From Betaproteobacteria bacterium (lineage in GTDB: Bacteria; Pseudomonadota; Gammaproteobacteria; Burkholderiales; SG8-39): 38,391 bases of DNA. The stretch spans positions 1-38,391 of the forward strand of contig SHXL01000002.1 in NCBI GenBank assembly GCA_009693345.1, given 5' to 3'. Positions 1-38,391 of this stretch are shown here, in pieces (position 1 is the first letter of the stretch; each line of letters opens with the position of its first letter). The position numbers and the translations under genes are program-made. The notes under the pieces are model-generated. The model saw only the letters and a program-made list of their open reading frames with translations, was not told the origin of the DNA and did not search any database.

Positions 1-257
1 TCCTTCAGGATCGCCTTCTCCAAGGACAGGTCCGCCACCACGCGCTTCAATCCCGCATTCTCGCGCTCCAGATCCTTCAGCCTCTTCGCCTGGTTCGACT
101 TCAGACCGCCGTACTCCTTGGGCCAGCGGTAGTACGTGACATCGGTGATTCCGGCTTCCTTGCAGGCCAGCGCAAGCGCCATGCCTCCGGCCGTGAGTAC
201 CTCGATCTGCCGCAGCTTCGCCACCACCTGCTCCGGGCTAAATCTCTTCTTTGCCAT
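1..257 (-). CDS. IS3-family transposase OrfA, N-terminal ~85 codons (partial, runs off the window)
   Basis: Own translation: MAKKRFSPEQVVAKLRQIEVLTAGGMALALACKEAGITDVTYYRWPKEYGGLKSNQAKRLKDLERENAGLKRVVADLSLEKAILK. It shows the HTH plus leucine-zipper pattern (YYRW.KEYGG ... RLK.LE.EN..LK) of IS3 OrfA proteins. Confidence 0.8.
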   Translation of the reverse strand, partial: MAKKRFSPEQVVAKLRQIEVLTAGGMALALACKEAGITDVTYYRWPKEYGGLKSNQAKRLKDLERENAGLKRVVADLSLEKAILK

Positions 258-323
258 CTTCCGACTCCTTCTTCCAGGTTAAACACTACATTCAACCTGG
301 TACAGAAAAAGCCGGTCAGTTCA
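1..323 (-). mobile_element. IS3-family insertion sequence, one terminus plus the 5' part of orfA; the rest lies beyond the left window edge
   Basis: Read on the minus strand from 323, the sequence is TGAACTGACCGGCTTTTTCTGTACC..., a TG-initiated terminus typical of IS3-family inverted repeats. About 65 nt later come GAAGGAG and the orfA ATG at 257. Confidence 0.7.
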
Positions 324-346
324 ATTCGGGCTCCGACCCCGATTTT
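324..346 (-). repeat. REP-A palindromic repeat, copy 1
   Basis: AATTCGGGCTCCGACCCCGATTTT is the reverse complement of AAAATCGGGGTCGGAGCCCGAATT. It lies about 17 nt downstream of the lon stop and directly abuts the IS terminus at 323. Confidence 0.7.
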
Positions 347-362
347 GAACCGGGCCGGAGGT

Positions 363-2819
<2,457 letters not shown>

Positions 2820-2942
2820 GGTATCTCCTTGTCCCCGGCGCGGACACGCGCCTCTTACCTACTTGCGGCCATATCGGCAGGAATCAAGGCCCGCAATACC
2901 CTAGAATTGAAAGGAATTTCTTCCATCCAGGAGCGTCAGGCG

Positions 2943-3299
2943 ATGCCACCGACCACCACCCCGAGCGGGCTGATCATCAACGACACCGTCCTCGGCACGG
3001 GCGAGGCCGCCGTCGCCGGCCAGGACGTCTCCGTGCATTACACGGGCTGGCTCTTCTATGGCGGCGAACGGGGCAAAAAGTTCGATTCGAGCAAGGACCG
3101 CGGCACGCCCTTCGGCTTCGCGCTCGGCGCCGGCCAGGTCATCAAGGGCTGGGACGAGGGCGTGCAGGGCATGAAGATCGGCGGCAGCCGCACCCTCACC
3201 ATCCCGCCGGAACTGGGTTACGGCGCGCGCGGCGCCGGCGGCGCGATCCCGCCCAACGCGACGCTTATTTTCGAAGTGGAACTGCTGGCAGTCGGCTAG
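2943..3299 (+). CDS. FKBP-type peptidyl-prolyl cis-trans isomerase
   Basis: 118 aa starting at the internal ATG of ORF 1890..3299, with GGAG 8 nt upstream. Motifs: [37 protein letters not shown]...GYG, IPPNA.L.FEVELL. Confidence 0.93.
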
Positions 3300-3753
3300 G
3301 AAGGTAGAGCGGATGGGCGGGTTCGCCGCCCGCGTTCACGCGTAGCGCGTGCAGCGCGATTCTGTTTGCTCTTAACTTCTTGAGGACTTCGGCGGAACGA
3401 CCGAGAAATCCCCCGTGGTTGCCCCACGCGCACACCACGAGCGCCGAATCCTTCGCCGCGCGCACGATCGCCGCGTCGTTGCCCGGCCCCACCGGGTCGG
3501 CCGCCGCCTTCATCTGATCCGGGTCTGTATTCCTAAAAGCAAAAATATTCGTCACGATGAGGGCGCCGTAGCCCCATCGCTCGGCGAAATTGCGCGCCCT
3601 CGAGCACGTCGGATCGAGTTTCACCTCGTTCGCGGTGCTCGGGTTGAGCATGAGGAAATTGGCGACGGGCTGCGACGCATCCCAGCGCCGCCAGAGCAGG
3701 TAGCGCCAGCGGCGGCAGGACGAAAACGTGGCCCCCGAATCGTTGTTAAGCAT
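3265..3753 (-). CDS. DUF1643 domain-containing protein
   Basis: 162 aa with the pattern RYLLWRRW ... FLMLNPSTA ... DPT ... [10 protein letters not shown] ... AWG ... HPLY, which is characteristic of DUF1643. The ATG overlaps the livF-like stop (ATGCTTAA). Confidence 0.8.
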
Positions 3754-4384
3754 TCGCCCCGCGTTCGATGACCACTTCGCGGTCCACCAGCGAGCGCGAA
3801 TGATTGAGGTCCGACTGCGACATCAGCACCGCGAGCTGCGTGCCGCGCAGGGCGCCGACAACCTCCGAGAGGCGCTGCGAGAGGGCGGGCGCGAGGCCTT
3901 CGAAGGGTTCATCCAGCAACAGCAGGCGCGTGCCCACCGCCAGCGCGCGCGCCAGCGCCACCATCTTCTGCTGGCCGCCGGACAGGAGCAGCGCGCGGCG
4001 GTCGCGCAGCGCGTGCAGTTCGGGCAGGACCTGGTAGACGAACTTCAGGCGCTCGTCCGCCTTGAGCGCCTTCGATACCCAGACGGGCACGAGGATGTTC
4101 TCTTCCACCGTGAGTTCGGGGACGAGGCCCCGGTCCTCCGGCATGTAGCCGATGCCGAGGCCGGCGCGCGCGTGGCTCGGCAGGTGCGCGAGGTCGGCGC
4201 CGTCGAAGCTGAGCGCGCCGCCGCTCGCCGGCAGGTGGCCCATGACGGTGCGCATCAGACTCGTTTTGCCCGCGCCGTTGCGCCCGACCAGGCTCACCAT
4301 GTTGCCGGCCGCCACTTCCAGCGAGAAGCCGCGCAGCGCCTGCACCGAGGAAATGGTCACCTGAATGGATGAAATCCTGAGCAT
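3746..4384 (-). CDS. livF: Branched-chain amino acid ABC transporter ATP-binding protein (LivF-like)
   Basis: 212 aa with Walker A GRNGAGKTS, signature LSGGQQKM and Walker B LLLLDEP. It is the last ATPase of the liv-type operon. Confidence 0.88.
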   Translation of the reverse strand: MLRISSIQVTISSVQALRGFSLEVAAGNMVSLVGRNGAGKTSLMRTVMGHLPASGGALSFDGADLAHLPSHARAGLGIGYMPEDRGLVPELTVEENILVPVWVSKALKADERLKFVYQVLPELHALRDRRALLLSGGQQKMVALARALAVGTRLLLLDEPFEGLAPALSQRLSEVVGALRGTQLAVLMSQSDLNHSRSLVDREVVIERGANA

Positions 4385-5142
4385 CAGATCTGTCCACCCG
4401 TGACGTGGCGGCGCACGTCCGCGTCGGCGAGCACTGTGGCCGGCGCGCCGTCTGCCAGCACGCGCCCGCTGTAGAACGCCACCACCCGACTAGCGTAGCG
4501 CGTGACGATCTCCATGTCGTGCTCGACGAACAGCACCGCGGTGCCCTCGCTGTGCGTTTCTCCCGCTATCGCGGCCATCACCGTTTCCATCATCGGGAAT
4601 TTCTCCTCCACGCTGACGCCGCTGGTGGGTTCGTCCAGCAGCAGCAAGCGCGGCCGCCGCGTCAGCGACATGGCGATATCGAGCAGCTTGCGTATCCCGC
4701 CCGGCAGTTCCGCGACGCGGCGCTCGGCGTGCGCGCCCAGCGCGAAACGCTCGAGCAGGGCAAGGGCGCGCTCGCGTGTCTGCGCGGTGTGCGCCGGCTG
4801 CCAGAAGGACAGCGCCTCGCCGCCGCAGGCCGCCGCCACCAGGATGTTGTCGAGCACGTTCATCTCCGCGCACAGCTGCGGGATCTGGAACGAGCGCGCG
4901 ACGCCCAGGCGCTCGATCTCGCGCGGCCCGAGCGCGGTGACGTCGCGGCCGTCGAGCTCGATCGCGCCCGCGTCCGGCTTGAGATAGCCCGTAATCAGGT
5001 TGACGAAGGTGGTCTTGCCCGCGCCGTTGCTGCCGATCAGGCCGACCCGTTCGCCGGCGGCGACCGCGATGGTCACCGCTTCAGCGGCGACCACGCCGTC
5101 GAAATGCTTTGAAAGAGATTTTGCGGAAAGGACCGGGCTCAT
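4384..5142 (-). CDS. livG: Branched-chain amino acid ABC transporter ATP-binding protein (LivG-like)
   Basis: 252 aa with Walker A GSNGAGKTT and Walker B LLLLDEPTSG, plus the LivG-type C-terminal extension. Its stop overlaps the livF start. Confidence 0.92.
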   Translation of the reverse strand: MSPVLSAKSLSKHFDGVVAAEAVTIAVAAGERVGLIGSNGAGKTTFVNLITGYLKPDAGAIELDGRDVTALGPREIERLGVARSFQIPQLCAEMNVLDNILVAAACGGEALSFWQPAHTAQTRERALALLERFALGAHAERRVAELPGGIRKLLDIAMSLTRRPRLLLLDEPTSGVSVEEKFPMMETVMAAIAGETHSEGTAVLFVEHDMEIVTRYASRVVAFYSGRVLADGAPATVLADADVRRHVTGGQI

Positions 5143-6056
5143 TTCTTGATCAAGGAACCCAGACCGCGGGGGAAAAAACGAATCACAATCAGCAGGAAAA
5201 TCCCCAACGCCATCTGCCAGGTGTTCGGGAAATAGGAACTCGAGAACGAGCGCACCAGCTCCAGCACGAACGAGGCCGCGAAGGCGCCCAGTACACCGGT
5301 GTGGCCGGCGAGGATCGCCACGAACACGAATTCGCCCGAGGTGGTCCAGTAGCTGAAATTGGGCTCGATGTGGCCGAGCGCCATGATCGCCAGCGCGCCG
5401 CCCGCGCCGCCGAGGAAGGCGGCGAGGAGGAAGTTCGCCGCCATCACGCGCGTCACCGAGGCGCCCAGGTACTCCACGCGTAGCTCGTTCTCGCGGATCG
5501 CCAGCGACACCAGGCCGCGCGAGGAGTCAAAGTAGATGCGCGCGCCGATGGAGAGAAGCCCGGTGGCCACGACGGCGATCGAATAGAGGACGTAGCCCGA
5601 CCAGGCGTCCGCGATCTTCATGCCGAGCAGCGTCGGCCGGCTCATGGTGAAACCGTCCGAGCCGCCCAGCGCGTCCATCTTCACCAGCACGCCGTAGAGC
5701 ACCATCGAGAGCGCCAGCGTCAGCATGGCGAAGAAGATGCCGCGGTAGCGGGCGAGCAGCACCGCGAAGGGTGCCGTCATCAGCACCGCAGCCGCGCCGC
5801 CTGCCGCGGTGAGCAGCAGGGCGTCGGTGACGCCGAGCTTGTTCGAGAGCAGCGCCGCCGCGTAGCCGCCGGCGGCGAACACCAGGCCCTGGCCGAAGGA
5901 CACCACGCCGCCGCGCATGAGGAGCACGATGCCCAGCGACACGACGCCGTTGGCCGCCGCCATGGTGCAGAGGAACAGCAGCCACTTGGGGAGCAACAGG
6001 CCTGCGATTAAGAAAATGACGACGAGTGAAACGCCGAACCAGACGGTTCTCTTCAT
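5139..6056 (-). CDS. livM: Branched-chain amino acid ABC transporter permease (LivM-like)
   Basis: Starts at the internal ATG (MKRTVWFGVSLVV...) of ORF 5139..6458. The product is a 305-aa polytopic membrane protein, and there is an ATGA overlap with the upstream permease stop. Confidence 0.9.
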   Translation of the reverse strand: MKRTVWFGVSLVVIFLIAGLLLPKWLLFLCTMAAANGVVSLGIVLLMRGGVVSFGQGLVFAAGGYAAALLSNKLGVTDALLLTAAGGAAAVLMTAPFAVLLARYRGIFFAMLTLALSMVLYGVLVKMDALGGSDGFTMSRPTLLGMKIADAWSGYVLYSIAVVATGLLSIGARIYFDSSRGLVSLAIRENELRVEYLGASVTRVMAANFLLAAFLGGAGGALAIMALGHIEPNFSYWTTSGEFVFVAILAGHTGVLGAFAASFVLELVRSFSSSYFPNTWQMALGIFLLIVIRFFPRGLGSLIKK

Positions 6057-6949
6057 ATGCGTCTGGCCTTCACGCGCAGGAACAGGCCCTCGGGCCGGAA
6101 GACGAGCACGATCGCCATCGCAAGATAGATGCTGAACAGTTCGGCCGGCGGCCAGGTGTGCACCGCCAGAGCGCGCGCGAGGCCGACGATCAGCGCGCCG
6201 ATCGCCGCGCCCTCGATCGAGCCCAGGCCGCCGATGATCACCACCGCGAATGAGACGATCACCACGCTCACGCTCACGCCCGGCTGCACCGAGATCATTG
6301 GCGCGGTGAGCGCGCCTCCCAGTGCGGCGAGGAAGATGCCGAACATGAAGGCGAAGGTATAGACACGCGACACATTCACGCCCATCGATGAAGCCACCTC
6401 GGCGCTGTGGATCACCGCCAGCACCACCTTGCCGATGCGCGTGCGATTGAGACCCCACCAGACGCCGATGCCGCAGACCGCCGCCACCACCACCAGCGCG
6501 AAGTCGTAGCCGACGTAGGCCTGCTCGCCCACCTGCACGTTGCCGAAGAGCGCGTAGGGCGCGCTCACGAAGTAGGGGTTGGCGCCCCAGATCAGCTTGG
6601 TCGCATCCTCGAGGATCAGGAACAGCGCGTAGGTCACCAGCACCAGCAACACCTCGTCGCGCCCGTAGAACACGCGCAGCAGGCCGCGCTCAACGAGCGG
6701 CGCAAGCAGCGCCGCCACTGCGACCGAGGCCATGAACAGCGCGATGATCGACATCCACGGCGCGAAGCCCGCGGCAGCAAACCAGGCCACGAAGCTCGCC
6801 GCGGCATAGGCGCCCACGGCATAGAAGCTGCCGTGGGCGATGTTGAGGATCTTGAGGACCCCGAAGACCAGCGTCAGGCCCAGCGCGACGATGAACAGCC
6901 ACGACGCGTAGGTGACGCCGTCGACGAGGATGGTGACGGCGGTATTAAT
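6053..6949 (-). CDS. livH: Branched-chain amino acid ABC transporter permease (LivH-like); start codon uncertain and probably non-canonical
   Basis: The tracked ORF starts at GTG 6817. However, the 44 in-frame codons upstream encode the conserved LivH N-terminus (INTAVTILVDGVTYASWLFIVALGLTLVFGVLKILNIAHGSFYA). The frame opens at 6958 and contains no ATG, GTG or TTG, and ATT at 6949 is the first plausible start. Confidence 0.8.
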   Translation of the reverse strand: MNTAVTILVDGVTYASWLFIVALGLTLVFGVLKILNIAHGSFYAVGAYAAASFVAWFAAAGFAPWMSIIALFMASVAVAALLAPLVERGLLRVFYGRDEVLLVLVTYALFLILEDATKLIWGANPYFVSAPYALFGNVQVGEQAYVGYDFALVVVAAVCGIGVWWGLNRTRIGKVVLAVIHSAEVASSMGVNVSRVYTFAFMFGIFLAALGGALTAPMISVQPGVSVSVVIVSFAVVIIGGLGSIEGAAIGALIVGLARALAVHTWPPAELFSIYLAMAIVLVFRPEGLFLRVKARRI

Positions 6950-6984
6950 TTTTTTTAGTTAAGAAAGATCTCGAAAGGAAATTC

Positions 6985-8265
6985 TCAAGGACATTTTGCC
7001 CCTGCAAATCCGCCCTTGATCCAGTCCTCGCCCTTCACGCCGGGCGGCGGGTTGACGCAGTCGGCCGGGAAGCGCTGGATGTCCACCAGAGTCACCATCT
7101 TCTTCGCCGCGTCGTACTTGGTGCGGCCAATGGCGGTATCTTGCGTCGCCTGATGCCCGTCGGCCAGATTCATGCGGATGCGGCCCGCGGGCGATTCCCA
7201 CTCCGAGCCCTTGAGAGCGGCGGCGAGCTGCTCAGGCGACGGCTTCTTGCCGCCGTTGGCCACCATCGCCTTCTCCACCGCGAGCTTAAGTCCCAATAGC
7301 GACTGCACCATGCGGTACGGCGCCTGCACCGGGTAGACCTTGTTGGCGTCCTCGTAGAGCTTCCACCACCAGTCGTTCAGCGCGCTCTTGGGCGACATCA
7401 GGCCGTAGGCGCCGCGCGCGCCGAGGATCACGCCGTCGGGCATCTTGTCGCCGAGACCGGGCAGCACGTGGTCGCCGGCGGAAATCACCACCTGGGTGCG
7501 TTTAAACAGGTCTCGCGGGCCGGCCTGCAGCACGAAGGCCTGCAGGTCGCCGCCCCAGAGGCTGGTGTGCGTGAGGTCCGCGGGCTGCGCGAGCAGCGCT
7601 GAGATCTCGGTGCCGTACTGGCCGGCGCCGAACTTGGGCAGCAGATCGGTCTGCGCCTTCGAGCCCGGGAAGAGCTGCGCCGCCGCGGCCTTGAAGTCGT
7701 TGCGCGAGTCGTGGCCCCAGGCGTAATCCTGATTGATGTAGTTGATACTGCCAGCCTTGATGCTGCGCGCCTTCAGGTAGCGGGCGAGCGCGACGTTGTC
7801 CATTACCGCGTGCGACGCGGTGCGGAACACGTAGCTGTACTTCCCGTCCTCGAAAATCCGCGGCGTGCCGCAGTCGTAGAGGATCAGGAACTTCTTCATC
7901 TCCTCAGCCACCGGGGCCACCGCGAGGCAGTCGCCCGAACCGACGTAGCCCACGACGGCATCGACCTTATCGCGATCGTAGAGGTTACGCAGTTCCTGCA
8001 CCTGCTTGGTCGCGCCGCCGTTCTCGTCCACGTACACCGGCTCGATCCGCACGCCGCCGAAGCCGACCTTATTGTACGGCGCCGGCGCCTGGCCCTTGTT
8101 GAAGGCTTCGATCACGGCCTTCGCGCCGTTGACCGCAGGCACGCCGAAGCTCTCGGCGGCCGACCCGGAGAGAAAGCTCACGACGCCGAGCTTGAAGGTT
8201 TCCTGCGCGCATGCGCTGCCCGCGGCGAATAGCCCTCCGATAAGCAATGCCTCAATTCGTTTCAT
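6985..8265 (-). CDS. ABC transporter substrate-binding protein (type-1 periplasmic binding fold, Leu/Ile/Val-binding family-like)
   Basis: Starts at the internal ATG (MKRIEALLIGGLFAAGSACAQE, a signal peptide), preceded by GGGAGGAGAGG. The product is 426 aa and is the first gene of the liv-type operon. Confidence 0.9.
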   Translation of the reverse strand: MKRIEALLIGGLFAAGSACAQETFKLGVVSFLSGSAAESFGVPAVNGAKAVIEAFNKGQAPAPYNKVGFGGVRIEPVYVDENGGATKQVQELRNLYDRDKVDAVVGYVGSGDCLAVAPVAEEMKKFLILYDCGTPRIFEDGKYSYVFRTASHAVMDNVALARYLKARSIKAGSINYINQDYAWGHDSRNDFKAAAAQLFPGSKAQTDLLPKFGAGQYGTEISALLAQPADLTHTSLWGGDLQAFVLQAGPRDLFKRTQVVISAGDHVLPGLGDKMPDGVILGARGAYGLMSPKSALNDWWWKLYEDANKVYPVQAPYRMVQSLLGLKLAVEKAMVANGGKKPSPEQLAAALKGSEWESPAGRIRMNLADGHQATQDTAIGRTKYDAAKKMVTLVDIQRFPADCVNPPPGVKGEDWIKGGFAGAKCP

Positions 8266-8359
8266 GGTTCCTCTCCTCCCGAGAAAGGCGCTAAGTCTAG
8301 CAAAACCGCAAGCTGTTCGGCGCCCTCGATCGCGCGCTCCCTGTATATTCCGCCCCGCG

Positions 8360-10123
<1,764 letters not shown>

Positions 10124-10143
10124 AATCCATTACATTGCCGTCC

Positions 10144-11055
10144 ATGCGCGCGCTACTTGCGATTCTTTCCTGCCTGCTCGCGGCCGAACCTGCCGGCGCG
10201 CAGGGTTATCCAACCAAACCGGTGAAGATCGTCGTCTCCTCCTCCGCCGGCGGCTCGCCCGATACTCAGGTGCGCCTTTTCACGCAGAAGATGACCGAGG
10301 CGCAGGGCTACGCTTGGGTGATCGAGAACCAGCCCGGCGCCGACGGCTATACGCTGCTGATGGCATCGGCGGGGCCGCTCTACGTCAATCCGACGCTCTA
10401 CGCGCGGCTGCCCTACGACATCCTGCGCGACTTCGCGCCGATCACGCAGGTGTCGAACACGCCCAACATTCTCGTCGTCCATCCGGGCGTGCCGGCGAAA
10501 AACGTGCAGGAACTGATCGCCTACGCACGGGCCAATCCGGGCAAGCTGCGCTTCGGTTCGCCCGGCAGCGGCTCGTCGCAGCGCCCCTCTGGCGAACTCT
10601 TCGACGCCATTGCCGGTGTGCAGATGCAGCACGTGCCCTACAAGTCGAGCTCGCAAATGACCAACGAGCTGATCGGCGGCCAGATCGAGCTTGCATTCCA
10701 GAACGCGCCGCTGGTGCTCCCCTACGTGAAATCCGGCAAGCTGCGCGGGCTCGCGGTAACCACGCGCACGCGCCTCGCGGCGGCGCCGGAACTGCCGACC
10801 CTCGATCAATCCGGCCTTGCGGGCTACGAGTTCGGCGGCGGCTCGGGGCTGCTCGCGCCCAAGGGGACGCCCGTTGCGGTGTTGCAGAAACTCGAAACCG
10901 ACGCGCGCGCCGCGATCGCCGCGGTGCGCGATCAGTTCGCTGCGCACGGGCTGATCGCGGTGGGCTCGAGCGCGGCCGAATTCGCCGCCACCCTGAAAAC
11001 CGAGATCGCGCGCATCGCGCCGCTCGTGCGCGCGAGCGGCGCGAGGGTCGAATGA
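10144..11055 (+). CDS. Bug-family tripartite tricarboxylate transporter substrate-binding protein (TctC-like)
   Basis: Signal peptide MRALLAILSCLLAAEPAGAQG, then YPTKPVKIVV ... ENQPGA ... DGYTLL ... PYKSS. An alternative GTG start at 10120 overlaps the uup stop. Confidence 0.88.
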   Translation: MRALLAILSCLLAAEPAGAQGYPTKPVKIVVSSSAGGSPDTQVRLFTQKMTEAQGYAWVIENQPGADGYTLLMASAGPLYVNPTLYARLPYDILRDFAPITQVSNTPNILVVHPGVPAKNVQELIAYARANPGKLRFGSPGSGSSQRPSGELFDAIAGVQMQHVPYKSSSQMTNELIGGQIELAFQNAPLVLPYVKSGKLRGLAVTTRTRLAAAPELPTLDQSGLAGYEFGGGSGLLAPKGTPVAVLQKLETDARAAIAAVRDQFAAHGLIAVGSSAAEFAATLKTEIARIAPLVRASGARVE

Positions 11056-11921
11056 GTGCGAAGGTATTCCTCGACTACGACCAGCAGGCGCTCGACGACG
11101 CATACGACCAGGCCGTGTACGCGCCCAACCGCGACCAGGTCCTCGCGCGGTTCGCCGCGGCGAGCGCGCTCGTGCGCGAGCGCCTCGGAGAACCATTGCG
11201 CCTCGCCTACGGCCCGGCTCCCATCGAACAGTTGGACGTATACAAGACGGTACTGCCCGATGCGCCGGTCATCGTCTTCGTCCATGGCGGCGCCTGGCTG
11301 CGCGGCATGGCGCGCAACTACGCCTTCCCCGCCGAGGTGTTCGCCCGCGCCGGCGCGCACTACGTCGCGATCGATTTCAACAACGTGACCGAAACCGGCG
11401 GCGACCTGGCGCCAATGGCCGACCAGGTGCGGCGCGCCATCGCCTGGGTATGCCGCAACTGCGCCTCCTTCGGCGGCAACCCTGCGCGCGTCTACGTCTC
11501 GGGCACGTCCTCGGGGGCGCACTTCGGCGGCGTCGCCGCGGCCACCGACTGGCAGAAGGATTTCGGCCTGCCGCGCGACGCGGTGAAGGGCTACACGCTG
11601 GTGAGCGGAATGTACGACCTGCGCGGCCCGCGCCTCTCCAAGCGCTCAGCGTATGTGAAGTTCACCGACGCAATCGAGGACGCGCTCTCACCGCAGCGGC
11701 ACCTTGAGCGCATCGTCGCGCCCATCGTGCTCGTGTACGGCTCTCTCGAGACACCCGAATTCCAGCGCCAGTCGCGCGATTTCGCCGCCGCCCTGCGCCT
11801 GGCCGGCAAGCCGGTCGACCTCATCTTCGCCGAGGGCTACAACCACTTCGAAATCGCCGAAACCCTCGGCAACCCCTACAGCCAAGCCGTCCGCGCCGCC
11901 CTCGCGCAGATGGGTCTCTGA
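11052..11921 (+). CDS. Alpha/beta hydrolase (esterase/arylformamidase-like)
   Basis: 289 aa with the HGGAW oxyanion motif and the GTSSGA (GxSxG) nucleophile elbow. There is an ATGA overlap with the Bug gene stop. Confidence 0.88.
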   Translation: MSAKVFLDYDQQALDDAYDQAVYAPNRDQVLARFAAASALVRERLGEPLRLAYGPAPIEQLDVYKTVLPDAPVIVFVHGGAWLRGMARNYAFPAEVFARAGAHYVAIDFNNVTETGGDLAPMADQVRRAIAWVCRNCASFGGNPARVYVSGTSSGAHFGGVAAATDWQKDFGLPRDAVKGYTLVSGMYDLRGPRLSKRSAYVKFTDAIEDALSPQRHLERIVAPIVLVYGSLETPEFQRQSRDFAAALRLAGKPVDLIFAEGYNHFEIAETLGNPYSQAVRAALAQMGL

Positions 11922-11945
11922 GAAATCGGGCTCTGACCCCGATTC
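11922..11945 (-). repeat. REP-A palindromic repeat, copy 2
   Basis: GAAATCGGGCTCTGACCCCGATTC lies between two convergent stop codons (11921 and 11949). Confidence 0.75.
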
Positions 11946-11948
11946 TTC

Positions 11949-14091
11949 TTAGCACGCGAGCGGGTCCGGCCGCAACTGCAGCTTGATCGCCTTGGGGCGG
12001 TTTCCCTTGCCGCCTTCGAGGTGGTAGTTGCTGCGCGAGCCCGAGGTGGTCCAGATCGCGCGGCCTTTCCAGCCGGCGCCCTCGTCATCGATGCGCCCGT
12101 CCACGTTCTTCGGGAAGATCCCCCTGGATACGGCAGGCGCGGGGTCACGAACCTGCCCTCGACGAACGGCATGATCGAGTCGCTCAGGTTGCCCATCGCG
12201 ATCGGCACGTCCTTGCCGAGGCCGAGGATATTGGCGCGGTCCACCCACACGTAGTAGCTCGCCTCGGCGCTGCCCGGGGTCTTCACGTCGGGTATCTGCG
12301 GGCCGGGAAGAAGGTGCAGCGTCCAGCCCTCCGGACAGTGCGCGCCGGTGGCGGTGGGGCCGTTGGTGACCTTGCACTTGCGCCGGTCGAACTGGCCAAG
12401 GTGGCCGCTCGCCAGCGACACCCAGTAGACGCCGTTGGAATCCACGTCGCCGCCGCGCGGCCCGAACCCCGGCAGCGGCGGCTCGTAGACCTCCGTGATG
12501 GCGGTGTTCGCCGGGTCGGGCCCCGGCGCCACGCGCACCACCTGGCAGGGATAGCCGATCGCCGTGCCCCAGATCATCCCGTCCGACGGGCTCACCGCGA
12601 CCGCATACATGTTGAGCGCGATGCGCCGGTCCTTGGTTGCGTCGAACGGCTGGTCCGGATTGGTGTACTCGCCGCGCTTGCCGCCGCCGCTGGTGTCGAG
12701 AACGTGCGGCGACCAGCCCTGCGCGCGCGCCTCGTCGCCTGTCTCTTCATACAGCTTGCGGTTAAGCCAGCCGATCACCCCCGGCCCGACCACACCCGGG
12801 CTCGTCCATACCGTCTGGTTGGCGTCGGAGGCAAAGTTGAGATGGTGCGTCGGGAAACAGGTACGGATCAGTGTCCACTTCTGCGTCTTCGGGTCGTAGA
12901 ACGACAGGTGCCGGTTGGCGCCGCCGTTGAGCGGGAACGCCTTGGCCGACGGATGCTCCGATCCGCTCTTGCAGAAATCGGGGTTCGCGTCAGGGCTGAT
13001 GCGCGAGGTGAACCAGGTGCGTCCCAGCTCGTCCATCATCGGATTGTGGTTGAGCGTCTTGCCTTCCCAGTAGGGTTTGTCGCCCCAGTACGCCGAAGGC
13101 CCGTAGGGATTGCCCGCGACCGACGGCGTCTTCGGGTCGCGCACCGGGTGCGCGAGCTCGATCGCGGTATTCGTGCGCGGATCGACCGACGGCACGATGT
13201 CGGTGCTGTCCTCGGGCGAGCCGTACACCGGGCCGCCCGCGTTCACCTTCGGGTCGCGCCGGTCCGTGGACACGAGGTCGTGCAGGTAGAACTGCGGCCG
13301 CAGCCAGTCCCACATCGTGATCACGAGGTTGCGCTCGATGCCCTTGGGGCGCTCGGGCTTGTCGAACGGCAGTTCGCCCTTGGCGATGCGGTCGGTCCAA
13401 TTGGCGAAGTTCGCGATCGCGCGCTCGCCCTCCAGCGGGCCGATGTCGCGCGCCATCAGGTTCTGCGCGCTGCCCGCGCGCAGGCGCTGGCGCCAGGCTT
13501 CATGCGAGCTGCCTTTGCCCATCTGCATGAAGAAATCCGGTACCGTGCGCATGCCCGGCGTGCCGAGCGAATGGCACGACTGGCAGGCGCCGCTCTTGAT
13601 TGTATTCAGCCACTGGCCCTGGCTCGCCACCGGCCCGAGCGGGAATTCGTTCGCCGCCGGCACCTTGAGCATCGAGAACCAGTACATCGCCGGGTAAATC
13701 TGCGCCGCGTCCTTCACCGAAGGGACCGGCACTGCCTTGAGGTTCACCGCCTTCCCGGGCCTGGTTTGCGTCTTCGGAGAATCCACCAACCCGTAGCCAC
13801 GCACCCAGACGTTGTAGTTCGCCTTGGGCAGGTCCGGCACGAGAAACCGGCCCCTGTCGTCGGTGACCACGATCTTCGTGTAGCGTGTCGGCAGGTCGGT
13901 GGTTTCCGCGATCACCCAGACGCCCGCCTCCGGGCCCGATGCGCCCGACACCACGCCGCCGATGTCGTCGGGGTCCACGCGCAGCGCCATGCCGATCGTC
14001 TGCAATGCGTCCTTCAGCCTGCTGGCCGCCTTGTCCTGCGCCTGCGCCGCGCCAGCGCAGCCAGGGCCAGGCCGATGATGATGCTTTTCAT
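11949..14091 (-). pseudogene. Secreted carboxypeptidase-regulatory-like domain / CxxCH (cytochrome c-type) protein, disrupted by two frameshifts
   Basis: The ATG at 14091 follows GGAGG and opens MKSIIIGLALAALA. That frame stops after 25 codons, while the body (AAQAQDKAAS ... GACQSCHSLG ...) lies in the frame reached by a 1-nt slip at about 14050. A second frame change at the G5 run (C-run 12120..12124 on plus) joins ...RLPYPGG to IFPKNVDGRIDDEGAGWKG...LAC*. Confidence 0.75.
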
Positions 14092-14127
14092 GGATACCTC
14101 CGCTGATTTCTCGAATCCTAACCCAGC

Positions 14128-14151
14128 AGATCGGGCTCTGAGCCCGATTTT
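14128..14151. repeat. REP-A palindromic repeat, copy 3 (symmetrised variant)
   Basis: AGATCGGGCTCTGAGCCCGATTTT has a perfect 8-bp stem. It lies between the MFS stop (14155) and the upstream pseudogene start. Confidence 0.7.
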
Positions 14152-14154
14152 CAG

Positions 14155-15387
14155 TCAGGCTGCGCGCACGCGCAGCGTGCGCGCGCGCCAGACTGCGGCG
14201 CCGGCCGCGATGCCGCAGCCGGCGGCGATCACGAAGGCCGGCATGTAGCTGCCGGTGTGATCGAAGAGATAGCCGGCCATCCAGGGGCCGATCGCGCTGC
14301 CCGCAGCGGCGCCGAACAGGCCCACGCCGACGATGGTGCCGAAGTGCCGGCCGCTGAAGCGGTCGCTCACCATCGCCGGGGTTAGAGAGGCGGTGGCCGA
14401 GTAGCCCACACCGAGCAGCACCGCATAGCCGTAGATCGCCCAGTACGCGGGCGCGCCCGCCCGAGCGGCGAGCGGCCCGCCCAGCGCGGCGAGCGCCGCC
14501 ACCGCGCCCACCATGATGGCGATGCCCGCGACGTAAACGAACTCGCGCTGGATGCGGTCCGAGAGCCAGCCGCCGCCGATCTTGGCGACAATGCTGGCGG
14601 CGCCGACCGCGCCGACCACCGAGGCGGCGATGATCGCGCTCACGCCCTGGTCGACGAGGTAGGCCACCTGGTGCACGTGCAGGGTCTGCGAGCAGAAATT
14701 GCCGAAGAAGAAGGCGGCGAGCATCAGCCAGAAAGGCGCGGTGCGCGTCGCCTGCGCGAGCGTAACCGCGGCGGCGGCATTTTGCGCCGCGGCGGCGGAC
14801 GGCGGCGCGGGCCGGCGCGCAGGGGTCTGGCGCGCGAGCAACAGCGACGAGGGCACGATCCACAGCACGCAGATCGCGGCGAGCACACGGAACGCCGTGC
14901 GCCAGCCGTAGGCGTCGATGAGCAACTGCGTGAGCGGCACCACCAGCAGCATGCCCACGCCCACGCCCGAGCTGACGATGCCGAGCGCAAAGCCGAGCCG
15001 GTCCTGGAAGTCGCGCTGCACTTGGACCAGCGCCGGAACCCAGCCCGCGACCGCCACCGCGAGTGCGGTAAACACGCCAAAGCCGAGGTAGAGCTGCCAA
15101 GAGGTGGCGATGTAGCTGTCGGCCCAGAGCGCAAGCCCGAGCGCGACGCCGCCGCCCGCCATCAGGCGCAGCGGCCGCAGGCGGTCGCAAAGCATTCCCA
15201 CCAGCGGGTTGACCACGCCATGCACCAGCGTGAAGGTGGAGAACGCGCCGGCGAGCACCGAGCGGCTCCAGCCGTATTCGTGCAGCAGCGCGACGAGGAT
15301 CACGCTGTAGGCGTACCAGACGCCGTAGGCGAGCGCGAGGCTGAGCGCGATGATGCCGAGGCGCAGATAGCGGTAGGAATCGGACAC
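14155..15387 (-). CDS. MFS transporter
   Basis: 410 aa from GTG (VSDSYRYLRLGIIALS...) with about 12 predicted TM segments. The longer tracked ORF 14155..15882 would run antisense into gshA. Confidence 0.83.
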   Translation of the reverse strand: MSDSYRYLRLGIIALSLALAYGVWYAYSVILVALLHEYGWSRSVLAGAFSTFTLVHGVVNPLVGMLCDRLRPLRLMAGGGVALGLALWADSYIATSWQLYLGFGVFTALAVAVAGWVPALVQVQRDFQDRLGFALGIVSSGVGVGMLLVVPLTQLLIDAYGWRTAFRVLAAICVLWIVPSSLLLARQTPARRPAPPSAAAAQNAAAAVTLAQATRTAPFWLMLAAFFFGNFCSQTLHVHQVAYLVDQGVSAIIAASVVGAVGAASIVAKIGGGWLSDRIQREFVYVAGIAIMVGAVAALAALGGPLAARAGAPAYWAIYGYAVLLGVGYSATASLTPAMVSDRFSGRHFGTIVGVGLFGAAAGSAIGPWMAGYLFDHTGSYMPAFVIAAGCGIAAGAAVWRARTLRVRAA

Positions 15388-15464
15388 GGAGCGAAACTCG
15401 GGGCGAAAGCTTCTTTTTACACGCGCAATGCGGTTATAGTCGAAAAAAGTATCAGGAGGTTCGC

Positions 15465-15503
15465 ATGGTTTTCGCCGTGGGCTGCGCGGGCGTTGCCCCG
15501 TGA
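15465..15503 (+). CDS. Candidate 12-codon upstream ORF (MVFAVGCAGVAP) coupled to gshA
   Basis: AGGAGG (15454..15459) lies 5 nt before the ATG. The TGA overlaps the gshA GTG (GTGA at 15500..15503), and the gshA GTG has no Shine-Dalgarno of its own. Confidence 0.3.
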   Translation: MVFAVGCAGVAP

Positions 15504-16999
15504 GGCGCGCCCCCGCCCCCGAAGTGCTCAAAGCGATGCGCTGCGGCATCGAGAAGGAATCGCTGCGCGTGCGGCCCGACGGGCAGCTGTCCTCGTTGCC
15601 GCATCCGCCATCGCTCGGCTCGGCGCTCGCACACCCGCACATCACCACCGACTTCAGCGAATCGCAGCTCGAGCTGATCACCGGCCCGCAGGCCGGCGCG
15701 GGGGCCTGCCTCGCGGAACTCACGCAGATCCACCAGGTCGTCTGCCGCGCGATCGGCGAGGAGCTGCTGTGGGTCTCGAGCATGCCCTGCGGTCTGCCCG
15801 CCGATGACGCGATCCCGATCGGCCAGTACGGCCGCTCCAACATCGGCCGCGCCAAGACCGTGTACCGCACCGGCCTCGCCAACCGCTACGGGCGGCGCAT
15901 GCAGGCGATCAGCGGCATCCACTACAACTGGTCGCTGCCGAGCCTGGGCAATGCCGATTATCTCGCGTTGATCCGCAATTTCCGGCGCCACGGCTGGCTG
16001 CTGTTCTACCTCTTCGGCGCCTCACCCGCGGTGTGCCCAAGCTTCGTGAGAGGGCGCGCGCACGGCCTGCAGGAATTGCGCCCCGGCACGCTCTACCTGC
16101 CGCACGCCACCTCGCTGCGCATGGGGCGCCTCGGCTACCAGAGCGAGGCGCAGGACTCGATCGTCGCGAGCAGCAACGACCTGGAGTCCTACGGCGCGGC
16201 ACTGGAGGACGCGCTGACCCGCGTCTGGCCCCACTACGAAAAAATCGGCGTTCAGGACAAAGAGGGCAACTACCTGCAGCTCTCCACCACCCTGCTGCAG
16301 ATCGAGAACGAGTTCTACGGCAAGATCCGCCCGAAATGCATCATCCGCTCGGGCGAGCGGCCGCTGCACGCGCTGAGGGAGCGCGGCGTCGAGTACGTCG
16401 AGGTTCGCCTCATGGACCTCGACCCCTTCGCGCCCATCGGCATCAGCGCGCCGGTGTGCCGCTTCCTCGACGTGTTCCTGCTGCACTGCCTGCTCGCCAA
16501 TAGCCCGCGCGACACCCCGGAGGAGATCGCCGCCAACGGGCGCAACCAGGAAAAGGTCGCTTCGCGCGGCCGCGAGCCCGGATTGCGCCTGGAACGCGGC
16601 TCGCAGCAGGTGCCGCTGGAAGAATGGGCCGAGCAACTCATCGCCGAATGCGCGCCGCTCGCCGCCGAGCTCGACGCCGCGCTTGGCGGCAACGCCTGCC
16701 GCGAAGCGCAGGCCGCCGCCGCCGCCGCGCTCGCGGACCCCGCGCGCACCCCGTCGGCGCGCGTGCTCGCGGCGATGGCCGCGAATCACTCCAATTCCTA
16801 CACCGCCTTCGCCCTAGCGCAGTCGCGCGCGCACAGCGCCGCGCTTGCCGCGTTGCCCCTGTCGCCCGCGATCGCGGAACACTTCGCCGCCATGGCGCAG
16901 GAGTCCCTTGCCAAGCAACAGCGCATGGAAGCGGCCGACACCCTGCCCTTCGAAGACTGGCGCCGGCTCTACCTGTCGCTGGAGATGCTGCGGCCGTAA
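15500..16999 (+). CDS. gshA: Glutamate--cysteine ligase (E. coli type)
   Basis: 499 aa with the motifs GIEKESLRV, TTDFSESQLELIT, ISGIHYNWSLP, YLFGASPA and EYVEVR.MDL.PF. Confidence 0.93.
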   Translation: MRRAPAPEVLKAMRCGIEKESLRVRPDGQLSSLPHPPSLGSALAHPHITTDFSESQLELITGPQAGAGACLAELTQIHQVVCRAIGEELLWVSSMPCGLPADDAIPIGQYGRSNIGRAKTVYRTGLANRYGRRMQAISGIHYNWSLPSLGNADYLALIRNFRRHGWLLFYLFGASPAVCPSFVRGRAHGLQELRPGTLYLPHATSLRMGRLGYQSEAQDSIVASSNDLESYGAALEDALTRVWPHYEKIGVQDKEGNYLQLSTTLLQIENEFYGKIRPKCIIRSGERPLHALRERGVEYVEVRLMDLDPFAPIGISAPVCRFLDVFLLHCLLANSPRDTPEEIAANGRNQEKVASRGREPGLRLERGSQQVPLEEWAEQLIAECAPLAAELDAALGGNACREAQAAAAAALADPARTPSARVLAAMAANHSNSYTAFALAQSRAHSAALAALPLSPAIAEHFAAMAQESLAKQQRMEAADTLPFEDWRRLYLSLEMLRP

Positions 17000-17006
17000 G
17001 AATCTA

Positions 17007-17028
17007 GAATCGGGGTCAGAGCCCGATT
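17007..17028 (+). repeat. REP-A palindromic repeat, copy 4
   Basis: GAATCGGGGTCAGAGCCCGATT lies between the convergent gshA and DUF1330 stops. Its last bases overlap the DUF1330 TAA. Confidence 0.75.
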
Positions 17029-17323
17029 AGTCCACGCCCTCGACGATGCGCATGTCGCGCTCGACCGAGCCCTTGCCCAGGGCCTTGAGCGCTGCCTTGT
17101 AGGCCGGTCCCTCGTAGGCAGCGATCGCCTGCGCGACGCTCGGGAATACGGACACGATGGTGCGCTGGGCGATGCCCAGCTCGTAGGTCCTGACAGGCGT
17201 GCCGCGCACCAGGAGTTTGCCGCCTTCGGCCTCGATCGCCGGCCCGGCGAGCTTCGCGTAGGCCGCGAGAGCATCGGGGTTGCTGATCGATCGGTAGGTC
17301 ACAACCATGTATGCCTTGGCCAT
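17027..17323 (-). CDS. DUF1330 domain-containing protein
   Basis: 98 aa: MAKAYMVVTYRSISNPDALAAYAKLAGPAIEAEGGKLLVRG ... VFPSVAQAIAAYEGPAYKAAL. There is a strong RBS (GGAGGAGG). Confidence 0.87.
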   Translation of the reverse strand: MAKAYMVVTYRSISNPDALAAYAKLAGPAIEAEGGKLLVRGTPVRTYELGIAQRTIVSVFPSVAQAIAAYEGPAYKAALKALGKGSVERDMRIVEGVD

Positions 17324-17338
17324 CGCGGCCTCCTCCAG

Positions 17339-17360
17339 AAATGGGGTCAGGCCCTATTTT
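17339..17360 (+). repeat. Degenerate REP-A-like palindrome, copy 5
   Basis: AAATGGGGTCAGGCCCTATTT lies between the helicase stop and the DUF1330 start. Confidence 0.45.
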
Positions 17361-17367
17361 CACATGC

Positions 17368-19351
17368 CTAGGCCCACATGCCCCGCAGCCTCCCCGCCAC
17401 GTCGACCGGGCTGGTTCGTGTTCCGGTTGAATTTCCTGCCTGTTCATCCGACCAGCTGGTTTGTTCGAAGCACGCCAGCACCTTGCGCGTGAGGAAGCGG
17501 CTTTTCGCGCCGTAGACGTGCCGGTCCCCCACGCGCGATTGCTGCGTCACGTAGTACTTGAGCGGCGAGATCAGGTCGAGGCTCGTCTTCGCGCGCGTCA
17601 TCGCCACGTACAGCAGACGCCGCTCCTCCTCGATCTGCTCGGGCTTGCCGGCGGCGAACTCGTTCGGGAAGTTGCCGTCCGAGACGTTGATCACGTACAC
17701 CGCCTCCCACTCCTGGCCCTTGGCCGAATCCACCGTGGAGAGCACGAGGTAGTCCTCGTCGAGCAGCGGCGCGCCTGCGAGGTCGCTCGTGGCGCTGGGC
17801 GAATCGAGCGCCATCTCGGTGAGAAAGGTTTCCCTCTTGTCGAAGGTTGCCGCGATTCTTTCCAGCTGGACGAGGTCCCCTGCCCTCACTTCGGCGGTGT
17901 CGTATTTCCTCTCCAGCACCGGCGCGTACCACTCCCTCACGCGCTGCATCTGACCTGGCCAGGGAGAATTGGGGTTTCCCAGAATTTGCATTAATTCATC
18001 GAAGTCTTTTGAATTGCTTTTCAAGCCCACCCATGAAAAAGAACCACTTTCAAACCCCGTGAATATTCTCTCTGCCCCAATCGGCCCCACTCCCGGCAGG
18101 AGCTGCAGCGCGCGCCAGGCCGCGACGCGGTTCCTCGGGTTGTCCGCCCAGCGCAACAGGGCCAACGCGTCCTTCACGTGCGCCGCCTCGAGGAACTTGA
18201 GGCCGCCGTACTTCACGTAGGGAATGTTCCGCCGCACGAGTTCCAGCTCCAGCGCGTCCGAGTGGTGCGAGGAGCGGAACAGCACCGCCTGGCGCCGTAA
18301 ATCGGTGCCCTGCTCGCGCGCTTCCAGCACGCGCGTCACCACGTAGTGCGCCTGCGCCTTTGGATTTTCTTGAATACAGGTTCTTGCCCATCAGTGCATT
18401 CGCCGAATCCAGCACTTCCTGCGTCGAGCGGTAGTTCTCTTCCAGCAGGATTGTTGTCGTGTTTTCAAAGCTATTCTTGAAATTCAATATATTTTCCACG
18501 GCGGCAGCGCGGAACGAATAGATCGACTGCGCGTCGTCGCCCACCACCGTCAGCCCCTCGCCCGTCGGCCGCAGGCGCTGCAGGATCTCCGCCTGCAGCA
18601 CGTTGGTGTCCTGGTACTCATCCACCAGCACGTGGTCCCACGCCTTGCCGATCTCGCGCGCGAGCGCCGCGTCCGCCATCATCGCGTGCCAATAAAGCAG
18701 CAGGTCGTCGTAATCCAGGGACTGATTGGCGATTTTCTTGTTCGTGTACTCGAGAAAAAGGGCATTCAATTGCGAAACCCATTCCTCGCAGCAGGGGAAC
18801 GCGTGGCGCAGCGTCGCTTCCAGCGTGCCCTGGGTATTCACGCGGTGCGAGTAGATCGCGAGGCAGGTGTCCTTGCGCGGAAAGCGCCTCGCATTCTCGC
18901 CGTCCACTTTTGAATAGCCCAGCTCGTGCCGCACCACGTCCAGCAGGTCCGCCGCGTCGCCGCGGTCAAGCACGCTGAAGCGCTCGTCCAGCCCGACCCG
19001 GTGGCAGTTTCTCCTGATCAACCGGTTGGCAACCGAATGAAACGTGCCCGACCAGGGCAGCCGCACGTTCGTTTGCGTCGTGCCCGTTGCCCGCACCACG
19101 CGCTGCGCCCGGCGCGTCATCTCCAGCGCCGCGCGGCGCGTGAAGGTGAGCAGCAGGATTCGTTCAGCATCGATTCCCTGCAAGAGCAGATGGGCGACGC
19201 GATGCGCGAGCGTGTTGGTCTTGCCTGTCCCCGACCCGGCGAGGATCAACAGCGGCGGGGATTGGAACGCACCGCAAGCGGCGCGTTGGCCCGCCGTGGC
19301 CGCCTCGCGCTGCCGCTCGTTCAGCTTCTCGAATGCCTCGATCGCGCCCAT
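17368..19351 (-). pseudogene. UvrD/Rep-family ATP-dependent DNA helicase, split by an out-of-frame internal deletion
   Basis: The N-terminal part (ORF 18050..19351) has AGSGTGKTNTL, VDEYQDTN and EENYRST. After ...ALMGKNL (about 18377) homology continues only in another frame (ORF 17368..18342: AQAHYVVTRVLEARE... QAVLFRSSHHS ... YVAMTRAK). The roughly dozen residues normally linking the two parts are missing. Confidence 0.8.
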
Positions 19352-19371
19352 GGAGGGCGACTATAGGCGAA

Positions 19372-19391
19372 TACTGTGTGTATATCCAGTA
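19372..19391. promoter_or_regulatory. LexA (SOS) box upstream of the UvrD-like helicase
   Basis: TACTGTGTGTATATCCAGTA fits TACTG-N10-CAGTA. Against CTGT-N8-ACAG it has one mismatch. On the helicase strand it overlaps a TGGATA(-35)-17 nt-TATAGT(-10, 19360..19365) promoter-like arrangement. Confidence 0.6.
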
Positions 19392-19488
19392 TCGCCCCCG
19401 CCCCCCCTCAGCCCCCGCTGCCGACGTCTGCCCGCAACGAGAAATAGTGCCGCGCCCGCACGCCGCTTTTTCTTTATCCTGTTGTTCC

Positions 19489-20202
19489 ATGAGCCACCGC
19501 GTCGAAATCATCCCTGTAAACGGCAACCCGATGGAAGTGTTCCTCTTCACGCCCGCGGGCGAGGGGCAACGTGCTGACAGTCCCGGGCTCGTACTCTGCC
19601 AGCACATCCCCGTCGGTCACGCCGGCCTCGAAAACGACACCGTCACTCTGAAGCACGCCGAGCGCTACTGCGAGGCGGGCTACGCGGTCGCGGTGCCCTT
19701 CATCTTCCACTGGTGGCCGAAGAGCGCCCAGTTCCGCGACGACTGGACGCGCCAGGACCTCGACGCCGCATTCGCGCTGCTCGCCGCGCAGCCGGGCGTG
19801 AACGCGAGGCGCATCGGCATCGTCGGCCACTGCTGGGGCGGGCGCACCGCCTGGCTCGGCGCCTGCACCAACAAGCGCTACAAGGCCTGCGCCATCTTCT
19901 ATGGCGGCCGCGTCAACCTGCCCATGGGCAAGAACTCCCCGCCCGCGATCGAGCGCGCCGCCGACATCCGCTGCCCGGTGATGGGATTCTTCGGCAACGA
20001 AGACACCAACCCCTCGCCCGCGGACGTCCACGTCTACGACGCCGCACTCACCAAGGCCGGCGTCGCGCACGTCTTCCACCGCTACGACGGCGCGGGCCAC
20101 GGCTTCCAGACCTTCACCATGCCCGAGCGCTACCGGCACGAGGTGAGCGAAGATGCGTGGGCGAAGGCACTGGCGTTCCTCGCCGAAAAGCTGAAAAATT
20201 AA
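19489..20202 (+). CDS. Dienelactone hydrolase family protein
   Basis: 237 aa from MSHRVEIIPVNG, with the GHCWGG nucleophile-cysteine elbow and a C-terminal GAGHGF histidine motif. Confidence 0.88.
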   Translation: MSHRVEIIPVNGNPMEVFLFTPAGEGQRADSPGLVLCQHIPVGHAGLENDTVTLKHAERYCEAGYAVAVPFIFHWWPKSAQFRDDWTRQDLDAAFALLAAQPGVNARRIGIVGHCWGGRTAWLGACTNKRYKACAIFYGGRVNLPMGKNSPPAIERAADIRCPVMGFFGNEDTNPSPADVHVYDAALTKAGVAHVFHRYDGAGHGFQTFTMPERYRHEVSEDAWAKALAFLAEKLKN

Positions 20203-20211
20203 GACCGCAGA

Positions 20212-20253
20212 GGACAGACCACTAATTCCAAATGCGGAATTAGTGGTCTGTCC
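20212..20253. terminator. Perfect 18-bp stem hairpin between convergent genes (bidirectional terminator candidate)
   Basis: GGACAGACCACTAATTCC-aaatgc-GGAATTAGTGGTCTGTCC is followed by CCGTTTT. It overlaps the last 14 nt of yaiI. Confidence 0.6.
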
Positions 20254-20698
20254 CCGTTTTCCTCGCCAGAAACCGGTCAAGCTGGTCGGCGAAGCGCTTG
20301 CGATCCGTGTTGTCGAACGGCGCCGGGCCGCCGGTCTGCACGCCTGTCTCGCGCAGCTTCTCCATGAAATCGCGCGTCTGCAGGCGCTCGCAGATGTTGT
20401 CCGGCGTGTAGAGTTCGCCGCGCGGATTGAGTGCGTGGCCGCCGCGCGCGATTACGTCCGCGGCAAGCGGCACGTCGGCGGTGATCACCAGGTCGCCGGG
20501 CGCGACGCGCCTGGCAATCTCCTTGTCCGCCACGTCGAAGCCGCGCGCCACCTGCAGCGAGCGGATCCAGGGCGAGCGCGGCGCACCGAGCGGCTTGTTC
20601 GCCACCAGCGTCATCGAAATCTCCGCGCGCTCGGCGGCGCGATAGAGGATCTCCTTGACCGCCAGCGGGCAGGCGTCGGCATCGACCCAGATGTGCAT
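20240..20698 (-). CDS. yaiI: YaiI/YqxD family protein (UPF0178)
   Basis: 152 aa: [11 protein letters not shown] ... [12 protein letters not shown] ... [10 protein letters not shown]. Confidence 0.9.
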
Positions 20699-20723
20699 CG
20701 GCCCATTGTAGGATGCACGGTCA

Positions 20724-21031
20724 GTGATCCATCAGACGACTCTCGATTTCCGCGGCCGCGGCAGCACCGACATCACAGCCGACGTCGCGCGCGCCGTCGC
20801 CGCGAGCGGCATCGCAAAGGGCCTGTGCACCGTGTTCCTGCAGCACACCAGCGCCTCGCCCCCGACGACATGGCCGCCCACGCGCGCTCGATCCTCACCT
20901 CGAACAGCCTCACCATCCCCGTCGCCGACGCAAAGCTGATGCTAGGGACTTGGCAGGGGCTGTATCTCTACGAGCATCGGCATGCGGGGCACGCGCGGAG
21001 TGTTGTCATCACGGTAATTGGAGACCGCTAA
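20724..21031 (+). pseudogene. yjbQ: YjbQ/UPF0047 family protein with an internal out-of-frame deletion
   Basis: Frame 1 reads [21 protein letters not shown]...GLCTVFLQHTSAS up to about 20858. Frame 2 resumes at 20861 with PDDMAAHARSILTSNSLTIPV...LGTWQGLYLYEHR...VIGDR*. The roughly 35 residues that normally separate HTSAS from DDM.AH are absent. Confidence 0.75.
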
Positions 21032-21066
21032 GTACATCGCGTTTACAGCTCGCGCAGTTCCTCCGG

Positions 21067-21354
21067 CTAGGGTTTGCGCTTTGGTTTGACCAGGTCGGCC
21101 AGGCCTGCCAGCGGCCTGTAGGTCGCCGGTCCCTTTTCAGCTTCCTTCCCTCCCCCGCCCGCCCTTGCGGCAGCCTTTGCATCCTCATAGCGCGCGTGCT
21201 CGTCCTCGAGCAGCACCGCCTTGGCGAAGCGGGCGGGCAGGATGTGCGCCTCGCTGGCGGAATTTAGGCTGGATGCCGAATGGCGGTGCGCGATCACTTC
21301 GAACGGGATCTGGTTCTCCGCGAGATAGCTTCGTACGGTTAGCGGGATGGGCAT
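21067..21354 (-). pseudogene. YbaK/EbsC-like aminoacyl-tRNA deacylase domain, apparently truncated remnant
   Basis: The ATG at 21354 follows GGAG. The first ~53 aa (MPIPLTVRSYLAENQIPFEVIAHRHSASSLNSASEAHILPARFAKAVLLEDEH) look YbaK-like. The remaining 42 aa (ARYEDAKAAARAGGGGKEAEK...) do not, and the product is about 60 aa shorter than the family norm. Confidence 0.45.
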
Positions 21355-21416
21355 GGCGTTCTCCGAAGGAAAAAATCTCTCGTCTGAGAATTGTGCACTC
21401 TCCATCGGGGCGCAGC

Positions 21417-21443
21417 TTGACCACGGTCAAAATTACCTACAAT
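21417..21443 (+). promoter_or_regulatory. Candidate sigma70 promoter of the exonuclease gene (possible leaderless transcript)
   Basis: TTGACC-15 nt-TACAAT, with the -10 ending 6 nt before the ATG at 21450 and no Shine-Dalgarno. The -35 lies within the palindrome TTGACCacGGTCAA. Confidence 0.35.
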
Positions 21444-21449
21444 GAGCCC

Positions 21450-22064
21450 ATGTCCGGTCCAACTGCATTCGCCCTGCCGTCGGGCTTCCCGCGAGAGATT
21501 TCCCGCGAGGAGATGGCGGCCCTGCCGGTGCGGCGCTACGAGGGCGAGGTGGTGATGGTGGCCAGCCACCGCGAGATGGTGCGGGCGATGGACGACATCC
21601 GGCGCGAGAGCGTGTTCGGCTGGGATACCGAGACGCGGCCCGCGTTCCGCAAGGGCGAGATGCACCTGCCCAGCCTGGTGCAGGTGGCCACGGCGCGCGC
21701 GGTGTACCTGTTCGAGCTGCAGAAAATGGACCTTTCGGGCGCGGTGGCGGAGATCTTCGCCGCACCGGGAATCGTCAAGGCGGGGATCTCGGTGGCGGAC
21801 GACCTGAAAAAACTGGCGATGCTGTTTCCGCTCGATCCGGTGGCGGTGCTGGATGCCGGCACGGTGGCGCAGCGCCACGGCATGGAGCAGACGGGGCTGC
21901 GCAACCTGGCGGGGATTTTTCTCGGCTTTCGGGTGCCCAAGGGCGCGAAGACGACGAACTGGGCGGCGCCGCGCCTCTCGGCGCAGCAGGTCACCTACGC
22001 GGCGACGGACGCGTGGGCCTGCCGGGAGCTGTACCTGCGCTTTCGCGAACTGGGAATGGTCTAG
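21450..22064 (+). CDS. 3'-5' exonuclease (DEDDy, RNase D-like domain)
   Basis: 204 aa with the motifs FGWDTETRP (DxE), GISVADDLKKL and YAATDAWA (Yx3D). Confidence 0.87.
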   Translation: MSGPTAFALPSGFPREISREEMAALPVRRYEGEVVMVASHREMVRAMDDIRRESVFGWDTETRPAFRKGEMHLPSLVQVATARAVYLFELQKMDLSGAVAEIFAAPGIVKAGISVADDLKKLAMLFPLDPVAVLDAGTVAQRHGMEQTGLRNLAGIFLGFRVPKGAKTTNWAAPRLSAQQVTYAATDAWACRELYLRFRELGMV

Positions 22065-22087
22065 AAATCGGGGTCAGAGCCCGAATT
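22064..22087 (+). repeat. REP-A palindromic repeat, copy 6
   Basis: GAAATCGGGGTCAGAGCCCGAATT starts at the last base of the exonuclease TAG and lies upstream of the mazG-like RBS. Confidence 0.75.
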
Positions 22088-22108
22088 CACGCTCAACTGG
22101 AGAATCCG

Positions 22109-22447
22109 ATGATCGAGCTGCGTGACAGGCTGCGGAAATTCGTCGCCGAGCGGGACTGGGACCAGTTCCACTCGCCCAAGAACCTCGCCATGGCGCTCTC
22201 CGTCGAGGCCGCCGAGCTGGTCGAGCACTTCCAGTGGCTCACCGAGGCCGATTCGCAGCGCCTGGCGCCTGAGAAGCTCGCGGAAGTGCGCGACGAAATG
22301 GCCGACGTGCTGGTCTACCTCGTGCGCCTCGCCGACAAGCTGGACGTCGACCTGCTCGCGGCCGCGGCGGCGAAAATCGAAAAGAACACGCTTAAGTATC
22401 CCGCCGACAGGGTGCGCGGCAGCATGAAGAAATACAGCGAATACTGA
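22109..22447 (+). CDS. MazG-like nucleotide pyrophosphohydrolase (small single-domain type)
   Basis: 112 aa with the motifs RDWDQFHSPKNL, EAAELVEHFQW, EMADVLVYL and KYP. GGAG lies 7 nt upstream. Confidence 0.9.
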   Translation: MIELRDRLRKFVAERDWDQFHSPKNLAMALSVEAAELVEHFQWLTEADSQRLAPEKLAEVRDEMADVLVYLVRLADKLDVDLLAAAAAKIEKNTLKYPADRVRGSMKKYSEY

Positions 22448-22453
22448 ACGAAT

Positions 22454-22481
22454 GGATTCCCGCCTTCGCGGGAATGACGTC
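22454..22481 (-). repeat. REP-B hairpin repeat, copy 1 (also a convergent-gene terminator candidate)
   Basis: GGATTCCCGCcttcGCGGGAATGACGTC has an 8-bp stem (22456..22463 / 22468..22475). It is the reverse complement of the copy at 29184. Confidence 0.6.
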
Positions 22482-22487
22482 TCTGCG

Positions 22488-22820
22488 CTAAGCCTGCCAC
22501 ACCGCGTAGCCCTCTGCCTGCAGGGCGATCGCGAGCTCGACCTCCATGTCGCGCGCGGCCTCGTAGGGCATCGGGTTGGCGTAGGCATAGAGCCCGGGCA
22601 GCAGGCGCAGGCCGTAGCGCTACACGTAGGTATTCGCCCGGATCCCGGCCTTGTGCCTGGCGAAGCGCTTCTCGGGGCTGAGCCCGGTGCAGCCGACGTA
22701 GACGCAGGGCTTGAGCATGTCGCGGTTCGGGTTGGCGTTGCGGAAGCGCGCGTGGTTGAGCACGGCGCCGTCCAGTTCGATGACGTAGACGTTGTGGCGG
22801 GCGGCTTTCTTTCGTTTCAT
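22488..22820 (-). pseudogene. GIY-YIG-like small protein interrupted by an in-frame TAG
   Basis: MKRKKAARHNVYVIELDG...PCVYVGCTGLSPEKRFARHKAGIRANTYV-TAG(22620..22622)-RYGLRLLPGLYAYANPMPYEAARDMEVELAIALQAEGYAVWQA*. The same frame stays open and protein-like for 43 codons after the stop. Confidence 0.65.
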
Positions 22821-22881
22821 TTCTGCAGGGCATTTTATCGAGCAAGTCTGCAATAATCAGTATCCTGCCGGAGCGCCCCAG

Positions 22882-25206
22882 ATGAACCAGCACGCCGACA
22901 CCGAATCGCTTTCGCTCGCACGCTACGGCGTGGGCCAACCCGTGCCGCGCACCGAAGACCCGGTGCTGCTGCGAGGCGAAGGGCGCTACACCGACGACCT
23001 GAACGAGCCCGGCCAGGCCTACGCCTGGATAGTGCGCAGCGCGCATGCCCATGGACTGCTGAAGAACATCGATGCGGGCAGGGCGAAAGGCATGCCCGGG
23101 GTGCTCGCGATCTACACGGCCGCCGAGCTCGCCGCCTACGGTCCCCATAAATGCATGCCGCCGCTCCTGAACCGCGACGGCACACCGATGAAAAAGCCGG
23201 CGCGCCACGCGCTGGCGAGCGGCAAGGTGCGCTACGTCGGCGACCCGGTGGCCTGCGTGGTGGCCGAAACGGCGCTGCAGGCGCGTGACGCCGCCGAGGC
23301 AGTCGAGCTCGACATCCAGGCACTCCCTGCGACGAGCCTCGCCAGCGAAGCCGCGCAACCGGGCGCGCCCCAGCTCTACGACGACGTGCCGGGCAATGTC
23401 GCCTGCGATTACCACTTCGGCGACGCGGAAAGAGTCGCGGAGGCATTTCGGAATGCGTTCCATGTTTCGAAACTAAGCCTGAGAAATACGCGCCTGGTCG
23501 TGGCCGCGATGGAGCCGCGCGCGGCGATCTGCGCCTACGACGCGCCTTCGGGCCGCTTCACGCTCACCGCGCCGGGCCAGGGCGTATTCGGCATGAAGGG
23601 CCAGTTGACGGAGATTCTCGGTCTCGCAGCGGAAAAGGTGCGCATCCGCAGCTACAACGTCGGCGGCTCCTTCGGCATGAAGGCCGCGATCTACCCGGAA
23701 TACGTTTGTCTCGCGCACGCCGCGCGCGCGCTCGGGCGGCCGGTGAAGTGGGCCGACGAACGCTCGGGCAGCTTCGTCTCCGACCACCACGGCCGCGACC
23801 ACGAGATGACCGCCGAGCTCGCGCTCGACAAGGCGGGCAGCTTTCTCGCGGTCCGCATCACCGGTTACGGCAACGTCGGCGCGTGGCTCAACATAGTGTC
23901 GCCGCTGATGGCGACGCTGAACGCGGTGAAGAACACGCCGGGCGTCTACCGCACGCCGCTGCTACAGGTTTCCAGCAAGGTAGTGTTCACCAACACCCCG
24001 CCCGTGGGCCCGTACCGCGGCGCCGGCCGCCCCGAGGGCAATTACTACATGGAGCGGCTGATCGACAACGCCGCAGCCGGGATGGGCATCGACCGGCTGG
24101 AATTGCGCCGGCGCAACCACGTCGCCCCGGGGCAAATGCCATACAAGGCTGCTTCCGACATGGTGTACGACAGCGGTGAGTTCGCGAATGTTTTCGAGAA
24201 GGCTTTGGAATTCGCAGATGTAAAGGGTTTTCCCGAAAGAAAAAAGAAAAGCAATTCCCGCGGCAGGCTCCGCGGCCTGGGCATCGGCAGCTACCTGGAA
24301 GTCACCGCGCCGCCCAACAAGGAAATGGGCGGCATCCGCTTCGAGAAGAACGGCGACGTGACGATCACCAGCGGCACGCTCGACTACGGCCAGGGGCACG
24401 CGACGCCGTTCGCACAGGTGCTCGCCGCGCAGCTCGGCATTCCCTTCGATCGCATCCGCCTGCGGCAGACCGATTCCGACGAAATCGTGTTCGGCGGCGG
24501 CACCGGCGGCTCGCGCTCGATGATGATGACCGGTGCGGCGATCGCGGAGGCCGCGCCGCTCGTGATCGACAAGGGGCGCGCGATCGCCGCGGAGACGCTT
24601 GAGGCCGCGGCAACGGACATCGAATTCCACAATGGGAATTTCGTGGTCGGCGGCACGGACAGGAAGATCGCGATACTCGAATTGGCGAAGAAACACCCGG
24701 GCAAGCTCGACGTCACGCACGTCACCGGCATGATTCCCTCCGCCTTCCCCAACGGCTGTCACGTGGCCGAGGTCGAGATCGACCCGGAAACCGGCGTGGT
24801 TCGGGTGGTGCGCTACGGCTCGGTCAACGACTTCGGCACCGTCATCAATCCGCTGCTGGTCGAAGGCCAGATCCACGGCGGCGTGCTGCAGGGCATCGGC
24901 CAGGTGCTGATGGAGACCGTGAAGTTCGACGAAACCGGCCAGCTCCTCACCGGCTCGTTCATGGACTACGCGCTGCCGCGCGCCGACGACGCGCCGCCCG
25001 AGTTCGGCGTCGCCAGCCACGCCGTACCGGCGACGAGCAACCCGCTGGGCGTCAAGGGCTGCGGCGAGGCCGGCTGCGCGGGCGCCCTCACCTCGGTGAT
25101 GAATGCGATCGTGGACGCGCTCTCCGAATACGGCATCCGGGCGTTCGACATGCCCGCGACGCCGGAGCGAGTCTGGCGCGCAATCCATGAGGCGAAAGAA
25201 AAATAA
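22882..25206 (+). CDS. Xanthine dehydrogenase/CoxL-family molybdopterin-binding large subunit (form II-like)
   Basis: 774 aa. It has the N-terminal a/b-hammerhead pattern (G.PV.R.ED..LL.G.G.Y.DD), GPYRGAGRPE, and the C-terminal GVKG.GE.G motif. Confidence 0.93.
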   Translation: MNQHADTESLSLARYGVGQPVPRTEDPVLLRGEGRYTDDLNEPGQAYAWIVRSAHAHGLLKNIDAGRAKGMPGVLAIYTAAELAAYGPHKCMPPLLNRDGTPMKKPARHALASGKVRYVGDPVACVVAETALQARDAAEAVELDIQALPATSLASEAAQPGAPQLYDDVPGNVACDYHFGDAERVAEAFRNAFHVSKLSLRNTRLVVAAMEPRAAICAYDAPSGRFTLTAPGQGVFGMKGQLTEILGLAAEKVRIRSYNVGGSFGMKAAIYPEYVCLAHAARALGRPVKWADERSGSFVSDHHGRDHEMTAELALDKAGSFLAVRITGYGNVGAWLNIVSPLMATLNAVKNTPGVYRTPLLQVSSKVVFTNTPPVGPYRGAGRPEGNYYMERLIDNAAAGMGIDRLELRRRNHVAPGQMPYKAASDMVYDSGEFANVFEKALEFADVKGFPERKKKSNSRGRLRGLGIGSYLEVTAPPNKEMGGIRFEKNGDVTITSGTLDYGQGHATPFAQVLAAQLGIPFDRIRLRQTDSDEIVFGGGTGGSRSMMMTGAAIAEAAPLVIDKGRAIAAETLEAAATDIEFHNGNFVVGGTDRKIAILELAKKHPGKLDVTHVTGMIPSAFPNGCHVAEVEIDPETGVVRVVRYGSVNDFGTVINPLLVEGQIHGGVLQGIGQVLMETVKFDETGQLLTGSFMDYALPRADDAPPEFGVASHAVPATSNPLGVKGCGEAGCAGALTSVMNAIVDALSEYGIRAFDMPATPERVWRAIHEAKEK

Positions 25207-25418
25207 ATGGAAAGGCCCCGCATGGGAGCGGGGCCTTGTGCCGGACTTCCACCGGCAGCGCCTATTGGGCGCTCTTAAAATCCCCGGCTTTCACCGAGGC
25301 TGAGGCTGTTGCCTGGCTGCCGCGTCTTTAGGGAGGCTCGGCACCGGGGGCACAGTATCCCGACGGTTGCCGGGAATCCCGCTAGTGCTGCCGATTTTCC
25401 GGCGGCCCTCACAGACTC
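25205..25418 (-). ncRNA. Candidate structured small RNA (family not recognised)
   Basis: On the minus strand a TTGACT-16 nt-TAATCT promoter (25452..25425) is followed about 210 nt later by the 25237..25212 hairpin plus T-tract. The interval contains several local hairpins and no credible ORF. Confidence 0.3.
25212..25237. terminator. GC-rich hairpin, terminator candidate for both strands
   Basis: AAGGCCCCGC-atggga-GCGGGGCCTT lies 6 nt after the xdh-family stop. On the minus strand it is followed by TCCATTTATTTTT. Confidence 0.6.
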
Positions 25419-25424
25419 GATTCG

Positions 25425-25452
25425 AGATTACGCCTCGCGCGCGCCAAGTCAA
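25425..25452 (-). promoter_or_regulatory. Candidate sigma70 promoter for the putative sRNA
   Basis: The minus strand reads TTGACTtggcgcgcgcgaggcgTAATCT, with a 16-nt spacer. It starts 30 nt downstream of the PIN gene stop. Confidence 0.35.
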
Positions 25453-25481
25453 CCGCCATCGCGCGCCGCATTTGATCCAGA

Positions 25482-25904
25482 TCAGAAGGCGCGCGGATTC
25501 AGGATGCGGAAGGCCTTGGTGCGGTGTGCGAGTTCCAGCAGCTTGTGGTCCTTGGTGACGAGGCACTCGGCGCGCGCGGCGAGCGCCAGCTCGAGGAATT
25601 TCTGGTCGTCCGGGTCGACGCAGCGCGGCAGCAGCTTGCGCTCAGCTTCGGGCGCCGCAGCATCGATGCGGCGCGCGATGCGCCGGCATTCGGCGAGGCA
25701 GGTCCCTTGCGCGGCGGCATCGAGCGTATGCCTGGCGAGATCGTAGGCGAGCACGCGTTCAAGCTCCGCTTCGCACGCGGCGTCGATGAAAATTTCCGCG
25801 CGCCTTTCGAAAACTTCTTTTTTTAAATAGAGAAGAGATAAATCGTTAAACACCAGCCAATCGAGCCAGATGTTGGTGTCGAGGACGATGCGCCGCTCAG
25901 TCAT
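25482..25904 (-). CDS. PIN-domain putative toxin (VapC-like, TIGR00305-type)
   Basis: 140 aa: MTERRIVLDTNIWLDWL ... VDPDDQKFLELA ... LVTKDHKLL. These include the conserved acidic PIN residues. The ATG overlaps the upstream gene stop (ATGACTGA). Confidence 0.83.
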   Translation of the reverse strand: MTERRIVLDTNIWLDWLVFNDLSLLYLKKEVFERRAEIFIDAACEAELERVLAYDLARHTLDAAAQGTCLAECRRIARRIDAAAPEAERKLLPRCVDPDDQKFLELALAARAECLVTKDHKLLELAHRTKAFRILNPRAF

Positions 25905-26316
25905 CGAGCAGCACCAGTTCCGGCGCCCCGCCCTTCTCCACGAACACGATCGCAATCTGCTCCAGCCGGCGGCCGAGCGCCTCGGTGTCCGCGCGGCCGA
26001 TGCCGACGACCAGCACGCTCGGCTCGGGCGTCCAGAGGTCTTCCGGGTCGCGGCCTTCGCCGGCGCGAAAGCGTATTTTCTTTTCCTTCAATACGTTTTT
26101 CAGGAAATCAAAGGCAACAGCATTCTCTGCGTCACTCCTGCGCTCGCCCTGCGGGTTGGCGACGGTGACGTAGGCGGCGCTCGCGGCGCCGTCGGCTTCG
26201 AGCAGCGCGTCGAGGTCGGCATTGGGTTCGCCGATCTTGATGACGAGCTCCGGCTCGCGGAAGACGACGTACAGCGCCGCGTTGTAGGCGGCGATCAATT
26301 CCGAACGAGGCGGCAT
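25897..26316 (-). CDS. DUF3293 domain-containing protein
   Basis: About 139 aa from ATG 26316, with an alternative GTG at 26334: ...LIAAYNAALYVV ... YVTVANPQGERRSDAENA ... EPSVLVVGI ... QIAIVFVE. Confidence 0.78.
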   Translation of the reverse strand: MPPRSELIAAYNAALYVVFREPELVIKIGEPNADLDALLEADGAASAAYVTVANPQGERRSDAENAVAFDFLKNVLKEKKIRFRAGEGRDPEDLWTPEPSVLVVGIGRADTEALGRRLEQIAIVFVEKGGAPELVLLDD

Positions 26317-26451
26317 GCGGCCCCAAGAGTACACGCGAGGAGAAATACGTAGCTATTTCCGGCGTTTACACGTAGAGTGCGGACCCTCGCAGTTTGATCC
26401 CGGCAAGCTTCCTTCGGTTTGGCAGCGTATCCGGCCAACCAAGGAATGCGC

Positions 26452-27672
26452 ATGAGCTTCTCCTCGCTCGGGCTCGACCCGTCCCTGCTTGCAACCCTGA
26501 CCGCGCTCGGCTACACGGCGCCCACGCCCGTGCAGCGCGAGGCGATTCCCGCCGCGCTCGCCGGCGGCGACCTGCTGGTGTCGTCGCAGACCGGCAGCGG
26601 CAAGACCGCCGCGTTCCTGCTGCCCGCGCTGCAGCGCCTGTACGCGCCCGCCGCCTCGGGCGGCATGGGCCCGCGTGTGCTGGTGCTCACGCCGACGCGC
26701 GAACTCGCGCTCCAGGTGCAGAAATCCACCCACAGCTACGGCAGCGGCCAGCGCTTGCGCACCGCGAGCGTGGTCGGCGGCATGCCCTACGGCCTGCAGC
26801 TCAAGCTGCTCTCGCGGCCCGTGGACATCGTCATCGCCACCCCGGGGCGGCTGAAGGACCACATGGACCGGCGCACCGTGAACCTCGGCCGCGTCGAACT
26901 GCTGGTGCTCGACGAAGCCGACCGGATGCTCGACATGGGCTTCCAGGAGGAAATCGACGCAATCGTCGCGCGCATCCCGAAAGAGCGCCAGACGATGCTG
27001 TTTTCGGCGACGCTGGAGGGTATCGTCGGCCGCCTCGCGCAGCGCGTGACGAAAAACGCGCAACGCATCGCGATTGCGCGGGTGACGGAAACCAAGCTGG
27101 ACATCACGCAGCACGCGCTGATGGCCGACAACCACGCGCACAAGCTGCGCATGCTCGATACGCTGTTGCGCGAGGAGGAAGTCGACCAGACGCTGGTCTT
27201 CACCGCCACCAAGCGCGCCGCCGAGGACCTCTCGGGCGAACTACTCGGCAAAGGCTTCGATGTGGGCGCGCTGCACGGCGACATGCGCCAGCGCGAGCGC
27301 AGCCAGATGCTGCAACGCCTGCGCGAGCGCAAGATGAAAGTGCTGGTGGCCACCGACGTCGCCGCGCGCGGCATCGACGTGCCCGGCATCAACCTGGTGG
27401 TGAACTACGACGCGCCGCGCCAGGCCGAGGACTACGTCCACCGCATCGGCCGCACCGGCCGCGCCGGCCGCGCCGGAGTGGCGGTGACATTCATCGGCCA
27501 CGAGGACCGGCACCTGGTGCGCCAGATCGAGCGCTTCACCGGCAACACGGTGAGCATGATGGTCATTCCGGGGCTCGAGCCCAAAGCCCGCGGCGCTTTT
27601 GCTTCGCGTGCTCTTCCAGCACGAGCAATCGCTGCGAATGGGCGCGAGCCTTCTCGCCGCCGGGGATATTGA
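26452..27672 (+). CDS. DEAD-box ATP-dependent RNA helicase (RhlE-like)
   Basis: Motifs: Q motif GYTAPTPVQ, SQTGSGKT, PTRELA, DEAD, SAT and HRIGRTGRAG. An alternative ATG lies at 26446. The 3' end overlaps the convergent nuclease gene by 110 nt. Confidence 0.92.
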   Translation: MSFSSLGLDPSLLATLTALGYTAPTPVQREAIPAALAGGDLLVSSQTGSGKTAAFLLPALQRLYAPAASGGMGPRVLVLTPTRELALQVQKSTHSYGSGQRLRTASVVGGMPYGLQLKLLSRPVDIVIATPGRLKDHMDRRTVNLGRVELLVLDEADRMLDMGFQEEIDAIVARIPKERQTMLFSATLEGIVGRLAQRVTKNAQRIAIARVTETKLDITQHALMADNHAHKLRMLDTLLREEEVDQTLVFTATKRAAEDLSGELLGKGFDVGALHGDMRQRERSQMLQRLRERKMKVLVATDVAARGIDVPGINLVVNYDAPRQAEDYVHRIGRTGRAGRAGVAVTFIGHEDRHLVRQIERFTGNTVSMMVIPGLEPKARGAFASRALPARAIAANGREPSRRRGY

Positions 27673-28129
27673 CCGCGACGCCTTTGACGCGCGCAAGTCC
27701 CGCCAGCACCAGGATTTCATCGAGGCCCTTGCCCGCATCTTTCCCTCCCACCTGCACCATGCCGTAGTAGCGCGGGTCCCGGGCGGCGCCCTGGGCGTAG
27801 GCCTTACGGGTGATGATGACGAACGGCGTACTCAGCGTGTCGCGCACCAGCACGCGCGCTTTGGCGCCGGCCTTCAGGGTCTCGTCCAGCGTGACGCCGA
27901 AATGCTCGGCCTGCTGCCGCGTGCGTTCGCCGTAGGTCAGGTTGGTCTCGGGCGTATCGACGAAATAGAGCCGCAGCACTAATTCTTCGGCGCCGCAGCG
28001 CACGTGGAAACTGTCGCCGTCGTTGTTCTTATGCGCTACGTACCGGCAATCGGCGAGCGTCGTCCATTCTTTCCGGTCGGCCGCTGTTGCGTGAACTGAA
28101 AAAACCAGCAGCAGCAGGAAAATTCTCAC
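27563..28129 (-). CDS. Thermonuclease (SNase-like) family protein, secreted
   Basis: GTG start (VRIFLLLLVFSVHATAA, a signal peptide). Motifs: DGDSF, RLYFVDTPE and KRRGLW. There is a GTGA overlap with the upstream glutaredoxin-like stop. Confidence 0.8.
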   Translation of the reverse strand: MRIFLLLLVFSVHATAADRKEWTTLADCRYVAHKNNDGDSFHVRCGAEELVLRLYFVDTPETNLTYGERTRQQAEHFGVTLDETLKAGAKARVLVRDTLSTPFVIITRKAYAQGAARDPRYYGMVQVGGKDAGKGLDEILVLAGLARVKGVAVNIPGGEKARAHSQRLLVLEEHAKQKRRGLWARAPE

Positions 28130-28491
28130 GCCAGAAGCTTCGCCAGTTCGCCGCTCGCGTGCAGCTGCGCGAGGTCCGCGGAGCCGCCGACCAGCGCGCC
28201 CTTCACGAACACCATCGGGAAGGTCGGCCAGCCGGTCCACATCTTGAGCGCGTTGCGGCGCCGCCAGCCGGCGAGGTAGCTGCCGTATTCCAGATAATTG
28301 TAGCCGATCCCGGCCACGTCGAGCAGGCTGCGCGCGCGCTTCGGCATGGGATTCTGGCGCATACCGACCACCACCACGGCATTGGCGGCGATCGCGTCCT
28401 GCACCTCCTTAACGATGTCGGCGTTGAGGGCCGAGATCCTGTCGCGGATCGCGGGGTGAATGCGGCTTTCTTCAAGGATTTGTCGGGCCAT
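28126..28491 (-). CDS. Glutaredoxin-like protein lacking active-site cysteines
   Basis: 121 aa: VVVVGMRQNPMPKRARSLL ... WTGWPTFPMVFVKGALVGGSADL..L..SGEL. This is a Grx4-like fold signature, but the product contains no Cys. Confidence 0.8.
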   Translation of the reverse strand: MARQILEESRIHPAIRDRISALNADIVKEVQDAIAANAVVVVGMRQNPMPKRARSLLDVAGIGYNYLEYGSYLAGWRRRNALKMWTGWPTFPMVFVKGALVGGSADLAQLHASGELAKLLA

Positions 28492-28524
28492 GCGGCATAC
28501 TCTATATGCGAAGGAGGTCATGCC

Positions 28525-29169
28525 ATGAGATTGCCCACCGTTATTGCATTGCTCGTCCTGCTGCCGCTCGCGGCCCTGCCCGTACGCGGCGCCGAGGAGC
28601 CCGAGGCCGTATACGCGAAGTTCCACCGCGCGGTGATTGCCGGCAACCTGGACGAAATGCTCAAGTACGGGCCCGCGCCGAGGCGCGCCGAAATGCATTC
28701 CATGTCCGACGCAAGCAGGGAAGCTGCGCTCAAGATGGCGCAATTCATGATGCCGCGCGCATTCACGCTGCAGCGCAAGACCGTGCAAGCCAACGGCCGC
28801 GCGACACTCATCGTGAGCGGCCCCTGGGCGGGCGAGGGCCAGAAGCTGGAAACGATGTACGGCATCGTACGGATGGTTACGGAAAATAACGAATGGAAAA
28901 TCGACGGGTCGAACTGGAGCAACGAAAAGCCGCCCAACCTCGCCGCGCCGAATCGTGCCGCGCCGCCTTCCGCGGCGGACAAGGCCGCGCCGAAAACCTC
29001 GGTCGCCGCGAAGGGCGCTGCCGCCGTGAAGGACGCTGCCGCGGGATCGGGCGCGCCCGTGGTCGGATCGACGTCTTCCGCGACGCCCGGCCGCACGCTC
29101 GGCGCGGCCAAGCCTCCGTGCGTCTACAAGCCGGTGATGACCGCCGTGGACATCGAGAACTGCAAGTGA
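28525..29169 (+). CDS. Hypothetical secreted protein with an Ala/Pro-rich low-complexity linker
   Basis: AAGGAGG lies 7 nt upstream. The signal peptide is MRLPTVIALLVLLPLAALPVRGA, and the C-terminus has two Cys (PPCVYKPVMTAVDIENCK). No family was recognised. Confidence 0.72.
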   Translation: MRLPTVIALLVLLPLAALPVRGAEEPEAVYAKFHRAVIAGNLDEMLKYGPAPRRAEMHSMSDASREAALKMAQFMMPRAFTLQRKTVQANGRATLIVSGPWAGEGQKLETMYGIVRMVTENNEWKIDGSNWSNEKPPNLAAPNRAAPPSAADKAAPKTSVAAKGAAAVKDAAAGSGAPVVGSTSSATPGRTLGAAKPPCVYKPVMTAVDIENCK

Positions 29170-29183
29170 GATCGTCGGAAGAC

Positions 29184-29210
29184 GACGTCATCCCCGCGCA
29201 AGCGGGGATC
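29184..29210 (+). repeat. REP-B hairpin repeat, copy 2 (also a convergent-gene terminator candidate)
   Basis: GACGTCATCCCCGCgcaaGCGGGGATC has an 8-bp stem (29190..29197 / 29202..29209). It lies between the convergent stops at 29169 and 29210. Confidence 0.6.
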
Positions 29211-29479
29211 TAGCGCTTCTTGTACTGCGGCCGCCGCACGGGCGCGGCCATCGGGCGCTCGTCCTTGTGGCGGAAGCTGATGCGGCCCCGGGTGAGGTCG
29301 TAGGGCGATATCTCGAGGCTGACGCGGTCGCCCGCGAGGATCCGGATGCGGTGCCGCACCACCTTGCCGCCGGCGTAAGCAAGCACGCTCGCGCCGTTGG
29401 TGAGCTCGACGCGGAACTGCGTGTTGGGCAGGACCTCCTGCACCACGCCTTCCATTTCGAGCATTTCTTCTTTTGCCAT
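29210..29479 (-). CDS. infA: Translation initiation factor IF-1 (paralog with a basic C-terminal extension)
   Basis: [29 protein letters not shown] ... [26 protein letters not shown], plus a 17-aa tail. Confidence 0.92.
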
Positions 29480-29519
29480 TCAGCTGCCTTTGCTATTGCA
29501 AGACTGTGATTGTCTCATT

Positions 29520-30086
29520 TCAGCCCGTTCCCCGGTAGTGCAAGGGAAAGAGACGCTTCACCACAGGCCCATCCGACGCCCAAGCCCTGCAGCCGTCGAT
29601 GAAATACGGCTTCTTCGCGCTCAGGTCGGGCTGCTCCTCGGTGGCGACATCGCCCGCCTTGGGCCAGCTGCCTATGGTCTGGAACGCCACCGTCGCCGCG
29701 GGCATGAGCAGCTCCGTGATGTGGGTGCAGCCCCTGGTGCGGCCGACCGCCTCGGTGACCGCCTTGCGCCAGCCGCCGCCGATTTTCGCGCCGATAAGGG
29801 CCTTGTAGGCCGGCGCCACCTGCGGGCAGGGCGTGTACGGCGCGTGGTTGGTCGTCACTTCGATATCGCGCACCGTCATCGCGCGGTCGATCGTCAGGCG
29901 CAGCTGCATGTCGTGCACGTGCATGCCGGGCGCGCGGTGACCGCGGTAGGGCTCGTCCACGGCGTAGGTCTTCTGGTCGATAATCTGCGCCTCGATGTCG
30001 TAGAGGTCGTCGTCGCGCTCGAAGCCCTCGCATTTGATGGTGCGGGTATGAAGATGGCGGCGCGGGGAGGGTGCTGGGAGGCTCAT
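29520..30086 (-). CDS. DUF2889 domain-containing protein
   Basis: 188 aa with the motifs RRHLHTRTI, HDMQLRLTID and GCTHITELL..AATVAFQ. Confidence 0.83.
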   Translation of the reverse strand: MSLPAPSPRRHLHTRTIKCEGFERDDDLYDIEAQIIDQKTYAVDEPYRGHRAPGMHVHDMQLRLTIDRAMTVRDIEVTTNHAPYTPCPQVAPAYKALIGAKIGGGWRKAVTEAVGRTRGCTHITELLMPAATVAFQTIGSWPKAGDVATEEQPDLSAKKPYFIDGCRAWASDGPVVKRLFPLHYRGTG

Positions 30087-30121
30087 GGTTCGATTATGAT
30101 CTGCTTGGGGAGGAAAGGATT

Positions 30122-31075
30122 ATGAGGGTGTTTCGCTTCATTCCAGCCGCCGTCGCCTGTCTGTTCGCAACGGTGGTTTTCGCTCAGAACTACCCGGCCC
30201 GGCCCGTCACGCTGATCGTCCCCTGGCCGCCCGGCGGCAGCACCGACATCGCGATGCGCAGCATCAGCGTCATCGCGGAGAAGCACCTCGGCCAGCGCAT
30301 CGTGATCGAGAACCGGCCCGGGGTCACGGGCACGATGGGCGCAGCGCACCTGGCGCAGAACGCCAGGCCCGACGGCTTTACGATCTCGCAGATGCCGATC
30401 ACGGTGTTCCGCCTGCCGCACATGATGAAGGCCGCGTTCGATCCGATGAACGACTTCACCTGGATCATCCACCTCACCGGCTACACCTTCGGCGTGGTGG
30501 TGCGCAGCGAATCGCCCTGGAAGAGCTGGGGCGAGCTGGTCGCCCATGCGAAGGCGAACCCTGGCAAGGTCACCTACGCCACGCCGGGCAACGGCAGCAG
30601 CCTGCACATCACCATGGAAGACCTCGCGCTGCGCGAGGGCCTCAGCTGGGTGCAGGTACCGTTCAAGGGCTACGCGGAGGGCGCCGCCGCGCTACTCGGC
30701 GGCCACGTCGACGTGCAATCCGATTCGACCGGCTGGGCCGAGCAGGTGAACGCGGGGCGCCTGCGGCTCCTGGTCCCCTGGGGCGCGCAGCGCACCAGGC
30801 GCTGGCCGCAGGTGCCGACGCTGAAAGATCTGGGCTACCCGATCGTCTCGAACTCGCCCTTCGGCATCGCCGGGCCGAAGGGTATGGACCCGGCGGCGGT
30901 GAAAGTTCTGCACGACGCCTTCAGGAAGGCGCTCGAAGATCCCGAGTTCCAGAACACGCTGGAAAAGTTCGACCAGGAGGCCTACTACCTGAACAGCGCC
31001 GATTACGCGGCGCTGGCGAAGAATACCTTCGAGGAAGAACGCGCGGCGGTGAAGCGCCTGAAACTGAATATGTAG
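30122..31075 (+). CDS. Bug-family tripartite tricarboxylate transporter substrate-binding protein (TctC-like)
   Basis: 317 aa with the signal peptide MRVFRFIPAAVACLFATVVFAQ. Motifs: NYPARPVTLIVPWPPGGSTD, ENRPGV.G, PDGFT and VPFKG. Confidence 0.92.
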   Translation: MRVFRFIPAAVACLFATVVFAQNYPARPVTLIVPWPPGGSTDIAMRSISVIAEKHLGQRIVIENRPGVTGTMGAAHLAQNARPDGFTISQMPITVFRLPHMMKAAFDPMNDFTWIIHLTGYTFGVVVRSESPWKSWGELVAHAKANPGKVTYATPGNGSSLHITMEDLALREGLSWVQVPFKGYAEGAAALLGGHVDVQSDSTGWAEQVNAGRLRLLVPWGAQRTRRWPQVPTLKDLGYPIVSNSPFGIAGPKGMDPAAVKVLHDAFRKALEDPEFQNTLEKFDQEAYYLNSADYAALAKNTFEEERAAVKRLKLNM

Positions 31076-31097
31076 GGTCAGGAACGCACGTGGCGCG

Positions 31098-33086
31098 TTA
31101 CCAGGCGCGGGTCGCCCGGTTTACGGTTTTTTCCACATCTTCTTCCAGGTAGTAACCCCGCTTCACGAGGTCTTGGGCGGCAGTTCGAATTCTGGCAAGA
31201 AAAGCATTTTTGTCCTGATACCTTTCCGTCAAGGACGGGCGCGGATCCTTGGCCGCTTCGCGTTCGGCGGCGGTGCGCGCGAAGGGCAGCGCCGCGCCGT
31301 CGAGGTAGCACAACTCCCCCGCCGCGCCGCCTTCGGCGCTGCGCAGGGACCAGCCGGTGGTGGTGGCCGCGGGCACGGCCTGCTCGGGCATGCGCAGCCC
31401 CGCGATCTCGTTGCCGTCGGCGTCGATCGCCGGCACCAGCACGCGGTAGCGGAACGGATGGGGCGCGGGCGGGACGTTGTCGATGATGCCCTCAGCGATC
31501 CGCGCGCCGTAGTCGAACTGCGCCATCGGGTTGGGCGCGCGCGGCGCCGCGAAGGCGGCGGCCCCGGATCCGGGCAGCGTGGGCCACTTCAGAACCGACG
31601 CGCTCACCAGCGTGCGGTCAGCGAGCTTCGGGTAAACGCTTGGAGGAGGCAGCTCGCCTTTTTTCACCCAACGATCCAATGCCAGCACCAGTGCGCGCAT
31701 CGCCGGCCGCGGGTCCACCGCCAGGTTCGGTGGCGCACTGCACACGCCCTTCGGCATCGTCGGCGTGGTCGAGTGCTGCGTGCCGGCGAAATGGTAGATG
31801 CGCACGCTCTCGGGCAGCGCGATGTCGTGCTCGCCGGCCGCATCGGCGGTGTTGAGCGAATGCCCGCCCTGCCAGTATTCGGTGGAGGTGACGGTATGAA
31901 GCACCTTCGGGCAGACGTCGCGCGCGCGGCAGTGCTCGAGCAGGCCGTCTTCCCGGCGGCTCCTCGGATCGTTCTGCTTCTCGTAGGCGAAGGGAAAACC
32001 CGCGTCGGGATAGCCGACGAAGCCGTAGCCCAGGCTGTAGGCGCGGTTGGGCTGGGCGAAGCGGTAGTTCAGGTAGAGGCGTGCCGAGGCGATGTGCGGG
32101 TTGACGCCCTCGAACACGGTGCGCATGTCCTCGGTCTCGTTGAAGCCGTGGTACAGCATGTCGCGCAGGAAACGCCCGCTCTGCGAAGTGCCGTGCGCGA
32201 GCGCCACCGCGACCCCGTGCCGGCCATCGGGGCCGAGCGGATTGGGGGTGCCCGCGCTGTCGCGCTGCTGGTAGCGCAGGAAACCGATCCAGTCGCGCGT
32301 CGCGGCGTAGCCGATGCCCGCCACCGGCGGATTGCGCGCACGGTAGGAAAACTGGTAGAGCGCGCCGGCGCGGAACGGCGTGCCGCGCGGCAGCAGCACG
32401 ATCGCGCCGTCGTCGAGGAATTCCCAGCCGCCGGGCGGAATCAGGCGCGGCGGGTCGTCGTTGCGCTCGCGCACCGTGAGTCGCGCCGCTTTCTTGTCCA
32501 GGGACGCGGCGGAAAACGTCAGCTGCGCCTCGACCTGCCGGGAATCATTGAACAGGAACTCGTCCCAGACCGGTTGCTCGACGCCCGCCGCGCGCGGCAC
32601 GTCAAGCCGAAGCAGGCCCGGCGTGCGCGGCAAGCCGGGGATCCAGCCGCTCCAAGCCACGGTGAAGCCGTGGCGCATCAGGAAACCGTCGCCCGCGGCT
32701 TCGGGCGCATCCAGCGCATTGCCGGGCGGCGCGTCGTTCAACTGGCGAAGGATCACCTTGTTGCCAAGGTTGTTGACGTCGTAGAACAGGGTTCCGTTGC
32801 CCTTGAACGGGTCCGCGGGTCGCAGGATCACGAAGTCGGCGGAGTATTCCACCTTGCCGCGCGCGTTGCGGGGGGCGAGCCTGATGTCGGCAATGGACCG
32901 GTTCGCCGGATGGGTGGGATCGAGTTCGCCGCGGAAGCGCCCGGCGACGCGCAGGTAGGGCCCGGTGGCGCCGAAGACCTTGCCGCCTGCAAATGGCGCT
33001 TGGGAAGTGACTTCGATACGGGTTACTTCAGGAAAAGCATTGCCCGTTACAAACACGAAAAACAGGAGAAAAGAGAATCGAATCAT
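31098..33086 (-). CDS. Secreted protein with a C-terminal alpha/beta-hydrolase-like domain (Abhydrolase_10-like; assignment tentative)
   Basis: 662 aa from the internal ATG (MIRFSFLLFFVFVTGNAF, a signal peptide) of ORF 31098..33812. There is an ATGA overlap with the diguanylate cyclase stop. Confidence 0.8.
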   Translation of the reverse strand: MIRFSFLLFFVFVTGNAFPEVTRIEVTSQAPFAGGKVFGATGPYLRVAGRFRGELDPTHPANRSIADIRLAPRNARGKVEYSADFVILRPADPFKGNGTLFYDVNNLGNKVILRQLNDAPPGNALDAPEAAGDGFLMRHGFTVAWSGWIPGLPRTPGLLRLDVPRAAGVEQPVWDEFLFNDSRQVEAQLTFSAASLDKKAARLTVRERNDDPPRLIPPGGWEFLDDGAIVLLPRGTPFRAGALYQFSYRARNPPVAGIGYAATRDWIGFLRYQQRDSAGTPNPLGPDGRHGVAVALAHGTSQSGRFLRDMLYHGFNETEDMRTVFEGVNPHIASARLYLNYRFAQPNRAYSLGYGFVGYPDAGFPFAYEKQNDPRSRREDGLLEHCRARDVCPKVLHTVTSTEYWQGGHSLNTADAAGEHDIALPESVRIYHFAGTQHSTTPTMPKGVCSAPPNLAVDPRPAMRALVLALDRWVKKGELPPPSVYPKLADRTLVSASVLKWPTLPGSGAAAFAAPRAPNPMAQFDYGARIAEGIIDNVPPAPHPFRYRVLVPAIDADGNEIAGLRMPEQAVPAATTTGWSLRSAEGGAAGELCYLDGAALPFARTAAEREAAKDPRPSLTERYQDKNAFLARIRTAAQDLVKRGYYLEEDVEKTVNRATRAW

Positions 33087-34414
33087 TTGCTGACGCGATT
33101 TCTGCCGCTGCGCTTGGCGCGGTAGAGCGCTTCGTCGGCGGCCTTGAGCACTTGGGCGGGGGTGGACGCCCCACCTCCCGGCGCAGCACCGCCAATCGAG
33201 ACCGTGACCGAGAGGATTTTTCCCGGCGCCAGCGTCTCCTCCGTGTTGGGGCCGCGGAGCTTCTCGCCCAACTCCTTTACCTTGGGGCGGTTCTCGCCGC
33301 GAACCGCCATGCGATAGGACGCGACCGATGCACGGATCGCATCCAGGTGCGGCATCGCCTGCTCCAGCGTTGCATGGTCGAATAGCACCGTGAACTCCTC
33401 GCCGCCGTAGCGGAACGCGCGCCCGCCGCCTTCGACTTCGGCAAGGCGCGCCGCCACCAGCTTGAACACCTGGTCGCCGATGTCGTGGCCGTGCGTGTCG
33501 TTGAAGGACTTGAAGTGGTCCACGTCGACCATCGCCAGCACGTAGCGCGGCCCCAGGCCCGCCATCGCCTCCAGCAGCGCGCGCCGGCCCGGCAGGCCGG
33601 TCAGCTCGCCATTGAACGCGAGCCGGTGCGATTCCTGCAGCATGGCGACGATCAGGACCGCGCCCGCCGCCGCGGTGAACACGCCGAACACCGCCTCGCT
33701 GGCGGGCCACTCGCAGGCGACCAGGAAAGCCACGAGCGCGCCCGCCTGGCCCACGGCGATCGGCGACACCGGCCCGCCCTGCTTGGCAACATGCGGCGGC
33801 CAGGCGCGCCACACCGCGGCGATGAGCGCGGCGCAGAAGAGCACCCTGCTGAGGAACGGCGGGCCAAGGAGCGGCGCGTGCGGCGAGCGCAGCAGCCAGT
33901 GCTCAGTCATCTCCTGCCAGGCCATGCCCGAGAGCGCGCTGCGGCCGGAGGACGCGATCCACGCGACGAGGAGGATCTCGCCCACGACGATGAAGAGCCA
34001 CCGGTGATCGCCGTGGTAGGACACGCCGCGCTCGGGCAAGAGCAGCGCGACCAGGATGTTGAGGGGCACCAGCACCACCGCGGCCGTATACACCGCGCGC
34101 GCCGCAAAACTGCCGGCGCCGAAATCGAGCGCCAGACGATAGCCGGCGTAGGCGAGAAGCAGCGAAGCCGCCGCGACGAACGCCCGGCCGCGGTTGAACC
34201 ACAGGCCCATCCCCGCACCCGCCAGGAGAACGAAATACGCGCCGGCCTCCTTCAGGCCGGCAAGCGAGGGCGGCAGCGCGGGCCCGAGCCACAGCGCGAG
34301 CGCGGCGGCGGCAAGGATCGCGCCGGGGGGGATCAGGGGACGCAATTCAGCGGCGAGCGGGACGCGCACGGAGGCCGGCCTTGCGACCGGGCTTTGGCCG
34401 GGTTTTCCTGCCAT
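33083..34414 (-). CDS. Membrane-anchored diguanylate cyclase (GGDEF domain)
   Basis: Multiple N-terminal TM helices precede the GGDEF domain (DVDHFKSFNDTHGH..GD, RYGGEEF, ADEALYRAK). The start is uncertain: ATG 34414 or GTG 34369. Both overlap the upstream regulator gene. Confidence 0.83.
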   Translation of the reverse strand: MAGKPGQSPVARPASVRVPLAAELRPLIPPGAILAAAALALWLGPALPPSLAGLKEAGAYFVLLAGAGMGLWFNRGRAFVAAASLLLAYAGYRLALDFGAGSFAARAVYTAAVVLVPLNILVALLLPERGVSYHGDHRWLFIVVGEILLVAWIASSGRSALSGMAWQEMTEHWLLRSPHAPLLGPPFLSRVLFCAALIAAVWRAWPPHVAKQGGPVSPIAVGQAGALVAFLVACEWPASEAVFGVFTAAAGAVLIVAMLQESHRLAFNGELTGLPGRRALLEAMAGLGPRYVLAMVDVDHFKSFNDTHGHDIGDQVFKLVAARLAEVEGGGRAFRYGGEEFTVLFDHATLEQAMPHLDAIRASVASYRMAVRGENRPKVKELGEKLRGPNTEETLAPGKILSVTVSIGGAAPGGGASTPAQVLKAADEALYRAKRSGRNRVSK

Positions 34415-34778
34415 ATTTCGGCCGGGGTGGCGGTTCGATGCTGTGCTCGGCCGAGTGGTCCTCCAGCGTCGGCGGCGCCCCCGCGGTCTTTTCCAACACC
34501 GCGGCGAGTTCGTCGAACACCGGCGAGGCCTCGTTGGCGCTGTAGTGGATCTGGTTGCCGATGCGCTCGGCGCTGAGCAGGCCGGCATCCGCGAGCTGCC
34601 GCAATTCCCGATGCAGCGATCCGGCGGGAACCCCGGTGAGGCGCGAAATCATCCGCACGTGGAAGCCATCGCCCGGGCGCAGGAACAGGAGCGACAGCAC
34701 GCGGTGGCGGTAGGCGCCGAACAGCAGGTTCGCCAGCAGCTGCTGCGCGGGCAGTGGTTCGGACTCCGTTCTCAACAT
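34347..34778 (-). CDS. Winged helix-turn-helix (ArsR/MarR-like) transcriptional regulator
   Basis: 143 aa: RHRVLSLLFLRPGDGFHVRMISRLTGVPAGSLHRELRQLADAGLL, with a basic C-terminal tail. Confidence 0.72.
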   Translation of the reverse strand: MLRTESEPLPAQQLLANLLFGAYRHRVLSLLFLRPGDGFHVRMISRLTGVPAGSLHRELRQLADAGLLSAERIGNQIHYSANEASPVFDELAAVLEKTAGAPPTLEDHSAEHSIEPPPRPKYGRKTRPKPGRKAGLRARPARR

Positions 34779-34794
34779 TGCTACGACTGTAGCA
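34779..34794. promoter_or_regulatory. Palindrome TGCTAC-N4-GTAGCA abutting the regulator start codon (operator / extended -10 candidate)
   Basis: The minus strand reads gTGcTACAGTcgtagcaATG. This is a TGn-extended -10-like TACAGT ending 7 nt before the ATG, with no Shine-Dalgarno. Confidence 0.35.
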
Positions 34795-34816
34795 CAACCG
34801 AGAACGATCTGCCCGG

Positions 34817-37111
<2,295 letters not shown>

Positions 37112-37114
37112 GGC

Positions 37115-37363
37115 TTATTTGAAGAGATCCAGTTGTTTGTCGGCCATCGCGACCGCGCCTTCCACCGCGCGCTTGGCCTTGTCGAGGTCGTCGCCGCCGC
37201 CGGCGCGCCCGCCGGCTTCCCAGGTGTATTTCTGCTTCGCGTCCCTGGCGGTGTGCCGCGTCACCTTGCCGAGCTTCGTTTTGCCCTGCCAGTAGACGTG
37301 CCCGTTATAGCCGGGCTCCCATATCGGCTTTTGACCCGCCGGTTTTTGCTTCTTCTTAGACAT
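37115..37363 (-). CDS. Small basic hypothetical protein with a C-terminal QLDLF (beta-clamp-binding-like) motif
   Basis: This 82-codon ORF exactly fills the parE-parC spacer. Its ATG overlaps the parE stop (ATGTCTAA) and its TAA lies 3 nt before the parC ATG. Third codon positions are GC-rich like the neighbouring genes. Confidence 0.6.
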   Translation of the reverse strand: MSKKKQKPAGQKPIWEPGYNGHVYWQGKTKLGKVTRHTARDAKQKYTWEAGGRAGGGDDLDKAKRAVEGAVAMADKQLDLFK

Positions 37364-38391
37364 CGGCCTCCACGGTCTTCCAGTGCTCGCGCATCCAGTT
37401 CCTGCGTCCTTCGGCCTCTCCGGAATCCATCAGCAGCTCGAAGGTCTCGCGCGCCTTCTCGATCTGCTTCGCATCGAGCTGCATGCGCACCAGGCGCCGG
37501 GAATCCGGGTTCATCGAGGTCTCCCAGAGCTGCTCGGGGTTCATCTCGCCCAGGCCCTTGAAGCGCGAGATTTCCCAGGAGCCGTCCTTCACTTTCTCTT
37601 TCCTCAGGGCGCGCAAAGTCTCTTCCAGTTCATCCTCGTCCAGGCAGTAGATGCGGCGAGCGGCGCCTTTTCCATCCCTCCCCTTGCCCTGCGAAGGCAC
37701 CTCCACCTTGAACAGCGGCGCCTGCGAGACGTAGATGTGGCCGGTCTCGACGAGCCTGGGTGCGTGCATGAAGAAGAAGGTCAGCAGCAGGGCCTGGATG
37801 TGGCCGCCGTCGACGTCGGCGTCGGTCATGATGATGACCTTGCCGTAGCGCAGGCCCGAGAGATCCGGTGAATCCGCCGAACCGTGCGGATCGACGCCGA
37901 TAGCGGTGGCGATCGCCTGCAATTCCTTGTTGGCGAGCACCGTGCGCGCGTCCTTCGACATCGAATTCAGCACCTTGCCGCGCAGGGGCAGGATCGCCTG
38001 GGTCTCCTTGTCGCGCGCTTCCTTGGCCGACCCCCCCGCAGAATCGCCCTCCACCATGAAAAGCTCGTTGCGCGAGGTGTCGTCCGAGGAGCACTCGACC
38101 AGCTTGCCGGGCAGCGTCGCCACGCCGGAGCCCTTCTTGCGTTCGAATTTCTTGCCCCTGGAGAGCCGCGCGAGCGCCTGCTCGATCGCGAGTTCCACGA
38201 TCTTCTTGCCATCGTCCGGGTGCTGATTGAGCCACAGCTCGAAGGCGTCGCGCACGCACAGCTCCAGCAGCTTCGCCGCGTGCCGCGTGGTGAGCTTTTC
38301 CTTGGTTTGGCCGTGGAACTGGGTGCGCACGATCCGAGCCGAGAGCGTGAAGCAGGCGCGCTGCCAGAGGTCGTCCGCGATCAGCTTGACG
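37356..38391 (-). CDS. parE: DNA topoisomerase IV subunit B, C-terminal ~345 codons (5' end beyond the right window edge)
   Basis: The frame is open to the window edge. Motifs: QFHGQTKEKL, the Toprim EL.MVEGDSAGGSAK, IMTDADVDGGHI and KGLGEMNPEQLWET. Confidence 0.93.
   Translation of the reverse strand, partial: VKLIADDLWQRACFTLSARIVRTQFHGQTKEKLTTRHAAKLLELCVRDAFELWLNQHPDDGKKIVELAIEQALARLSRGKKFERKKGSGVATLPGKLVECSSDDTSRNELFMVEGDSAGGSAKEARDKETQAILPLRGKVLNSMSKDARTVLANKELQAIATAIGVDPHGSADSPDLSGLRYGKVIIMTDADVDGGHIQALLLTFFFMHAPRLVETGHIYVSQAPLFKVEVPSQGKGRDGKGAARRIYCLDEDELEETLRALRKEKVKDGSWEISRFKGLGEMNPEQLWETSMNPDSRRLVRMQLDAKQIEKARETFELLMDSGEAEGRRNWMREHWKTVEADV

Follow-up and report, generated by a model that had tools for sequence, protein, structure and literature searches.

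A small gene between parE and parC in uncultured Burkholderiales encodes a protein with a candidate sliding-clamp-binding C-terminus

We found that the short reading frame lodged between the two topoisomerase IV (Topo IV) genes in a 38,391-nucleotide stretch of betaproteobacterial DNA, referred to here as the window, is almost certainly a real gene, judging from its conservation and the selection acting on it. The ORF occupies positions 37115..37363 on the minus strand (82 aa plus the stop codon), and its product, MSKKKQKPAGQKPIWEPGYNGHVYWQGKTKLGKVTRHTARDAKQKYTWEAGGRAGGGDDLDKAKRAVEGAVAMADKQLDLFK, belongs to a family that appears to be undescribed and ends in QLDLF, a candidate pentapeptide for binding the beta sliding clamp (DnaN). 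The explanation that best accounts for the evidence is that of a clamp-tethered small protein, accessory to Topo IV at the clamp, and we give this reading a probability of about 0.45. Every ortholog is MAG-derived, and the gene is known from sequence alone.

The coordinates given in the initial annotation, 37115-37363, are right, and the strand, which it left unstated, is the minus strand. The neighbouring genes had been identified there as parE and parC, and the family models agree. The parC gene (34817..37111, minus strand) encodes the 764-aa subunit A of topoisomerase IV and scored 713 bits against TIGR01062 parC_Gneg (cutoff 629). The parE gene (37356..38391, minus strand), encoding subunit B, matches parE_Gneg, Toprim and GyrB_C and is partial, given that only its C-terminal 344 codons lie within the window and the gene continues past the window end. 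The gene for the clamp, dnaN, is absent from the window. The start of the small ORF and the stop of parE share the 8-nt overlap ATGTCTAA (37356..37363, minus strand), with the ATG at 37361..37363 and the parE TAA at 37356..37358. Reading the sequence upstream of this ATG, we observed a Shine-Dalgarno-like GGAGG (37367..37371, minus strand) that lies 3 nt away, within the end of parE. At the opposite junction, TAA-GCC-ATG (37109..37117, minus strand), the ORF stop (37115..37117) is separated by a 3-nt spacer from the ATG of parC (37109..37111). This parC start lacks a Shine-Dalgarno sequence, since a GGAG-like element is absent from the 20 nt before the ATG. No promoter-like or terminator-like sites were found between parE, the small ORF and parC. 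The overlap of the ATG with the parE stop and the TAA located 3 nt before a parC ATG devoid of a Shine-Dalgarno sequence had both been pointed out in the initial annotation, each of whose descriptive elements proved correct.

The evidence that the ORF is a gene comes from its relatives. A search of 5.8 billion proteins yielded 928 homologues at E<=0.01. The best 120 of these 928 were 75-87 aa long throughout, and in 110 of the 120 the C-terminus consisted of QLDLF plus one or two residues, with close variants in the remainder. In a species-representative genome collection, we located 71 orthologous loci, all of them in MAGs of uncultured Burkholderiales/Betaproteobacteria, and the gene order parE - small ORF - parC was present in 71/71. 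Judged by isolate names, the habitats of these MAGs are mostly soil and groundwater. An SG8_39 MAG (L165), which belongs to the same lineage, was found separately through a scan for ParC patterns.

For 32 orthologues, the mean pN was 0.19 and the mean pS 0.56, with a median dN/dS of 0.21; synonymous divergence among the orthologues is saturated, yet the order parE-ORF-parC has been kept. Real translation of the ORF had originally been proposed from its GC-rich third codon positions, which were said to be like those of the neighbouring genes. By codon position (1/2/3), the small ORF has a GC content of 0.61/0.43/0.81, compared with 0.62/0.43/0.85 in parC and 0.64/0.41/0.88 in parE, so the likeness at the third position holds (0.81 vs. 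0.85 and 0.88). This matching profile, the 928 homologues and the low dN/dS together support the idea that the ORF is translated. The codons of the motif vary synonymously among orthologues (CAA/CAG, CTG/CTC/TTG, GAC/GAT, CTC/CTT/CTG/CTA and TTC/TTT), which indicates that it is the peptide that is constrained, rather than a signal in the RNA or DNA. For this reason, we rejected the possibility that the 3' end is conserved as a nucleic-acid signal for parC initiation. The same data bear on the view that the ORF is spurious, or a mere device for translational coupling whose peptide has no function. GC-rich windows do hold many long spurious ORFs, and this one exactly bridges two genes; however, the purifying selection at the protein level, the synonymous variation in the motif codons, the hundreds of homologues, some of them outside the operon, and the confident AF2 fold (mean pLDDT 79.7) effectively refute this view.

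The arrangement of the junctions also recurs across the 71 loci. The -8 overlap ATGTCTAA is found in 24 of them. In 8 loci the ATG is changed to ACG, and the frame is opened by a TTG 17 nt upstream, 9 nt further out than the former ATG, whereas in 6 loci stop and start overlap in a CTGA whose CTG is the sole plausible start. These non-canonical starts suggest that initiation is carried out by ribosomes that have just finished translating parE. The distance from the parE stop to the small ORF does not exceed about 100 nt in any locus. On the other side, the ParC ATG lies at most 15 nt from the small-ORF stop, or overlaps it, in 47 of the 68 scorable loci, and in six loci the gap between the small ORF and parC is 333-1524 nt, a result that we count against the proposed cooperation with Topo IV. 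The initial annotation had read the junctions as translational coupling with both neighbours; that appearance is upheld here by its conservation across loci, and the arrangement points to co-expression and translational coupling of the small ORF with parE and parC.

The QLDLF motif comprises residues 77-81 and is encoded at 37121..37135 on the minus strand, exactly where it had been placed before, one residue from the C-terminus of the protein. The clamp-binding consensus, reportedly defined by Dalrymple in 2001, is QL[S/D]LF. Automatic extraction recovered Q-x-x-[LM]-F at 1-6 residues from the C-terminus in 70 of the 71 loci, which answers in the affirmative the question raised by the initial annotation of whether an ORF with such a terminus is retained between parE and parC in relatives. 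The 71st locus lies on an indel-ridden, frameshifted long-read contig, in which ...AVAMADKQLDLFR is still legible. Among the 70 loci, the motif was QLDLF in 54, QPDLF in 4, and QFDLF and QMDLF in 3 each; the rarer variants were QLNLF and QLPLF (2 each) and QRDLF and QLSLF (1 each). In 67 of these 70 loci, the motif was located 1-2 residues from the C-terminus.

The alignment of 37 relatives, 23-66% identical to its first sequence, revealed that Met1, W25, Y56, A73 and the Q of the motif are invariant, and that the L and F of the motif are conserved in at least 90% of the sequences. Across relatives that are 30-45% identical, few positions are invariant or nearly so, and the Q, L and F of the motif belong to them; both Q77 and F81 were invariant in an alignment of 81 sequences. 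In contrast to these residues, position 2 of the motif can be L, M, F, Y, P or H, and position 3 can be D, S, P, T, G, R or N; examples from distant relatives are QLSLF, QLPLF, QMDLF, QYDLF, QHDLF, QFSLF and QLRLF. QLDLF is the consensus peptide of clamp-binding studies, and anchor positions have been described for clamp-binding motifs as opposed to tolerant positions (PMC11139829). The fixed Q, L4 and F5 and the tolerant positions 2 and 3 observed here mirror that pattern of anchors and tolerance (PMC11139829). QLDLF was first singled out as a beta-clamp motif from a single sequence, and across the family it appears to behave evolutionarily as such a motif should, with conserved anchors at the extreme C-terminus. 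We consider it probable that the motif binds the clamp. A point against this step is that the helix predicted by AF2 reaches residue 80 and takes in most of the motif, whereas clamp-bound motifs adopt an extended conformation, although the confidence of the model is low there (pLDDT about 53-70).

The AF2 model, obtained from the 81-sequence alignment, had a mean pLDDT of 79.7 and a pTM of 0.64. It predicts a disordered, Lys-rich N-terminal tail, MSKKKQKPAGQKP (residues 1-13; 37325..37363, minus strand), with a pLDDT <50 for residues 1-6 and disorder extending over residues 1-12. The tail is followed by a core consisting of a five-stranded antiparallel beta-sheet (residues 13-57; 37193..37327, minus strand; pLDDT about 84-90), whose strands correspond to residues 13-17, 21-26, 29-36, 46-50 and 53-57. 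The invariant or near-invariant residues of this core are W15, E16, G18, Y19, H22, W25, G27, K28, G32, Y46, W48 and G55. The C-terminal alpha-helix, L-x-K-A-K-x-A-V-E-x-A-V... (residues 60-80; 37124..37186, minus strand), has conserved residues at L60, A63, V67 and E68 and runs into the motif; its confidence fades toward the end, with a mean pLDDT of 70 at residues 71-80 and 53 at residues 81-82.

In agreement with the statement that the product was not recognised as a named family, no model of Pfam, NCBIfam or PHROG matched the small ORF at E<=1, and nine distant relatives scanned against the same three collections were not assigned to a family either. Using Foldseek, all matches in PDB had E>1 and none reached E<=0.001; in BFVD the best match had an E of 0.026 and corresponded to uncharacterised phage proteins, again with none at E<=0.001. 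A profile search of the PDB sequences gave 0 matches at E<=10, and tblastn of the window protein against phage and plasmid collections gave no match. The weak similarities reported by Foldseek, none of them significant, were to polo-box and arm-type integrase domains. Membership in the integrase arm-type group was rejected, as there was no Pfam integrase match at E<=1 and the Foldseek values were E>2. We also rejected the YD/Rhs repeat identity carried as a JGI label by two homologues (P0022 and P0095), as no RHS/YD match was obtained in Pfam or NCBIfam at E<=1.

An exhaustive profile search expanded the family to 140 clusters at 50% identity, with the core W-E-R-G-Y-x-x-H-x-x-W-x-G ... Y-x-W ... 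L-x-x-A-K-x-x-V-E. Since this family appears to be undescribed, we refer to its members as 'WERGY-domain' proteins, after the conserved W-E-R/P-G-Y. The motif was present at homologous columns in 41 of the 96 near-full-length cluster representatives. Within these 96, the mean number of K/R residues just before the core was 4.2 in proteins with the motif vs. 2.1 in those without it (p=3e-6), which suggests that the basic tail and the motif travel together. A sister subfamily, WERGYRSHGYWLGK...QLxLF (WERGYRSHGYW...QLxLF), also bears an acidic tail and occurs in uncultured Burkholderiales; in its 15 loci, parE or parC was never found within 4 kb, and the neighbours were ilvA, kup, a gene for a 289-aa outer-membrane-like protein and an allF/fdrA-like operon. 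Other distant members are located after a WYL-like 96-aa gene (the P0212 group) or after htrA. The neighbourhoods of the sister subfamily and of the P0212 group gave no functional lead. In a branch without the motif, other C-terminal extensions are frequent, and relatives occur in jumbo phages of Caulobacter and Brevundimonas; the neighbourhood in phage CcrColossus contains hypothetical proteins only. A further branch, of 116 aa, begins with MDFYPDLEGLPLF and has LEGLPLF near the N-terminus and QMALF at the C-terminus; it is conserved in 137 records from the Ralstonia solanacearum complex, where the megaplasmid carries it, and has 4 records in Cupriavidus. The presence of a motif at both ends in the Ralstonia branch fits a target with two clefts. 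Apparent fusions between ParE and the miniprotein (P0165 and P0141) were evaluated as Rosetta-stone evidence and discarded, as they are frameshift-ridden read-throughs from noisy assemblies.

Linkage to Topo IV does not extend to wherever the family occurs: it was observed in 71/71 loci of one clade and was absent in the sister subfamily and in distant members. The unlinked members keep the motif, from which it follows that the core function of the family does not need Topo IV. No genome was common to the 71-locus and 15-locus lists, which is consistent with one copy per genome at differing sites. In other Burkholderiales where parE and parC are adjacent, the spacer is either empty (12-170 nt) or contains unrelated genes. 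Cupriavidus, Acidovorax, Rhodoferax and Comamonadaceae have a lytic transglycosylase of the SLT type there, Caldimonas has a GNAT, and one MAG of the Rhodocyclaceae has a VapBC-like pair. These unrelated genes indicate that this is a permissive insertion site, so position by itself is weak evidence of a shared function; moreover, once a gene lies between two genes that are essential and coupled, its loss would be difficult.

All this lends weight to the alternative that the product binds DnaN through its C-terminal motif as a small clamp-associated protein of general use, not tied specifically to Topo IV. It might, for example, mark DNA or the nucleoid, or control how clamps are occupied or unloaded. 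The location between parE and parC would then be a historical insertion into a permissive spacer, and the gene would be kept because its precise loss would disturb the expression of ParC. We regard this alternative as a serious possibility, at clearly less than even odds. The relatives that have the same architecture and motif in unrelated neighbourhoods, the unrelated spacer genes of Cupriavidus, Acidovorax, Rhodoferax, Caldimonas and Rhodocyclaceae, and the lack of overlap between the two genome lists, compatible with one member per genome, speak in its favour. Against it stand the tight coupling conserved on both sides of the gene and the non-canonical starts, which are only sensible with parE-dependent re-initiation. 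It is also countered by the clamp-like N-terminus of ParC described below, which would put both products at the same hub.

Inspection of ParC revealed that its residues 5-9, TPDLF (37085..37099, minus strand), resemble the clamp motif. T[LPGRA]D[LM]F was present at about residues 5-10 of ParC in all 71 loci of the clade. We then considered a wider set of betaproteobacterial ParC proteins, sampled by a ParC-anchored DNA pattern scan, and observed that most of the sampled Betaproteobacteria have QxxLF, TxDLF or QxxLx[FL] among the first ~12 residues, ahead of a linker that is acidic or rich in proline. The peptides were QAGLF in Pusillimonas, QNNLF in Pseudoduganella, QASLF in Massilia, QPDLF in Dechloromonas, QDDLF in Trinickia, TLDLF in Paraburkholderia, TPDLF in Zoogloea and Sulfuritalea, and TIDLF in Caldimonas mangrovi. 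Longer forms were found in Cupriavidus necator (QQDITF), Thiomonas (QATLEF), Acidovorax (QPTLDF), Rhodoferax (QTTLDL) and Variovorax (QPPLDL). The peptide was absent in Extensimonas, and no clear match was detected in two MAGs (L110 and L168). The resemblance to the clamp motif plausibly puts both operon products at the same hub. Given that ParC would have its own clamp-like peptide, the adaptor between topoisomerase IV and the clamp that had been hypothesised in the initial annotation is not obviously needed, and the connection between Topo IV and the clamp itself becomes more plausible.

The two peptides encoded by the operon could be related in other ways. One of them is competition: the QLDLF of the small protein would fill the clefts of the clamp and limit the access of weaker clients, including the TPDLF of ParC, setting a threshold or a timing for Topo IV, or for other enzymes, at the clamp. 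Regulators of the Hda/YabA type and clamp-targeting toxins act through the same cleft of the clamp. QLDLF is the optimal consensus, the T[LPG]DLF of ParC in this clade has no N-terminal Q and is probably weaker, and production from one mRNA would fix the ratio of the two proteins. However, a conserved fold and a basic tail would be superfluous for a pure competitor, nothing points to toxicity or to an accompanying antitoxin, and the family is maintained as one gene on the chromosome; we consider this explanation improbable. Another is that the Q-x-x-L-F tail binds a different conserved partner, perhaps ParE/ParC, with the TxDLF of ParC using the same pocket, as the presence of two similar xLDLF peptides encoded within 40 nt could suggest. 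Nevertheless, the motif is kept in members that are unlinked to parE and parC, so the partner would have to be universal, and the pattern equals the clamp-binding consensus, which makes this last option more improbable still.

The preferred reading, that of an accessory to Topo IV at the clamp, can be put together as follows. The small protein would be made with, and in proportion to, topoisomerase IV. Its QLDLF would dock in the hydrophobic cleft of DnaN, tethering the protein to DNA-loaded clamps, and the basic tail would most likely contact the DNA passing through or beside the clamp ring. The dimeric clamp offers two clefts and ParC has its own TPDLF, and on these grounds we propose that clamps remaining on freshly replicated DNA may be where Topo IV and the small protein meet. 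The latter would help there to keep or place Topo IV at the sites of precatenane formation, as an accessory factor at the clamp and not as a necessary bridge. That the small protein cooperates functionally with Topo IV, on clamps behind the fork, is put forward tentatively, somewhat short of even odds. A bolder version, which we judge unlikely, is that Topo IV of Betaproteobacteria is an unrecognised clamp client by virtue of the N-terminal peptide of ParC, and that in one soil lineage a clamp-tethered, DNA-contacting miniprotein with a new fold joins the same ring, both forming a clamp-centred decatenation module for precatenanes directly behind the fork. To our knowledge, and as assumed here, MukBEF and SeqA are absent in these organisms.

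As far as we know, how Topo IV locates intertwined DNA just after its replication has been worked out only for bacteria of the E. coli type, where MukB and SeqA are involved. The QLDLF miniprotein and the clamp-like N-terminus of ParC suggest a different and testable route for Topo IV, via the sliding clamp; if this is true, the clamp interactome would be enlarged by a type II topoisomerase as well as by a new family of miniproteins. The cleft of the clamp is, in addition, a target for antibiotics. Should the link with Topo IV fail, the result would still be an unannotated and widespread small-protein family, with reach into the Ralstonia solanacearum complex and jumbo phages, whose most conserved feature is a clamp-binding motif. 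The clamp interactome is still growing, as illustrated by the interaction between RecBCD and the clamp reported in 2026 (PMC13254535). Our literature searches retrieved no report of an interaction between ParC or Topo IV and the clamp, no precedent for Topo IV as a clamp client, no account of a small protein between parE and parC or of the N-terminal peptide of ParC, and nothing relevant on new small clamp-binding proteins; in a 2024 review of the clamp, the word 'topoisomerase' does not occur (PMC11139829). The class of the motif is well known, whereas the protein family, its fold, its placement between parE and parC and the peptide at the N-terminus of ParC seem not to have been described before.

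When the predicted fold is compared with the YD/Rhs repeat and with arm-type/AP2-like three-stranded domains, the likeness lies in short beta-hairpins rich in Y, G and W; with respect to the arm-type domains (3rmp, 3jtz), the sheet-plus-helix topology is common, and Foldseek gave only E>2 and a TM of about 0.25. Another parallel is offered by clamp clients with terminal motifs. Pol II (...QLGLF) and Pol IV (...QLVLGL) have the motif at the C-terminus, and Hda (QLSLPL) has it at the N-terminus. The small protein shares with these clients a pentapeptide identical to the consensus, its location at the extreme terminus, and the fixed Q, L4 and F5; unlike them, it has no catalytic domain, is only ~80 aa long and has no significant fold match in PDB, and it shows no homology to any known client. 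Hda and YabA are replication regulators that use the clamp as a platform. The phage proteins gp33/gp55 of T4 and MuC of Mu tether the clamp to RNA polymerase (PMC12867686). The small protein resembles this group in its size, in its terminal clamp peptide and in that it could plausibly link the clamp to a machine or to DNA, although it is unrelated to all of them in sequence and predicted fold. In E. coli, SeqA is a targeting factor of Topo IV. The targeting of this enzyme there also involves an interaction between the hinge of MukB and ParC (PMC5061553). As with MukB and SeqA, we propose that a partner may gather Topo IV on DNA that has just been replicated; in contrast to them, this partner would follow a clamp-based logic, has no homology to either protein, and is encoded inside the parE-parC operon itself.

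The ParC encoded after the small ORF carries a clamp-binding-motif-like peptide, TPDLF, at residues 5-9 (window positions 37085..37099, minus strand). We observed that each of the 71 clade loci with the order parE-small ORF-parC (L001-L071) encodes a ParC whose N-terminus conforms to T[LPG]D[LM]F, and that a QxxLF, TxDLF or QxxLx[FL] peptide is present within the first ~12 ParC residues in most of the other Betaproteobacteria sampled (L094-L212), including the cultured genera Paraburkholderia, Cupriavidus, Massilia, Acidovorax and Variovorax. No report linking ParC with the clamp was found in the literature searched.

Relative to the window, the ORF-bearing clade showed identities of 82-92% for ParE and 70-88% for ParC, whereas every other sampled Betaproteobacterium (L094-L212) showed about 48-57% for ParE and 46-66% for ParC; no intermediates in ParE/ParC identity were seen between the clade loci and these other loci. 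Because of this gap without intermediates, the Topo IV of the ORF-bearing clade is, as judged from sequence identity, markedly diverged. One MAG, MFD02242.bin.2.37, contains two parE-ORF-parC loci, L062 and L071. The latter is only 66-70% identical and full of frameshifts; it is an artefact of long-read errors, a sign that the bin is contaminated by another strain, or a second copy in decay.

Comparison of the junction between parE and the small ORF revealed that several orthologues do not have a canonical start for the small ORF where the window has ATG. In one set of loci (L026, L027, L032, L033, L036, L042, L043 and L070) this codon is replaced by ACG, with a TTG located 9 nt upstream; in another (L017, L019, L041, L056, L059 and L064) the only codon that could open the frame is the CTG of the CTGA overlap with the parE stop. 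Since the canonical start is missing, these junction sequences suggest that the small ORF would be translated in such orthologues by termination-reinitiation or by another non-standard mode of initiation.

In other Burkholderiales (L110, L131, L149, L150, L168, L191, L199 and L205), insertions recur in the spacer between parE and parC. An SLT-like lytic transglycosylase occupies it in Cupriavidus necator, Acidovorax soli, Rhodoferax, Comamonadaceae and the Burkholderiales MAG L110; Caldimonas has a GNAT acetyltransferase-like gene there, and a Rhodocyclaceae MAG has a VapBC-like toxin-antitoxin pair. In the window, the surroundings of the operon are ordinary chromosome, with no sign of a mobile element. 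Immediately 3' of parC are a weak MarR/IclR-like HTH protein, with Pfam matches below cutoffs, and a membrane GGDEF protein; elsewhere we found a PIN-domain gene, a DUF1643 gene, Lon protease, a branched-chain amino-acid ABC transporter set and a TctC-family receptor (genes cited for this context: 34347..34778, 33083..34588, 25482..25955, 3265..3753 and 363..2819, all on the minus strand).

Regarding the family of the small ORF, its motif-less branch is represented among the hypothetical proteins of jumbo phages of Caulobacter and Brevundimonas, namely CcrColossus, CcrPW and vB_BpoS-* (JX100810.1, 212718..212900, locus L213; MH588545.1; ON529850-ON529860). The distant P0212/P0331 branch is always preceded by a conserved 96-aa ORF (5624..5914 in L075 and in L076, 410..700 in L077), WYL-domain-like in sequence and without a Pfam match, which may be its partner gene. 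Another distant member, of 116 aa, is kept in 137 Ralstonia megaplasmid and four Cupriavidus records, and exhibits motif-like peptides at both termini, MDFYPDLEGLPLF... and ...QMALF*. It is encoded on the plus strand of Ralstonia wenshanensis p56D2 (L214, 2360..2710; UGS88214.1) and, unannotated, of the R. solanacearum PSI07 megaplasmid (L215, 3001..3351). Many Ralstonia/Cupriavidus records have no listed gene at this position in the plasmid-collection gene tables, which are themselves incomplete. Through this 116-aa protein, the small-ORF family can be approached in a tractable, cultured model.
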